Origin: Truepera sp.
Lineage (GTDB): Bacteria > Deinococcota > Deinococci > Deinococcales > Trueperaceae
NCBI GenBank assembly: GCA_965218435.1
Contig: CBDCKW010000009.1
Coordinates: forward strand, 1,344,001 to 1,408,000
DNA length: 64,000 bases
Direction of reading: 5' to 3'
Shown here: positions 1-64,000 of the stretch, in pieces
Position numbering within the stretch: position 1 is the first letter of the stretch
Layout: each line of letters opens with the position of its first letter
Program-made: the position numbers and the translations under genes
Notes under the pieces: model-generated
Seen by the model: the letters and a program-made list of their open reading frames with translations, nothing else
Databases searched by the model: none
Told to the model about the DNA's origin: nothing

Positions 1-74
1 TCAGGTGGTGTGGGCGCGTCGGGGTAAGGTTCAGTTACAGATTCGGTCACGGGTTTAATGGCAGGTTGCGTCAC
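1..74 (-). CDS. 5' end of a CDS running off the window (MTQPAIKPVTESVTEPYPDAPTPP...)
   Basis: GTG at 74 preceded by AGAGGT; frame stays open to the window edge. Confidence 0.45.
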   Translation of the reverse strand, partial: MTQPAIKPVTESVTEPYPDAPTPP

Positions 75-87
75 ACCTCTAGTGTAG

Positions 88-585
88 CTAGTGCGGCTGT
101 GCCAATCGGTGTGTGACGAGTAGAAGCTGGGAGCGAAACGGTTGCGGCGGGGTAAAGTCGCGCTCGAGTAGTGTCACCAGAGGCTCGAGCCTCAAACCAA
201 ACTCAGCGCCGAGAGTGTCAATGTCATCGTCTTCACGAACTGCGACGACCGCACGCATGAAAGTTTTGCGGTTCAGGCTTGCTAAAACGCTGCAGGTCAG
301 AACGTAAGGCAAGTTAGACAAGATGACGTCGGCTGCTACCTCATCTAAAGCAACTAACGCGTCGCCTAAAATCACGTTTGCATTTGGAAAACGGACGCAT
401 AAGCTGTCGGCTAGTCCTTTGTCGAGTTCGACTAAAGTTAAGTCGCAAGGCGGGAGCACCGCTGCTACGGTGCCGCCGCCACTGCCCAGCTCGAGCACCC
501 GGTCGTCCGTCCTAATTTGCGCCGCCGCGACGAGCGCACTCAGCTTCTGCGGATTGGTTAAAAAGTACTGTTCCACTCGAGTCAA
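88..585 (-). CDS. Short SAM-dependent methyltransferase, KsgA/Erm-like catalytic domain only
   Basis: QYFL, VLELGSGGG, VELD, GDAL and ILSNLPY motifs; start may be the GTG near 576. Confidence 0.7.
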   Translation of the reverse strand: MTRVEQYFLTNPQKLSALVAAAQIRTDDRVLELGSGGGTVAAVLPPCDLTLVELDKGLADSLCVRFPNANVILGDALVALDEVAADVILSNLPYVLTCSVLASLNRKTFMRAVVAVREDDDIDTLGAEFGLRLEPLVTLLERDFTPPQPFRSQLLLVTHRLAQPH

Positions 586-615
586 AAAAACGCGTCGGCA
601 ACTGCCGACGCGTTT
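584..615 (-). terminator. Intrinsic terminator of the 633..1109 gene
   Basis: AAACGCGTCGGCA-ac-TGCCGACGCGTTT inverted repeat ending in a T7 run on the minus strand. Confidence 0.8.
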
Positions 616-632
616 GTACCGCCTGGTTTAGC

Positions 633-1109
633 TCAGCGTCCGCCGAGGAACTTTTTCGCGGCGAACGCGGCAAGTCCGGCCATCGCCATTTTGCCACCGG
701 TGCTGTTGAGGGGGCTGTTGCCGCCGAGCAAGCTGGTCAGCAGATCGGGGTCTTGTTGTGATGCTTTACGGGTCATCCGGCCGAGTTCACGGGGCGAGGC
801 GGCTTGATCTAAGTCTTGACCCTCGCGGTAACCCTGAAAGCTGCGGCTGCTGTCGTTGTTTGCCTGCTGGTAGTGCTCAGCAAGGGCGCGGCGCTCTTGG
901 GGAGAAAGTTTGCTAAACGCCTTTTCGTACTCGGACTCCATTTCAGGGTCGTCTTGCTCGCCCTGATGCTGCGCCATCTCACGGTAACGCCGCGCCGCCT
1001 CTTCGTCCGAGATAGAGTCGGGATTTTCCCGGTAACGCCGCTCGAAATCACGGTAGTCTTCTTTGCGGTTATCGTCCTGACCAAAAAACTCGTTAAGTTT
1101 GTCAAACAT
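633..1109 (-). CDS. Hypothetical hydrophilic protein (158 aa)
   Basis: Clean ORF with AGGAGG RBS and a downstream terminator. Confidence 0.75.
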   Translation of the reverse strand: MFDKLNEFFGQDDNRKEDYRDFERRYRENPDSISDEEAARRYREMAQHQGEQDDPEMESEYEKAFSKLSPQERRALAEHYQQANNDSSRSFQGYREGQDLDQAASPRELGRMTRKASQQDPDLLTSLLGGNSPLNSTGGKMAMAGLAAFAAKKFLGGR

Positions 1110-1255
1110 AGTCCAGCCTCCTTCTCTTTCGTGACGGAGCTTACCATCACTCTGTTTTGAAAATTAGGGTACAGCTTGCCATTGGAAGAGGTTACACGTT
1201 TAGCTAAATCTATACACGTCTGTTGTTAACCGTCACAAATGCTCGGCCACAAGCG

Positions 1256-2002
1256 TCAAGGTGCGCCAAAGCCGTATTCGCGCAGGATTTTTTGTCCTTT
1301 CTCCGAAAGCGTCAACGTCACAAACGCCTGGGCGAGCTCGAGCTGTGCGCCGCCCTGTAGCGCCGCAACCGGATAGGTGCCCACCACGTTAAAGGGGCTG
1401 GGAATCGGAACCGTTTTGACATTAAGGGCTGCCGCGTCGGTTTGATATACGATGGCGGCGTCCGCCTCACCGAGTTCGACCTTGAGCGCAACCTGCCGCA
1501 CGTTCGATTCTTCTGACACGAGGTTGCTTAAAACGCGCTGCGAAAAATTCGAGCCGTACCGAGTATCCATCTTCTCTAAGGCTTTACGTGCGTATTTGCC
1601 GACCGGCACTTCGGGCGCGGCGAGCACCAGTAACACGCCGGGTTGAGCGAGGTCTTGGAGGCGTTTGACGGGGCTATTCTGAGGCGTGATGACGCTCAAG
1701 CGGTTCGTTGCAAAGATTTTGGGCTGATCTGCGGCAAGTCCTGCGTCTACCACGACTTGCATCTGATCTTCGTCGGCGCTGGCAAACACGTCGGCGGGTG
1801 CGCCCTGCGTAATCTGCGTGGCGAGAGTCGCTGAGCCGTCAAAACTGAGTTGTATATTGACGCCGCTGTGCTCGGCTTCAAACACCGTAGCCAGCTCTTC
1901 AAACGCTTCGGTGAGGCTCGAGGCCGCAAACACCGTCAAGGTCTGAGCGGTAGCGAATGGGCTTGTCAGCAGTACGGTAAGCGCGAATAAAACGTATTTC
2001 AA
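1256..2002 (-). CDS. modA: Molybdate ABC transporter substrate-binding protein
   Basis: Signal peptide, VFAASSLTEAF, GAPADVFASA, VPVGKYA and GEADAAIVY motifs. Confidence 0.9.
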   Translation of the reverse strand: MKYVLFALTVLLTSPFATAQTLTVFAASSLTEAFEELATVFEAEHSGVNIQLSFDGSATLATQITQGAPADVFASADEDQMQVVVDAGLAADQPKIFATNRLSVITPQNSPVKRLQDLAQPGVLLVLAAPEVPVGKYARKALEKMDTRYGSNFSQRVLSNLVSEESNVRQVALKVELGEADAAIVYQTDAAALNVKTVPIPSPFNVVGTYPVAALQGGAQLELAQAFVTLTLSEKGQKILREYGFGAP

Positions 2003-2232
2003 AGGTCTCCTAAAGTAGCTTGCTCTGCGGGATGTGGTAAACCACGAATGGGGCTCGAGCCGACCTCTTTTTACAAAACCATGTTACGGCGAATGTGATG
2101 TTATCAGCAGATGCGTAGCAGTAAGCTGAACCAAAGAAGATTGCAAAGCTTGTCTTGAACGCAAAAACGCTGCTCAGACAGTTTAGGTTAATGGTTTAGG
2201 TTATTCGACCCGGAGCACTTAGACAAAGTTCC

Positions 2233-2934
2233 TCAACTACGCTTCGCCTCACCGAGCCGCGTTTCAAAAAACGTAAGCGTCCGCCGCCACGCATCTGCCG
2301 CCGCCGCCGCGTCATACGCGCCCCCCTGATCGTTAAAAAACGAGTGCTTCGCACCCTCGTAAACTTTGATGTCGTGTGGGACGTTGTACGTCCCTAGTTT
2401 CGCCGCCAACTTCTCACCCTGAGCTTTGGTAAAGTCTTTTTCCGGATACGATCCAACGACCGGGCAACTGCGTTTCACCGCCTCTAACGGACGCGGATTC
2501 ATCCCGTAAAAGGGCGCGATAGCTCCTAAACGCTCGTCGGTACACGCCCACGCAATCGCCAGACCGCCGCCCATACAAAACCCGGTGGCTCCCAACCGCT
2601 CGGCGTCAACCTCGGGCTGCTCGGCCAAAAAACTCAGCGCAGCCTTGAGGTCATCAATCCCCACGTGGTCTAGGGAATGTAAGAGCATGCCGTTCATAAG
2701 ACGCGCCATACAGAGCGCCCGGTTGCCGTGGCCGTAAAGGTCAACGGCTAGAGCGGCGTACCCGACCTCGGCAAAACGCTCGGCGACGCTGCGAATAGCG
2801 TCGTTCAACCCAAAAATCTCGTGAATGACGACGACGGCGGGAAACGGCCCGCTGCCCTCCGGACGGGCGTAAAAAGCAGGCAGCGTCTGCTTGCCGGACG
2901 GAAACGAAAGCTCATATGAAGAAATACGGGTCAT
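2233..2934 (-). CDS. Dienelactone hydrolase family protein
   Basis: HEIFGLN, GFCMGG and AKHSFFN motifs; ATG 2934 lies 5 nt after TAGAAT. Confidence 0.9.
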   Translation of the reverse strand: MTRISSYELSFPSGKQTLPAFYARPEGSGPFPAVVVIHEIFGLNDAIRSVAERFAEVGYAALAVDLYGHGNRALCMARLMNGMLLHSLDHVGIDDLKAALSFLAEQPEVDAERLGATGFCMGGGLAIAWACTDERLGAIAPFYGMNPRPLEAVKRSCPVVGSYPEKDFTKAQGEKLAAKLGTYNVPHDIKVYEGAKHSFFNDQGGAYDAAAAADAWRRTLTFFETRLGEAKRS

Positions 2935-3106
2935 GTCCGATTCTAGCCTTTCAGCCCGCCCGTAGTAGAGATATAGCACTTAAGCCTTCAGAGGCTACCG
3001 CAGTCACTTCAAAGCGTGCGTGTCGGTCGGCTTAACTCAAAGTGGTTGCGTCTGTTCCCAGCTGATACTTGCTGTACCGGCTGTCCTTACGGCTTAAACT
3101 TGAAGT

Positions 3107-3664
3107 ATGAAAATCTATACCCGCACCGGGGACGAGGGCACGACCGCACTTTACGGCGGCGAACGTGTCCCTAAAGATACGGCCCGCGTCGAGGCGTACG
3201 GCACGGTAGACGAAGCGAACGCGCTCTTGGGCGTAGCCCGCACGCAACTTGGTAATCTAGGATTCGATGCTTTACTGGCCGAGTTGCAGAGCGCGTTATT
3301 TGATGTGGGCGCAGATTTAGCCGCGCCTGAGTCCCGTTACCGCGAGAACATCGTTCCGGTAACTGAAAAAGATGTGCTGAGGCTCGAGACCCACATTGAC
3401 CGGCTCGAGGCCGACCTGCCCGAACTCCGCGCCTTTATCTTGCCCGGTGGTCACCCGGCGGCGGCGAGCCTTCACTACGCCCGCACCGTCGTGCGCCGCG
3501 CCGAACGCCGCACCGCCACACTCTCCCACACCGAGGCGATCAACCCGCAAGTCGCGGTGTACCTCAACCGACTCTCGGACTTGCTCTTCGTTTTGGCAAG
3601 AGCCGTCAACGCTGCGGCGGGGATTCAAGACCCCGAATGGCAGGCAAGGAAGCCTACCAAATAA
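3107..3664 (+). CDS. pduO: ATP:cob(I)alamin adenosyltransferase (PduO type)
   Basis: MKIYTRTGDEGTT, AYGTVDEAN, RRAER and YLNRLSDLLF motifs. Confidence 0.93.
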   Translation: MKIYTRTGDEGTTALYGGERVPKDTARVEAYGTVDEANALLGVARTQLGNLGFDALLAELQSALFDVGADLAAPESRYRENIVPVTEKDVLRLETHIDRLEADLPELRAFILPGGHPAAASLHYARTVVRRAERRTATLSHTEAINPQVAVYLNRLSDLLFVLARAVNAAAGIQDPEWQARKPTK

Positions 3665-4440
3665 TGCGAATCGTCTCACTCGCGTGCTCAAACACCGAAA
3701 TCGTCTGTGCGCTGGGCTCTGCCGAGCTGCTCGTCGGGGTAGATAACCACTCGGATTTTCCGCTTGAGGTCGTCGCCGAGCTGCCGCGCGTCGGCCCGGA
3801 TTTAGGGATTGACGTGGAAGCCGTAGCAGCTTTAGAGCCCGACCTGGTGCTGGCCTCACTGACCGTGCCGGGGCACGAAAAGGTCGTTGAAGACTTGGCG
3901 GCGGCGGGGCTCGAGACGTTGGTGCTCGAGCCCGTTTCTCTAAACGACGTGTACGCCAACATCCGCGAAATCGCTCACGCGCTCGGCGTCGCTGAACGCG
4001 GTGAAGCCCTTGTTAGGGAGATGCAAGCTGAGCTGATTGATAGGGGGACCGCTTCAAAAAAACCTAGCATTATCGTGCAGTGGTGGAACCGCCCGACCAT
4101 CGCACCGGGGGCGCTCAGCTGGGTGACCGACCTCTTAGAGCTGGTCGGCGCAGAAAATCCCATCGGTAGGGAGCGGGTAAAAAGCCGCCCTATTAGCGAC
4201 GACGAACTCGCCTTTCTCAACCCGGACGCCATCGTCGTGTCGTGGTGCGGCGTCAAACCGGAGAAAGTCCGGCCTGAAGTCGCCATGCGGAACCCGGCTT
4301 GGCAACATGTCGAGGCCGTAAAAAGGGGCCAGATCTACGCGGTGCCGGAAGCCTACTTAGGACGTCCGGGGCCACGTTTGATTTACGGTTACCGGGCGCT
4401 CGCTGAAATCGTGCAGAAGACCGAAGGGGAGCGCGTATGA
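3664..4440 (+). CDS. Cobalamin/Fe-siderophore-binding (BtuF-like) protein, no signal peptide
   Basis: MRIVSLACSNTEIVCALG, VGVD, PDLVLA and RPGPR motifs; TAATG coupling to pduO. Confidence 0.8.
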   Translation: MRIVSLACSNTEIVCALGSAELLVGVDNHSDFPLEVVAELPRVGPDLGIDVEAVAALEPDLVLASLTVPGHEKVVEDLAAAGLETLVLEPVSLNDVYANIREIAHALGVAERGEALVREMQAELIDRGTASKKPSIIVQWWNRPTIAPGALSWVTDLLELVGAENPIGRERVKSRPISDDELAFLNPDAIVVSWCGVKPEKVRPEVAMRNPAWQHVEAVKRGQIYAVPEAYLGRPGPRLIYGYRALAEIVQKTEGERV

Positions 4441-5351
4441 AGATCGTCAGTTTACTGCCCAGCTCGAGCGAAATTTTAGGGGCGCTCGGACTACTGGAGC
4501 AGGTTGTTGCTGTATCGCACGAGTGTGATTTTCCGGCGGAAGTGACGGCGAAACCCCGCATCACGAGTAGCATCATCCCGCACGGTCTCGAGCCGCAAGA
4601 GATTGACGCAGCTGTCGTAGAAGCGGTGCGTTCAGGGCAGGCGCTCTACCAGATTGACGGCGACCTGCTCGCAGAGTTGCGCCCTGACCTTATCGTCACG
4701 CAAGGCATCTGCGACGTGTGCGCAGTCGGGGCCGGGACGGTCGCGGAGACGCTTAAGTTTTTGCCCGACTGCCTGCCGCCGGGAGCAAAAACGCTCACCC
4801 TTTCAGGAACGACAGTCGCTGGGATTTTTAGAGATATTCAGCTGGTCGCTCGGGCCGCTGGGGTGCCGGAGCGGGGAGACGCGCTGGTGAGGGCGCTGCA
4901 GACGCGCTGGCGAGAACTGCAAAAGCCCTTGCCGGTGAAGCCCAGAGTGCTGGTGCTCGAGTGGAGCGACCCGCCTTTTTCTGCCGGGCACTGGGTCCCG
5001 GAGATGGTCGCAGCCGCTGGGGGTACTGACGTGTTAGGTCAGCCTGGAGCCGTGTCGCGCCGGGTCTCGTGGGCAGACATCTTGGAAACCGACCCCGATA
5101 TAGTTTTGCTCGCCGCGTGTGGGTACGGGCTTGAGCAAAACGCCGCCTTTGCCGAAGAGCTTTACACGCACCCGGAAGCGCGACAACTCTGCGCGTTTAA
5201 GACCGGGCAAGTTTACGCGGTGGACGCGAACGCGTACTTCAGCCGTCCGGGGCCACGGGTGGTGAGGGGAGCCGAGTTGTTACAGGGCCTTTTTTACGGC
5301 GAGCCGTCGCCGGAAACCTTGCGGGTTGTTCCTGCGATGATTAATCAGTGA
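4437..5351 (+). CDS. Cobalamin-binding (BtuF-like) protein, no signal peptide
   Basis: MKIVSLLPSSSEI, SHECDFP, TQGICDVCAV, AGHWVPEM and FSRPGPR motifs; ATGA overlap. Confidence 0.82.
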   Translation: MKIVSLLPSSSEILGALGLLEQVVAVSHECDFPAEVTAKPRITSSIIPHGLEPQEIDAAVVEAVRSGQALYQIDGDLLAELRPDLIVTQGICDVCAVGAGTVAETLKFLPDCLPPGAKTLTLSGTTVAGIFRDIQLVARAAGVPERGDALVRALQTRWRELQKPLPVKPRVLVLEWSDPPFSAGHWVPEMVAAAGGTDVLGQPGAVSRRVSWADILETDPDIVLLAACGYGLEQNAAFAEELYTHPEARQLCAFKTGQVYAVDANAYFSRPGPRVVRGAELLQGLFYGEPSPETLRVVPAMINQ

Positions 5352-5778
5352 CTTTGGACGAAATCCCTAGCTTTTTAAGGAAGTACGTTGTATGACCTTC
5401 GGGGTAGTCCCCCAACTGCCCAAAAACCTCGTAGTTGTGTTTCTGATAAAAACCCAAAGCCTGCCAGCTGCCGGTACGAACGTAGCTATTTGAAAACCCC
5501 TTGGTTGCGGCAGCGTGTTCAACTGCTCCAAGTAACTGGCTGCCAAGTCCTCTACGCTGCTCCGCTGCCTCAACCCATAACAGCTCAACCTCGAGCCAGT
5601 CCCACTGCGCCGTACCGGAGACGCCGCCGATAAGCTTGCCGTCTCTTCGGGCGAATACGGCAAGATGGTGACACGCCCAACCGCCGACTTGAGACAGGTT
5701 GAACTGCTCGAGTCCATCATCTATCTCGTCAATTAAGCTACGCGTTGGTTCAAAGACGGTCTCGAGTTCTACGCTCAT
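5341..5778 (-). CDS. GNAT family N-acetyltransferase
   Basis: LWV..QRRGLGSQLL and ALGFYQK motifs. Confidence 0.88.
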   Translation of the reverse strand: MSVELETVFEPTRSLIDEIDDGLEQFNLSQVGGWACHHLAVFARRDGKLIGGVSGTAQWDWLEVELLWVEAAEQRRGLGSQLLGAVEHAAATKGFSNSYVRTGSWQALGFYQKHNYEVFGQLGDYPEGHTTYFLKKLGISSKVTD

Positions 5779-5884
5779 ACCGTTATTTTACGGTGCTTGG
5801 TTCGTCTACGTTGAGATAGTCCTTATGTCGGACAAAGTTGCGCCGCACTGCGAGTGCTTCGTCATCCCTAAATTTTAACTTGGT

Positions 5885-6385
5885 CTACTCTAAACGAGCC
5901 TTTCCAGTTGAGCTCATGCCTTTAAGTTTTTCGGTCTCTTCTTGCATCAGCTTTGGAAGTTTGGAAAACAGGTCGTGGATAACCGTCAGTTCTTCGTCGC
6001 TGTAGCTCTCGAGCAACTCGGTCATCCTTCGGCCTAGCGATTGAAACACCTCGGCGATTTCGTTATATTTCTCTATTTTTGCCTCAACCATAACTTTTCT
6101 GCGGTCGTTCGGGTCGGCTTTACGGCTGAGGAATCCGGCTTTCTCAAGCCTATCCACCATGCCGGTCATCGCACCCGAGGTAAGCCCGGTCAGCTCGGCG
6201 AGTTGTCCGGCAGGCATCGCACCGTGGCGGCTTAACAGATCGAGCGCCTTATGCTCAGTTACAGACAGACCTAATTTTTCCGCTACTGCCGAATGAAACA
6301 TCACGGTGCGGGCGCTGAGTTCCCGGCCCAAGTAAAAGCTGAGCTGCTCGAGCTGCTTCCTTTTATCATCTACACTTGACATCAT
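5885..6385 (-). CDS. MarR family transcriptional regulator
   Basis: GQLAELTGLTSGAMTGMVDRLEKAG and DPNDRR motifs. Confidence 0.9.
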   Translation of the reverse strand: MMSSVDDKRKQLEQLSFYLGRELSARTVMFHSAVAEKLGLSVTEHKALDLLSRHGAMPAGQLAELTGLTSGAMTGMVDRLEKAGFLSRKADPNDRRKVMVEAKIEKYNEIAEVFQSLGRRMTELLESYSDEELTVIHDLFSKLPKLMQEETEKLKGMSSTGKARLE

Positions 6386-6397
6386 CCCTCAATTACC

Positions 6398-6456
6398 TTA
6401 GTATCTAAAAAGTTTAGTGGTTAAGATACTTTTCTACTAAACTTATTGGCTAGTTT
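6398..6456. promoter_or_regulatory. Probable MarR operators in a divergent promoter region
   Basis: AT-rich TTAG-N3-CTAA-like units at ~15 bp spacing; inverted repeats AAGTTTAGT/ACTAAACTT and AGTATCT/AGATACT. Confidence 0.55.
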
Positions 6457-6473
6457 AACATACTGGAGGAGAG

Positions 6474-6998
6474 ATGGAAAACGTGGCTGAGCAGCGTCCG
6501 GAGATAGCGGCGCAACGTGACCTCGAGGCGTTACACACACTTCAGCAAGAGTTGTTCGGGGCGTGGGCCGCAGGCAACGCGGACGCTTACGCCGACGTGT
6601 TCACCGAAGATGCGGACTACATTGCCTTCGACGGGGCGAACCAGAAGGGGCGCGTGGCCATCGCCGAGGGGCACCGTCCGCTTTTTGAACGGTGGCTTAA
6701 GGACTCGCGGCTGGTCGGAGACACCTTGAGTATCCGCTTTCTCGCACCTGAGGTTGCCCTGCTACACGCGCGCGGGGATACGGTGCTGGCGGGTAAAGCG
6801 GTGCCCGAGCCGGGGCGGAAATCGGTACAAACGCTGGTCGCCGTGAAACAGCAGGGGCACTGGCGGTTTGCCGCATTTCACAACACCCGGCTTCGGCCTA
6901 TCCAACCGGGTTTCGGTGGGATTATCGCCTGGAAACTAGCTGATCTGTCGTGGCGGGTCTTTGGGCCGAAGCCGGTTGAGGCAGGCCACTTAAAATGA
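6474..6998 (+). CDS. SgcJ/EcaC family (SnoaL/NTF2-like, DUF4440) protein
   Basis: AWAAGNADAYADVFTEDADYIAFDG and WRFAAFHNT motifs. Confidence 0.8.
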   Translation: MENVAEQRPEIAAQRDLEALHTLQQELFGAWAAGNADAYADVFTEDADYIAFDGANQKGRVAIAEGHRPLFERWLKDSRLVGDTLSIRFLAPEVALLHARGDTVLAGKAVPEPGRKSVQTLVAVKQQGHWRFAAFHNTRLRPIQPGFGGIIAWKLADLSWRVFGPKPVEAGHLK

Positions 6999-8197
6999 AC
7001 CCGAAACCTTACCCGCGTGTCGTCATCGTCGGTTGCGGTTTTGCGGGAACCGCTTTGGCCCTGTTTCTCAAGCGTGCAGGTATCTGCGCTGAAATCTACG
7101 AGGCGCGACAAGAGACCGAGTTGGACGCGGGCGCGTTTTTATATCTCGCGCCAAACGGTGTGAACGTGCTCAAGGCGTTAGGGCTCGAGACCGCCGTAAA
7201 AGAAGCAGGATACGCGACTACCGGCATTCGCCTTTACAACCGGCGTGGCCGAGCGATCGGAGAAATAGACAACCGTCTGGACGAAGCGCGGTTTGGGGCC
7301 GCAGGACACGTCATCAAACGCCGCGCTATCTTTAAGCTCCTCCAAGATGAGGTCACAAGGCAAGGCGTTCCCGTTCATTTTGACAAGCCGGTCACGGACA
7401 TCAAGGTTCACGGAGAAAAACTTACGGTCTTCTTTCGAGAAGGTGAAACCAAGACAGGCGATTTGCTTATCGGCGCGGACGGCGTGAATTCCACGACCCG
7501 CCGACTTATCTTTCCTGGCGCGCCCAGCCCCAGCTATCTCGGCCTCATCGACACCGGCGGGTTTACTACCTTGCCCGAGCTTACACAGCTTTCTGGCCCG
7601 CAACATATGGTTTTTGGCAAAAAGGCGTTTTTTGGTTATACCGTGAAGCCTGATGGGGAAGTCTACTGGTTTAGCAATGTGCCCTGGGCACAAGAACCTA
7701 GTCGAGAAGACCTCAGCGCCATTTTACCTGATGTTTGGAAAGCACGCTTGCTCGAGCTTCACGCCCAAGACCCCGATCCGGTGACCCGGATGATTCAGGC
7801 GACGCCCGCCCGGACGATCGGCAAATGGGTTTCGAGGGATCTGCCCGTCCTATCTGATTGGCACACAAATCATGTTTGCCTCTTGGGAGACGCCGCCCAT
7901 GCGCTTCCGCCAACGTCGGGTCAAGGGGCTTCAGTAGCACTCGAGGATGCCGCCATGCTTGCTAAATGCTTGAGAGATTTGGACGCTCGGGCGGCCTTCA
8001 AAACGTTTCAAGGCTTGCGTAAAAAACGTATTGAACGCATGGCGCAACATGCGAGGCAAACAAGTGATGGAAAAATTCCCAACGTTGTAGTTGGACTTAT
8101 AAGAGATTTACTTTTACCTACTTTGATTAAAGCTGGCGGAAAGGCTCAGAGAGAAGCTTATGGTTACACGGTTGATTGGGCTAAGCAGCTGGGCTGA
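6995..8197 (+). CDS. FAD-dependent monooxygenase
   Basis: GCGFAG, LIGADG, LLGDAAH and GQGAS.ALEDA motifs. Confidence 0.88.
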   Translation: MNPKPYPRVVIVGCGFAGTALALFLKRAGICAEIYEARQETELDAGAFLYLAPNGVNVLKALGLETAVKEAGYATTGIRLYNRRGRAIGEIDNRLDEARFGAAGHVIKRRAIFKLLQDEVTRQGVPVHFDKPVTDIKVHGEKLTVFFREGETKTGDLLIGADGVNSTTRRLIFPGAPSPSYLGLIDTGGFTTLPELTQLSGPQHMVFGKKAFFGYTVKPDGEVYWFSNVPWAQEPSREDLSAILPDVWKARLLELHAQDPDPVTRMIQATPARTIGKWVSRDLPVLSDWHTNHVCLLGDAAHALPPTSGQGASVALEDAAMLAKCLRDLDARAAFKTFQGLRKKRIERMAQHARQTSDGKIPNVVVGLIRDLLLPTLIKAGGKAQREAYGYTVDWAKQLG

Positions 8198-8217
8198 AAC
8201 ATCAGCAAAACCTCGGT

Positions 8218-9294
8218 TTATGGGTGTGATGAAGCTGTCGTGCTGAGGTCGGCTAAGGTTGCGCCGCGCTGCTCGAGCCTCGCCAGCAGCCCCCGGTTCA
8301 GCCGCCGGAGCAGAAACGGCCCCTCGTAAACGAAACTCGTGTAGAGCTGCACGAGTACGGCCCCAGCCTCTAAACGGGCCAAAACGTCGTCTACATCCGT
8401 GACGCCGCCGATAGACACGAGCGGTAAGCCTGTTTCCAAACTCGTTAAAAAGCGTAATACCGCCAAAGACCGTGCTTTAAGCGGTCGTCCTGAGAGCCCC
8501 CCGGTTTCGTCAAGGGATGTGCTCAAGCCTTGCCGTAAAACCGTCGTATTCGTTGCGACCAAACCGGACAGCTCATGCTGCACGGCAAGTTCGGCGATGT
8601 CGGCGAGTTCGTGGTCACTCAGGTCGGGCGCAACTTTGAGGAGCACAGGTTTCGCTGGGTGAGAAGCCCTAAAAGTTTGAATCGCTCCTAAGAGTTCAGT
8701 CAACCGTTCCCGCTCCTGCAACGCCCGCAGCCCCGGCGTATTGGGTGACGAAACGTTGATAACGAAGTAGTCGGCGTACGGCCAAAGCTGACGGAGTGAC
8801 GCCAGATAATCCTCCGGCGCGTCCTCTAACAGGGTGATCTTCGACTTGCCGACGTTGACGCCTAGCGGGACCGGTAATGGCCCCTCTTGTCTTAGGGTTT
8901 GCAACCGTAAAGCTACCGCCGCCGCCCCTTCGTTGTTAAAGCCCAGCCGGTTGACGAGGGCTGCGTCATCCGGCAATCTAAAAAGCCGGGGTTTCGGGTT
9001 GCCGGGTTGCGCGTGCGCGGTGACGCTCCCGACCTCGACGAAGCCGAAGCCGAGCGCGGCCCACGTCGGGATGGCGACAGCGTTTTTATCAAACCCGGCG
9101 GCGAGACCTACCGGATTGGGGAAGGTCAGGCCGAACGCGCGGGTCTCGAGGCGTGCGTCTCTTACGCTGCACGCCGCACTGACAAGCCGCAGTGCGCCGG
9201 GGTGCTCAGCCGCCCACGAGAGCCCCTGTATGACGCGTTCGTGAATACGCTCCGGGTCACGCCGAAAGAGCAGAGGTTTGAGCCGCCGGTACAT
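8218..9294 (-). CDS. pyrD: Quinone-dependent dihydroorotate dehydrogenase
   Basis: NPVGLAAGFDKN, NVSSPNTPGLR, KVAPD and GGLSG motifs. Confidence 0.95.
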   Translation of the reverse strand: MYRRLKPLLFRRDPERIHERVIQGLSWAAEHPGALRLVSAACSVRDARLETRAFGLTFPNPVGLAAGFDKNAVAIPTWAALGFGFVEVGSVTAHAQPGNPKPRLFRLPDDAALVNRLGFNNEGAAAVALRLQTLRQEGPLPVPLGVNVGKSKITLLEDAPEDYLASLRQLWPYADYFVINVSSPNTPGLRALQERERLTELLGAIQTFRASHPAKPVLLKVAPDLSDHELADIAELAVQHELSGLVATNTTVLRQGLSTSLDETGGLSGRPLKARSLAVLRFLTSLETGLPLVSIGGVTDVDDVLARLEAGAVLVQLYTSFVYEGPFLLRRLNRGLLARLEQRGATLADLSTTASSHP

Positions 9295-9437
9295 AGCTCG
9301 ATTAAACCACTGCTTGCTTAGCTCACGCTTGACCTAACCACTGAGCAGTTCAACCTTTTCGTAAACTGAAGGTTCGAGGACGAAATGATGACCAAACGGT
9401 AAGTGCTCGAGCCTGTTTGGGGCTGGAACAAGCTAAG

Positions 9438-10092
9438 CTACCGGTACACCACCTCGGCTTGCCACGCACCCACATGAAGCTGCCAGTACACCTCGGCAAT
9501 TTGGGCAGGGGAGAAGTGTTCATCTTTGCCGATGGTTCCGGAAATGGTCACAGTCGAGGTGCGCACGTCCGTATCTTCGAGTTCTTTAGCGAGGTTTAAG
9601 ACCAGCATCCGCAGCGCCGCTTTACCGATAGACAATGAGGCGGCGTCCGGTAGGGGCGTAAGCGCAGCGCCGCCGCCGGTAAACAGCGTGCCGGTATTGC
9701 GTTGGGTCACCGTGGGTAATTTTGGTGGCGACGAGTGCACCCACCACGCTGGTCTGTAAAGCTTCTCCTAGCGCCCGATTTTCCAGACTGCTCACCGCGC
9801 CGAGGTGAAACTGAACGGCGTTATAGATCAGCACGTCGGGTGACCCGAGTTTCGCCTGAACATCGTCAAGAGCGGCGGTCAGCGATTCGGCGTCGCCCGC
9901 GTCGGCTTTGTAGGTATAGGCGCGGATGTCCTCGTCCGCTAAGGTGCGGCGAAACGCCGCTAACCGGTCTTGCTGACGTGCGAGCATAGCGACCTTAAAG
10001 CCTTCTTGCCCGAAGCGGCGGCAGAGGGACAAACCGAGCCCCGGCCCGACGCCAATCACAGCACAGACGTTTGCGAGTTTGGGCGTCGTCAC
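9438..10092 (-). pseudogene. Frameshifted short-chain dehydrogenase
   Basis: N-terminus (GVGPGLG...YNA) and C-terminus (LFTGGG...GKAALR) are in different frames; shift near 9715-9725. Confidence 0.8.
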
Positions 10093-10361
10093 AGGGTTTC
10101 CTCCAAGATGCAGCTGACAGTAGCGAAGGCTCGAGCACAAAATAACTATCCCAAGCTAGCTGGTAACCGTGCGCACTGTCAGCGTGTACGCCTACAAAAG
10201 CAGCTTGGTAACGCCTAAAAAAGCTCTACCTACAAGCCTGCTACGGCAAAAGAGGACAAAGTAACTTACAAAACAATTGTATAACCTCAAGGAACACGTG
10301 TCAAAAACAACATTTGTAAAGCTACCTACGACAAGCTACGCCTTACTTTAAGAATCTAAAC

Positions 10362-12179
10362 TCAGCCCCGCGACCCGAGCGCCCGGTCGAGGTTAAAAGC
10401 GGCGCTGATCAGGCTTAGGTGCGTAAACGCTTGGGGAAAGTTGCCCAACGCCTCACCGCTCGGGCCGGTCTCCTCGGCGTAGAGCCCCAAATGATTGGCG
10501 TACCCCAGCATCCGTTCAAAGGTGAGGCGGGCTTCCTCGAGCTTTTTGGGGTCGGTCTGCCCCGCGCGGGTCAGCGCCTCGACCAGCCAAAAGGTACACA
10601 TATTAAAGGTTCCTTCTTCGCCCATCAGCCCGTCGGCGCTGTGATGCAGGTTGTAACGAAACACCAGACTGTCCGAGACGAGCCCGCCCTTATGCGGAGG
10701 TTGACGGACGGCCTCCAAGGTGCGGAGCATCCGGGGATCGGTTGGGGAGATAAAAAAGACGAGCGGCATCAAGAGCGTTGACGCGTCGAGCGCGTCCGAG
10801 TCGTAACTCTGGACGAACGTCCCCAGCTTTTCGTTCCAGCCCCGCTCCATGATCTCTTCGTAAATCTGGTCACGGATTTTAAGCCACTTTTCACGGTCGG
10901 ACGGAAACGAGCGTTTATCAGCCAGCCGTACCCCCCGGTCGAGCGCCACCCAGCACATCAGTTTGGAATAAACCGCCTGGTAAGGGCCGCCGCGTGGTTC
11001 CCAGATGCTTTCGTCAGGGCGCTGCCAGTTGTCGCACACCCAGTTGAGCGTGCGCCGCACGTGTCGCCACAGCTCAAACGAGATCGGGGTACCGTATTTG
11101 TTGTACAAGTACACCGCGTCCATCAGCTCGCCGTAGATGTCAAGTTGCAGCTGTCTCGAGGCGTCGTTGCCGATCCGTACCGGTGTGGAGCCCTTGTAAC
11201 CCTCCAAGTTGGCGAGCGTCTCTTCGTGGAGGGGCGTCTGCTCCCCGATACGGTACATGATGTCGAGTGAGCCGTCTTCGCTGTGGGCCAGCGCGGTATT
11301 GCCCAGCCACTCCATAAACGCCGCCGCTTCGTCCGTAAAGCCGATTCGCAACAGGCCGTAAAGCGAAAAGGCCGCGTCCCGAATCCAGGTGTAGCGGTAG
11401 TCCCAGTTGCGCCCTCCGCCCAACGTTTCCGGCAAGCTCGCGGTCACCGCTGCCACAATCGCGCCGGTCGGCGCAAAAGTCAATAACTTGAGGGCCAACG
11501 CCGAACGGTGAACCGTCTCGCGCCAGCGGCCCTGGTACGTGCATTTGCTGAGCCAGCGCCGCCAGTAGGTGACGGTATCGTCAAACGAACTTTCCATCTC
11601 GCCCTCGCTGGGGCAAGGTTTGGCGTCTTCACCTGCGGCAAGAGGCGCGAGCACAAAACTGAGCGTTTCGCCCTCGTGAATAGTGAACTCGGTATGGACG
11701 CCCGCACCGTCTACCTCGAGCGGCACCCGCGTCGCCAGCGACAAACTGCACGCCGAACTGCGAAACACGATTCCCTCAGCGGTGGTCTCGACCTCGTGGC
11801 TGTCGCGGGCATAGTTAAACGCCGGACGACACACGATCTTAAAGGGTAATTCGCCGCGAACGCAGTGAACCCGCCGGATCAGGCGCTGCACCCCGTTGAT
11901 CGGCATAAAATCTACAACTTCGGCGACGCCCTCGAGCGACAAAAAGCGGGTGATGAGGACGTTGGTGTCCGGCCAGTAAAGCTGTTTGGTCGTCACGTCG
12001 GCGCAGGTCGGTTCAATCTGAAAGTTGCCCCCCTTGTCGTCATCTAAAATCGCGGCGAAGACGCTCGGTGAATCGAAATGCGGCAGACAGAGCCAGTCGA
12101 GCGAGCCGTTTTTACCGATCAGGGCCGCCGTCCGCAAGTCGCCGATGACGCCGTAGTCTTCGATAGATTGATAAGGCAT
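10362..12179 (-). CDS. Glycoside hydrolase family 15 (trehalase/glucoamylase-like)
   Basis: [21 protein letters not shown] and GNFPQAFTH motifs. Confidence 0.93.
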
Positions 12180-12360
12180 CTAAAAAACTCCTGAAGGTAG
12201 GGGAACCGCGTCACCCAAATGAAAATAAACCTGTTTATATCGTACCTTGTCAGGCGGCAGTTGAGGGGACACAGGTACCGGTGACCGGTCACGTCAAGGT
12301 CGTTTAAGAGCTGGTTGTCAGCGTGTGAAAAATTGGGTTCGAGGCTTCCGGACAAACGGT

Positions 12361-12597
12361 CTAAGTATGCTTTTGCTCGAGATATTTGTAATAGTCTGCT
12401 CTGCTCACGTTCACATCTTTGAGCACACCACTTAACGCACGCGTAATAGGCGGCAGTGCTTCTTCATCAAGCGGTTCGCCAAGTTGGGCAAAATAATCGG
12501 CGACAAGCTGCGACACAGATTTCCCGGACACTTCCGCGTAATGCTCCGCGCGTTCGATGAGGGTTTGCTCGAGTTCCAGAGTCAGCTTAGCTTGCAT
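12361..12597 (-). CDS. DUF6364 family putative antitoxin
   Basis: KLTLELE...GKSVSQLVADYF...YLEQKH pattern. Confidence 0.75.
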   Translation of the reverse strand: MQAKLTLELEQTLIERAEHYAEVSGKSVSQLVADYFAQLGEPLDEEALPPITRALSGVLKDVNVSRADYYKYLEQKHT

Positions 12598-12823
12598 AGG
12601 TTAATAGTACCCGGTTTAGCAAAGTTTCGTTGAAATAGAGACTCGAGTCTAGTAGGCACAGCACCACGCGAATCAGCAAGTGCAGCGACAATAGAATTAG
12701 CTAAAAAGCTTAGATCGTGTCAAAGATATTTTTGCTCGAGCTAGCTGAAGCAACCCTGCTGATTGCGTGTCTATCGTATTTTGGTATAAAGCTGAGTATC
12801 TCTCAAAATGTAAGAATACCCGT

Positions 12824-15511
12824 ATGCCACTTGACCCTTTAGGCACTGCTTCTAACTTGCTAGCTCTATATCAAGTTGTGGGAAAACTTATTAAAGACAA
12901 GGCGGCTCTAAACCAAGCACTTGAAAGTATCAAGTCAAGTGTTTATGAAATCTTTCCTAACGATGTAGATTTTGTTCTGCGACTGTTGAGCGAAAACCAA
13001 GCTGTTGCAGTCGAACTCACATCTACAAGAATGAACAAGCGAGAGCATCTAGTAAAGCTTTTCAAGGATGCATATGTTGAAGCACCGGGGTTATCCTGGT
13101 CGAGCTACCAAGAAGACCTGGTGGGACAGTTTGTGACCGCAGTGTCTGCGATACTCCTTGGATACAGGATCAATGAAGTTCAATCAGCAGCTGACTACCT
13201 GGACGGTAGAGCGCAGGAGAGACACCAAACGGCTTTTAACTCCCAGGAGTTGTTACACAATCTGAAATTAGACGTTGAGCAGTTAAGAAGTGACCTTGGT
13301 AGGGACCAACAGAGCCGACAAGAAGCCCAAGTTTCAAATGGCTCGCTGAAAGTACGCCGTTTGCCCGCATCAACTTCCTCATTTACGGGTAGAAGTGAAG
13401 CACTCGCAGAACTGTCCAAGCGTTTGCACGGTGACGTACAAGTTATTTATGGTTTAGGCGGAGTTGGGAAAACTCAGCTAGCAGTTAAATATGCACTTAC
13501 TCAAGAAGCGAACTATGATGTCATATGGCAAATACGTTCTGGAAACTTTTCGTCTATAGCTACTGATCTCGGAGAACTCGCTGTTACGCTTAGGCTAGCA
13601 GTAAACGAAGACCGAGCGGACGTCAAGCTCTCTCGTCTGCGAAACTGGCTTTCGGCAAACTCGAGTTGGCTACTTATCTTCGATGATTTACAAGACTTAG
13701 CTGAACTTCACAAAGTACTGACCTTAGAGCCGACTTTTCAAGGCAAAATCCTAATCACATCCCGAAATAGCAATTGGGGAAACTCTGTTCAATCAATTCG
13801 CCTGGATACTTGGGTAGAAGAAGAGTCCGTTCAGTTTTTGAAGATTCGGCTTAAATCAGACAAATACGACGAGGAAGACGAACTAAAAAAATTAGGGCAT
13901 CTTCTTGGCAACCTACCGCTTGCAATTGAGCAAGCCGCTGCTTATATCAATGCCACGCCTACCAACGTTCAATCATATAGTCTTCTCTTCACAGAAAGAA
14001 GGGAAGAGCTGTGGCGCGACAGACGGCACGAAACGCATCCAGACGACTATCCCTATACAATAGCGACAACGTGGACCATCTCTATCGAGAAGATGAAAGA
14101 AGATTCTCCCGAAGCATTGCCGCTACTACAAGTCTGCTCATTCTTTGCCCCTGACGATATACCTTTGTTTTTATTCATTTGGGGAAAAGAGATTCTACCA
14201 GAGCCCCTCACAACGATTTTGGGCGATACTCTGGTTCTCAATCAAGTTTTAGCAGCTCTGAGCGACTACTCACTTCTAAACTGTCAAGACGATTTTCTGA
14301 GTGTTCATCAACTCGTTCAAGCTGTTGTACGAGATAGCATTACGGAACCCATACCGTTACTCGAGGCCGTTTTGAAACTTCAACTGGTCGGATTTCCTTT
14401 TGATGTAAGGAATCCTGAAACTTGGGCCATATCGGACTTGCTAACTCCTCACCTACTCGCTTCGTCCAGATTTGCTTTGAAAAGTGATGCTGACATGATG
14501 TTGACAACTGAAGTAATTTACGAAGTTGCCCGTTTGCTCAGCTTCAAAGGCTCTGACTATGGAGTTAGAGAGGTGTACTCAGCTGCAGACGCTTTACTTA
14601 GTGAAGCTATAGCTGTACGAAGACAACACTTCGGCGAAAAACATGGATCAGTGAGCATTTTGCTGAAGTTCCTGGCTGACGTAAGAAAAGACCGCTTTAG
14701 AAAGCAATTCGGGGAGAGTTTACCCTCGTTTGAGAAATTAAAAGAAAACTCTCTTGAGACAATCATATCTTTCGTAAAGACGTTGGACGATGTTGATATT
14801 GCACTAGAAGAAATAATCGCTTTGTATGAAGAAGCCAGTAAAATAGATGCTGAAACCTATGGTGAGGGTAGTCTGCAATACGCCTTTGGAATTAACCGAA
14901 TTGGTGCAGCGTATGTTGATATGGCTGTGTCTTCAGTCAAAGAAAATCTGCTGGAAAGAGCAGAACTATTACAACGTAGAGCATTAAAGATCGCTGAGGA
15001 TGCTGTAGAACATGAAGAGTTTTCAGAAAATGAATTGGTTGCTTATCTTCATAGCCTAGCGAGAACCTTGTTAACGTCAGGGAAGGCTAGTGAGGCGAGA
15101 AGACACCTCGAGCGTTGCTTAGAAATTGCAGAGAGGTCTATGCCTCCTTTGTCTCCCGAACTGGCAACTATCTACGAGTATCTAGGCTATGCACTGATGG
15201 GCGAAAAAACTGGAAAATGGGCTGCTGTAAAGCAGTTTAAGAAAGCCCGTGAAATAGCTGAAGTTCTTGGTATGGAAGAAAGATTTATGAAAAATACTTT
15301 CAACCTCGCAACAAGCTTGACTACTTGCGGAAGAGAGTTTGAGGCGGGACTATACCAAAGGCAAGTTGCAAAGCTCGTTTCCGAAGACCAGCTTGCGCAC
15401 TATGTAGGGCATTTTACTCATCTAACTAAAGGGTTGCCTTCAAGTGACCTCCAGAAAACCGTGCGCGAGGCATTAAGAGCAGTTATTGAAATAAGGAGTA
15501 AAGAAGCTTAA
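12824..15511 (+). CDS. STAND (NB-ARC) NTPase with C-terminal TPR-like repeats
   Basis: FTGR, Walker A GLGGVGKT, Walker B LLIFDD, ITSR, GNLPLAIEQAAAY and VHQLVQ motifs; AT-richer than its flanks; upstream GTG at 12767 possible. Confidence 0.88.
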   Translation: MPLDPLGTASNLLALYQVVGKLIKDKAALNQALESIKSSVYEIFPNDVDFVLRLLSENQAVAVELTSTRMNKREHLVKLFKDAYVEAPGLSWSSYQEDLVGQFVTAVSAILLGYRINEVQSAADYLDGRAQERHQTAFNSQELLHNLKLDVEQLRSDLGRDQQSRQEAQVSNGSLKVRRLPASTSSFTGRSEALAELSKRLHGDVQVIYGLGGVGKTQLAVKYALTQEANYDVIWQIRSGNFSSIATDLGELAVTLRLAVNEDRADVKLSRLRNWLSANSSWLLIFDDLQDLAELHKVLTLEPTFQGKILITSRNSNWGNSVQSIRLDTWVEEESVQFLKIRLKSDKYDEEDELKKLGHLLGNLPLAIEQAAAYINATPTNVQSYSLLFTERREELWRDRRHETHPDDYPYTIATTWTISIEKMKEDSPEALPLLQVCSFFAPDDIPLFLFIWGKEILPEPLTTILGDTLVLNQVLAALSDYSLLNCQDDFLSVHQLVQAVVRDSITEPIPLLEAVLKLQLVGFPFDVRNPETWAISDLLTPHLLASSRFALKSDADMMLTTEVIYEVARLLSFKGSDYGVREVYSAADALLSEAIAVRRQHFGEKHGSVSILLKFLADVRKDRFRKQFGESLPSFEKLKENSLETIISFVKTLDDVDIALEEIIALYEEASKIDAETYGEGSLQYAFGINRIGAAYVDMAVSSVKENLLERAELLQRRALKIAEDAVEHEEFSENELVAYLHSLARTLLTSGKASEARRHLERCLEIAERSMPPLSPELATIYEYLGYALMGEKTGKWAAVKQFKKAREIAEVLGMEERFMKNTFNLATSLTTCGREFEAGLYQRQVAKLVSEDQLAHYVGHFTHLTKGLPSSDLQKTVREALRAVIEIRSKEA

Positions 15512-16752
15512 AGCTTTTGTGCTTTCATCCAATCTATTGTCTTCTCCGCCAACCTCCCCATCGCCTCCACCGCCATCTCAATATGCTCTTCCTTCGTATC
15601 TTCAATCTTGTTATGCGAAATCCCGTGCAGGCTCTGCGTAAACATCATCACGGTCGGAATCCCGGCCTGTGCGACCTCGGCGGCGTCGTGGAGCGGCCCG
15701 CTCGGAAGCCGGTGCGAGGTGCCACACGTCTCTTTAATCGCCTCATCGCACAAGTCAACGAGTGTGTCGTCAAACAAAATCGGCGCAATCTGCCAGAGCT
15801 TGTCCCACTTGACGGTGACGTTACCCGCTTCAGCAAAGCGTTCGCTGGCGTCTTTCGCGTCTTGCAGCATGGCGGCGAGGTCGTCCGCGCTCAGGTTTCT
15901 TTGGTCGAGGGTGATGCGGCACTCCTCGACGACGCTCGTAACGATGCCCGGTTTTGTCGTGCAACTGCCGACCGTGCAGACGCCGCCGCGCCGCTCTGTG
16001 ATGGCGTAGACCTCCGGGCTCATCCGGGCAGCCGCTAACAGGGCGTCTTTGCGTTTGTCCATCGGAGTCGAGCCGGAGTGCGCGGCCTGACCGTAAAAGG
16101 TCATGGCGTGACGTTCGACGCCGAAGGTGCCCAAAACCGCGCCGAGCGGCAAGTCCATATCTAAGAGCACCGGCCCCTGTTCGATGTGAAGCTCGAGATA
16201 CGCCGCCGCATTTTCCAATTCTTTATGCGCCTCGTGCATGGTGTCCAAGTCAACGCCGCACCGCTTCAAAGCGTCCGGTAACGTGATGCCGTCTTTGTCG
16301 GTACGACCTCGCTCATCATCCGGGTTCATGGTGCCGCAACACGCCGACGAACCCAAAAGCGAACGCCCGAAACGCGCACCCTCTTCGTCGGCCCAATCTA
16401 CGAGTCGCACCGTAACGGGCGGTTTGCCGCCGTAAACATCGTTTAAGTGACGCACAACTTCGAGCCCTGCCAGCACATTTAAGCACCCGTCCAACCAGCC
16501 GCCGTTCGGCACCGAGTCCATGTGTCCGCCGATGATGAGCACTTTTTCGGATTCACCTTGCAGCGTTGACCAGACGTTGCCCGCCGCGTCCATATGGGTC
16601 TCGAGCGGCAATGCGCCCAATTTTTCCCGGAGCCATTGGCGCGATTCCAGCCAGGTATCGCTCCAGGCGACGCGCTGCGCCCCGTTTTCGTCGCCGGTCA
16701 GGGCGCGGAGGTCTTTAAGTTCAGCGACGGTGCGTTTGGGGTTGAGTGTCAT
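15508..16752 (-). CDS. Zn-dependent M20 amidohydrolase (N-carbamoyl-L-amino acid/allantoate amidohydrolase family)
   Basis: GGHMDSVPNGG.LDG, DEEGARF, ELHIEQG and HDA motifs. Confidence 0.9.
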   Translation of the reverse strand: MTLNPKRTVAELKDLRALTGDENGAQRVAWSDTWLESRQWLREKLGALPLETHMDAAGNVWSTLQGESEKVLIIGGHMDSVPNGGWLDGCLNVLAGLEVVRHLNDVYGGKPPVTVRLVDWADEEGARFGRSLLGSSACCGTMNPDDERGRTDKDGITLPDALKRCGVDLDTMHEAHKELENAAAYLELHIEQGPVLLDMDLPLGAVLGTFGVERHAMTFYGQAAHSGSTPMDKRKDALLAAARMSPEVYAITERRGGVCTVGSCTTKPGIVTSVVEECRITLDQRNLSADDLAAMLQDAKDASERFAEAGNVTVKWDKLWQIAPILFDDTLVDLCDEAIKETCGTSHRLPSGPLHDAAEVAQAGIPTVMMFTQSLHGISHNKIEDTKEEHIEMAVEAMGRLAEKTIDWMKAQKL

Positions 16753-16849
16753 AGACGATTGTACAGCAGGTAGCAAAGTTGGTCTCCCTGCGGTCGGAGC
16801 TGGTCATAAACGCTCTCACATTGAGTTGAGCCGAGCTAAACACACGCTG

Positions 16850-16893
16850 AAAAAAGTTTACGGCGTTCAAACGTTGAACGCCGTAAAACCTTT
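16850..16893 (-). terminator. Intrinsic terminator after xylA
   Basis: 14-bp perfect stem TTTACGGCGTTCAA/TTGAACGCCGTAAA followed by a T run on the minus strand. Confidence 0.85.
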
Positions 16894-16916
16894 CTAACTG
16901 CAAATATCTGCTGAGG

Positions 16917-18080
16917 TCAGCGGCCTCCCAAAAGCAGTTCTACGGTGAGCTGGTCGAGTTTTTCGAGCCCCGGTCCCCGCGTTCGCAACACCTCAACGTC
17001 AAACGAATAATCTTTAAGCGACTGCGCGTTTTCAGAAGTGAACGTCTGGCTGAGGGACTCGAGCCCTTCATCTCTCACCTTATACGCTGCGATGAGGTCT
17101 TGAATTTCGCTGTCTTCGCTAAACTGCTGCACCTTCTCTTTGAGCAGCAGATACGTCTTCATACACCCTTCGGCGAACGCCCACACCCCGGCCTCGTCTT
17201 CGGTACGTAGGGCGTGCGCGTCGAAGTGCCGCACACCGTCGTACCCGGACTCCTCCAAAAGCTTGACGGTAAAAAACGCGCCTTTGAGGTTTTCCGCCCC
17301 GAACCGCAAATCCTGATCGAAACGGCCTGGTTTTTGGTCGTTCAAATCCACGTGAAAGAGCTTGCCCGCGTCGAGGGCTTGGGCGAGCGCGTGCGGAAAG
17401 GATAGTCCGGCCATCGTCTCGTGGGCAAACTCGGGGTTGACGCCGAACTGTTCGGGCTTAGCGAGCGTCGTGATAAAGCCGAGGGCGCTGCCGACGGTGG
17501 GCAGGTAGATGTCGCCTCTTGGTTCGTTGGGTTTGGGCTCGAGCGCAAACTTAAAACCGTACTCTTGTGCGTCCGAGTACTCCGCCAAAAAGTTGAGCGC
17601 CTCGCGGAAATGCTCGAGCGCGTCCAGCGTATTGCTGCCCGCGTCTACCTCGGCACCTTCACGTCCGCCCCAGAAGACGTAAACCGGTGCGCCGAGTTCA
17701 GCGCCCAAATCCATCGCCTTCATCGTTTTTTGCAGGGCAAAGGCGCGGACTCGTGCGTCAGCGGCGGTAAATGCACCGTCCTTAAAAATGGGGTCGGTAA
17801 AGAGGTTCGTCGTCGCCATCGTGACTTTGAGGCCGGTGTCGTTTAGCGCCTCTTTGAACTCGGCGACGATGCGGTCCCTTTCTTGCAGCGAAGCGTCAAA
17901 CGGCACCAGGTCGTTGTCATGCAGCGAGACCCCGTAAGCCCCTAGCTCAGCGAGCTTTTGCACCGAATAGGTGGGCTTTAAGGGTTTGCGGGTCGGTTCA
18001 CCAAAGGGGTCACGGCCGGGGTTGCCGACGGTCCACAGGCCGAAGGTGAACTTGTCTGAGGGTTGCGGGGTTAGGGTCAT
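16917..18080 (-). CDS. xylA: Xylose isomerase (class I, Thermus/Streptomyces type)
   Basis: [31 protein letters not shown] and FDQDLRFG motifs. Confidence 0.96.
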
Positions 18081-18146
18081 GGCTACTCTCCTGTTCTCGT
18101 TGTTTCTTGTAAGGTACACGCCTCGAGCCAGTTGATAAGTTGACGC

Positions 18147-18600
18147 TCAGTTGCCCAGCTCGAGCTGGGTTTGCGCCTGTCCGACCTGAAGCGTGTAGTT
18201 CCCCAGCAATATTACCGGCTCAGCTCCGCCCAAAATATCGCCTGGGATGACCTCGAAACGCTCCAATGGTACGGCAACGTTGACTGTCCGCTGCTCCCCC
18301 GGTTTTAACGCGACTTTGGCGAAGCCTACCAGTTCTTTTACTGGGGTCAGCACCCCCGGCGGCGGACGGCTCAGATAGACCTGCACGGTCTCGCTACCCG
18401 CCATTTTGCCTGTGTTCTCGACCTCTACGCTGACCTTGACGGTTTTACCCTCGAGCACTGCACTCAAGCTCTGCTGCGTTGGGTGTAGCTGAGGCTGTAA
18501 CCCCCCCACCCAATGCGTGAAGCGAGTCGTGGCTCCTGGTAGTGCGTCGTAGGTAAGCGGCAGCTGCCGTGTGTTTGGGCCAGCTAAAAGGCAACTGACC
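18147..18600 (-). pseudogene. Remnant of a GH3 beta-xylosidase/glucosidase (C-terminal Fn3-like domain)
   Basis: VENTG..AGSETVQVY, ELVGFAKV.LKPGE; QLPLTYD and an out-of-frame GYSLSYT motif upstream; no catalytic domains. Confidence 0.75.
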
Positions 18601-18817
18601 GCTCGGATTTCCTTGACCAAAAACGTCGGCAACTGCTGTGTCCCTGAGCCTAAGCTGTTTGGTTTGAGCGTGAGGTTCGCACGAGGCTGCCGGATCCGGC
18701 TACCGCACGTTGTCACAAGCTGTGACCGTCCGCTCGAGACCAGAAACTGCTGAGCCGCAACTTGCCACCACGACCCGGTACGGGGGCTCGAGGCGGTGGA
18801 GCTGTAAGTGTTGTAGC

Positions 18818-19573
18818 TCAGGCCGACCTATCTTGGCCCAAGATAATCATGCTCAACACTTCGTCTTGGGTGACATCTTGGGTGCGGTGCGTCCCGACGA
18901 GCCGCCCATTATGCATCACGCTGATCCGGTCGGTTAGGTTAAAGACGTCGTGGATATCGTGGCTGATCAAAAAGATGCCGAGCCCTTCGCGTTTAAGTTG
19001 CGCAATCAGTTCGCCCACCTTTTGGGTCTCTTGCGGACCTAACGCGGCGGTCGGCTCGTCCATAATCAAGACTTTAGCGTTAAAGTAAACCGCTCTGCCA
19101 ATCGCAATTGCCTGACGCTGACCGCCGGAAAAGTTTCGTACCGGGTCACGCAGGGAGCCGATTTTGAGGTCTAAACGGTCTAAAATCTTGCGGGTTTCAC
19201 CCTCCATCTTGTCGTCGTCCACCGCGCCGAACGCACCTGTAAGCTCGCGCCCTAAAAAGATATTGGCGGACGCGGTGAGGTTGTCCGCTAGGGCCAGCGC
19301 CTGATAGATAGTTTCAATGCCGTACTTTTTGGCGTCTTTGGGGGTGCGAATAGTCGCGGGTTGTCCGGCGACCCGAATCTCGCCTTCGTCAGCGGTATAG
19401 GCTCCCGAAAGGATTTTAATCAGGGTGCTTTTACCCGCGCCGTTGTGCCCTAAAAGTCCCAACACCTCACCGGGATAGAGGTCGATAGACACGTCCTCTA
19501 CGGCGTGAACGCCGCCGAACGACTTAGAGATGTGGTGCATTTCGATCAGGGGCGTGCTTGTATCGGTGCTCAC
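18818..19573 (-). CDS. xylG: Sugar (xylose) ABC transporter ATP-binding protein, single domain
   Basis: [21 protein letters not shown] and ISHD motifs. Confidence 0.85.
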
Positions 19574-19574
19574 C

Positions 19575-20831
19575 CTAGTCAGCTGCCAGACCACTGCGGC
19601 GGCGGTAGATAACGTCAAGCCAGACTGCGACGATCAGGACGCCGCCGATCACAACTTGTTGCAGGGGGCTCGAGAGTCCCACCAAAACCATCCCGCTCTG
19701 CAAACTCTGCATCAAAAGAGCGCCCAACATTGCGCCAGCGATGGTGCCGTAGCCGCCCGCGAGTGAGGTGCCGCCGATCACCACAGCGGCGATCACATAA
19801 AGTTCGGTCAGCGTTCCCGTCGAGTTGGCCCCGGCATTGAGGCGGGCTGACGCAACGGCTCCGGCCACCGCGCAGAGCATCCCGATAATGACAAACATCC
19901 AGAGCCGCACCTGTTTGGTGTCAACCCCGGCCAGCGCGGTCGCTTCAGGATTACCGCCGAGCGCGTAGACGTAACGCCCGAAGCGGGTCTGGCTCGCCAC
20001 ATAGTTCATCAGCAGGGCAATGACAATCGTAATCAGCGCAGGTACGGGAATCCCCCGCGGAATATCGCTACGCGGCTGTGTATAGGCGTTCATCAGCACC
20101 ACGAATCCGGCAATCAAGCCGATGCTGACTAAAAGCGTGACCCCTTCAGCCCAAAGCGGTTTGACGGGAAACTCGAGCCGTTGCCGTTTGGCGCGGCCCC
20201 GCAAGGTACTGATCAGGAGCGCCAAAATAGCGACGCCGCCGACGACCCAGCTCCACGTCCCACCAATCGAGCCGCTACCGAGGGTTTGAAACGGCGCGTC
20301 GAGCGGCGCGACCGTGCGCCCCTGCGTAACGAGCCACGCGCCGCCGCGCCAGATCAGGAGACCCGCCAGCGTCACGATAAACGACGGCACCCCCTGATAC
20401 GCGATCCAGTACCCTTGAAACGCGCCGACCAGACCGCCGATTAAAACACCTAAAAGTACGCCGATAAGCCAACCGAGCGGGATATTGGGCGCTAACCACT
20501 CGACCTGCGTGGCCGCCATGATCATCCCCAAAAAGCCGAGCAGTGAACCGACCGAGAGGTCAATCTGCCGGGTGACGATAACCAAGACCATCCCGGTAGC
20601 GACGATACCGACGACGCTCGCCTGCACGACTAGGTTCCAAAGGTTGCGCGGCGTTAAAAAGGTGCCGTCGGTTACGGCGTTAAAGATCAGCCAGATAACG
20701 AGCAGTGCGCCGACCATACCGAGCAGCCGGGGGTCAAGCTCGAGCGCCCCCAACAAGCCGCCGAAACCGCCCTTAGGCTTCTCAGCTGGCGTCTTCTTAT
20801 CTCGAACAACCATTTTACCCTCTTGGTCCAT
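19575..20831 (-). CDS. xylH: Xylose ABC transporter permease
   Basis: [18 protein letters not shown] and [11 protein letters not shown] motifs. Confidence 0.85.
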
Positions 20832-21043
20832 AAAATAAATATAGCGGTTTCCGTAGTTACCAAGCTAGCTTTTCGCTTAGGTCATTCCGGCTTTGCCGAG
20901 GAAAGCAGCTCGTAGGGGTACAGTGCTTACCCGCTTAGCTCGGCTCAAACCAGCTGACGCATGCCCCCAAGTGCCTACCAGGGTATACCTGCGCTATGTA
21001 GAGGAGAGCCGTCCACCTTGTAGGGGAGGGGTCATTCTGACTA

Positions 21044-21151
21044 GAACCTATCTCAAAAATGGCTTTTCAGACCGAGAGCGTCCCATTTTACTCGCTTAGC
21101 TCGGTCAACCCCTCTTAGACCGAGGCCCAAAAGGGGTTTTGAGATGACTTC
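21044..21151. mobile_element. MITE-like / IS-end relic (~108 bp)
   Basis: Imperfect terminal inverted repeats GAACCTATCTCAAAA / TTTTGAGATGACTTC; non-coding. Confidence 0.5.
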
Positions 21152-21174
21152 AAAGTAGACGGCTTCCGCTTAGT

Positions 21175-22194
21175 TTACTGACACGCGCTCGGCGCGTCGG
21201 CTCCTGTAACACCCTTACAGACATCCGCTTTGGGAATCCAACCCGCGTCAATTACGACATCTAGGTTGTCGCGGGTGATCGGCACCGGCTTGAGCAAGAT
21301 AGCGTTCATCTCGGTACCGTTGGGACCACCATTAAAGGTCGTCGCCCCTTCGACGTCGGTGAGGGCTGCGCCACCCGCTAAGGACATCGCAATTTCAGCA
21401 GCTTTGGCACCCAACGTGCGCGAATCTTTCCAGACACTGACGGTTTGCGTGCCGAGGGCAATGCGGTTGAGTGCGGCGAAGTCCGCGTCTTGACCTGAAA
21501 CGGGGAGACCCTCGAGCCCCTGCGCCGTCAGCGCCGCAACGACGCCCCCGGCCGTGCCGTCGTTCGAGGCGACCACGGCGTCCACGTTGTTGTTGTTCGC
21601 CGTCAAAATCTGCTCCATGTTGCGCTGCGCGTTTTCGGGCAACCAGCCGTCGGTGTACTGTTCGCCGACGACCTTGATATCCCCGCTGTCAATTGCGCTT
21701 TGCAACACCTCGAGCTGCCCTTGGTGCAAAAAGTCGGCGTTGGGATCGGTCGGGCTGCCTTTGATAAAAACGTAGTTACCGGTCGGTTGTACGTCAAACA
21801 CAGCCTGAGCCTGGAGCCGCCCGACCTCGACGTTATCGAACGTCAGGTAAAACACGCTCGGGTCTTCGATCAGCCGGTCGTAGGCGATCACGGGGATGCC
21901 TTCTTGGGCGGCGCGGGTTACCGCCGGGATGATGGCCTCGTTGTCTTGCGCCAGGATAATGAGCGCGTCCACACCGCGCGTAATCAGCGCGTCAATATCC
22001 GAAAGCTGTTTTTCCGGCGAGCTCTGCGCGTCGGCGCTCAGGTACTTGCCGCCGAGTTCGGCAAGTTTGGCCTTGATCGCCGCCTCGTCGGTTTTCCAAC
22101 GCTCCTCTTGAAAGTTCGACCAGCTGACGCCGATGGTCTGCGCCGACGCCGCCGCGCACAGTGCAAAAAGTCCGATAATCAACACTCGCTTCAT
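21175..22194 (-). CDS. xylF: D-xylose ABC transporter substrate-binding protein
   Basis: Signal peptide, [30 protein letters not shown] and GQDAD motifs. Confidence 0.9.
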
Positions 22195-22363
22195 CGTGTA
22201 TCCCTTCCAATCTCCAGTTAGACGTGCAGCAAACACCCATGCGGGCGTCGTTGCTCTTTTTAGCCCCCGCGTTACACCTCGCTACACCTTTGCACCTTGT
22301 ACCAACACGTCTCGTACCGATACCCCTCGTACCAAACTGCTCTACCGTACTTAAAGCGTGTAT

Positions 22364-22414
22364 TTAGTTAGTTAAGCCAAGATGTACTTTATCCAGTCGG
22401 TAGAAGTGTGTCAA
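22364..22414 (-). promoter_or_regulatory. Sigma70-type promoter of the xyl operon with probable repressor sites
   Basis: TTGACA (22414-22409), 17 nt spacer, TAAAGT (22391-22386); overlapping ACTT..AAGT palindrome and a TTAGTTAGTT box resembling ROK/XylR sites. Confidence 0.7.
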
Positions 22415-22457
22415 GTGATTCGCCTCGAGGCCCTTCAGTCACAGCTTTACGCCAGCC

Positions 22458-23615
22458 TTAAGGCCGACGCCACCGCGCGTCTGTCCACTTCTGGGTACTC
22501 TGGGAACTCTCGACCGTCTTTTCGATAAAATGTACGCCCCGTGCCCCGTCGTAAACGGTCGGAAAGTCGAGCGCGTCGGCTGGAACCGTGCCCCCTTCTT
22601 GACGCGCCCGCATCGCCGCTGCCGCGCCCCGGTAGACGTTCGCAAACGCTTCTAAAAAGGCTTCGGGGTGGCCGGGGGGAAGGCGTGAGGCCCGCTGAGC
22701 CGCTTCACTCAGGTACGCGTTGCCCGGTTTTCTGAGCTGCACCGGCTCGCCGTTCGGTTTGACGAGCAGGTTCATCGGCTCTTCTTGGTGCCACTCGAGC
22801 CCCCCCGTTTCGCCGTAAACCCGGAGCCGGAGTCCGTTTTCTTCACCGCTCGAGATTTGCGAGGCAACCAGCACGCCTTTCGCGCCGCCTTCAAAGCGTA
22901 AGAGCAGATTACCGTCATCATCGAGTTGCCGTCCTGGAACAAAGCTGGTCAGGTCGGCGCAGATACTGTGGAGCCCTAACCCCGTGACATACGAAACGAG
23001 CTGCTCGGCGTGAGAGCCGATGTCCCCGATGGCCCCGGCGACACCACTTTTGGCCGGGTCGGTGCGCCAGTCGGCCTGTTTATTTGACACCTCTTCAGCG
23101 AGCCAGCCCTGATTGTATTCGACGATGACTTTGCGGATGTTGCCCAACTGTCCCGAACTGACTAGGTGTTTGGCCTCTTTGATCATTGGATAACCCGAAT
23201 AGTTATAGGTCACGGCGAAGACGACGCCGGTTTTTTCCACGGCGGCAATCAGTTCGTTTGCCTGCTCGCTCGTATGGACCAGCGGTTTGTCCGATATAAC
23301 GTTAAACCCGGCATTGGCAAACGCGTGTGCAACCGGAAAGTGCATGTGGTTGGGCGTGACGACCGAGACAAAATCTATCCGTTCGTCTTCAGGGAGCGCC
23401 TGCTCACCGTCCAACATCTCTTCCCACGAGCCGTACGCCCGGTTTTTAGAGAGTCCCAACTCAATCCCGGACGCCTTCGCTTTCTCCGGTGTCGACGAGA
23501 GCGCCCCCGCCACAAAGTCAATCTGACCGTCTAACGCCGCCGCCATCCGGTGAACTGCGCCGATAAACGCGTCTTTGCCGCCGCCGACCATACCCATTTT
23601 AAGCTTCGCCGTCAT
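22458..23615 (-). CDS. Gfo/Idh/MocA oxidoreductase
   Basis: [28 protein letters not shown] and GHPEAF motifs. Confidence 0.9.
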
Positions 23616-24145
23616 TTTGCCTCCTGTAACCACGTAAGAATGCGCTCTAAGTTTTGCTCGAGCGGTAACACCGTATCAATTTGCAGCCTCGGATAATCAG
23701 TTGCTAAAAACATCTGGTTTTTAGACCGCCTGCGGTAGAGCAGAAAGGTTGTCCAGCGTTTGACCCTTTGCGCGGGTCGCCGTGTCCGAGTTTCGATGCG
23801 TTTGCGCCACACCTCATCGTCCAAACAGTGACAGTCTACAAGCCGGACCTTTGCCCCGGTTGTGCTCGAGATGATTGCGGCGTGGCCGTACCCCTCGGGA
23901 CCGGTTAAAGGACTGTCGCAAATCACGCTGAACCCCTGTTTTGAGAGGTTTAGGGCAATACCGAACATAGCTTCGTAGGCGAGAGGGCCGGATTTGCGAA
24001 CACGGCGGCTTAAAACGTCGTTGATGTCGTCTTTATCAACGACCGGCCAGCCCAGCCGCTCACCCAGCGCGAGGCTCAACGTTGTTTTGCCCGACGCCAT
24101 AAGGCCCCGCATAAGTAGAAGGGTCAGCTGAGCTGTCTTATCCAC
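23612..24145 (-). CDS. P-loop small kinase-like protein (AAA_33-like)
   Basis: [14 protein letters not shown] and VICDSP motifs. Confidence 0.8.
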
Positions 24146-24148
24146 GGC

Positions 24149-24679
24149 TTAACTACGACCTGCCGGTCTACCAAGCCATGTAATTACTTCTTCTGTCAGC
24201 TGCTCGAGCGGTCCTGCCATATCTACCTCAAGGATAGGTGCTTTGATGGAATAGTCAAAACCGCCTGAAGCTTGCTGTCTATATCTGCTGAGGTCGGCCC
24301 AGGTTTTGATGACGTGCGCGGGGCGTTTGTGGCGGGTCTCGAGCCTTACCTTCCACACGGCTTCGTCTGAAAGTACGCAGCCTAAAACACGCAGCTCTGC
24401 TCCCGTTTGTCTTGCTGATGCTTCCGCACGCAACCCTCCTACCTCGCCGCGTAGAGGGCTGTCACAAATGACGCTAAACCCTCGCTGTAACAAGCTCTTA
24501 GCTACCGAAAACATGCTGTCATAGGCAAGTGGGCCGTAATGCTCTACGTGCATCATCAGTACGTCTGAAAAGTCGTCCTTATCAACGACGGGCCAACCTA
24601 GGCGCTTACCCAAGTTCCGGCTTAAGGTGCTTTTGCCGATCCCGACCGGGCCTCTGAGCACAAGTAGGTACGGCTTCAT
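24149..24679 (-). CDS. P-loop small kinase-like protein (AAA_33-like), paralog of its neighbour
   Basis: GPVGIGKST, VDKDD and VICDSP motifs. Confidence 0.8.
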   Translation of the reverse strand: MKPYLLVLRGPVGIGKSTLSRNLGKRLGWPVVDKDDFSDVLMMHVEHYGPLAYDSMFSVAKSLLQRGFSVICDSPLRGEVGGLRAEASARQTGAELRVLGCVLSDEAVWKVRLETRHKRPAHVIKTWADLSRYRQQASGGFDYSIKAPILEVDMAGPLEQLTEEVITWLGRPAGRS

Positions 24680-24726
24680 CCCCGTGTTGTTTCCGTAGCT
24701 GCGTAGCGTTCAAGCATCCACAACCT

Positions 24727-25272
24727 CTATAAAATGGTCTTATCGTACAGCTCAGCAAAACTTAGCGTTGCGTCCACACAAGGAACGAACAGCGCATCGT
24801 CTTCGCTGAAAACACGCTCTTCCCAGCTGCCCGACTGCCGGTAATAGCCTGTCACCTCGCGTTTACGGGATTCGACCATCAAGTAGAGGTGTAGGCTCTC
24901 CAAAGCCAGGTAAGAAAAGCGTTTCTCGAGCCTGTCTTTACGCGCGGTAGACGGGCTGACGACCTCGACAATCACGCATGGTGACGTCTCAAAAAAGTCA
25001 TCCGCCAGGGGTTCACACACGACCATCGCATCGGGATAGTAAAAAAGTCGGTTTTCAACCCGGAGCTTCATGTCGCTGCCGTAAACGCGGCAATCCTGTC
25101 CGGCAGCGCCTACTAACAGATGCACGATGTTCGCGCAGATGACGTTGTGCGTGACGCTGCCCCCGGCTAGGGCAAAAACCTCACCGTAGACGTATTCGTG
25201 ACGAACGTCCGCACCGTCTTCAGCCTCGAGGTATTCGTCTACCGGGACTTCCGTGATGAGCCGCGCCCGCGT
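24727..25272 (-). CDS. Uma2/DUF820 family endonuclease with ACG at the expected start (possible pseudogene)
   Basis: EYLEAE..RHEY..GEVFA.AGGS..HN, YPDAMVVC and EVVSPST...DR..K motifs; no in-frame ATG/GTG/TTG before the conserved N-terminus. Confidence 0.75.
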   Translation of the reverse strand, partial: TRARLITEVPVDEYLEAEDGADVRHEYVYGEVFALAGGSVTHNVICANIVHLLVGAAGQDCRVYGSDMKLRVENRLFYYPDAMVVCEPLADDFFETSPCVIVEVVSPSTARKDRLEKRFSYLALESLHLYLMVESRKREVTGYYRQSGSWEERVFSEDDALFVPCVDATLSFAELYDKTIL

Positions 25273-25281
25273 AACGTCAGG

Positions 25282-26283
25282 TTACTCGCGCCCGAACGCC
25301 GCGTCGAACGCCCCGCCTGCAGGCGCAAAGTCGAGCTTTTTCGTAAACGCTGCCGATTCGGTGCCGCCGTGAACGCGGTCCATGCGTGAGTCTTCCCACT
25401 CGATACTTAAGGGGCCGTCGTAGCCGATGTCGTTTAAGGCCACGATGATGGTCTCGAAGTTGATGTCGCCGCGCCCGACGCTGCGAAAATCCCAGTAGCG
25501 GCGCGGGTCGCCGAAGTCGGTATGCCCGCCAAAGACTCCCGCCTCGCCGGTGCCGTGTCCCCACCAAGCGTCTTTCATATGGACGTGAAAGATGCGGTCA
25601 CTGAATTCGTAGATAAATTTGACGTAATCCACGCCCTGGTAGCCCAAATGCGACGGGTCGTAGTTAAAGCCGAAGCGTTTGTGCTGGTTCACGGCTTCTA
25701 GCGCCCGTTTTGCCGAGGCGATGTCGAAGGCGATTTCAGTGGGGTGAACCTCGAGCCCGAAGTTGATGTCCTCTTGGTCAAAAACCTCTAAAATCGGCGT
25801 CCAGCGGTCCGCAAAATCTTCAAACCCTTTGTCCCAATACGCCTGCGTCGTCGGCGGAAAGGCGTACAAACTGCCCCAAATCGAAGAGCCCGTAAAGCCG
25901 TTCACTATACCCACACCAAATTTAGCTGCCGCCCTCGCCGTGTCTTTCAGCTCGTCAGCGGCGCGTTGCCGGACGCCTTCAGGGTCACCGTCGCCCCAAA
26001 CGTGTTCGGGCACAATCGCTTTATGCCGCTCATCAATCGGGTCGCAGACCGCCTGACCGACCAGGTGATTTGAAATGGCGTAGCACTTGAGGTCGTGTTC
26101 GGCTAACAGGTCGTGGCGGCCCTGCGCATAATCGGGTTCAGAAAGGGCTTTTTGTACGTCGAAGTGGTCGCCCCAGCAGGCGAGCTCGAGGCCGTCGTAG
26201 CCCATCTGTTTAGCTAAGGGTGCGAGTTCGGCTAACGGAAGGTCGGCCCATTGGCCGGTAAATAAAGTGACGGGTCGTGCCAT
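25282..26283 (-). CDS. Sugar phosphate isomerase/epimerase (xylose-isomerase-like TIM barrel)
   Basis: [34 protein letters not shown] and SIEWED motifs. Confidence 0.9.
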
Positions 26284-26355
26284 AAAACTCCAATCGTTAC
26301 GGTAGGTTTGACGTCTCTACGGTTAGGGCGCTCTATCTGCCTTGATACTTGCTTG

Positions 26356-26847
26356 CTAAAAATCTTTGTCTTTCTGCACTTTGATAAAAACTCCGTTGCC
26401 ACGTTTTTCAACGATTAATCTCTCTGAAACTTCTTGCCTCAACTTTGCCGGAATAAGCTGTAATTGCCGACTCCGCTCTTCGGTAACCCTTTTCTCTGCA
26501 CAACTTGGATGGGCCGCTGCAACGGCTTTGAGAGCGTAGTATGCGCCACCGAAAGCGTGTTGGGGAACGTGCGCCGTAGCTACCGCTTGTCCTGCGGCAC
26601 GGGCGGCAAAACAAGCTTTTTCATTATCTTTTGCTTCGCGCGCACCCGCATGAGCTGCAAGGGACGCACCGCGTATAGCTGCCATTTTGAACACGCCTGT
26701 TTCAACCCACGTTCGGCACGCTTCGATAGCTTTGCGTGGCCGATCATCTTCTGGATACTTGTCTTCAAAAAATGGAAGTACTCGTTCGGCACAGTCGGCA
26801 GCCCAAGTTGCCATCAATTTCTGATCGTGTTTGTCGTATTTTTTCAT
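26356..26847 (-). CDS. Imm5-like putative immunity protein
   Basis: WAADCAERVL...DDRPRKAI...AARAAGQAVATAHV pattern; AT-richer. Confidence 0.7.
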   Translation of the reverse strand: MKKYDKHDQKLMATWAADCAERVLPFFEDKYPEDDRPRKAIEACRTWVETGVFKMAAIRGASLAAHAGAREAKDNEKACFAARAAGQAVATAHVPQHAFGGAYYALKAVAAAHPSCAEKRVTEERSRQLQLIPAKLRQEVSERLIVEKRGNGVFIKVQKDKDF

Positions 26848-26967
26848 AATGAACCGTATTTTAGCACTAGTGGTCTCAGTCAAGCCGCGCGGCGGCAAAA
26901 AAAACGTCCAACAACTTAAATCACAGGAGCAGCCCATCAGGTGAGCTGCCCCAGTGTAGCGTGAAGT

Positions 26968-27909
26968 TTAGAACGGGGAATCGGGGTAGTAGAACTGCTT
27001 GGCGTTCTCAGGCGTGACGAGTTCGGACTCGAGTAGATACTGGCCCACAATCGGGACGCCCGAGGTGTACTGCAGCGCGGTCACTTCCATTGCGGTGGCG
27101 ATCATCGAAGGCGGATAGGTCACATCGACCGGAATAAGCTTGTCGCCGTCCATCACGCGTTTGATCACCTCTTTTTTACCCGCGCCGCCGACGATAAAGA
27201 GGTTGTCAGCGCGTCCGGCTTGCTCAACTGCCGCGACGACGCCTTCGGCCATGTCATCGTCCGACGCCCAAATCGCGTCAATATCGGGAAAGCGCGTCAG
27301 CATGTCCTGCGTGACCGTAAACGCGTCGTCACGGTTCCAGTTGCCGTACTGAGCGTCCAAAACGTTGATCCCGGAACCTTTTAACGCCGCGTTAAAGGCG
27401 TCAAACCGCTGATTGTCAATGACCGTCGGCAGGCCGCGCAAAATCACGATATTGTCACCTTTGCTCAAGTTTTTGGTAAAGTATTCTCCAGAAACGCGCC
27501 CAAAAGCGGTGTTGTCTCCCGCGACGTAGAGGTCTTGAATGCTGGGGTCGGAGAGCCCACGGTCAACGACCGTGACGAAGACGCCCTGCTCTTTGACCTG
27601 CGCGACAGGTTGCGTTAAGGGGTCGGACTCGAAGGGCAATACGACGAGCGCGTCAATCTTATTGATCGCAAGCATATCTTGCAAATCGTTTGCCTGTTCA
27701 CCGGGGTCTGAGGCCGAAGAGACCACAAATTTGAGGTTCGGGTAGGTGTTTTGCAGCTCTTTGGCGGCCTGTTCCGCCCAGAAGTTGACGCCGCCGGTCC
27801 AACCGTGGGTGGCTGCCGGAATCGAGACGCCAATCGTGACGGTTTTGTCCTGGGCTTGAGCTGCGCCCAAGGCGAGCAGGGCGGTGGCGACTAAGAGAAT
27901 ACGTTTCAT
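26968..27909 (-). CDS. Sugar ABC transporter substrate-binding protein (RbsB-like fold)
   Basis: Signal peptide, [14 protein letters not shown] and DDDMA motifs. Confidence 0.88.
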
Positions 27910-28008
27910 GTAACTTCCTTTCGTACTTCGAGACAGAGGCGATTTGGTGTTTAGGTAAGCGCAATTCACACCATTTTGAACCTCCAGCTGTACCGATTTG
28001 GATGAACC

Positions 28009-29016
28009 TCAGTCATCCTCACCCTCGCGCCGCTGCAAGAGCACCGCCGCGATGATGATGACGCCCTGCACCGCGCCGTTTAAGTACTCGCTGATAAAGC
28101 CGGTGAGGTTTAGGACGTTGCCGATGGTCGAGAGCATAATCGCCCCGACGACGGTGCCCCAGATATGGCCCGAGCCGCCCCGCAGGGCCGTTCCGCCGAT
28201 GATGACGGCGGCGATGGCCTCCAACTCCCACAACACGCCGGTACTCGCTGACGCCGACCCGAGGCGCGGCACATAGATAATCGTGGCGAACGAGACGCAG
28301 AGCCCCTGAATGATGTAGGTCAACGTCTGGACGCGGCCCACGTTGATGGCTGAGTACCGCGCGACCCGTTCGCTCGAGCCGATCGCGTAAACGTAGCGTC
28401 CAAAACGGGTCCGGTGCAGCACCACGCTGCCGATGACGGCGACCGCCGCAAACACCCAGATTGGATACGGCACGCCCAGCAGCGACCCCGAATAGACCGG
28501 CCCGTACACCGACCTCACCGCAAAGTCGAGCGAGAGCGTGCCACCGTTCGCCAGATACGTCACCAGCGACCGGTAGATGCCGAGCGTGCCCAGCGTGACG
28601 ATAAACGCGGCGATCTTGCCCCTGGTAATAATGACGCCGTTCAGCGCCCCGGCGAGAACGCCCAAGAGCAGCGACGCTCCAATGCCAATCAATACCGTCA
28701 CGACGCCCGCGCCGAAGGTATTGACCGCCCGGTTCATCACGATAATCATCACACCTGCGATAAATGCCGCCATCGAACCGACCGAAAGGTCGAGCCCACC
28801 TGAGATAATCACAAACGTCGCGCCGACCGCGATGATGCCGATAAACGCACTGCGCGTCAGGACGTTAAAGAGGTTGATGGGCGACAAAAAGGCGTCGTTT
28901 AAGAGTGCGCCGACGACAAAGAGCGCAATCAGACCGAGGAGCGGCCCGAGCGCCCGAATATCAAAGCGTGCGCTGCGCTCTGCAGGAGAGGTGCGAACTT
29001 CAGGCTCAGGCTGCAT
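28009..29016 (-). CDS. Sugar ABC transporter permease (RbsC-like)
   Basis: GLDLSVGS and [14 protein letters not shown] motifs. Confidence 0.88.
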
Positions 29017-30541
29017 GAGGGGCTCCTTTTGCCGCGGATTCACGCTTCAAGCCGGTCGCGTAGCGGACAATCTCGTTTTCGTTGATGTCGCCCCCGCTCA
29101 GCGTTCCCATCTGCTGCCCTGAACGCATCACAACGACGCGGTGACAGAGCCCGACGATTTCAGGGAGTTCGGACGAGATGAGGATGCACGATTTGCCTCC
29201 ATCCAACAGCTCCTGAATAAAAAAGTAAATCTGCCGCTTGGTGCCCACGTCAATCCCCCGAGTCGGCTCGTCTAAAATCAAAACTTTGGGCGTGACTTCC
29301 ATCGTTTTAGCGAGCACGAGCTTTTGTTGATTGCCGCCCGAAAGCGCGTTGACTTTGGCCGAAAGATTCGGCACACGGATGCTGAAGTCGTCTACCGCTT
29401 CCGCCAACGCCGCCAGCTCACGCTTTCGGTGAACAAAGGGGTCGGCGTACTTTTTTAGTGCCAACAGCGTGAGGTTGGGCCGGAGCGCCATCTCGGTAAT
29501 GAGTCCTTTGCCCTTGCGGTCCTCGCTGACGTAAGCGATACCTGCCCCCACAGCATCTTGCAGGGTGCTGATGGTGAGCGGTTGACCGTTTCGGGTCAGC
29601 GTACCGGTCTTTTGGCGCAGCCCTAAGATACCCTCGAGCAGTTCAGTCCGCCCCGCCCCGACGAGTCCGGCGAAGCCCAAGACCTCGCCGCGCTTAAGCT
29701 CAAACGAAATATTCTCGGCCCAACCGGGGACCGAAACGTTTTGTGCCGTAAAAACCACTTCTGTCCCCGGTGTGCGTTTGGGTGGGTACATGTCCGAGAG
29801 TTCGCGCCCGACCATCAGGTTGGCCATCTCGTCTTGGGTCAGCTCGCTCGTCTTTTGCGTGGTCACGAGTCGCCCGTCGCGGAGAATGCTCACCCGGTCG
29901 GCGATTTCGGCGACCTCCCCCAGCTTGTGTGAGATATACACGACCGTCACGCCTTGGGCGCTGAGGCGGCGAATCAGCTTAAAAAGCACGGCGGTTTCGC
30001 GCCCGGTTAAAACGTCGGTGGGTTCGTCCATCAGCAGGACGCGCACGTCGCGGGTGACGGCTTTGGCGATTTCGACCATCTGTTTTTGTGAGACGCTTAA
30101 ACGCCCGACGCGAGTTCGGGGATGGACGGGCGTCTCGAGTTCACGGAGCACAGCGGCGGTCTCTCGCTGCATCACTCGGCTCTGCACGAACGGTCCCCGG
30201 TGTTTTTCGACGCCTAAAAAGATATTTTCTTCAACGGTCAAATCGTCAGCCAAGTTGATCTCTTGGTGGATTAAAACGATCCCTGCCGCTTCAGCGTCGC
30301 GGGGGCGGCGAAACGACACCTCGCGCCCTTCCAGTCTCAAGGTTCCACCGGTCGGTTGGAGGTAACCTGACAAGAGTTTCATCAGCGTAGATTTGCCCGC
30401 GCCGTTTTCGCCCAAAATTGCGTGGACTTCGCCTTTTGCGAGCGTCAGCAAAACGTCATCTAAAACCCGGACGGGTCCGAAATCTTTAGAGAGGTGCGTG
30501 GCCTCTAACACGGTTGTCTCTAGCACCTTTGCCCCTGACAC
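29006..30541 (-). CDS. Sugar ABC transporter ATP-binding protein (two-domain, RbsA-like)
   Basis: [26 protein letters not shown] and [10 protein letters not shown] motifs. Confidence 0.9.
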
Positions 30542-30733
30542 TGTAAGCGTCCGCGAGTGTAGGCATGTAGCTCGAGCAGATTCGCGGAGAGGCTGAAAGC
30601 GGCAATCCGAAATACAGCCGGTATCAAATCGGCGTCAATCGCTGCGCTGGTTTCCGTAGAGGTCACAACATCCCTTCTCGAGCAGTTACAACCTCTCTTT
30701 TGCCGAGGTCGTCATAGTTGGTCTTTGTGTTTG

Positions 30734-30762
30734 ACTATATGCGGGGTGCTGAAGGCTGTCAA
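30734..30762 (-). promoter_or_regulatory. Sigma70-type promoter for the 30541 ABC operon
   Basis: TTGACA, 17 nt spacer, TATAGT on the minus strand. Confidence 0.7.
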
Positions 30763-30840
30763 GCACAACTTGATAACGGAAGTGCAGCAAAAAAGCCGCC
30801 CTACACGAACGGCTTAGTTTTTACGTGGTTTGCGCCGAGC

Positions 30841-31872
30841 TCAGCGTTCTTGCAGGGTTTCAGGCACGGCTTGGCTGCTTAGGGAGACGGGCGCGTTTTG
30901 TTTGGCGGATTCGTAGCAAGCTAAAACTAAGCGGACGGCCTCGAGCCCGTCTTGCCCGGTACACACGACCTCGCGTTCGCCCCGAATGGCCGCCAAAAAG
31001 TCAAGCTCACAGGTGGTGTGGGCATCATAGCCGCCGAAGGTCGTATGTGAGATGTCAGGTTCACCGAAGTTGGTTCCCGGCGAGCTGCGAAAGCGGTGGG
31101 TCAAGACGCCGGTGCGGTTCGAGTATTCTACGGCCCCTTCAGTGCCGTACACCCAAAACGCCTGCTCCCAACCCGTCGCGGTCCAGGCGTTTTCCACGCT
31201 GCCCATCGCCCCCGATGCGAAGGTCAGGTTGGCAACCGACGTATCTTCGACCTCGATGTCAAAGCCGAGCGTGGCGATGTTCGCGTAAACCTGCGTCACA
31301 TCACCGCCAAAGTAGCGGGCCAAATCCATCATGTGACAGCCGTTGTCTAAGAGCGTGCCGCCCCCCGAATGAGCGAGGCTGCCAAACACACCGCGTACTG
31401 TTTTTGAGCCCCCCCAATCGTGCGCTTGGCGAAAGCGCATAAAGGTCAGACGCCCGAGTGCGCCCGAGTCAATGAGGTCTTTGGTTTGGATGGCGGCGCT
31501 GTCGCTCCGCAGGTGATGACCGATCTGCAACACCACGCCCGCCTCGCGGCAGACGCGGATCATCTCCTCGGCCTGCTCTAAAGAGAGCGACACAGGTTTT
31601 TCGCACAACACGTGTTTGCCTGCTCGAGCCGCTGCCAACGTCACCGGGTAGTGCAGCGCGTTGGGCAAACAGACCGAGACGGCTTCGATGGTGGGGTCGG
31701 CCAAGAGCTCTTCAAAGGTGCTGTAGCCTTTAGGGATGTTCCACTCACGCTGACGTTTGGCGAGGGCCAAGGGATTGGCGTCGGCAATCGCCGCGATGGT
31801 CGCGCCCCCGGCGGTGTAGCCCTGATAGTGAAACAGCGAGACGCCGCCTGCGCCGATGATGCCAACGTTCAT
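30841..31872 (-). CDS. Gfo/Idh/MocA oxidoreductase (ThuB-like position)
   Basis: GIIGAG, CEKP and [11 protein letters not shown] motifs; ATGA overlap with thuA. Confidence 0.88.
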
Positions 31873-32642
31873 ACAGGTTCCTCGGTTTTAGCGGTTTCAG
31901 AGTTTGAGGTGATGGGCTCGAGCGTCTCTCTTCTATTGCCAAACCACGTTTTTGGACGGTTGGGTGTCGGCGCAGCCCAGCGTGCCGCGTTTTTTAAGAC
32001 CTGTTTGACTTCACTCTGATAGTACACCGGAAACGTTTCGTGACCGGGCCGGAAGTAAAACACTTTGCCCTGCCCCCGGTTGTAGCACGCGCCGCTGCGA
32101 AAGACCTCGCCGCCTTCAAACCAGCTCACAAAAACAAGTTCGTCGGGTGCCGGGATATCAAAGGGTTCGCCGTACATCTCGGCTTGCGGGACGACGAAGC
32201 TGTTTTCTAATCCTTCAGCAATCGGGTGCTGCGGCGCGACGACCCATAACCGTTCGCGCTCCCCTTCGTCGCGCCACGAAAGGTTACAGGTCGTTCCTAA
32301 AAGCCGCTTGAAAATCTTGGCAAAGTGCCCGGAATGGAGCACCACGAGTCCCATACCCTCCAAGACTCGCTCGTGAACCCGCTCGACAACTTCGTCGGAG
32401 ACCTCGCCGTGGGCGCGGTGGCCCCACCAGAACAGCACATCAGTCGTGTCGAGCACGTCGGCACTTAGCCCGTGTTCGGGCTCGTCTAGCGTGGCGGTAT
32501 GGACCTCAAAACCGCCGTCTCGTAATCCTTCGGCAATCGCGGTGTGAATGCCGTCCGGATAGATGGCCTTAACGACGGGATTTTCCTTCTCGTGGTGAAA
32601 CTCGTTCCAAACGGTAATGCGGGGCAAATTTATGCGTGTCAT
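31869..32642 (-). CDS. thuA: Trehalose utilization protein ThuA
   Basis: VWNEF.HE, YPDGIH, WWGH.AH, LHSGH, EMYGE.F and PGHETFP motifs. Confidence 0.9.
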
Positions 32643-32662
32643 CTAAGCCTCCTTGACCTAAC

Positions 32663-32675
32663 GGAAAACGTTACC
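32663..32675. promoter_or_regulatory. Probable LacI-family operator
   Basis: GGAAAACGTTACC near-palindrome with central CG just upstream of the thuA RBS. Confidence 0.5.
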
Positions 32676-33033
32676 GCACCACGTAGGAAAGGCTCAAGGC
32701 CATTTGAACACCTTCCGTAAAAGTCCCAAACAAGGTGTTGGCCTAACACAGTAGATTAAGGAACAATGAACGAAATTTAGCTTTCAAACCTCCCTCAAGT
32801 CAGTACGATGTGTATCAGGAGTGCATCACACGACTCCGCAGCAATACGGCGCAGCACGCTCTTTTGGGGAGGCCACCACAATACCGACGCGTGCTGCGCC
32901 CCTTTTTGTTGTGTTTTATCTTTTCGCGTAACTATGCTACACCAAGCCAACGAGGGGCGTCCATGAGAGGTGTTCTAGCGTCTCTCACCGCACTTACGCC
33001 TAAACCAAGTAAGGTACGCCTGGGAGGAAATCT

Positions 33034-33555
33034 GTGGGATCAACCCTAAAAACCCTGAAAATACTTTTTTGCCTGGTTGTGCTCGCCCTACCGGTGAGTT
33101 TTGCGCAACACGTTTATCTAGGCGGTACGGTCGGCACACCGCTCTCGTCAACCTTTAACAGCCCACTCGACTACGCTGAACTCGGCGCACAGCTGGGGTT
33201 TGACCCTTTGCCCGGTTTCGGGGTACGCGTTTCTGCTGAGGGAAACCCTGTGAACGGCGGCCTCAAACTAGCGAGCGGCGACGCGGTGTTCCGCTTTTTT
33301 TTACCGCTTTCGTATCACTCGTTTTATACCGGCCTCGGCGCCGACGCCCTTTTTAACGCACCACCGACCTCGCTCAGTTCTCTGCAGGACGCTCAGTTGG
33401 TCGCGCACGCACTCGGCGGGTTCGAGCTGCGACTGATCGGTGGGTTCGGCGTTTTCGGCGAAATCGTCCCGAGTTACCTCATCGGCTCAGACTTTATCAG
33501 CCGTAGCGCCTATTTTGTACGGTTGCGGGGTGGTCTCAACTTTCACTTTTTTTAG
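33034..33555 (+). CDS. Secreted / outer-membrane beta-barrel-like protein
   Basis: Signal peptide (SFA cleavage), alternating beta-strand pattern, C-terminal GGLNFHFF. Confidence 0.65.
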   Translation: MGSTLKTLKILFCLVVLALPVSFAQHVYLGGTVGTPLSSTFNSPLDYAELGAQLGFDPLPGFGVRVSAEGNPVNGGLKLASGDAVFRFFLPLSYHSFYTGLGADALFNAPPTSLSSLQDAQLVAHALGGFELRLIGGFGVFGEIVPSYLIGSDFISRSAYFVRLRGGLNFHFF

Positions 33556-33585
33556 TTCGCTCGAGCCAGTTTAGTCGGCCTTATT

Positions 33586-33612
33586 GGGGGGTGCTGCGGC
33601 ACCCTCTTTTTT
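33586..33612 (+). terminator. Intrinsic terminator
   Basis: GGGGGGTGC-tgcg-GCACCCTC followed by T6. Confidence 0.75.
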
Positions 33613-33747
33613 GTCGGTCTGACGCTGCTAAGCCAAGCTGCAAGCAGACCTCGCCGAGGTCTGTGACCTGAGTGGGTAGCCTCGAGACGCTCCCACAGGG
33701 TAAAGTGCGGAGACGCTACTGAGCGACAGTTCTTTAAGGAGGCGAAG

Positions 33748-35001
33748 ATGAAATTTGTCAAGGCGCTGTGCCTTACCCTCGTGGGTACGCTGGCAGGACT
33801 TAGTTTCGCGCAGGTACGGGTTTTTATCGGCTCGACGCTGCGCCCGGACGTGATCGGCCCGATTTTAGAGCAGTTCACTGCCAAAACCGGCATCAAGACC
33901 GAACTCGAGGAGGGCGGCGCCACGTCGGAGGTGCGCGACCAATACCTCAGCACGATTTTGACCAGCCGTAGCGGAGATATTGACCTGTACCTGATGGACG
34001 TGGTGAACCCGCCGCAATACGCCGCGGCAGGCTGGGCCGAACCGTTAGACGGCTATTTCAAGTCACCGGAAGCTGAGCAAGGGTTTCTCGAGCCCTTTTT
34101 AGACAGCGTGGTTACGGCCAATACGGTAGACGGCAAACTTTACGGCATCCCCGGTTGGACGGACGCCCAATTTCTCTACTACCGTAAAGACTTGCTCGAT
34201 AAATACGGCTTCAAGCCGCCGAAAACCTGGGAAGAACTTAAAACACAGGCACTGGCCATTACTAAGGGTGAAGGCAACCCCAACTTGCAAGGCTTTAACT
34301 ATCAGGGCGCAGCGATTGAGGGCACCAACTGCACCTTTTTAGAGGCGCTTTGGACAGCGGGTGGCAACTGGCAAGCCGACGACGGCACCGTTACCGTAGA
34401 TTCAGACCCCGGTCATACTGCGCTTTCCTGGTACGACGAAACCCTTTCGTCCGGCATCACCAAACCCGGTATCGCCGAAGAGACGACCGACCTGAGCCGT
34501 CAGGCGTTTCAGGCGGGCGACGTGGTGTTTATGCTCAACTGGGGCTACGCCTGGGCGCACTTTCAAGAAGACGACGACAGCGAGGTCAAAAGTGCGGTCG
34601 GCGTTGCGCCCTTGCCTGCGTTTGCCGACAACAGCTCAGCGACGTGTGTGGGCGGCTTCCAGTGGGCGATGAACCCGTTTAGCGGCAACAAAGACGAGGC
34701 GTTTCAGGTGATGCAGTATATGGCTTCTTACGACTCGCAAAAGCAGTTGGCGATTGCCGCCAGTCATATCCCGGCCCGCGACGCTCTCTATCAAGACAAA
34801 GAGGTGTTAGCCGCCGCGCCGCAGTTCGGTCAGTTTTTCGACGTGATTAAAAACGCGCGTCCGCGCCCCCTGACGCCTTTTTACAGCGAGGTCTCGGAGC
34901 TCATCCGCACCAACATGAACGCCTTTTTCGCCCGCGCTCAAGACGCCGATACGACGCTTTCAGAGATGCAGTCGGGACTGACAGACATCCTCGAGCAGTA
35001 G
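33748..35001 (+). CDS. Carbohydrate (CUT1) ABC substrate-binding protein, trehalose/maltose-like
   Basis: Signal peptide, DGKLYGIP, YYRKDLL, FM.NW.YAW and PRPLTPFY motifs. Confidence 0.87.
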   Translation: MKFVKALCLTLVGTLAGLSFAQVRVFIGSTLRPDVIGPILEQFTAKTGIKTELEEGGATSEVRDQYLSTILTSRSGDIDLYLMDVVNPPQYAAAGWAEPLDGYFKSPEAEQGFLEPFLDSVVTANTVDGKLYGIPGWTDAQFLYYRKDLLDKYGFKPPKTWEELKTQALAITKGEGNPNLQGFNYQGAAIEGTNCTFLEALWTAGGNWQADDGTVTVDSDPGHTALSWYDETLSSGITKPGIAEETTDLSRQAFQAGDVVFMLNWGYAWAHFQEDDDSEVKSAVGVAPLPAFADNSSATCVGGFQWAMNPFSGNKDEAFQVMQYMASYDSQKQLAIAASHIPARDALYQDKEVLAAAPQFGQFFDVIKNARPRPLTPFYSEVSELIRTNMNAFFARAQDADTTLSEMQSGLTDILEQ

Positions 35002-36114
35002 ATGGCGACAGCGTCACCTAAAAAACCCTATCAGCGCCCAGGTTTCTGGGCGCGTTTAACATCCGGGAACCCGACTGAAGCGCAACTCGGGTATCTTTTG
35101 CTGGTTCCTACCTTTTTGGTCCTGGCACTCGTGATGTTCTACCCGATTGTGAACGTCGTGTGGAAATCGCTGCACTACGAAAAGCTCAACCTGCCTGCGC
35201 GGGGGACGCCGTTCGTGGGCCTAGACAATTTCCGCGAGATGGCGTGGGGTGAAGGGCTCAGCTGGAGTGTGACGCACTTGCTAGTGTGGCGTTCACTTCT
35301 GTTAGCCGCGCTCGTGGCACTCTGGGCGCTGGTATGGCGGCGTTTCTCATGGACGGCGCTCGTCTGGACTGCCCTGCTTGTCGCGGTGTGGGCGCTGCTC
35401 GGCGTCTACCCAGGCCCGGAAGGGTCGTGGAACGACCCCCGCTTTTACAACGCGTTCGGCGTCTCGCTCCTGATCATCTTCGTGACCGTGATCGGGTCGT
35501 TTTTAGTCGGGTTGCCGCTCGCGCTCATCGCCGACCTCAAAACGCGTTGGCGCTGGCTGGTGCGCGTTGCGCTGCTGTTACCGTGGGCGATGCCGCCGGT
35601 TCTGACCGGTCTGATGTTCGCGTGGCTGTTTCAAGACCGTTACGGCGTCGTAAACGACCTCTTAGCCCGCGTCGGCATTGACGGCCCCATCTGGCTGGCT
35701 CGTGTGACGCCTGCGATTGTCGCGGTGAACTATACGCTGATTTGGAAAACCTCGTCGTTCGTCGGGCTCGTTCTGCTTGCCGGATTGCAGTCTATTGACC
35801 GTGGCCTCTATGAAGCCGCTGAAGTGGACGGCGCGAGTGTGTGGCAACGGTTCTGGCGGATTACCCTGCCGCTGTTGCGTCCAGCGATTGCGGTGGCGCT
35901 CATCTTCCGTACCCTGACCGCGATTCAAGCGTTTGACGTACCGTTTGCCATGACCCGGGGGGGGCCGGGCCGGGCTTTAGAAACGCTCGGCATCTACGTC
36001 TATAACACGACGCTGACGCTCGACATCGGTTACGCGGCAGCCCTTTCGGTCGCACTCTTTTTGCTGAGTTTGGGCATCACCCTCTTTTATCTGCGCTGGA
36101 TTTATACCGAATGA
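35002..36114 (+). CDS. Carbohydrate ABC permease
   Basis: EAA motif LYEAAEVDGAS.WQRFWRITLP. Confidence 0.88.
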   Translation: MATASPKKPYQRPGFWARLTSGNPTEAQLGYLLLVPTFLVLALVMFYPIVNVVWKSLHYEKLNLPARGTPFVGLDNFREMAWGEGLSWSVTHLLVWRSLLLAALVALWALVWRRFSWTALVWTALLVAVWALLGVYPGPEGSWNDPRFYNAFGVSLLIIFVTVIGSFLVGLPLALIADLKTRWRWLVRVALLLPWAMPPVLTGLMFAWLFQDRYGVVNDLLARVGIDGPIWLARVTPAIVAVNYTLIWKTSSFVGLVLLAGLQSIDRGLYEAAEVDGASVWQRFWRITLPLLRPAIAVALIFRTLTAIQAFDVPFAMTRGGPGRALETLGIYVYNTTLTLDIGYAAALSVALFLLSLGITLFYLRWIYTE

Positions 36115-36974
36115 ACCGGGTGTTCAAATACGTGGCTGTTCTGCTCGTCATTGTCAACGGGCTGTTTCCGGCAATTTGGTTGCTCCTCACCTCATTTAAG
36201 ACCGACGGCGAATTGCGGCAACTCCCGATTACCTACTGGCCGGAAAAGTTTACGCTGCAAAATTACGTCTCGGTCTTTACCGAAAATCCGTTCGGGCGCT
36301 TTTTGCTCAACTCGGCGGTCGTGTCCGTCATAGCGACGCTTCTCTGTGTTTTGTTCGCCGGACTCGCCGGGTACGCGCTCGGGCGGCTCAAGATGCCGGG
36401 ACGCCGCGTGCTGCTCACGCTTATCGTCATGACGAGTATGTTTCCGGCGCTCGTGCTGCTCGTCCCGCTCTACCGGCTGTTTGTCGGCGTTGAGATTCCT
36501 TTTTTAAGCGACTTGTTCGGCTCGCCGATTTTCACGCCTAATTTGCTCAACACCTATTGGGCGCTGATTATCCCGTATGTGGCCCTCAGTTTGCCGATTG
36601 CCACTCTTATCTTAACGAGCTTTTTTCAGCTGATTCCGGCCGATTTAGAAAGTGCCGCTTTAGTGGACGGCTGTACCCGTATTTCGGCCCTGTTTCGTAT
36701 CGTCGCCCCGGTGAGTGCGCCGGGTATCGTTACGGCGGCAATTATCGTCTTCGTCAACTCGTGGAACGAATTTTTGCTGGCGCTGACTTTTAATACCAGT
36801 TTGCAGATGCGCACCGTACCGGTCGGGATTACGCTCTACCAGGGTGAATATGCGTTTCCGTGGGCGATTATCAGCGCGGCGATTATGCTGGGAGTTTTGC
36901 CCCTGGTACTGCTCATTATCTTTTTTCAGCGGCGGATTATCAGCGGGTTGACGGCGGGGGGCGTCAAAGGTTAG
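36111..36974 (+). CDS. Carbohydrate ABC permease
   Basis: LESAALVDG, WNEFL and GLTAGGVKG motifs. Confidence 0.88.
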   Translation: MNRVFKYVAVLLVIVNGLFPAIWLLLTSFKTDGELRQLPITYWPEKFTLQNYVSVFTENPFGRFLLNSAVVSVIATLLCVLFAGLAGYALGRLKMPGRRVLLTLIVMTSMFPALVLLVPLYRLFVGVEIPFLSDLFGSPIFTPNLLNTYWALIIPYVALSLPIATLILTSFFQLIPADLESAALVDGCTRISALFRIVAPVSAPGIVTAAIIVFVNSWNEFLLALTFNTSLQMRTVPVGITLYQGEYAFPWAIISAAIMLGVLPLVLLIIFFQRRIISGLTAGGVKG

Positions 36975-37687
36975 CAGCTACCTAAACCATTGTGAGCGTA
37001 AAAAACTGTGCGCTGAGCCAGCACGTCGGTCGAGTTGACCAGCGGGCAGGGAAGCGCGTCCGCTGTTAAGACCAGCGGCACTTCGGTACACCCGGCGACG
37101 ATAACTTGAGCGCCCCGAGCAACCAGTGAATCCGTAAGGGCGCGCATCACCCTGCAGACCTCGCTGCTTTTGTCCCCCGCTTTGATGCGGTAAAGGAGCG
37201 TCATAAAGATGTCTCGTTCGCCGCCCTCGAGAACCAAGGGGGTGACGCCGCGTTCTGCAAAGGCCGTCTGATAGAGACCCGCGTCGAGGCAGCCGCTCGA
37301 GCCCAACACACCGACCGTTGTAAGCCCTGGTACCGCCTGCAGCGTCGCCGCGCACGTCTCCTCGATAAGGCTGATAAAAGGTACCGACACTGCCGCTTTA
37401 ATCTCGGCTTGAAAGGCGTGGGCGGCGTTACAGACCATCACCAAAAAGTCGGCCCCGGCGTGCTCGAGCCGCGCGGCCATCGCTGCTAGGGCCGGTCCCG
37501 GCGACGGCCCTGTCCCAGCAACCGCATCGTTACGGTTCGGCACCCCCGGATTGCTGTCGATAAGAAGGTGCAGATGCTCCTGATCACGCTGCGCGGGCGT
37601 CAGCTCGAGCACCTTCGCGTAAAAGTCGAGCGTCGCCTCCGGGCCGAGCCCCCCCAAGACGCCAACGACCAGCGGCTCGTCAGTCAC
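36971..37687 (-). CDS. Aspartate/glutamate racemase family protein (possible cysteate racemase)
   Basis: GVLGGLGPEAT, catalytic CNAAH and GCTE motifs. Confidence 0.85.
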   Translation of the reverse strand: MTDEPLVVGVLGGLGPEATLDFYAKVLELTPAQRDQEHLHLLIDSNPGVPNRNDAVAGTGPSPGPALAAMAARLEHAGADFLVMVCNAAHAFQAEIKAAVSVPFISLIEETCAATLQAVPGLTTVGVLGSSGCLDAGLYQTAFAERGVTPLVLEGGERDIFMTLLYRIKAGDKSSEVCRVMRALTDSLVARGAQVIVAGCTEVPLVLTADALPCPLVNSTDVLAQRTVFYAHNGLGSC

Positions 37688-38678
37688 GCAACACGTCCTG
37701 ATAAGCGTAGAGTGCCGGAGCGCCACCGGTATGTAAAAACAGCACCCGCTCGCCCTGCTTGAAATGCCCTTGACGCACCAGATCGATAAGCCCGGCGGCT
37801 GCTTTGCCGGTGTATACGGGGTCTAAAAGAATCCCTTCCAATCTGGCAAAAAGCTTGACCGCCTCGACCATCTCTTCGGTCGGTCGTGAATAACCCGGTC
37901 CCACGTAGTTGTCAAAGACGGCGAACGCCTCGCGTGGTACACCGCCCCGAACAGCTAAGTTCGCAGCGACTTCAGAGGCTAGAGCGTGCAGCTTCGCTTC
38001 TTGCGGTTCCTTTTTCGCCCTGACACTAATTCCGATAACCGGAACGCCCGCGTTAATGCCGACCATGCCGGTAACCAGCCCCGCGTGGGTACCCCCGGAG
38101 CCGCTCGCGCAGACCACTTGATCGAAAGCTACGCCCAGCTCGAAACTCTGCTGCATCAGCTCTTCGGCGCACGCCACGTAGCCGAGTGCGCCCAGCGCGT
38201 TCGAACCACCGCCGGGGATAAGGTAGCCTCGCCGCCCCGCTGCGTTCAGCTCGTCGGCTTCGGCCTGTAGCGCCGCGCTCAAGTCGCTACCCCCCTGAAC
38301 GACCGTAAGTTTTTCAGCCCCCAAAAGGTTAAAGAGGAAGTTGTTACCGCTCGCCTCCGGGTTGTATGAGTGGGGTACGCGCTCTTCTAGAACAAGACGG
38401 CATTTGAGGCCCTCTTTAACGGCGGCCGCGAGCGTCAGGCGGCAGTGATTGCTCTGCACTGCGCCCACCGTGACGAGGGTGTCGGCCCCTTGCGCCAAGG
38501 CGTCGGCGACCAAGAACTCGAGCTTACGCGTTTTGTTCCCGCCCCCGCTGAGCCCGAGCAGGTCGTCGCGTTTAATAAAAAGCTGCGGCCCACCCAAGTG
38601 CTTGCTCAGGCGCTCGAGCGGTTCAATAGGTGTTGGGGCCGGGGTGTAGCGGCGGCGGGGAAAGCGGGCGAGGTTCAT
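37680..38678 (-). CDS. D-cysteine desulfhydrase / ACC deaminase family PLP enzyme
   Basis: KRDD, GGNKTRKLE, QSNH, SGSGGT, LDPVYTGK and HTGG motifs. Confidence 0.9.
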   Translation of the reverse strand: MNLARFPRRRYTPAPTPIEPLERLSKHLGGPQLFIKRDDLLGLSGGGNKTRKLEFLVADALAQGADTLVTVGAVQSNHCRLTLAAAVKEGLKCRLVLEERVPHSYNPEASGNNFLFNLLGAEKLTVVQGGSDLSAALQAEADELNAAGRRGYLIPGGGSNALGALGYVACAEELMQQSFELGVAFDQVVCASGSGGTHAGLVTGMVGINAGVPVIGISVRAKKEPQEAKLHALASEVAANLAVRGGVPREAFAVFDNYVGPGYSRPTEEMVEAVKLFARLEGILLDPVYTGKAAAGLIDLVRQGHFKQGERVLFLHTGGAPALYAYQDVLRD

Positions 38679-38932
38679 GCCGGCTCCTGCGGCATAAGCC
38701 ACCAGAGCAGTATATAGCCAATTGCCAAAATCCCCCCGGATAAAAAGGTCGCCACCGAAAAGATAAGCCGCACAGCCCTGGGGCTGGTCCCGACGAACTC
38801 GGCGATTCCGCCCAAAACGCCCACGAGCACCCGGTCGTCACGTGAGCGCGTTAGTTTAGCATTCGTTTGCGGCCGACGGGCGCGGCGTTGGTCGTGCAAA
38901 AGTGGGTCGTCGGAGGGGTGTTCTCGGTTCAT
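38675..38932 (-). CDS. PspC domain protein
   Basis: LTRSRDDRVLVGVLGGIAE...YILLWWLMP. Confidence 0.85.
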   Translation of the reverse strand: MNREHPSDDPLLHDQRRARRPQTNAKLTRSRDDRVLVGVLGGIAEFVGTSPRAVRLIFSVATFLSGGILAIGYILLWWLMPQEPA

Positions 38933-39282
38933 ACCGTCACCTTAGCAACTGGGAGTTGGGGAAACAGCGACGCGTCTTGCAGGGCAGCGTGAACCTCGGC
39001 CTCGAGCCGCCGCACTTTGATTCCCTCATAGTCGTCAGGCAAAAGAGCGAGGTGCGCCAAAGCTTTGGCGTAGTTGCGCCGTCCGCCGCGGGGGTTGTCC
39101 ATCTTGCGGGCTTTGTGCAGCGCCGCCGCGAGCAAAATCACACCTGCACAGAGGCGTTTCTCGAGTCCCTCAGAAATCATCCACAAAGGCTCTAACGCCT
39201 CGTGCGCTTCCCAATACTCACCTGCGTTAAAAAGTTGCACGCCCTCTACCCATGCTGGACTCGTCGTGGTAGCTCCGGTCAT
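38929..39282 (-). CDS. DUF309 domain protein
   Basis: LFNAGEYWEAHEALE.LW motif. Confidence 0.85.
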   Translation of the reverse strand: MTGATTTSPAWVEGVQLFNAGEYWEAHEALEPLWMISEGLEKRLCAGVILLAAALHKARKMDNPRGGRRNYAKALAHLALLPDDYEGIKVRRLEAEVHAALQDASLFPQLPVAKVTV

Positions 39283-39665
39283 CTGCCTGCCTGCCGAAAG
39301 GCTCGGTTACGCCTTAAATCGTCTTCAATCAAAGACACGTCGCCTGCTTGCGACTCGACGTGGTGACGCAGCTCGTGTGTAAGCGTCTCCCAGAGCTGCG
39401 CGTCCCAATCAAACGTCGGGTCGTTTTGGGCGATGGCGGCAAACGAGCCGTAATAGAGCGCGATATGCCGTCCCAGCCCTTCACCTGCGCCGAGAAAGTT
39501 ACTGGGGCCGGGGTCTAAGTACTCGCCCAACCGGTAGACCTCGTGAAAGTGAGGCTCGAGCCTCACCTCAGGCAGTGCGTGAACGCCCTGCAGCTGGGTT
39601 AAAAACTCGTCCGGGATGTCTGCGACCATCTCGGCTAGGGTGTTTCCAAATTCGTCAAACGTCAT
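39279..39665 (-). CDS. Zincin-like metallopeptidase family protein
   Basis: IALYYGSF and THELRHH motifs. Confidence 0.75.
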   Translation of the reverse strand: MTFDEFGNTLAEMVADIPDEFLTQLQGVHALPEVRLEPHFHEVYRLGEYLDPGPSNFLGAGEGLGRHIALYYGSFAAIAQNDPTFDWDAQLWETLTHELRHHVESQAGDVSLIEDDLRRNRAFRQAGR

Positions 39666-39720
39666 GGGTTAAGCTTACGCGCCGGACGCGCAAGAAAGCG
39701 TAGTAGGGTATCTTAGAGAC

Positions 39721-40302
39721 GTGCCTGTTGCGAGGTCAGTTGCGCCCAAACGTGTCGTCGTGGGAGTTTCCGGTGGCAGCGGGCTGCGTTACGCGCTCGA
39801 TTTGCTGAGGGCGCTTCAAACCCTGCCGGTTGAAACACATCTGGTCATTACCAACGGGGCCAAACAGGTGATTCCTACGGAGCTTGATGAGACTTTACAA
39901 GCGTTTGAGGCTCTAGCTGAGGTGGTCTACAAAGATGCTGACCTCGGCGCGGCCGTCTCGTCGGGGTCGTTTCGGGCCTACGGGATGGTCGTCGTGCCGT
40001 GCTCTGCCGGAACCCTGGCGAAAGTGGCGCACGGCTTCGCCGACAACCTGCTGTCGCGGGCGGCGCATGTAACGCTTAAAGAACGCCGTCCGCTGGTTTT
40101 GGTGGTGCGTGAAGCGCCGTTTTCGCGGCCCATGCTGCAAAATATGCTCGCCGCGCACGACGCCGGGGCCGCCATTATGCCCGCGTCGCCGGGGTTTTAT
40201 CACCGACCGGAGACGGTAGACGAACTCGTCGGGACGGTCACGGCCCGGACGCTCGATCTGTTGGGGCTCGAGAACACCCGCGCCCCCAGATGGAAAGATT
40301 AG
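39721..40302 (+). CDS. ubiX: Flavin prenyltransferase UbiX
   Basis: SSGSF, VPCS.GTL, LKERR, RE and PGFYHRP motifs. Confidence 0.92.
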   Translation: MPVARSVAPKRVVVGVSGGSGLRYALDLLRALQTLPVETHLVITNGAKQVIPTELDETLQAFEALAEVVYKDADLGAAVSSGSFRAYGMVVVPCSAGTLAKVAHGFADNLLSRAAHVTLKERRPLVLVVREAPFSRPMLQNMLAAHDAGAAIMPASPGFYHRPETVDELVGTVTARTLDLLGLENTRAPRWKD

Positions 40303-40303
40303 G

Positions 40304-40987
40304 GTGGAAAGAGTAAGGGTGAAGGTTGCGGCGCTGATTCCGGCAGCCGGTGAGGGGCTGCGGCTCGGGCGCGGTCCGAAGGCGCTCGTCACGGTAGCAG
40401 GGGAGACGCTGCTGAGCCGTGCGGTTCGGGCATTTTTAGGCTTAACTGATGAGGTTGTCGTAGCAGTCTCACCGGCGATGCAACTAGCAATGCAACCGGT
40501 GGTGCAAGGTGGGCTCGAGCTTTCCGCTGTGCGTTTTGTTCCAGGCGGCCCTACCCGTCAGGAAAGCGTTTATAACCTCTTGCAGGCGACAACCGCCGAC
40601 ATCGTGCTGATTCACGACGCCGCACGACCTTTTTTAAGCCGCGAGGTTATCGGTGCCGTGATTGCGGCTGTAAAAGCGCATGGCGCGGCTTCAACGGTTT
40701 CTGCCGTTGCCGATACGCTGATAGAAACCCAGACCGGGCGCGTGGTAGACCGGCAAACGCTCCGCGCGGTGCAGACGCCGCAGGGCTTTCGCCGAGAGCT
40801 GATTTTAGCAGCGCACGACTACGCGTTGCGCTCAGGTTACGCCGCCACCGATGACGCGGCGTTGGTGCGGGCGCTCGGGCACGACGTCGCGCTCGTCGAA
40901 GGGAGCAGCTGGCTGCTGAAAGTCACGACCCAAGCCGACCTCGAGCTGGCCGAAGCTCTAGCCACCGTTTGGGACGCAAGATGTTAA
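40304..40987 (+). CDS. ispD: 2-C-methyl-D-erythritol 4-phosphate cytidylyltransferase
   Basis: IPAAG.G.R, RQESV, IHDAARPF, QTPQ and TDDA motifs. Confidence 0.92.
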   Translation: MERVRVKVAALIPAAGEGLRLGRGPKALVTVAGETLLSRAVRAFLGLTDEVVVAVSPAMQLAMQPVVQGGLELSAVRFVPGGPTRQESVYNLLQATTADIVLIHDAARPFLSREVIGAVIAAVKAHGAASTVSAVADTLIETQTGRVVDRQTLRAVQTPQGFRRELILAAHDYALRSGYAATDDAALVRALGHDVALVEGSSWLLKVTTQADLELAEALATVWDARC

Positions 40988-41805
40988 TCAACGCCTACGC
41001 CAAAGTCAACTTAGGGTTGAGCGTGCTGGGTCACCGCGCCGACGGGTTTCACGACGTTGACACGTTGCTGGTAAGGCTCGAGCTGCACGACGTTTTGACC
41101 TTAGACCCGACTGAAAAAGGGCTAACGCTCGAGCTGACCGGCGCAGACCTCGAGCTTCCGCCCGAACAAAACCTCGCCTACCGCGCTGCTGAGCTATATC
41201 TGCGTAAAGCCGGAGTCACGAGCGGCGTAGAGATTGGACTCGAGAAACGCATTCCCATTGCCGCTGGTCTAGGCGGCGGTTCAGCCGATGCCGGGGCCGT
41301 CTTACGAGGCTTGAAACAGCTCTACCCGGCAGACCTAGACATTTTGACACTGGCGGCACAACTCGGCTCAGACGTGCCGTTTTTTGCCGCTGACTTGGGC
41401 GCGGCCCGAGCTACCGGACGTGGGGAACGGCTCGAGCCCGTTGTTATTCCCGAACTCCATTTAGTCTTGGTCAATCCAGGTGTGGGGGTAAGTGCGGGGG
41501 ACGCTTATGGGCGTTTGGAGAAGATAACGGAGCCGCTCGAGCTGGAGACTATTTTGCGGCAACTCGCGCGGAACGAAGAACCGGGTTATTTCAATACACT
41601 GACGGACGGGGTGGTGGGACTCGAGCCGGTCATCGGTGAAGTTCTGGCGGTGCTGCGTCAAACCGGTCTCAGAGGCGTCTTGATGTCGGGGTCGGGTTCG
41701 ACGTGTTTTGGTCTGGCCGAGAGTCAGCACGAGGCTCAGCTGCTGGCAGCGACGTTACAAGAGGCGTATCCGGAATGGTGGGTATTGGCGACGCAGACGC
41801 CTTAA
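40981..41805 (+). CDS. ispE: 4-diphosphocytidyl-2-C-methyl-D-erythritol kinase
   Basis: AKVNLGL, KRIPIAAGLGGGS, GSDVPFF and MSGSGS motifs. Confidence 0.94.
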   Translation: MLINAYAKVNLGLSVLGHRADGFHDVDTLLVRLELHDVLTLDPTEKGLTLELTGADLELPPEQNLAYRAAELYLRKAGVTSGVEIGLEKRIPIAAGLGGGSADAGAVLRGLKQLYPADLDILTLAAQLGSDVPFFAADLGAARATGRGERLEPVVIPELHLVLVNPGVGVSAGDAYGRLEKITEPLELETILRQLARNEEPGYFNTLTDGVVGLEPVIGEVLAVLRQTGLRGVLMSGSGSTCFGLAESQHEAQLLAATLQEAYPEWWVLATQTP

Positions 41806-42335
41806 CGGTGCTCTAATGTACGTTGTAAATTGATAAGAAAACGTGGATCAGAACTTGTGTATATGAAGTCCGGCTTGCCATGAGGATAGAACCACACATG
41901 CAAGTCAATGTCTTTGAGGTGATACCTTACTCTTCCAAAGCGTTGCTTGCTCAAATCAGCCACAACCGCGTTGCCAATCTCAATACTCCCTTTCAGCAAA
42001 TCTTCAAGACTCTGACTATTTATGCGAGGGTCTTTTGCTCTCCATGCTAAAACATTTGGCACTAGATGCAAAGGATTAACAGACTTGAACTGTTTACTGG
42101 CCCTGATGATCTTGTCTGCAAGGCTATTGTGTAAAGCATTTGGAAAGATGCTTTTATTAGAGTCCAACTCAGGTAATGACTTTGCTTCACAATAAAAAAA
42201 GGTTCCGTTAGTTGCTGAGACCTTGAAGTCGGGAGTTTTAGTTGTACCCAATGTTCTTCCCCTGTAGCTTTCAACTAGCAGCTCACACGATTGAAAAAAC
42301 TCTTTTGCTTGGGCTTCACAGATTTCTTGAGCCAC
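41802..42335 (-). CDS. Hypothetical AT-rich protein with a PD-(D/E)xK-like motif
   Basis: KTPDF...YCEAK; lower GC than its neighbours. Confidence 0.55.
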   Translation of the reverse strand: MAQEICEAQAKEFFQSCELLVESYRGRTLGTTKTPDFKVSATNGTFFYCEAKSLPELDSNKSIFPNALHNSLADKIIRASKQFKSVNPLHLVPNVLAWRAKDPRINSQSLEDLLKGSIEIGNAVVADLSKQRFGRVRYHLKDIDLHVWFYPHGKPDFIYTSSDPRFLINLQRTLEHR

Positions 42336-42420
42336 CTATCTAAAAACCTCCGTGTATTATGCTGTATGCGTTAAGCGTCTGAAAGTGTTTCCTTAGCAAA
42401 AGTGCGATTAGCTTCCATTA

Positions 42421-43464
42421 AATCATCTGCGAAATAAGTACACGATCAGAATAAAGTAGCTAGGCTTAGAGAAAGGGTTTAAGTCGGCTTACCAAGCCAG
42501 AGCATCTAACTTTCTGAAGTTATGAAGCCCCGCGATAGCTAAGAAAGTGTCATCATAAACAGCTTTTGGGCCTCGGTAGATACCCGCTAAGAGCTTAAAG
42601 CGTTTCAAGTGAGCCAGTGTGTGCTCGACAGGAAAACGCAGGCTGTTTTGAACTTTGTTGAGGCATTTCTGGATGAAGTCCAGGGGTTTGTTTCTTCTAG
42701 CTTTGCTGGGCTGATGGAAGGTTCTATGGGGAAAATCCTTATCAATACCGTCATATCCTTTGTCCACTCGGACCTCGGTAGCCGTAGGTAAAGCTCGTAA
42801 CACCCCGGTACCTCTAAGGACGTTGACGTCGCTGAATTTGCCTGGTAAAGAACGTGTCACATGAAGGATAAGCTTTGTGTTGGTGGCAGTGATTTGGGTC
42901 TTGAGCGTATGTCGCTTTTTCTTACCTGAATACTTGTCTCTGCGTTCTTGCTTGTCTTTGGGTTTCTGGATTTCTTGCTCGGTAGCATCAACCAAGACTT
43001 CCTTGAACTCAGGATGCTGCTCAAGCAGTTCTTCTAGGCTTGCGATACGCTTTCTTTTAGCTTGACCAAAAAGAACTGTCTCGTGCGCTGGTAAGGGGAG
43101 AACCTCAAGTAGTACAGGTCGAAGTTTGCTGATCAAACGGCTGACGTTACTATCATCCAAGTTGAATAAGTAGCCTAGTAGCAGCTGGGTCAGGTACAAA
43201 CGGTAATACAGCAGCACCCCTAAAACCTGATCCTCTACCCCTAGTTCTGCCTTGCGTCCCCCGCCTACTGCACGTTGACGTAATTTGCCCTGGGTGCCTT
43301 TTGGTTCGGCAAGGCGTACTTCGACCGCTTTACTAAGCAACTTGAACTGCTCGACGCTTAAACCTGTGAAGTTATACAGATGCTTGGGCTTTCTCTTTAA
43401 GCGGCTCGCTTTCATCCTGCTAGTTTAGTCCTTTGACTCCTTCGGCGCTATTTCGCAGATGATT
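42421..43464 (-). mobile_element. IS5-family insertion sequence, copy 1 (1044 bp)
   Basis: 16-bp perfect TIR AATCATCTGCGAAATA/TATTTCGCAGATGATT, TA target duplication, single transposase. Confidence 0.9.
42489..43415 (-). CDS. IS5-family DDE transposase
   Basis: N-terminal HTH, VDATE, YSGKKK.HT.K, DKGY and VEH motifs. Confidence 0.9.
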   Translation of the reverse strand: MKASRLKRKPKHLYNFTGLSVEQFKLLSKAVEVRLAEPKGTQGKLRQRAVGGGRKAELGVEDQVLGVLLYYRLYLTQLLLGYLFNLDDSNVSRLISKLRPVLLEVLPLPAHETVLFGQAKRKRIASLEELLEQHPEFKEVLVDATEQEIQKPKDKQERRDKYSGKKKRHTLKTQITATNTKLILHVTRSLPGKFSDVNVLRGTGVLRALPTATEVRVDKGYDGIDKDFPHRTFHQPSKARRNKPLDFIQKCLNKVQNSLRFPVEHTLAHLKRFKLLAGIYRGPKAVYDDTFLAIAGLHNFRKLDALAW

Positions 43465-43602
43465 TAGTACAAGTGTAACGGCTTCTTGTAAATTTGATCT
43501 GGCCTCTCCAAGCGTAGTGCCCTGTGTATTTGCTCCCGGTAACTCTTCGACGAAAGTGATGTAGCCTTCGTCAAGTTTTTGAAAAACAGCTGTAAGTTTC
43601 AT

Positions 43603-45288
43603 CTAATCTGTCACCGCTCCTTTAGACGCGCTCGAGACCAACTTGGCATATTTCGCCAATACGCCCGTCTGGTACTTGATGGGTGGGGCTTGCCATTCGG
43701 CGCTGCGCTTGACTAGCTCGTCAGCTTCGATGTTGAGCTGGAGCAGCTGTGCCTCGGCGTCAATTGTGACGCTATCGCCTTCATGAACGAGCGCAATCGG
43801 CCCGCCAACTTGCGCTTCGGGGGCGACGTGCCCGACGACGAGCCCATACGTCCCACCGGAAAAGCGTCCATCTGTAATCAGCGCAACCGAATCGCCCAAC
43901 CCTTTGCCGATAATCGCCGAGGTAGGGGAGAGCATTTCACGCATTCCCGGCCCACCTTTGGGGCCTTCGTAGCGGATGACGAGCACATCGCCCGCGCCGA
44001 TACGGTCGTTCATAATCGCGTCCATCGCGTCTTCTTCGGAGTCAAAGACGCGGGCGGGACCGGTAATTTTGGTACTCCGCAAGCCGCTGATTTTAGCGAC
44101 TGAGCCTTCGGGTGCGAGGTTGCCCTTCAAGATGGCGAGGTGGCCCCGCGGGTACATCGGCTGGTCAAAAGGCAGCACCACATCTTGGCCTTCAGGCAGC
44201 ATACCGGAGACGTCTCTAAGGTTTTCCGCCACAGTCTCACCTGTCACGGTCAGGCAGTCGCCGTGTAGTAACCCTTGGTCTAAAAGCATCTTCATAATGA
44301 GCGGAATCCCGCCGACTTCGTGCAGGTCGGTCGCTACGTAACGGCCCGAGGGTTTGAGGTCTACGAGGTGCGGCGTGCGTTCACGGATGCGTTCAAAGTC
44401 TTCTAAGGTCAGCTCAACCTCGGCTGCGTGTGCGATAGCGAGCAGGTGCAGCACGGCGTTCGTTGAACCACCAACCGCCATCACGGTGGTAATCCCGTTT
44501 TCAAACGCTTCTTTGGTCAAGATTTTACGGGGGGTGAGGTCTGATTCAATGAGTTTAAGTAACGCTTCACCGCTCTGCGCTGCACTCTCGAGTTTCTCGT
44601 CGTCTTCTGCCGCCATCGTAGACGAGTACGGCAAGCTCATCCCCATCGCCTCAAACGCGCTCGACATGGTGTTCGCGGTGTACATCCCGCCGCACGACCC
44701 TTTGCCGGGACAAGCGCGGCGTTCGACTTGCTGGTAGGTCTCGAGCGGAATCCGACCCGCGTTGTACTCCCCGACCGCCTCGAACATGCTGACAATGGTC
44801 AGGTCTTTGCCGTCATAGTGGCCCGGTTTGATGGTGCCGCCGTAAACGAACACCGCCGGAATATCGAGGCGCGCCATCGCAATCATCGCCCCCGGCATGT
44901 TCTTGTCACAGCCGCCGACCGCGAGCACGCCGTCCATACTCTGCCCACGGCAGACGGTCTCTACCGAATCGGCAATCACTTCGCGGCTGACAAGGCTGCA
45001 CTTCATCCCTTCAGTCCCCATTGAAATACCGTCTGATACGGTAATCGTCCCGAACGTTTGCGGCATTCCGCCGGCTCTGCGAATGGCGTCTACCGCTGCG
45101 TCGCTCAGTTCACCGAGACCCGAATTGCACGGGGTAATGGTTGAATGTCCGTTGGCCACGGCGATAATCGGCTTCTCAAAGTCTTCATCGGTAAAACCGA
45201 CCGCGCGCATCATGGCGCGGTTGGGGCCGCGCTCCACGCCTTCGGTGATGGTGCGGCTACGGCGGTTGAGTCTGGGTTTGGTCGTCAT
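43603..45288 (-). CDS. ilvD: Dihydroxy-acid dehydratase
   Basis: [34 protein letters not shown] and TDGRFSG motifs. Confidence 0.96.
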
Positions 45289-45931
45289 CTGAGCCTCCAC
45301 GAGTAGCGCCACGGTTAAAAAGCATCACGGTTAGAAAGACTGCTGCGGCGCTACGAACGCACTATCTTACCGCAGCTCGTTCTTTAGGGGCATGGGCTGC
45401 TTGGCCTTATGCGGGTAGAGATACGGGTCTGGCACAGGGGCTGAACGAAAACGAACTCCTGATCCTGCTGGCACTCACCGTTGGCCCCGGTCTAACACAT
45501 AACGTTTGCCACGGATCGGAGACATCTTGGTAACTGCCAGCTGTGAAGTTATCTGCGGCGCAGACTCGTTTGTAGAGACTGAATACGCACAGGGTAGGTC
45601 TACTCGTAGCAAAGGTCATGGACGTACTGAAACCAGAGACACGTGGCTACTGACCTCAGCTTCTTAGCCAACGTTTTACCTGGCGCGAGCTTGCGGGTGT
45701 CGGGCGGGTCAGGGGTACACGAGTAAACGGAGAGACTACCGTGTATAACCGTTACTTGCCCGCTCGAGTGACGCTGAAACGCTTTCCTACGCCATGCGTT
45801 CACCATCTAGCTTTGAACCAACTTAAACAAGAAAAGCTCTGAAAGCGAGTATCAAAACTAAACGCAAGAGAGCGGGCCGGGATGACGGCTGTCTGCTTAG
45901 AGCGTTGTATGTGTAAGCCCTGGTCCGGGGC

Positions 45932-45961
45932 TTGGCATAAACGCGCGTGGTTTGATATACT
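45932..45961 (+). promoter_or_regulatory. tRNA promoter
   Basis: TTGGCA, 18 nt spacer, TATACT, ending 12 nt before the tRNA. Confidence 0.55.
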
Positions 45962-45973
45962 CCGTAGTCTTGT

Positions 45974-46049
<76 letters not shown>

Positions 46050-46071
46050 TAAGAAAGCCGTCAGAGACGTA

Positions 46072-46108
46072 AAAGAGAAGCCCCGCTAAGTGCGGGGCTC
46101 TTCTCTTG
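46072..46108 (+). terminator. Terminator after tRNA-Trp (possibly bidirectional)
   Basis: AAGAGAAGCCCCGC-taagt-GCGGGGCTCTTCTCTT. Confidence 0.7.
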
Positions 46109-46486
46109 TGTGCCGATTTACAGCTTAATTACAGCTACAAGATTTTTAGTTTGCCGTGCTAGGGTCGCCTTTAGGGAGAAAGTCCAAGAGCAAGACGGCG
46201 CTGTTTGCCCGCTGTTCGTCGAACAGATGTGTGTACGCGTCGAGGGTAAACGAGGCTCGAGCTGAGTCCCGAGTACACTACTTTAGCTGAAGCTGAGGAC
46301 GCCTTGACAGAAGCCCGCTGTGTGTTTGAACTCGCACGGCTTGAAGGGCAGGCGTAGCTGCCCTTCACTGTTTGTGTCCTTGTAACAACTTTTGCAAAAA
46401 TCTAGTGAGAGAAACTTGAGTTATCATGGTTTTGCAACCATAGTGCCGGGGCTAGAAGCTGCACACCTTACTTGACGGGAGACCTT

Positions 46487-47548
46487 ATGAAGCGTTCAGT
46501 ATTTATTGTCCTCACCCTGTTACTCGCCGCCTGTAGCGGTACTGGTACCATTGTTGACCCGGTACCAGTACCACCGCCCAGCATCGGCAGCTTTACCGCC
46601 TCACCGCCTACTATCGCAGCACCGGGCGACCCGGCTACCCTTAACTGGCAAATTACGGGCGGTTTCGACACGTTGCAACTTACCGACAGCACCTCAACCA
46701 ACGTCTTAAATGTCGTCGGTACGTCATTCACGGTCAATCCGCAAACGACCACAACCTACCGCCTCACGGTGACAAGTCCCAGCGGCAGCGCCTCGAGTGA
46801 AACGACCGTGGTGCTTCAGGGCACCGACCCGACACCCCAACCTACGCCCACGCCGCCGACGCCAGACCCTGGCCCCCCCAGCACACCTAAACCGGCAAAG
46901 CCGACGATCAATAGCTTTCGTGCAAGTCCGCTCACCATCCAGCCGGGTGATAGCGCCGCTCTCGAGTGGAACGTTTCAGGGGCAACAAGCCTCAAGATAG
47001 ATAAGGGCGTCGGTGCGGTCACGGGTACAAGTACAAACGTCAGCCCGAGCAAGACCACCACCTACACGCTTACAGCAACCAACGCTGGAGGAAGCGTGAG
47101 CGCCAAAGCCACCGTGACGGTTGCTGGTGCTCCTGAGGAGCCGCAGAGCTTTGTAGGTCGCTGGCTGGTGACGTTTACGGGTGGCAATGACGAAACACCA
47201 GAAGTTATTTATGTTTATGAGCTAGACATCATGACTGACGGCAGCGGTAAATATCTGTTTTGCCATACCGAGCTTCGCGGTAGGCTTTGCAGTGAAGTCA
47301 ACACAGCTGATGGGAACGGGTACATTACAGGAAACCCAAACACGCAAGATATCACCTTGGCTTTGGAAAACGACCCCGACGATTATGGCGGCACATACGT
47401 TCTTTTTGCAGGCGGCTTGACGCTCAGTATAGGGGAAAACGGTAGACAGTATTTAGATGGTAACGCTAGGCATATAGGCACACAGGACGTTCGATTTGAA
47501 GGCACAGTTCACGCCGAAAACGTCAGCTCGCCCCGTCAGCTCAACTAA
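46487..47548 (+). CDS. Lipoprotein with two Ig/PKD-like repeats, a Pro/Thr linker and an unknown C-terminal domain
   Basis: Lipobox LLAAC; repeats I.SF.ASP.TI..G..A.L.W...TTTY.LT. Confidence 0.8.
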   Translation: MKRSVFIVLTLLLAACSGTGTIVDPVPVPPPSIGSFTASPPTIAAPGDPATLNWQITGGFDTLQLTDSTSTNVLNVVGTSFTVNPQTTTTYRLTVTSPSGSASSETTVVLQGTDPTPQPTPTPPTPDPGPPSTPKPAKPTINSFRASPLTIQPGDSAALEWNVSGATSLKIDKGVGAVTGTSTNVSPSKTTTYTLTATNAGGSVSAKATVTVAGAPEEPQSFVGRWLVTFTGGNDETPEVIYVYELDIMTDGSGKYLFCHTELRGRLCSEVNTADGNGYITGNPNTQDITLALENDPDDYGGTYVLFAGGLTLSIGENGRQYLDGNARHIGTQDVRFEGTVHAENVSSPRQLN

Positions 47549-47784
47549 TGCCCGACGACCCCGGTCCCAGGGTTCTCTTTTGTCATGTCCCCAGGGGCTA
47601 TGAGTATGGGGATATGACGTTTTAATGACCACAAGGTATACCCTCACCTGAAGCTGCTCACTGTAGCGTCATGAGATAAGACAGCCCCGCACATAGCCGC
47701 GATGAGAGTGCAGGGCTGACCCGGTAAGGGACGTTTAGCGTAGCAGATGAATGTCAGCGTAAGTATGGGGTATTTCGCCTAGCT

Positions 47785-48740
47785 TAGAAGCTGGAAAAAC
47801 TAAACGACATCGGTTCGGACATCGTTACCGGCTTAACGTTCTCCCAATACTAAGCAGCTAAGGCTACGGCTAACACCATGTCGTCATGCGGGTTCTCACG
47901 CCACGGCCCGACGTCGTTTCCGTAGGAGTCGTGACCTTTTAAGCTAATTGAGACTTTGAACGCCAGCTCACTTGTCAGGGTTGACGCTTCGGATGAGCCC
48001 TTAGCGATCTCGAGCCGCTCACTCTGTAACGAGACTTGTACGGTGCAAGGTCTTGCTTGGGGACGCGGTAGTCGCTCCCGTCGCTGCTCACCGTGTCACC
48101 TCCGGTCATCGTTACAGACACCGGCCTAAGCTCCGCACTTCTCAGCGTGTCCATGACCGGACAGCCCGTTCCGGTTGCGTCGGCCGCAAGGCGCGGACGC
48201 GTTCCAGTTATCTTATATAGCTCGTCCGATAACTGCTCGAGCTGAGCCGGGTCGGGCGTGCCGAGAGGGAGACGCCCGCGGCGGCGTGCGGCGTAGGGGT
48301 GTTTATAGACCGGGTATCTCTTATGAGCGCCCCCGGCGATAAGCCGCCCATTTCTGTAAACCGTTGAGTTCGGTTTGCCTCTCATAGCTTTGCCCGTGTT
48401 ATACGAGGTGCGCTCGAGTATCGTTAGCGCGGTGTAATCAGCACTTTGCCTTGAATCAACGTTCAGGATAAACCCCTTTACAGCGCCTCCAAAAAGTAGG
48501 TGCACATCATCCGAGAGTGCCCCTATCACGTCGTCATAACTAAATACTGAGGCGGTACTTTCGTTGAACTGACACAGATATTCCTGTTCAAATCACCACG
48601 AGTTCATACTCGAGCGTTCCTCTGCTGGAAACGCCTGTGAGATGTGCGGTACGTCGGTAGCAGAACCTCTACCTTCTGCCGGGTTGTCCCGGTGTCCCAT
48701 TTATTCCAGAGATAGCTTCTTTTGCCAAAAGTATTTCTTA
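47785..48740 (-). pseudogene. Degenerate phage terminase large subunit (ATPase C-terminal end + RNaseH-like nuclease)
   Basis: FGKRSYLW, W*FEQEYLCQF, DYTAL, DATG.G.PV, VPK.DL and HDDMVLAVALA, with stops and frameshifts. Confidence 0.7.
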
Positions 48741-48924
48741 AAGCTTACGGCGTCACTGAGTTAGATAGGGCCATGCTAGACGTTTACCGAATGTCGGAGT
48801 TTTTTCGCTGAGTGCATACGCTACATAGTCTCTCAACTCGAGATATTGACGGCATGTGGCTAAATACTGACTTACAAACGGTAGGGCGACGACGTTGGGA
48901 TTTGGAACAGCTTAAACTAAAGGT

Positions 48925-49143
48925 ATGAATGTGATTTCTGTCCTTATCGGGATCGTCGCCCTGATCATCGCGCTCGTCGGGTTTATTCCCCTTTTAGGTA
49001 TCATCAACTGGATTGCGATTCCTATCGCCGTTGTCGGGCTGATCGTCGGGATGTTTGACGCACGCACGACCGGGCGTAACATCAACGCGGTGGTGCTCGT
49101 GTTTGCCGTCATCCGTTTGTTTTTAGGCGGCGGTCTGCTCTAA
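48925..49143 (+). CDS. Small membrane protein
   Basis: 72 hydrophobic residues; TAAACT 6 nt before the ATG. Confidence 0.75.
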   Translation: MNVISVLIGIVALIIALVGFIPLLGIINWIAIPIAVVGLIVGMFDARTTGRNINAVVLVFAVIRLFLGGGLL

Positions 49144-49153
49144 TACTGATCTC

Positions 49154-49711
49154 ATGCCTGCGACCTTACTCTTTTACCGTTCAGCGGACTCTGCAACGCA
49201 CCACGAATATTTCGGCGCGGTGACGAGCGGCCCGCCTTACGCGCAGCACTATCAGGTCAAAAGGCGAGAGGGCGGCGCACCCGATTGGCAGCGGTGGTCG
49301 GTGCAGGCTTTGACCCGTGATCAGTTTGACGCACTCGAGACCACCCAACCCCCTTACGAACCCCTATCCTATCGAGCAAACTGCGTTTTTGCAGCTCCTG
49401 AAAACCTTCGTACTGCCGCCGCTCTAGCTCGCCTCGCTCAGCTCCCGCGCCCGGACGCTCGCGTCTTCCACGGCCTGCATCGTCGCGTAGCGGAGACCGT
49501 GTTTCTCGAGCGCCTTGACCCCGGTAATCGCGGTACCGCCTGCACTTGCCACCTCATCTTTGAGGCTGCCGGGGGTACGGGTCTCGAGCAGCACCGCGCT
49601 CGCCGCCAAAACCTGTTGGGCGAGCCTTTGCGCCACCTCTCGGCTCAGTCCGACCCGGACCCCGCCGTCGGCCAACGCTTCGGCAAAAAGGGCGGCAAAC
49701 GCAGGGCCTGA
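49154..49711 (+). CDS. Hypothetical protein; 3' half overlaps proC antisense
   Basis: ATG 10 nt after the upstream stop; only the first ~90 codons are non-overlapping. Confidence 0.4.
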   Translation: MPATLLFYRSADSATHHEYFGAVTSGPPYAQHYQVKRREGGAPDWQRWSVQALTRDQFDALETTQPPYEPLSYRANCVFAAPENLRTAAALARLAQLPRPDARVFHGLHRRVAETVFLERLDPGNRGTACTCHLIFEAAGGTGLEQHRARRQNLLGEPLRHLSAQSDPDPAVGQRFGKKGGKRRA

Positions 49712-50206
49712 CCCGGCGAGTCCGGTAAACGCGTCGAAGAGCCTTTCGGGGACCTCGTACACGGTACCGACAGCGGCGAAGAGCTGATGGGCGGTATGAA
49801 GGTCTTCCGGCGTCGCTTGAGGCAGTGCGGCAACCGCCGTTGCTGAGAGGCCGACCCGTGCGCCCAAGTTGGGCATCGCCCGGACGACCCGGCTGCTCCC
49901 GACCCGCCGCGCGATGACCTCCGCCGACACGCCCGCCATCAGCGACACGTAAGCGGCTGAACGCCGCGCAATCAGGGGCGCAACCTCGGCAAATGATTGG
50001 GGTTTGACGGCGATCAAGATGCGCTCGGCCCCGTGAACCCCATCGTCGGATAAGGGCGCGACGCCGAACATGTCAGCAAGCGCATTTCGCCGCGCTTCGT
50101 CCGGATGATAGATGCCGACTTCGGACGCTTCTAACACACCTGCTCGCAGCGCCCCGGTTAGGACCGCGCCGCCCATCTTGCCCGCGCCGACCAACGCGAG
50201 CTTCAC
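49424..50206 (-). CDS. proC: Pyrroline-5-carboxylate reductase
   Basis: GAGKMG, AVKPQ, RAMPN, GSGPA and S.GGT motifs. Confidence 0.93.
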   Translation of the reverse strand: MKLALVGAGKMGGAVLTGALRAGVLEASEVGIYHPDEARRNALADMFGVAPLSDDGVHGAERILIAVKPQSFAEVAPLIARRSAAYVSLMAGVSAEVIARRVGSSRVVRAMPNLGARVGLSATAVAALPQATPEDLHTAHQLFAAVGTVYEVPERLFDAFTGLAGSGPAFAALFAEALADGGVRVGLSREVAQRLAQQVLAASAVLLETRTPGSLKDEVASAGGTAITGVKALEKHGLRYATMQAVEDASVRARELSEAS

Positions 50207-50274
50207 CGGGTAGCCTGAATGACGTAGAGAACGGTCAGTTGAAAAGGTACTCGCATCCCCCTAGTCTAGCCTGC

Positions 50275-50679
50275 TTACGCTTTACGGCGTTGCCACAGAC
50301 GGATAAGCAGGTAAACGACTAGGGCAGCGGCGCTCGCCCCGAGCGTGTCGGCCACCCAGTCCCACGCATCTGAATCGCGCCCCGGTACATACGACTGATG
50401 AAGCTCGTCCGAGACGCCGTACGCCGACGCGAGCAGCACCGCCAGCCAAACGCGGCCTGTCGCCAGATAAAGAAGCCCTGCCAGCACGCCGAAGTTGCCT
50501 GCGTGATAGAACTTGTCCCACGGCGGCGAGAGGTCTAAAAAGCCGCCGACCCCCTGCGCGTCGGGTGACGACGAGAGCCAAAAGGTCAACCCGGCCCAGA
50601 GCACGGTGGCGATGCCGAATACTATTCTGTAGGACGGTTTAAGCGTGCGGATACTCGACCAACTCCACAAGCACCCCAC
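50275..50679 (-). CDS. VanZ family membrane protein
   Basis: DKFYH and SDELHQSYVPGR..D..DWVAD motifs; start uncertain. Confidence 0.85.
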   Translation of the reverse strand: MGCLWSWSSIRTLKPSYRIVFGIATVLWAGLTFWLSSSPDAQGVGGFLDLSPPWDKFYHAGNFGVLAGLLYLATGRVWLAVLLASAYGVSDELHQSYVPGRDSDAWDWVADTLGASAAALVVYLLIRLWQRRKA

Positions 50680-51049
50680 CGGTCCAGTTGGGGTGTAAAA
50701 AGATAACGCGGGTACCGTGCCGTCCGGGGCGAGGTGTCCCGATTAGCTCGGCACCTCGAGCGGTCAAACGCTCAATATCTGCATCCAAATCAAGCGTGCG
50801 AAACGCGGCGTGGTGCAGTCCGGGGCCGCGCTTTTCTAAAAACCCTTGTAGTGGACTCTCAGAAGTGAGGGGCCCGAGTAGCTCTACCAAACTTTCCCCC
50901 CCGCGCAACATTCTTACCCGGACGCCTTCACCTGCAACCTCTTCGTCGTCGCCGTCTCTGACAAGTCCCAAAAGCTCATAGGTCTGTGAAGCGGCTTCCA
51001 AATCACGCACGGCAATCCCGAGATGGTCTAGAGGTAAACCGACCGACAT
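50639..51049 (-). CDS. mce: Methylmalonyl-CoA epimerase (VOC family)
   Basis: DHLGIAV, ELL.P, FLEKRGPGLHH.AF, FLHP and GVLVELVE motifs. Confidence 0.85.
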   Translation of the reverse strand: MSVGLPLDHLGIAVRDLEAASQTYELLGLVRDGDDEEVAGEGVRVRMLRGGESLVELLGPLTSESPLQGFLEKRGPGLHHAAFRTLDLDADIERLTARGAELIGTPRPGRHGTRVIFLHPNWTGGVLVELVEYPHA

Positions 51050-51057
51050 AACGTAAT

Positions 51058-51390
51058 TTAGCCTCTAACGTGGCTCGGTTTCGGAGCCATCATGACGAGC
51101 AAGACGACCTGTGTTCCCGAATCGTTACGGACGCCGTGCGGCACCCCGGCACGGGCAATCACGGCGCTGCCCTCCGCGAGCAACTCGCGTTCACCGTCAA
51201 TCTCGAACAGTGCTTCGCCTTCTAACACGACATAGACCTTATCTTCAGCTACGTGCGTATGAACGCGCTGCGCTTGCCCCGGCCCCAAGCAGTACTGGTC
51301 ACAGAGCAGCCGCTCGGACGCAAAAACCGGAACCTTTTGCATTTTTCCCGCCGCAAACGACCGTTGGCCGAAGAGGTCAATGTATTCCAT
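51058..51390 (-). CDS. Cupin domain protein
   Basis: HTH...DKVYVVLEG...PHGVRN. Confidence 0.85.
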   Translation of the reverse strand: MEYIDLFGQRSFAAGKMQKVPVFASERLLCDQYCLGPGQAQRVHTHVAEDKVYVVLEGEALFEIDGERELLAEGSAVIARAGVPHGVRNDSGTQVVLLVMMAPKPSHVRG

Positions 51391-51434
51391 AGCGCCAGCA
51401 TACTCTTTTGGGTCATCCGCACTTTAAGGTAGGG

Positions 51435-52424
51435 TTAGCTCACCGCGCAAATTTTTTGCAGCTCGAGCCGCACTACCTCCGGCGCAAGTCCCAAACCGAG
51501 CAAGTAGGTGAGTTTAGTTAGCGCCGTTTCGGGCGTGAGGTCGTAACCGCTCGAGACGCCCGCCGCTGCCAGCCCTTGCCCGGTCGCGTAGCTCGCCATC
51601 ACTACACCGCCCTGCCAGCACTGCGTACAGTTGACGATCACGACGCCCCGCGCCGTAGCTTCGCCTAAAACAGCTAAAAAGTCCGGGTCTTGCGGGGCGT
51701 TGCCGCTGCCGTAAGTTTCTAGCACCAAGCCCTGCAACGGTTCCCGGAGCACGTTGCGTAAGATGTTCGCGCTCATTCCGGGAAACAACCTGAGCGACCC
51801 GACGTTGACAGGTGTCAGCGGCGTGAGCGGCGCGGTCGCCGGGGGTAAGCGGTGGGTGGGCTCGAGCACCACCTCCACGCCAACTCGTCCGAGCGGCGGC
51901 GCGTTCGGCGATTCAAAGGCTCCAAAGCCCGACGCCGACACCTTACGGGCACGGTTCTCCCGTAAAAGCACGCCGCTAAAATACAAACACACCTCGTCGA
52001 GTGGCGCGGTTGCCGCTAAGAGCAGCGCCGTAATGAGATTTTCACGGCCGTCGCTCCGCAGCTCTGAAAGCGGAATCTGTGAACCGGTCAGGACGACGGG
52101 TTTGGCGAGGTTTTCTAACATAAACGACAGTGCCGACGCGCTGTACGCCATCGTATCGGTGCCGTGGAGCACGACAAAACCGTCAAAGGCGTCGTAATTC
52201 TGGGCGATGTCCCCGGCAATCACGCCCCAGTCGCGCGGCGACATTTCGGCGGAGTCCAGGAGCGGCGCGTATTCGTGCAGCGTTATTTGGGGCAGTTCAG
52301 CGGCGTCAAAGGGCGATGCCCGGAGTTGTTCCGCCAAAAAACCGGGCGCAGGCCGGTAACCTCCGGCTGTTCGTTCCATCCCGGTAGTGCCGCCCGTACA
52401 GGCGATGTAAACGGAACGTGTCAC
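51435..52424 (-). CDS. ansA: Type I L-asparaginase with a C-terminal frameshift
   Basis: TGGT, LDS, HGTDT, LTGSQIP and YG.GN motifs; the conserved LRGEL tail is in another frame. Confidence 0.85.
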   Translation of the reverse strand: MTRSVYIACTGGTTGMERTAGGYRPAPGFLAEQLRASPFDAAELPQITLHEYAPLLDSAEMSPRDWGVIAGDIAQNYDAFDGFVVLHGTDTMAYSASALSFMLENLAKPVVLTGSQIPLSELRSDGRENLITALLLAATAPLDEVCLYFSGVLLRENRARKVSASGFGAFESPNAPPLGRVGVEVVLEPTHRLPPATAPLTPLTPVNVGSLRLFPGMSANILRNVLREPLQGLVLETYGSGNAPQDPDFLAVLGEATARGVVIVNCTQCWQGGVVMASYATGQGLAAAGVSSGYDLTPETALTKLTYLLGLGLAPEVVRLELQKICAVS

Positions 52425-52616
52425 GTGGGTCAGACGTACGCCCACACGCAATGTGCCTGAGCTTTCGCTGTTTAGCTAAGCTGGGTTGATTGCTCTTATC
52501 GCCACCTGTTGAGTGTCTGAGAGACGCTTTTCTTCGTCAAACCGGTAGCTACCAACTTCTGACACCTGACGCTTGAATGCTTACTTCTGGATTCCTGCTT
52601 CTTACGCCTTGCCGAA

Positions 52617-53180
52617 TCAGCGAATTCCCGGCGGTACCTGGGTCGGCGGCGGCTCCGGTAGGTTGCGCGGTTCAGGGACGCCCTCGAGCCGCTTCACTAC
52701 CCCATTTTCGTTACACCCGACAAAAAACGGGCAGCGCAGACACTCTGACCAGACGCGCGGGTGCAGCTCTTTGGTCTTGTCAAGCAGCCGAAAGCCGCAC
52801 CGCTCAAAAAAGCCGACCGAGTACGTCCAGGCGAACAGCGTCGGCACCCCGATACGCCGCGCCTCGAGTTCACACGCCGCGACCAGCTCACGTCCGACGC
52901 CCTTTGACTGCACCCCCGGCCGCACCGCTAGCCCACGCACCTCGGCAATGTCACCCCAGAGGATATGCAGCGCCCCGCACCCGGCAAAGTGTCCATTTAC
53001 TTCGGCGACAAAAAAGTCGCGCAGGTTTTCAAAGATGTTCTGCATGGGCCGCACCAACATCTTGCCCTGACCCGCCCAGTAGCCGATGGTTTCAAAGATG
53101 TCTACGACATCTTCGGCTTTGGCAGGCCGTACCGTAACTAAACCGAATTTTGCTCTCGGTGCGGTTTCAGTCGTCTCCAC
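52617..53180 (-). CDS. argA: Short amino-acid N-acetyltransferase (ArgA-like GNAT)
   Basis: AEVRGLAV and VWSECLRCP motifs; directly after argH. Confidence 0.75.
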   Translation of the reverse strand: METTETAPRAKFGLVTVRPAKAEDVVDIFETIGYWAGQGKMLVRPMQNIFENLRDFFVAEVNGHFAGCGALHILWGDIAEVRGLAVRPGVQSKGVGRELVAACELEARRIGVPTLFAWTYSVGFFERCGFRLLDKTKELHPRVWSECLRCPFFVGCNENGVVKRLEGVPEPRNLPEPPPTQVPPGIR

Positions 53181-54561
53181 GTAACATCTCCTTGGCCATT
53201 TCTACTTGCATTTCGACCTGACCGAGCGCCGTGCCGCCGTAGCTCGAGCGCACGTTTACGACGGTCTCGAGCTTCAGCACCTCGTATACATCTTCGCTAA
53301 TAAGTTCCGATACCGCCTGCATCTGCCCTAAACTCAGCTCCTGCAAATCTTTACCCTCACGCACCCCGAGCGCCACCAGCTTGCCGACGACCTCGTGCGC
53401 AGCGCGGAAGGGGAGACCTTTTCGGGCAAGATAATCGGCCAAGTCCGTCGCGTTCGAGTAGGCACGTCCGGCCGCGTGATACAACCGTACCTCATTGACC
53501 TTAAGTTTCGGTAGTAGATCAGCCGTCAGCCGCAGGCAGAGCCGCAGCGTATCCGCCGTGTCAAACGCGCCCTCTTTATCTTCTTGCGTGTCTTTATTGT
53601 AGGCGAGCGGCAAACCTTTAAGCGTCGTCAAAAGCCCTAGCAAGTGCCCGTAAACGCGCCCGGTTTTGCCCCTTGTGAGTTCAGACACGTCCGGGTTTTT
53701 CTTTTGCGGCATGATGCTTGAACCTGTCGTATGCGAATCGGGCAGGGTGACAAAGCCGAACTCTTGCGACGACCATAAGATGAGTTCTTCGGAGAGTCTC
53801 GAGAGGTGCATCATCACGAGGCTGGCCGCACTCAAAAACTCGACGACAAAATCGCGGTCGGACACCGCGTCGAGCGAATTGCGGGCGGGCCGGTCAAAGC
53901 CGAGCAGTTCGGCGGTGCGGGTGCGGTCAATCGGAAAACCCGTCCCGGCAAGCGCCCCGGCCCCGAGCGGTGAGACGTTCAGGCGTTTAAGAGAGTCTTG
54001 CAGCCGCTCCGCGTCACGTGAAAACATCTCGAAGTAGGCCAACAGATGATGCGATAAGAGCACGGGTTGGGCAACCTGCAGATGTGTGTACCCCGGCATA
54101 ATAACGCCCAAATGTCTGTCGGCAGCCTCTACGAATGCCATACGAAGGTCGTGCAAAAGTGCAATCAGCGCGTGCGTCTCGTCCCGGAGCCAGAGCCGAA
54201 AGTCGGTCGCTACCTGGTCGTTGCGGCTGCGGGCGGTGTGCAGTTTGCCGCCGACCGGCCCGACGCGCTGTGTCAGGGCGGCCTCGAGGTTCATATGTAC
54301 ATCTTCTAATTCAGTGCGCCAGCTAAACGTCCCGGCTTCAACTTCTTTTCGTAAGTCCTCGAGCCCTTGAACAAGCTGCGCGGCCTCATCCTCGCTCAAA
54401 ATACCGGTTTCACCGAGCATCGTCGCGTGCGCGATCGAGCCCTGGATATCTTGCAGGGCCAGCCGCCGGTCAAAGTTGATCGAGGCGTTGAACTGTTCGA
54501 CCAGTGCGTCGGTGCTCTCAGCAAAGCGTCCGCCCCACATGCGTTTGGTTGGTTTAGTCAT
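53167..54561 (-). CDS. argH: Argininosuccinate lyase
   Basis: WGGRF, RSRNDQ, GYTHLQ and GSSIMPQKKNPD motifs. Confidence 0.97.
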   Translation of the reverse strand: MTKPTKRMWGGRFAESTDALVEQFNASINFDRRLALQDIQGSIAHATMLGETGILSEDEAAQLVQGLEDLRKEVEAGTFSWRTELEDVHMNLEAALTQRVGPVGGKLHTARSRNDQVATDFRLWLRDETHALIALLHDLRMAFVEAADRHLGVIMPGYTHLQVAQPVLLSHHLLAYFEMFSRDAERLQDSLKRLNVSPLGAGALAGTGFPIDRTRTAELLGFDRPARNSLDAVSDRDFVVEFLSAASLVMMHLSRLSEELILWSSQEFGFVTLPDSHTTGSSIMPQKKNPDVSELTRGKTGRVYGHLLGLLTTLKGLPLAYNKDTQEDKEGAFDTADTLRLCLRLTADLLPKLKVNEVRLYHAAGRAYSNATDLADYLARKGLPFRAAHEVVGKLVALGVREGKDLQELSLGQMQAVSELISEDVYEVLKLETVVNVRSSYGGTALGQVEMQVEMAKEMLRGDD

Positions 54562-54569
54562 CTGGTCAT

Positions 54570-55106
54570 CTATTTTTTCGCGAGTTCGTCAATGGTTCCC
54601 AAGATAGTGTCACCCTCAGGGTAAAGGCAGTCTTCCCACGAAGCTACAGCGCCTGAAATGATAACGGCACCATACGCCCTCGGCTCTTCTGGATAAACTC
54701 TATAGCCAGCTGAGCCGTATATTGTGCTGCCGCAGATTGTGTAGGTCACACCTGGGTTATTCGTCAGCTTGATCAAATAATCTCCAAAAACACCTCTTAC
54801 CTGCGGTTTGAGATAAGCCAGGTCGCCATATTTACTCTCTTCATAACCCGTCATCGCGTAGACCTCGCCGTCCAAGCTGACGGTTCCTTCAAAATCGTAA
54901 CGGGTTGAGGTCGTGCTAACCAGACGGCTTTCGGTAGTGATAGGTGGCATCGGCGGATTGACATCGTTGATGTAATCTTCAGGATTTCCAGGATAATACG
55001 TCCCTACAAACGTGCCAATCAGATAAGGCTGAGTATCTATAACTTGGTCGCAGCCCGCTAAACTTGTTACGAACAGAAGAACTAAAAGAGCTTTCAAAAA
55101 GTTCAT
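54570..55106 (-). CDS. Hypothetical lipoprotein
   Basis: MNFLK...SLAGC lipobox; AT-richer; ATGA overlap with the upstream RHH gene. Confidence 0.7.
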   Translation of the reverse strand: MNFLKALLVLLFVTSLAGCDQVIDTQPYLIGTFVGTYYPGNPEDYINDVNPPMPPITTESRLVSTTSTRYDFEGTVSLDGEVYAMTGYEESKYGDLAYLKPQVRGVFGDYLIKLTNNPGVTYTICGSTIYGSAGYRVYPEEPRAYGAVIISGAVASWEDCLYPEGDTILGTIDELAKK

Positions 55107-55324
55107 TTTCTCCACTCGCCACGCAGAAGCCTCTGATATTGCACTCCGTCTATAGTTTTGCCACGCCATAAATCAAATGACTCAGATAGGTCACCTATCC
55201 GGTGAGTATTCAGATATTCGGTCACAGCCTCGCGGATAAGTGCTGTGCTCGAGACCCCTTTTTGCTCACCGAGTTTAGTTAGGGTCTCGAGCTGCTCGTC
55301 AGTCAAATCTACGGCGATTTGCAT
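55103..55324 (-). CDS. Ribbon-helix-helix (CopG/VapB-like) protein
   Basis: MQIAVDL.DEQ...GVS..ALIREAV..YL...DG.QYQR.LR.EW pattern. Confidence 0.75.
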   Translation of the reverse strand: MQIAVDLTDEQLETLTKLGEQKGVSSTALIREAVTEYLNTHRIGDLSESFDLWRGKTIDGVQYQRLLRGEWRK

Positions 55325-55337
55325 ACAAATGAGCGTA

Positions 55338-55808
55338 TCATCCCTGCCGCTGCCACACCCCACCGACCCGTTTGGAAAGCTCGAACGGCCTCTCAGCGTC
55401 CTTGGGCCGGTAGCCCATCCGGGTGTAGTAAGGGAGCAAGTCGGTTTGGGTTTCGCTTAGCCTCAGGCGCAACTCGGGGATATTGTGCTGAATGGCGAGG
55501 GCTTCTAAACGTGTCGTCAGCCAGCGCCCGAACCCCTGTCCCCGGTATTCGGGCAGCGTCGCCAACCGCCCGACCTCCCAGCCGTAAGGGGCTTCGTGCC
55601 AACGTAGGGCGCTGATAAAGATTCCCTCACAGACGAAGGTCAGTGCGCCGCCTTCCTCTAACCACGCTGCTATTCGTGCTTCATTTTCAGCAGGGTCATC
55701 CCAGGCTTTTTGGTAAAGCACGGCGAGTGCGTCAGCGTCGGCGTAGGTGGCCCGTTTGAGGTGCGCGGCTTGGGGCTGAGGTTCGGTTGCCACAGGTTGC
55801 GTAATCAT
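55338..55808 (-). CDS. GNAT family N-acetyltransferase
   Basis: PEYRGQGFG and YYTRMGY motifs; ATGA overlap with argG. Confidence 0.85.
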
Positions 55809-57091
55809 TCGCTGTACTGGGAAATCTTGAGCGGCGGCGTTTTGGTTTCGGCCCCTTGCTGCGCCGCAATTCGCAGCCGGAGCGCGTTCAGTTTGATAAA
55901 CCCGTCGGCGTCGGCTTGGTTGTACACCGTGTCTTCTTCAAAAGTTACGACGTCTTGGCGGTAAAACGAATTGGGCGATTTGCGCCCCGTTAGGGTAACG
56001 CTGCCTTTGTAAAGCTCGAGCCTCGCTGTGCCCGTCACCGGTTTTTGAATGTCGTCCATGAGGTTTTGCAAGGCGACGCGTTCGGGCGCGAACCAGAAAC
56101 CGTTATAGACGATTGAGGCGTATTTGGGCATCAGTTCGTCGCGGAGCTGCATCACTTGTCGGTCTAGTGTCAACGATTCGACCGCTTTGTGCGCGTGAAA
56201 AAGGAGCGTGCCGCCAGGGGTTTCGTAACAGCCTCGAGATTTCATCCCCACAAAGCGGTTCTCGACAATATCCACGCGGCCGATTCCATGTTTGCCGCCT
56301 AAGGCGTTGGCCTTCTCCAAAAGTTCAACCGGCCCTAATGTTTCGCCGTTAATCGCTACCGGATTGCCCGCTTCAAACTCGAGTTCTATGGTCTCAGGCG
56401 TGTTCGGCGCGTCTTGCGGGTCGGTCGTAAGCCGCCACATATCTTTGGGCGGCGCAGCCCACGGGTCCTCTAACACGCCGCCCTCGTACGAGATGTGGTA
56501 CAAATTCGCGTCCATCGAATAGGGCTTTTCTTTCGTAACGCCGACCGGGATGCCGTGCTCGCGAGCGTAGCGCACGCAGTCTTCGCGGCCCCGCAGCGTC
56601 CACTCGCGCCACGGTGCAATCACCTTGATGTCGGGTTTGAGTGCGTAGGCGGAGAGTTCAAACCGTACCTGGTCGTTGCCCTTACCCGTAGCGCCGTGCG
56701 CTACGGCGTCGGCTCCCTCACTTTCGGCAATTTCGACCATCTTTTGCGCGATCAAAGGGCGGGCAAACGAGGTACCGAGCAGATAGTACCCTTCGTAAAG
56801 TGCTCCCGAGCGCAAGACCGGGAAGACGAAATCCTGGACAAACTCACGTTGTAAGTCTTCGGCGTAGGCGCTCACTGCGCCCGTCTGCAAGGCTTTTTCT
56901 TTGGCCTCGGCGACCTCTTCACCCTGGCCGATGTCGGCGGTAAAAGCGACGACTTCAGCGCCGTAGGTATCTTTTAGCCACCGCAAAATAACTGAGGTAT
57001 CGAGGCCACCGGAATACGCGAGGACAACCTTTTTGATCGTGCCTTGGGTTGAGCGGGGATTAGCTTGTGATGAGCTGGGTTGGGCTGACAT
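55805..57091 (-). CDS. argG: Argininosuccinate synthase
   Basis: [22 protein letters not shown] and GMKSRG.YETP motifs. Confidence 0.97.
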
Positions 57092-57146
57092 TCGGTTCTC
57101 CTAAGTTGTGGTGATTAACGTTGTGGTAATTAGCGGCGAAGCGAGA

Positions 57147-57180
57147 CAAGAAAAAACCTCACCCGAGTTGGGCGTAAGGC
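57147..57180 (-). terminator. Intrinsic terminator in the argG 5' leader (attenuator)
   Basis: GCCTTACGCCC-aactc-GGGTGAGG followed by TTTTTTCTTG, between the promoter and the argG RBS. Confidence 0.65.
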
Positions 57181-57205
57181 GGTTGCGCTCGCTTGATAGC
57201 GGGCG

Positions 57206-57241
57206 TTAACGTCGGACGCGGCGGGTAAGGTGTGCACTCAT
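57206..57241 (-). CDS. Putative arginine leader peptide MSAHLTRRVRR
   Basis: ATG AGT GCA CAC CTT ACC CGC CGC GTC CGA CGT TAA; 4 Arg in the last 5 sense codons. Confidence 0.65.
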   Translation of the reverse strand: MSAHLTRRVRR

Positions 57242-57263
57242 AATTTTGACCGCAGGTTTAGCT

Positions 57264-57327
57264 TAGATAAATATGCAAACCGTGCGATAACCTTGCAAAC
57301 TCTAGCATGTCCTTTTGAGAGGGTCAA
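57264..57327 (-). promoter_or_regulatory. argG promoter with tandem ARG boxes
   Basis: TTGACC, 17 nt spacer, (TGc)TAGAGT; boxes TAGATAAATATGCA (57264-57277) and GCGATAACCTTGCA (57284-57297) over the start site. Confidence 0.7.
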
Positions 57328-57377
57328 GCATAGGCGTTTCGTATCGGGGTAAAGGTTAGCTGGGGAGGCGGTCAAAC

Positions 57378-58445
57378 GTGACCGGGCGCGTTTTGCAACT
57401 CCTATTTACAGGTAGCATAGCCGGGTGGGTAGGGGGTTTAGTGACCAGGCAGGATAGGCAGCGAAACGCCCAGGTAAGCCTGGGGCTTCGGATAGTTGCA
57501 GGACTTCTTTTAGGTGTAACCGTCGGGCTCCTTTTGGGGTGGTGTGCGCCGCTTCTACTCTGGCCGGTCGCGCTTGTATTCGTGGCAGTGTGGCTGGGCC
57601 GCTGGCCGCGGCCGGGGGTGTGGCTGCTGGCTGCGACGCTCGGTGTGGTAGTGGTGATTCCCTTTGCACAGATTTTCGTCCAAACGCTCGAGCCAGCTAG
57701 CAAACCGAGTGCTTTTGTGCGGGCCGTCTCGAGCACCCCCCGAGAAGCGCAAGCGTGGACTGGTGTCCAGCGTCTCACAGTTCGCAATACGGACGGCAAC
57801 ATCACGGTGACCGGCGGCCCTTGGCGGCTCCGGGCGCGCTACCGTTGGGGCGCACAGGCAAGCGGCGTCCCGGACGCTTTACTTACGGCGCAGCGCGGTC
57901 AAACGCTCGCCTTTACCGGGCTCGAGCCCGCGTGGGATCAAACACCGCTACGGGCGGCTGAGGCTCAGCTCCGGGCTAGGGTACCGCGCCGGGTCGCGCT
58001 GTCGGTAGACGCCCGGAGCGGCGACGTGACGGCCCGCAACCTCGCTTCAGCGCGGGTTGATACCAACTTGGGTGATGTGACGCTCGTAGGTATTGCGGGT
58101 GCGGCGGTCGCCCTGACGGACGTCGGCAACGTGTTCGTCTCGGACGCAGGCGGGGGCGTCGAAGCCAAAACGCTGATGGGCGACATCTGGCTCGAGCCCC
58201 GCCCTAGTCAACCCGGTGAAGGCGTTGCAGCCCCGATCTTAGCTCAAGCGGACGTCGGCGATATTGCGCTCCTCTTACCGTCCGGTACGGACGCCCGCAT
58301 TATGGCGACGTCGGTCTCGAGGCAACTGCCGGAAAACTTTAAGCGGTTGTCACCCACCAAAGGCGAGCTGGTGCTGGGGCAGGGCTCGAGGCTCATCGTC
58401 TTAAAGACTCGAGTCGGCGCAATCCGCGTCGTGCAGCGCCGGTAA
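57378..58445 (+). CDS. Membrane protein with DUF4097-like beta-strand repeats
   Basis: N-terminal transmembrane helices, repeated T..GD(V/I) units; GGGAGG RBS. Confidence 0.7.
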   Translation: MTGRVLQLLFTGSIAGWVGGLVTRQDRQRNAQVSLGLRIVAGLLLGVTVGLLLGWCAPLLLWPVALVFVAVWLGRWPRPGVWLLAATLGVVVVIPFAQIFVQTLEPASKPSAFVRAVSSTPREAQAWTGVQRLTVRNTDGNITVTGGPWRLRARYRWGAQASGVPDALLTAQRGQTLAFTGLEPAWDQTPLRAAEAQLRARVPRRVALSVDARSGDVTARNLASARVDTNLGDVTLVGIAGAAVALTDVGNVFVSDAGGGVEAKTLMGDIWLEPRPSQPGEGVAAPILAQADVGDIALLLPSGTDARIMATSVSRQLPENFKRLSPTKGELVLGQGSRLIVLKTRVGAIRVVQRR

Positions 58446-58676
58446 AAAGTAAGAACTTACACAGCTTGTTCTCGCTAGACGAGTTTGGGGAATAAAGAAT
58501 ACAGGAGGGAGAATAGAACAAGCATTATGTGCTCTGCGTTCTCTATTCCCAAGCTTTTCGGCAGATTTTGTGTACCTTTGACCGCTTGTAGGTAAGCTGA
58601 GTCAAGAATTAAAAAGTAAGAACGTCTTTCTGGCATTTGCCGCACGAAGTTCAAACGCGCCCGACCCAAAAACCGG

Positions 58677-59558
58677 CTAATCTGTACTGGCTTCAGCCTC
58701 GGCCAAGGCGGGCGTACGTGTCGGCAAGCTCGCGGTCAGGGCTGCGCCTAAAATCAGCGCCCCGCCCAGCAGTCCCCAGAGCCCTAGACGCTCACCAAAA
58801 AGTGACGCGCCTAAGAGCGCCGCCACTACCGGCTCGATACTCGCCACGAGCACGGCCCGCGACGCTTCGACCTGTTTGAGACCGGCGTAGTAGAGGCTGT
58901 AGGCGGCGTAAGTGGACAACACGGCGAGCAGCACGAGGAGTCCCCATACCGCCGGAGACTTGGGCGCAAAGTTTACAAACGGCAAGAGTCCGAGCGCCCC
59001 CAAAGGCATCACGAACGCGTTGATAGTGACGGGGCTGTAACGCGACAACGCCCATTTGCCGAAGATGTAGTAGCTGCTGTAACTCAGCGCCGCCGCGAGC
59101 CCCCACAAAAGCGCGGGCGCTGAAACCGTCACGCCTGCGCCGCCACCCTGGGAGACGAGCACCACGCCCGTCAGCGTCAGGGTGAGGAGCCCGAGTTTGC
59201 GGAGCGTCAGCGCCTCGCGCAGAAAAAACCAGGCGGCGACCGCCACGAACGCCGGGGCGCTGTAGAGCAAAATAGACGCTAAACTGACCCCGCCGTACTG
59301 CACGGCGAGGGTATATGAGGCGTAAAAAAGCGTGATGCCGACGAGTGAAAAGGCGGCGAAAGCGAGTAGGTCACGTGGTTGGGTCACGCCGAGTTGCCGA
59401 GTCAAACCTGCCTGAGCAACGAACAGACCACCAGCTAGCAGCGCCCGCCAAAAGGCCAGCTCGAGCGGCCCTACCCCTGCGCCCAAAATACCTTTGGAGA
59501 AAACCCCGATCAGTCCCCAGAGCACGGCGGCAAAAAAGATGAGCAGGTAGCCTTTCAC
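58677..59558 (-). CDS. DMT/EamA family transporter
   Basis: About ten hydrophobic segments, LWG...K, ASIEPV and GERL motifs. Confidence 0.88.
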   Translation of the reverse strand: MKGYLLIFFAAVLWGLIGVFSKGILGAGVGPLELAFWRALLAGGLFVAQAGLTRQLGVTQPRDLLAFAAFSLVGITLFYASYTLAVQYGGVSLASILLYSAPAFVAVAAWFFLREALTLRKLGLLTLTLTGVVLVSQGGGAGVTVSAPALLWGLAAALSYSSYYIFGKWALSRYSPVTINAFVMPLGALGLLPFVNFAPKSPAVWGLLVLLAVLSTYAAYSLYYAGLKQVEASRAVLVASIEPVVAALLGASLFGERLGLWGLLGGALILGAALTASLPTRTPALAEAEASTD

Positions 59559-60314
59559 CTACTCAGCGTACCGTTAGCAGGTAGCATCCGTATATTAACC
59601 TCGAGTGCTAGTTGGTTATGAGATATCTAGAAGACTCAAAAAGTTCACCGATTGCGTCATAGACGTTGTTTCCAGCTCACTCAGAAGGGTTAAGAAAATA
59701 ACCACGAGCGGCAAGCAGCCTTGAAGATTCACCGAAAGTATTTGTTCGGGTAGGCCAGCGGTCATGGTTGAAATACCATTTTGTGTCACAGACGCACTTC
59801 CTCGGTTGCAACGGGTCGTTTGTCTACCAGCACTCGAGGTTATTAAGAGAAGCGAGGTGTTGGCCAGGTAGCATCAGCTTTACCAGCCAAGACCAGAACT
59901 GCAGACCTCGCTTTTTAGGCTACGCTGCCGTTGCCCGATACCGAGCCGCTTTACGCTTGATAGCCGGATATGCACCGCTAGGTTAGAGCAAAACTCTCTA
60001 GGTTCTTAGCCTTGACCTGTGCGTGCATTAACCCGGAGGTTGTATGGTCATGAAGAGTCCTCAGCAGGGCGTCCCTAGCGGGGTACTTCGTGCAGTTACG
60101 CCGTTATAGACACTCGTTGCGTCGCTTAGAAGATGACACCTCTTGCTGAAGCCTCCTCTAGTCGTCAACCCGTATCCAGCAAGCCACATGGCGGTTGAGT
60201 AGAGGCAAGAAAGAGCCTCTGACAGTAAATAAGAAGTCCAACACTCTGAAATAAGCTTAGTGCAATCTCTCTTGGAAATGCTACCAGTAGCTGCGCGGCT
60301 CCTATACTTGAGCT

Positions 60315-61823
60315 ATGCCTGAAGATACAACGACCAAGCTCGAGCGCCCCGGCGCTTACCCCTACACGCGCGGCATCTATCCGCAGATGTACTCGGCGGG
60401 CCGCCTCTGGACGATGCGCCAGTATGCCGGTTTCGGCACCGCCGAAGAGTCGAACGCCCGTTACCGTTACCTACTCGAGCAAGGTACGACCGGTTTGTCC
60501 GTCGCTTTTGACCTGCCGACGCAGCTCGGCCTCGACCCGGACGACCTGCTAGCACACGGCGAAGTCGGAAAAGTCGGGGTGTCGATCGCTACGTTGGACG
60601 ATATGCGGCGGCTTTTTAAGGACATTCCGCTAGGGGAGGTCACCACCTCGATGACCATCAACGCGCCCGCGATGATGCTCTTGGCGCTCTATATTTTAGT
60701 CGCTGAAGAGCAGGGCGTCAGCAGCGATAAGCTCGGCGGCACGGTTCAAAACGACATCTTAAAGGAGTACATCGCGCGCGGCACCTATATCTATCCGCCC
60801 GAGCCCTCGGTGCGGCTCGTCACCGATATGTTCGCCTACTGCGCCGAACACGTCCCCAACTGGAATACGATTTCGATTTCGGGCTACCACATCCGTGAGG
60901 CAGGCGCGACAGCGGCGCAAGAAATTGCGTTTACGCTCTCAAATGCTCGAGCTTACGTGCGGGCGGCGCTGGCGAAGGGGCTCGAGGTTGACGCTTTTGC
61001 GCCTCGGTTGTCGTTCTTTTTCGCGTGCCACAACGACATTTTAGAAGAAGTTGCCAAGTTTCGGGCAGCGCGGCGGCTCTGGGCGCAGATCATGCGTGAC
61101 GAGTTCGGCGGGAACGCCCGGTCACAGCAGCTTAGGTTTCACACCCAGACGGGCGGCAGCACCCTGACCGCGCAGCAACCGGAAAATAATATCGTGCGGA
61201 CGGCGTATCAGGCGCTGGCAGCGGTTTTGGGCGGCACGCAGTCGCTCCATACGAACGGGATGGACGAGGCGTTGGGGCTTCCAACTGACCGTTCGGCGCG
61301 GATTGCCCTTAGAACGCAGCAGATTTTGGCGTATGAGTCGGGCGTGACACGGGAACCTGATCCGCTCGGCGGCAGTTACGTGATCGAAGACCTGACGGAC
61401 AAGTTAGAACAAGATGCCCTCACGTTGATGCAGCAAGTAGAAGATTTAGGTGGGTCGGTGCGGGCGCTCGAGTCCGGGTTCATTCAAGAAGAGATCGAAG
61501 AGGCAGCGTTTAGGTTCCAGCGTGAGGTTGAAACGGGGGCGCGTGTGGTCGTCGGCGTCAACCGCTTTCGGCTGGATAGAGAAGCGGGCGTGCCGGTGCA
61601 AGAACTCTCGGCAGAGACCGAAGGGGTTAGGGTCCAGGAGGTTCAAAGTTACCGTGAAAACCGCAACCGAGCCGCCACTGACGAGGCTCTGGCTGCTCTA
61701 GCAGCAGCGTCGCAAACATCTGAAAATCTCTTTCCGGTTGTTTTAGCAGCGTTTCGTGCCGGGGCAACGCTCGGGGAAGTGTGCGGGGTATTGCGCCGCG
61801 AATGGGGCGAGTATCGGGGTTAG
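60315..61823 (+). CDS. Methylmalonyl-CoA mutase, substrate-binding large subunit
   Basis: PYTRG, MRQYAGF (Tyr type), [12 protein letters not shown] and GGTQSLHTN motifs; no B12-binding domain. Confidence 0.93.
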
Positions 61824-61946
61824 GCTGCCGGTCGTTGCTCACGTCTTTTTGGTGTTTGTTGTGAACTTATGACACAAAGCTTGACCTGTACCTTGTGAGC
61901 GGCATTCCAAGACTTTTCTGTAAGTACCAAGACGTTAAAATATCTG

Positions 61947-63089
61947 ATGGGTGGAAAAAATCAGCATTACGTGCCTCAGTTTTATCTTAGGCAGTTCAAG
62001 ACTCCTGAATCCCGTGAGGGTAAAGAACGTGTACACACATATTTCAAGGGAAAAGACCGATACATAGGCGATAAAATGGTCGAGGACATCGCGTCGGAGG
62101 ACTGGTTTTACCGAATCACGGGTGAAAAACCTCAGATTATTGACGATAGCTTAACGGCTCTCGAGAACCGTGTCGCACCACTACTGAAGAAGCTGATAGA
62201 GGCAAAAACTACGGACGGTCTAACTTACTCTGACCTACATGACTTAGCACTCTTTCTGTCCGCTCAGCATTACCGAACCCGGAAGTTTCGGGATTTAGAA
62301 GTGGATAGTCTACGAGAGATTTTGGTTGGGGCGACCAAAGACCCGAAAGGTTTTGAAGCGTTCATCAAGGAAAATAGCAGGTATACGAGACCCTTGATAG
62401 AACAACGTTTGTCGAATATGCATATTGACATCGCAACCCGTCGCCTTGAAGTGATGAAGCTTTCTCCCGAAGAACGGGATAAACAGCTTCCCGCTTTAGA
62501 CGAAGAGCTGAGACAGTTTGAGTCTTCCTCTGCTGAGGTTAAAGCGGGGTTAGACTTACTTGAACGAGGCCAGGTTCCCGAGGGCTATTTAGAGGGGATT
62601 GAACAACGTCTGAAAGTGCCTACAGATATCCACGCACAAGCTATTTCGTCATCTATACCAAAGTTTGCCGAGAGGCTACTAGGTATGGAATGGTCAATTC
62701 AAAGATATGCTGACGATGTATACCGCTACACGTCTGATAATCCACTCGTTTTGTTTCCTTTATCAACGTCCAGTTCTAAAGATGCTGAGGCTTTCCGTTT
62801 AGTCATTGCGGCTGTTCTCGGTGAAGTTGATTTTTACCTTGATGAGTTGGTAGAGACCTATCCTCCGATAGCATTTTTCCTTCCTATAACACCGCACTTA
62901 GATTTGGTTGTAGCGCCTCACAGCTTACTTGGCAAAAACGGAGGGGTTCAGAGCAAACGAAATGCTTTCAGCCTCAACACTTTTCAACTTATGCAAGCGA
63001 AACGGTTTATCTTCTCCGGCCGAAACAATTTCTCTGATATTCCCAAGATGAGGGAGGAAGAGTCAGGATGGCGGCGACTTTATCACTAA
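61947..63089 (+). CDS. DUF4238 domain protein; stop codon lies at the IS junction
   Basis: NQHYVPQFYLRQF, TSDNP and PITP motifs; AT-richer. Confidence 0.75.
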   Translation: MGGKNQHYVPQFYLRQFKTPESREGKERVHTYFKGKDRYIGDKMVEDIASEDWFYRITGEKPQIIDDSLTALENRVAPLLKKLIEAKTTDGLTYSDLHDLALFLSAQHYRTRKFRDLEVDSLREILVGATKDPKGFEAFIKENSRYTRPLIEQRLSNMHIDIATRRLEVMKLSPEERDKQLPALDEELRQFESSSAEVKAGLDLLERGQVPEGYLEGIEQRLKVPTDIHAQAISSSIPKFAERLLGMEWSIQRYADDVYRYTSDNPLVLFPLSTSSSKDAEAFRLVIAAVLGEVDFYLDELVETYPPIAFFLPITPHLDLVVAPHSLLGKNGGVQSKRNAFSLNTFQLMQAKRFIFSGRNNFSDIPKMREEESGWRRLYH

Positions 63090-64000
63090 ATCATCTGCGA
63101 AATAGCGCCGAAGGAGTCAAAGGACTAAACTAGCAGGATGAAAGCGAGCCGCTTAAAGAGAAAGCCCAAGCATCTGTATAACTTCACAGGTTTAAGCGTC
63201 GAGCAGTTCAAGTTGCTTAGTAAAGCGGTCGAAGTACGCCTTGCCGAACCAAAAGGCACCCAGGGCAAATTACGTCAACGTGCAGTAGGCGGGGGACGCA
63301 AGGCAGAACTAGGGGTAGAGGATCAGGTTTTAGGGGTGCTGCTGTATTACCGTTTGTACCTGACCCAGCTGCTACTAGGCTACTTATTCAACTTGGATGA
63401 TAGTAACGTCAGCCGTTTGATCAGCAAACTTCGACCTGTACTACTTGAGGTTCTCCCCTTACCAGCGCACGAGACAGTTCTTTTTGGTCAAGCTAAAAGA
63501 AAGCGTATCGCAAGCCTAGAAGAACTGCTTGAGCAGCATCCTGAGTTCAAGGAAGTCTTGGTTGATGCTACCGAGCAAGAAATCCAGAAACCCAAAGACA
63601 AGCAAGAACGCAGAGACAAGTATTCAGGTAAGAAAAAGCGACATACGCTCAAGACCCAAATCACTGCCACCAACACAAAGCTTATCCTTCATGTGACACG
63701 TTCTTTACCAGGCAAATTCAGCGACGTCAACGTCCTTAGAGGTACCGGGGTGTTACGAGCTTTACCTACGGCTACCGAGGTCCGAGTGGACAAAGGATAT
63801 GACGGTATTGATAAGGATTTTCCCCATAGAACCTTCCATCAGCCCAGCAAAGCTAGAAGAAACAAACCCCTGGACTTCATCCAGAAATGCCTCAACAAAG
63901 TTCAAAACAGCCTGCGTTTTCCTGTCGAGCACACACTGGCTCACTTGAAACGCTTTAAGCTCTTAGCGGGTATCTACCGAGGCCCAAAAGCTGTTTATGA
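63089..64000 (+). mobile_element. IS5-family element, copy 2 (truncated by the window)
   Basis: Begins TA|AATCATCTGCGAAATA; sequence matches the reverse complement of copy 1 wherever compared. Confidence 0.9.
63138..64000 (+). CDS. IS5-family transposase (partial)
   Basis: MKASRLKRKPKH... matches the copy 1 protein; the ORF track shows identical antisense ORFs in both copies. Confidence 0.88.
   Translation, partial: MKASRLKRKPKHLYNFTGLSVEQFKLLSKAVEVRLAEPKGTQGKLRQRAVGGGRKAELGVEDQVLGVLLYYRLYLTQLLLGYLFNLDDSNVSRLISKLRPVLLEVLPLPAHETVLFGQAKRKRIASLEELLEQHPEFKEVLVDATEQEIQKPKDKQERRDKYSGKKKRHTLKTQITATNTKLILHVTRSLPGKFSDVNVLRGTGVLRALPTATEVRVDKGYDGIDKDFPHRTFHQPSKARRNKPLDFIQKCLNKVQNSLRFPVEHTLAHLKRFKLLAGIYRGPKAVY

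Follow-up and report, generated by a model that had tools for sequence, protein, structure and literature searches.

Ribosome-mediated attenuation is classic for the trp, his, leu, thr and phe operons, whereas for arginine synthesis in bacteria the usual account is control by ArgR; in some Firmicutes, T-boxes control arginine genes. A leader peptide encoded by an ORF independent of a Shine-Dalgarno (SD) sequence reportedly lies ahead of the amino-acid genes in the lysine cluster of T. thermophilus. The leader described here, that of argG in a Truepera sp. genome and its relatives among the Deinococcota, resembles trpL and hisL of E. coli in that codons for the end product of the pathway sit in a short ORF and a hairpin plus U-tract precedes the first gene (PMC1183508), and it resembles the E. 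coli trp operon in that the putative attenuator is stacked on a repressor. With speFL (orf34) it shares consecutive rare Arg codons and a hairpin containing the ORF's 3′ end and followed by a consensus pause site (bioRxiv 10.1101/604074); arginine sensitivity has also been reported for that system (bioRxiv 10.1101/604074; PMC6386406). In E. coli, another small ORF before an arginine-synthesis gene, argL ahead of argF, affects expression (bioRxiv 10.1101/511675), but argL runs across the start of argF in another reading frame, stopping it raises expression, and the accessible part of that report describes neither a terminator nor arginine sensing. Within the same phylum, D. deserti has SD-independent ORFs ahead of amino-acid genes (PMC4007540), and argG and arginine are absent among its 14 predicted leader peptides (PMC4007540, Table S9). 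Each of the 14 begins right at the 5′ end or 1 nt away from it, whereas the argG leader ORF of the two largest families considered here (f1 and f2) starts 30–55 nt inside the leader, and this would account for its absence from that screen.

The window (the whole stretch of 64,000 nt of Truepera sp. DNA that was analysed) carries a run of genes in the order argG, GNAT acetyltransferase, an unknown ORF of 199 aa, argH and N-acetyltransferase (ArgA-like). The original prediction had placed a promoter, an ORF with Arg codons, an inner hairpin, a GC hairpin with six T and the argG ribosome-binding site upstream of argG on the minus strand, and all of them were found at the positions given there (Table 1). 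Within the 2 kb scanned there is no other promoter-like site, where 0.5 would be expected by chance, and the promoter's TTGAC..TGnTANNNT geometry recurs 5′ of the leader ORF in relatives. An AT-rich region with palindromes lies between promoter and leader ORF. The leader ORF ends with the Arg-rich series CGC CGC GTC CGA CGT, and a C/A-rich spacer separates T6 from the AGGAG of argG. When Rfam models were run against the window, only a tRNA reached the gathering score, and neither a T-box nor a riboswitch was found; five leader loci searched in the same database gave no match even at an E value of 0.5. The argG leader element is thus an annotation gap, lacking a matching Rfam family and with its ORF unannotated. 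Elsewhere in the window, a tRNA-Trp(CCA) gene is located at 45974–46049 (plus strand). The 199-aa ORF (54570–55169, minus strand), between the argG–GNAT pair and argH, resembles a lipoprotein at its N-terminus and matched nothing in NCBIfam. A membrane-anchored ORF of 355 aa (57378–58445, plus strand), also without an NCBIfam match, starts divergently ∼50 nt from the argG promoter, so that both may share a control region.

Table 1. Features of the argG leader region, in coordinates of the window.
Feature	Position	Strand	Remarks
Sigma-70-type promoter, TTGACC-17-TAGAGT with TG extension	57299..57327	-	Predicted start site near 57291-57293
-35 TTGACC; 17-nt spacer; -10 TAGAGT	57327-57322 (-35); 57304-57299 (-10)	-	Sequence
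Imperfect second ARG-box-like region	57282..57309	-	Overlaps -10 and start site; predicted
Best ARG-box-like palindrome TTTGCATATTTATCTAAG	57262..57279	-	Within transcribed leader; 13.7 bits; predicted site
Leader ORF MSAHLTRRVRR*	57206..57241	-	ATG 57241 to TAA 57206; 11 codons; without SD
Segment A ACCTTACCCG, codons 4-7	57222..57231	-	Predicted 5′ strand of long-range terminator stem
Sensor codons CGA and CGT	57214-57212 (CGA); 57211-57209 (CGT)	-	Conserved; immediately 5′ of TAA
Inner hairpin CGCCCGCT-ATCA-AGCGAGCG	57186..57205	-	Abuts stop codon; -9.4 kcal/mol, z -2.65
Segment C CCGCCTTACGCCC	57170..57182	-	Predicted partner: Arg codons (free RNA) or segment D (ORF covered; weaker local hairpin)
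Segment D CGGGTGAGG plus T6	57151..57165	-	Predicted 3′ arm of terminator and U-tract; T6 at 57156-57151
argG SD, AGGAG	57098..57102	-	Sequence
argG	55805..57091	-	ATG 57091; NCBIfam argG match

The gene argG was found in 301 of the 326 genomes of the phylum. Leaders were sampled from 186 genomes (f1, 83; f2, 39; f3, 19; f4, 29; f5, 16), and three with less than 250 nt upstream were excluded, leaving 183; f1 presumably corresponds to the Trueperaceae, f3 to the Oceanithermus/Marinithermus group and f4 to the Thermus/Meiothermus group. A rule blind to codon choice (an ATG ORF of 7–25 codons, its stop 50–200 nt before argG, and Arg-Arg within the last four codons) identified a leader ORF in 120 of the 183 leaders and in 38 of the 50 genera, compared with a mean of 4.3 and a maximum of 8 passing leaders in 30 dinucleotide shuffles; because the genomes are related, leader counts are not independent. 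By family, 61 of 82 (f1), 35 of 39 (f2), 10 of 18 (f3), 14 of 16 (f5) and none of 28 leaders (f4) passed. Named Deinococcus species, which belong to the same order as the window genome, have the motif in their leaders too, and all 12 named Deinococcaceae loci, chosen by a motif of the promoter region, satisfied the rule. When only the nucleotide motif served as anchor, 69 of 70 leaders had their nearest ATG in frame, and 67 of 70 their first stop. The leader ORF of argG is therefore real and conserved, and the Arg-codon upstream ORF across the Deinococcota, the first thing that the original prediction had proposed to look for, was strongly corroborated. In the window genome, where 1,397 leaders were tested, an ORF of this kind with CGA-CG(A/C/T) occurred only at argG, whereas any Arg-Arg ORF occurred in 22. 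For the analyses below, the set of 121 comprises the 120 passing leaders and one leader from a short contig; for structure counts, two chance picks (L011 and L056) were removed, leaving 119 (f1, 59; f2, 35; f5, 14; f3, 11).

The leader ORFs are 7–23 codons long (a short example being MLTAARR), use all three stop codons (73 TGA, 34 TAA and 14 TAG) and have no shared residue upstream of the Arg end. The Arg pair is separated from the stop by 0, 1 or 2 codons in 52, 43 and 26 of the 121 leaders, respectively; an R-x-R-R end is kept in f1, while Deinococcaceae retain RR alone. Lineages without the leader ORF mostly have a short leader that lacks the hairpin. Several departures from the common form were observed. 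Seven f4 loci that the rule missed (L186, L200, L201 and L207 in genus g56; L202, L203 and L208 in g57) have near-leaderless Arg-rich ORFs with CGA-CGA in six of them, peptides such as MERRVRRPRA and MFERRRPHHHRKRQRA..., and a separate strong GC hairpin without a U-tract. Apparent decay was seen in L036, where a stop replaces the first CGA, in L076 and L139, where the Arg pair is broken, and in L077, which kept the ORF and lost the long helix. In g12 (L010, L038, L039, L042, L043, L049 and L052), the leader ORFs are His-rich, very C-rich and 21 codons long, with an extended inner hairpin; an added histidine input or a loading site for Rho is possible. Two leaders of g26 (L027 and L031) are without the Arg leader and have, by eye, a short ORF running from the 5′ end and overlapping the argG start, possibly for translational coupling. 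The Deinococcus promoter pattern also matched both ends of a 6-kb alphaproteobacterial contig (L137 and L138), probably by chance, in a terminal repeat.

The first codon of the Arg pair was CGA in 117 of the 121 leaders, and the second was CGC, CGA or CGT in 120. Of the Arg codons in the window genome, 6.3% are CGA, and only 4% of its Arg-Arg pairs begin with CGA. Its tRNA-Arg anticodons are ACG, CCG, TCT and CCT; tRNA-Arg(UCG) is absent among its 45 tRNAs, so that CGA must be read by wobble, and a TadA-like gene scored just below the cut-off (142 vs 150 bits). Across the leader ORFs, 196 CGC, 170 CGA and 31 CGT were counted as opposed to 35 CGG, AGA or AGG, and many lineages add further CGC or CGA codons, all served by one tRNA. 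Attenuators are designed to use codons of a starvation-sensitive tRNA (PMC1183508), which here would be tRNA-Arg(ICG). Because no residue upstream of the Arg end is common to the peptides, what has been selected is the codon pair together with its RNA context; the invariance of CGA may be partly structural, since CGA also pairs in the helix described below.

An SD-like word precedes only 2 of the 119 leader ORFs, vs 117 for argG. The ATG lies a median of 53 nt (f1) or 40 nt (f2) 3′ of the −10 element, so the leader ORF of these families is not leaderless; that of f3, at 10 nt, is near-leaderless. In D. deserti, a 5′ end of argG has been mapped at −152 (264 reads), with a −10 element, TACCTT, of the same pattern (PMC4007540), and this start agrees with the leader promoter pattern. 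A second 5′ end of this gene (Deide_00720) was mapped exactly at its own ATG (117 reads; PMC4007540) and would, if real, bypass the leader.

In the minimum-energy fold of the window leader, ACCTTACCCG pairs with CGGGTGAGGT (57165–57156), and the model gave segment A a pairing probability of 1.0 in free RNA. The GC hairpin alone is not beyond chance, since one terminator-like site was found and shuffles yield 2.4; GGGTGAG plus a T-rich run is present in all five members of the genus. The original prediction had noticed that a leader segment is complementary to the 3′ arm of the terminator and had taken this as an alternative pairing. In the folding model this pairing does form, but the long-range helix that joins the ORF to CGGGUGAGGU is likely the terminator stem itself and not an alternative to it: the ORF's 3′ half is modelled as the 5′ strand of a long hairpin that closes, at its base, on the U-tract. 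This also suggests an answer to the puzzle, raised there, of how a switch could work if a stalled ribosome covers the complementary segment: since the A:D pairing most likely is the terminator stem, covering it would be the switch, as is consistent with the ORF-made closing helix in 23 of 28 f1 leaders that have a U-rich tail (see below), even though a local hairpin persists. When the ribosome was masked, as had also been proposed, the long helix in the window was weakened from 13.6 to between 6.7 and 8.5 kcal/mol, but the local hairpin before the U-tract (8 pairs plus a bulge) formed with a probability of 0.83–0.92 with the ribosome on any Arg codon. In the window, therefore, a weaker terminator is predicted rather than an absent one. 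Masked folding revealed no classical 2:3 antiterminator in the window, and a ribosome on the stop codon yielded a terminator no stronger than a stalled ribosome did; as the model makes no distinction between stall and stop, the switch would have to be kinetic, the ribosome being present or gone. The window leader thus has the conserved ORF with end-product codons and, at the sequence level, a terminator; because masked folding showed no separate antiterminator there, it was not filed as a classical attenuator.

In relatives, too, the 3′ half of the ORF in free RNA pairs with a segment 30–60 nt past the stop, enclosing the inner hairpin. The mean number of expected pairs, compared with the control, was 24.5 vs 14.4 in f1, 16.6 vs 10.0 in f2, 14.1 vs 9.9 in f5 and 11.9 vs 11.3 in f3. 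The inner hairpin has equivalents in relatives, with compensatory changes in Deinococcaceae. In an alignment of 37 of the 47 Deinococcaceae leaders (10 were omitted as duplicates, length variants or, in four cases, as divergent), 81.5% of the cells of the named structure were paired, as opposed to 35–49% in slid controls, with 50 double changes, 14 of which fall at a codon position before CGA. An RNAalifold consensus recovered the same helix, weakly (−2.96 kcal/mol). In f1, 28 of 59 leaders had a U-rich tail at stop +44 to +66 and 31 had none by the rule used; among those 28, the closing helix was made with the ORF in 23 and was local in one. The ORF-made helices come from 12 genera, have 19 different 3′ arms and start 11–20 nt before CGA. 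A masked ribosome footprint at CGA reduced the helix in f1 from 11.8 to 6.4 kcal/mol on average (a loss of at least 2 in 22 of the 28), and in the 23 leaders modelled for f2 from 12.6 to 3.4 kcal/mol.

U-tracts are unevenly distributed: at least six T in eight positions were found in 33 of the 119 leaders (f1, 15 of 59; f2, 6 of 35; f5, 2 of 14; f3, 10 of 11). The f3 leaders have a separate terminator with UUUCUUCU and an antiterminator, GGGGACAAG:CUUGGCCCC; like the E. coli trp leader, they fold into a full terminator/antiterminator pair. Modelled with a longer footprint, all four leaders tested formed the antiterminator whichever Arg codon the ribosome occupied, and the terminator when it was at the stop. 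Folded as free RNA at full hairpin length, one of these four and two others also gave the antiterminator, and the claim for f3 is therefore confined to the contrast between stall and stop; within it, f3 would qualify as a classical attenuator at the sequence level. Leaders of Deinococcaceae and f5 are mostly without a U-tract, and past their helix come tails that are TCTTG(T/C)GCTG-like or TTTATGCTG. A consensus pause element matches these tails in most f2 leaders and less clearly in f1 (counts below); together with the conserved inner hairpin after the stop, it is a candidate for a pause that would keep ribosome and polymerase in step. In f5 (L109–L124), and also in L063, L202, L203 and L208, the position of the U-tract past the hairpin is occupied by a conserved TTATGCTG (CTATGCAG in g57), a candidate for a pause signal, for the tail of a weak terminator or for an ARG half-site.

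A repressor layer is probably superimposed on the leader. An argR gene was found in the window genome, and ArgR of T. thermophilus is said to bind at argG. A palindrome, nnTGcATAatTATgCAnn, learned de novo from the promoter regions of 68 relatives is, by its resemblance, presumably an ArgR site; the stretch over the −10 element at 57309–57292 scores 8.5 bits on it. Of the two ARG boxes that had been predicted, the one within the transcribed leader held up (Table 1), whereas the one right after the −10 element reached no more than 4 bits in an 18-bp register; the second ARG-box-like region, TGCAAnGTTATnGC, is kept in all five members of the genus. When the window genome was scanned for tandem ARG boxes, 11 sites passed, and the argG pair was not among them. 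E. coli ArgR binds two 18-bp boxes 2–3 bp apart (PMC4381063), and the likeness extends to imperfect 18-bp palindromes at the argG promoter and an argR gene (PMC4381063); the window differs in having one strong box only and no clean 39-bp tandem pair by scan. A TGCATA element is often retained in lineages that lost the leader ORF (g6 and g23), which makes the two control layers look separable.

From the sequences and their modelled folds, we consider it probable, with moderate confidence, that the argG leader is a ribosome-controlled transcription attenuator of the argG operon that reads charged tRNA-Arg via the terminal CGA-CGY and works without a separate antiterminator. ArgR would gate initiation at the argG promoter, and transcripts once started would then meet the attenuator. 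With arginine plentiful, the ribosome would finish and leave the ORF, segment A would zip with segment D, and the polymerase would stop near 57151. With arginine short, the ribosome would dwell on CGA or CGY and cover segment A and the Arg codons; only the weaker local hairpin would then be possible, and the polymerase would read into argG. The switch would accordingly lie in the presence or departure of the ribosome, a separate antiterminator playing no part, and since ArgR likely represses the same promoter, control would be double, like that of the E. coli trp operon.

SpeFL and the arginine-attenuator peptides of fungi sense a metabolite through the nascent peptide or at the stop, and the argG leader might likewise respond to free arginine, ornithine or citrulline rather than to tRNA charging. 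The constant placement of the Arg pair 0–2 codons from the stop would fit this, and the R-x-R-R end of f1 could act at the peptidyl-transfer centre; yet in ORFs of 7–23 codons no residue besides the terminal Arg pair is conserved, Deinococcaceae have only RR, SpeFL requires a 34-residue sensor and effector (bioRxiv 10.1101/604074), and it is the codon that is fixed, residue changes before CGA being compensated at the RNA level, so that metabolite sensing appears decidedly improbable. CGA might also be a constitutively slow timer codon that sets basal read-through or reports the general state of translation, arginine control being left to ArgR alone. CGA decoded by an ACG anticodon has been modelled as very slow (PMC3783181), rare Arg codons serve as a timer in speFL (bioRxiv 10.1101/604074), and two Arg codons make a small sensor; but the element is specific to argG in the window genome, and the CGC and CGA codons added in many lineages all address one tRNA, and we judge such a timer improbable. 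That the ORF is untranslated, CCGACG serving a constitutive terminator merely as a protein-binding or RNA motif, is hardly credible: the ORF does lack an SD and CCGACG is base-paired, but ATG and stop are in frame (69 and 67 of 70), all three stop codons are used, and f3 keeps the ORF even though its downstream pairing is no better than the control.

The output of the same Arg-codon sensor might be a different one, with the ORF-end hairpin acting as a pause and the transcript being ended by Rho, loaded on the C-rich ORF, or by a double-strand nuclease when the ribosome is gone. Rho is present in the window genome, the ORF before the Arg pair is 45–58% C and 0–17% G in f1, f2 and f5, and speFL combines an ORF-end hairpin, the same pause element and Rho (bioRxiv 10.1101/604074). 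The consensus pause element (G−11 G−10 Y−1 G+1, as quoted in bioRxiv 10.1101/604074) was found past the helix in 20 of 23 f2 (Deinococcaceae) leaders, where tail shuffles gave 9.7 expected, but it is only weakly enriched in f1, where 17 of 33 leaders have it and 12.7 are expected, and in f5, with 6 of 11 vs 3.4 expected. Against this output, pairing with the G-rich 3′ strand also accounts for the C-richness, and a genuine U-tract is present in the window and its genus. As the account of the window this is unlikely, although worth keeping in mind; where relatives lack a U-tract it would be the principal route, and in the window it could supplement intrinsic termination. Alternatively, a stalled ribosome could free the argG ribosome-binding site. 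Small hairpins cover the SD in many leaders, and in some genera the long helix ends no more than 10 nt from it; in the window, however, the SD lies 50 nt past the U-tract, and masking left the modelled cost of opening the argG initiation region unchanged (5.8 vs 4.8 kcal/mol in the window; f1, 9.9 vs 10.0; f2, 6.8 vs 7.8). Just 8 of 59 f1 leaders and 1 of 35 f2 leaders opened more easily by over 1, although 8 of 11 did so in f3. Translational attenuation is thus very unlikely, and a switch at the argG ribosome-binding site was rejected as a candidate because the modelled mask had no consistent effect on opening.

Read as a tRNA-charging attenuator, the argG leader differs from trpL and hisL in that its codons specify arginine, in that the sensor consists of two invariant codons at the stop of an ORF without an SD, and in that the terminator stem in f1 appears to be built with the ORF, no antiterminator being evident. 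SpeFL is a conserved arrest peptide of 34 residues that senses ornithine, controls the catabolic speF and acts through Rho termination (bioRxiv 10.1101/604074), whereas the argG leader has a short, variable peptide, a terminal Arg pair and a biosynthetic target; for the forms lacking a U-tract, speFL is nevertheless, as judged from this comparison, the nearest architectural parallel. A literature search found no description of an Arg-codon leader of argG, and a term search of the accessible text of PMC2965389 returned neither Deinococcus nor Thermus and no arg leader; older attenuation surveys and RegPrecise lay outside the scope of the search, so that an earlier prediction is possible. Leader-peptide attenuation itself is known, and its use with Arg codons at argG, as predicted here from sequence and modelling, is apparently undescribed for arginine synthesis.

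Beyond the window, we tentatively propose, as a possibility that may well prove wrong, that the Deinococcota possess an ancestral, phylum-wide arginine attenuator that has been cut down to a two-codon sensor (a wobble-read CGA and then CGY, placed at the stop in an ORF without an SD) and whose output, the sensor itself being unchanged, has been rewired in at least three ways. If this is true, the outputs would be an ORF-built intrinsic terminator without antiterminator in the window genome, a hairpin plus pause without U-tract in Deinococcus, and a textbook terminator/antiterminator in f3. The leaders offer natural tests of whether two codons, one of them a wobble-read CGA, suffice as a sensor, of how an ORF with neither an SD nor a leaderless start is initiated, and of how transcription is stopped by hairpins with poor U-tracts in high-GC bacteria. 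With a conserved Arg-codon leader in 38 of the 50 genera examined, arginine would join the amino acids under ribosome-mediated attenuation, on top of ArgR; arginine synthesis would then no longer be the textbook exception controlled by a repressor only, and this could be tested in hosts of the D. radiodurans type.
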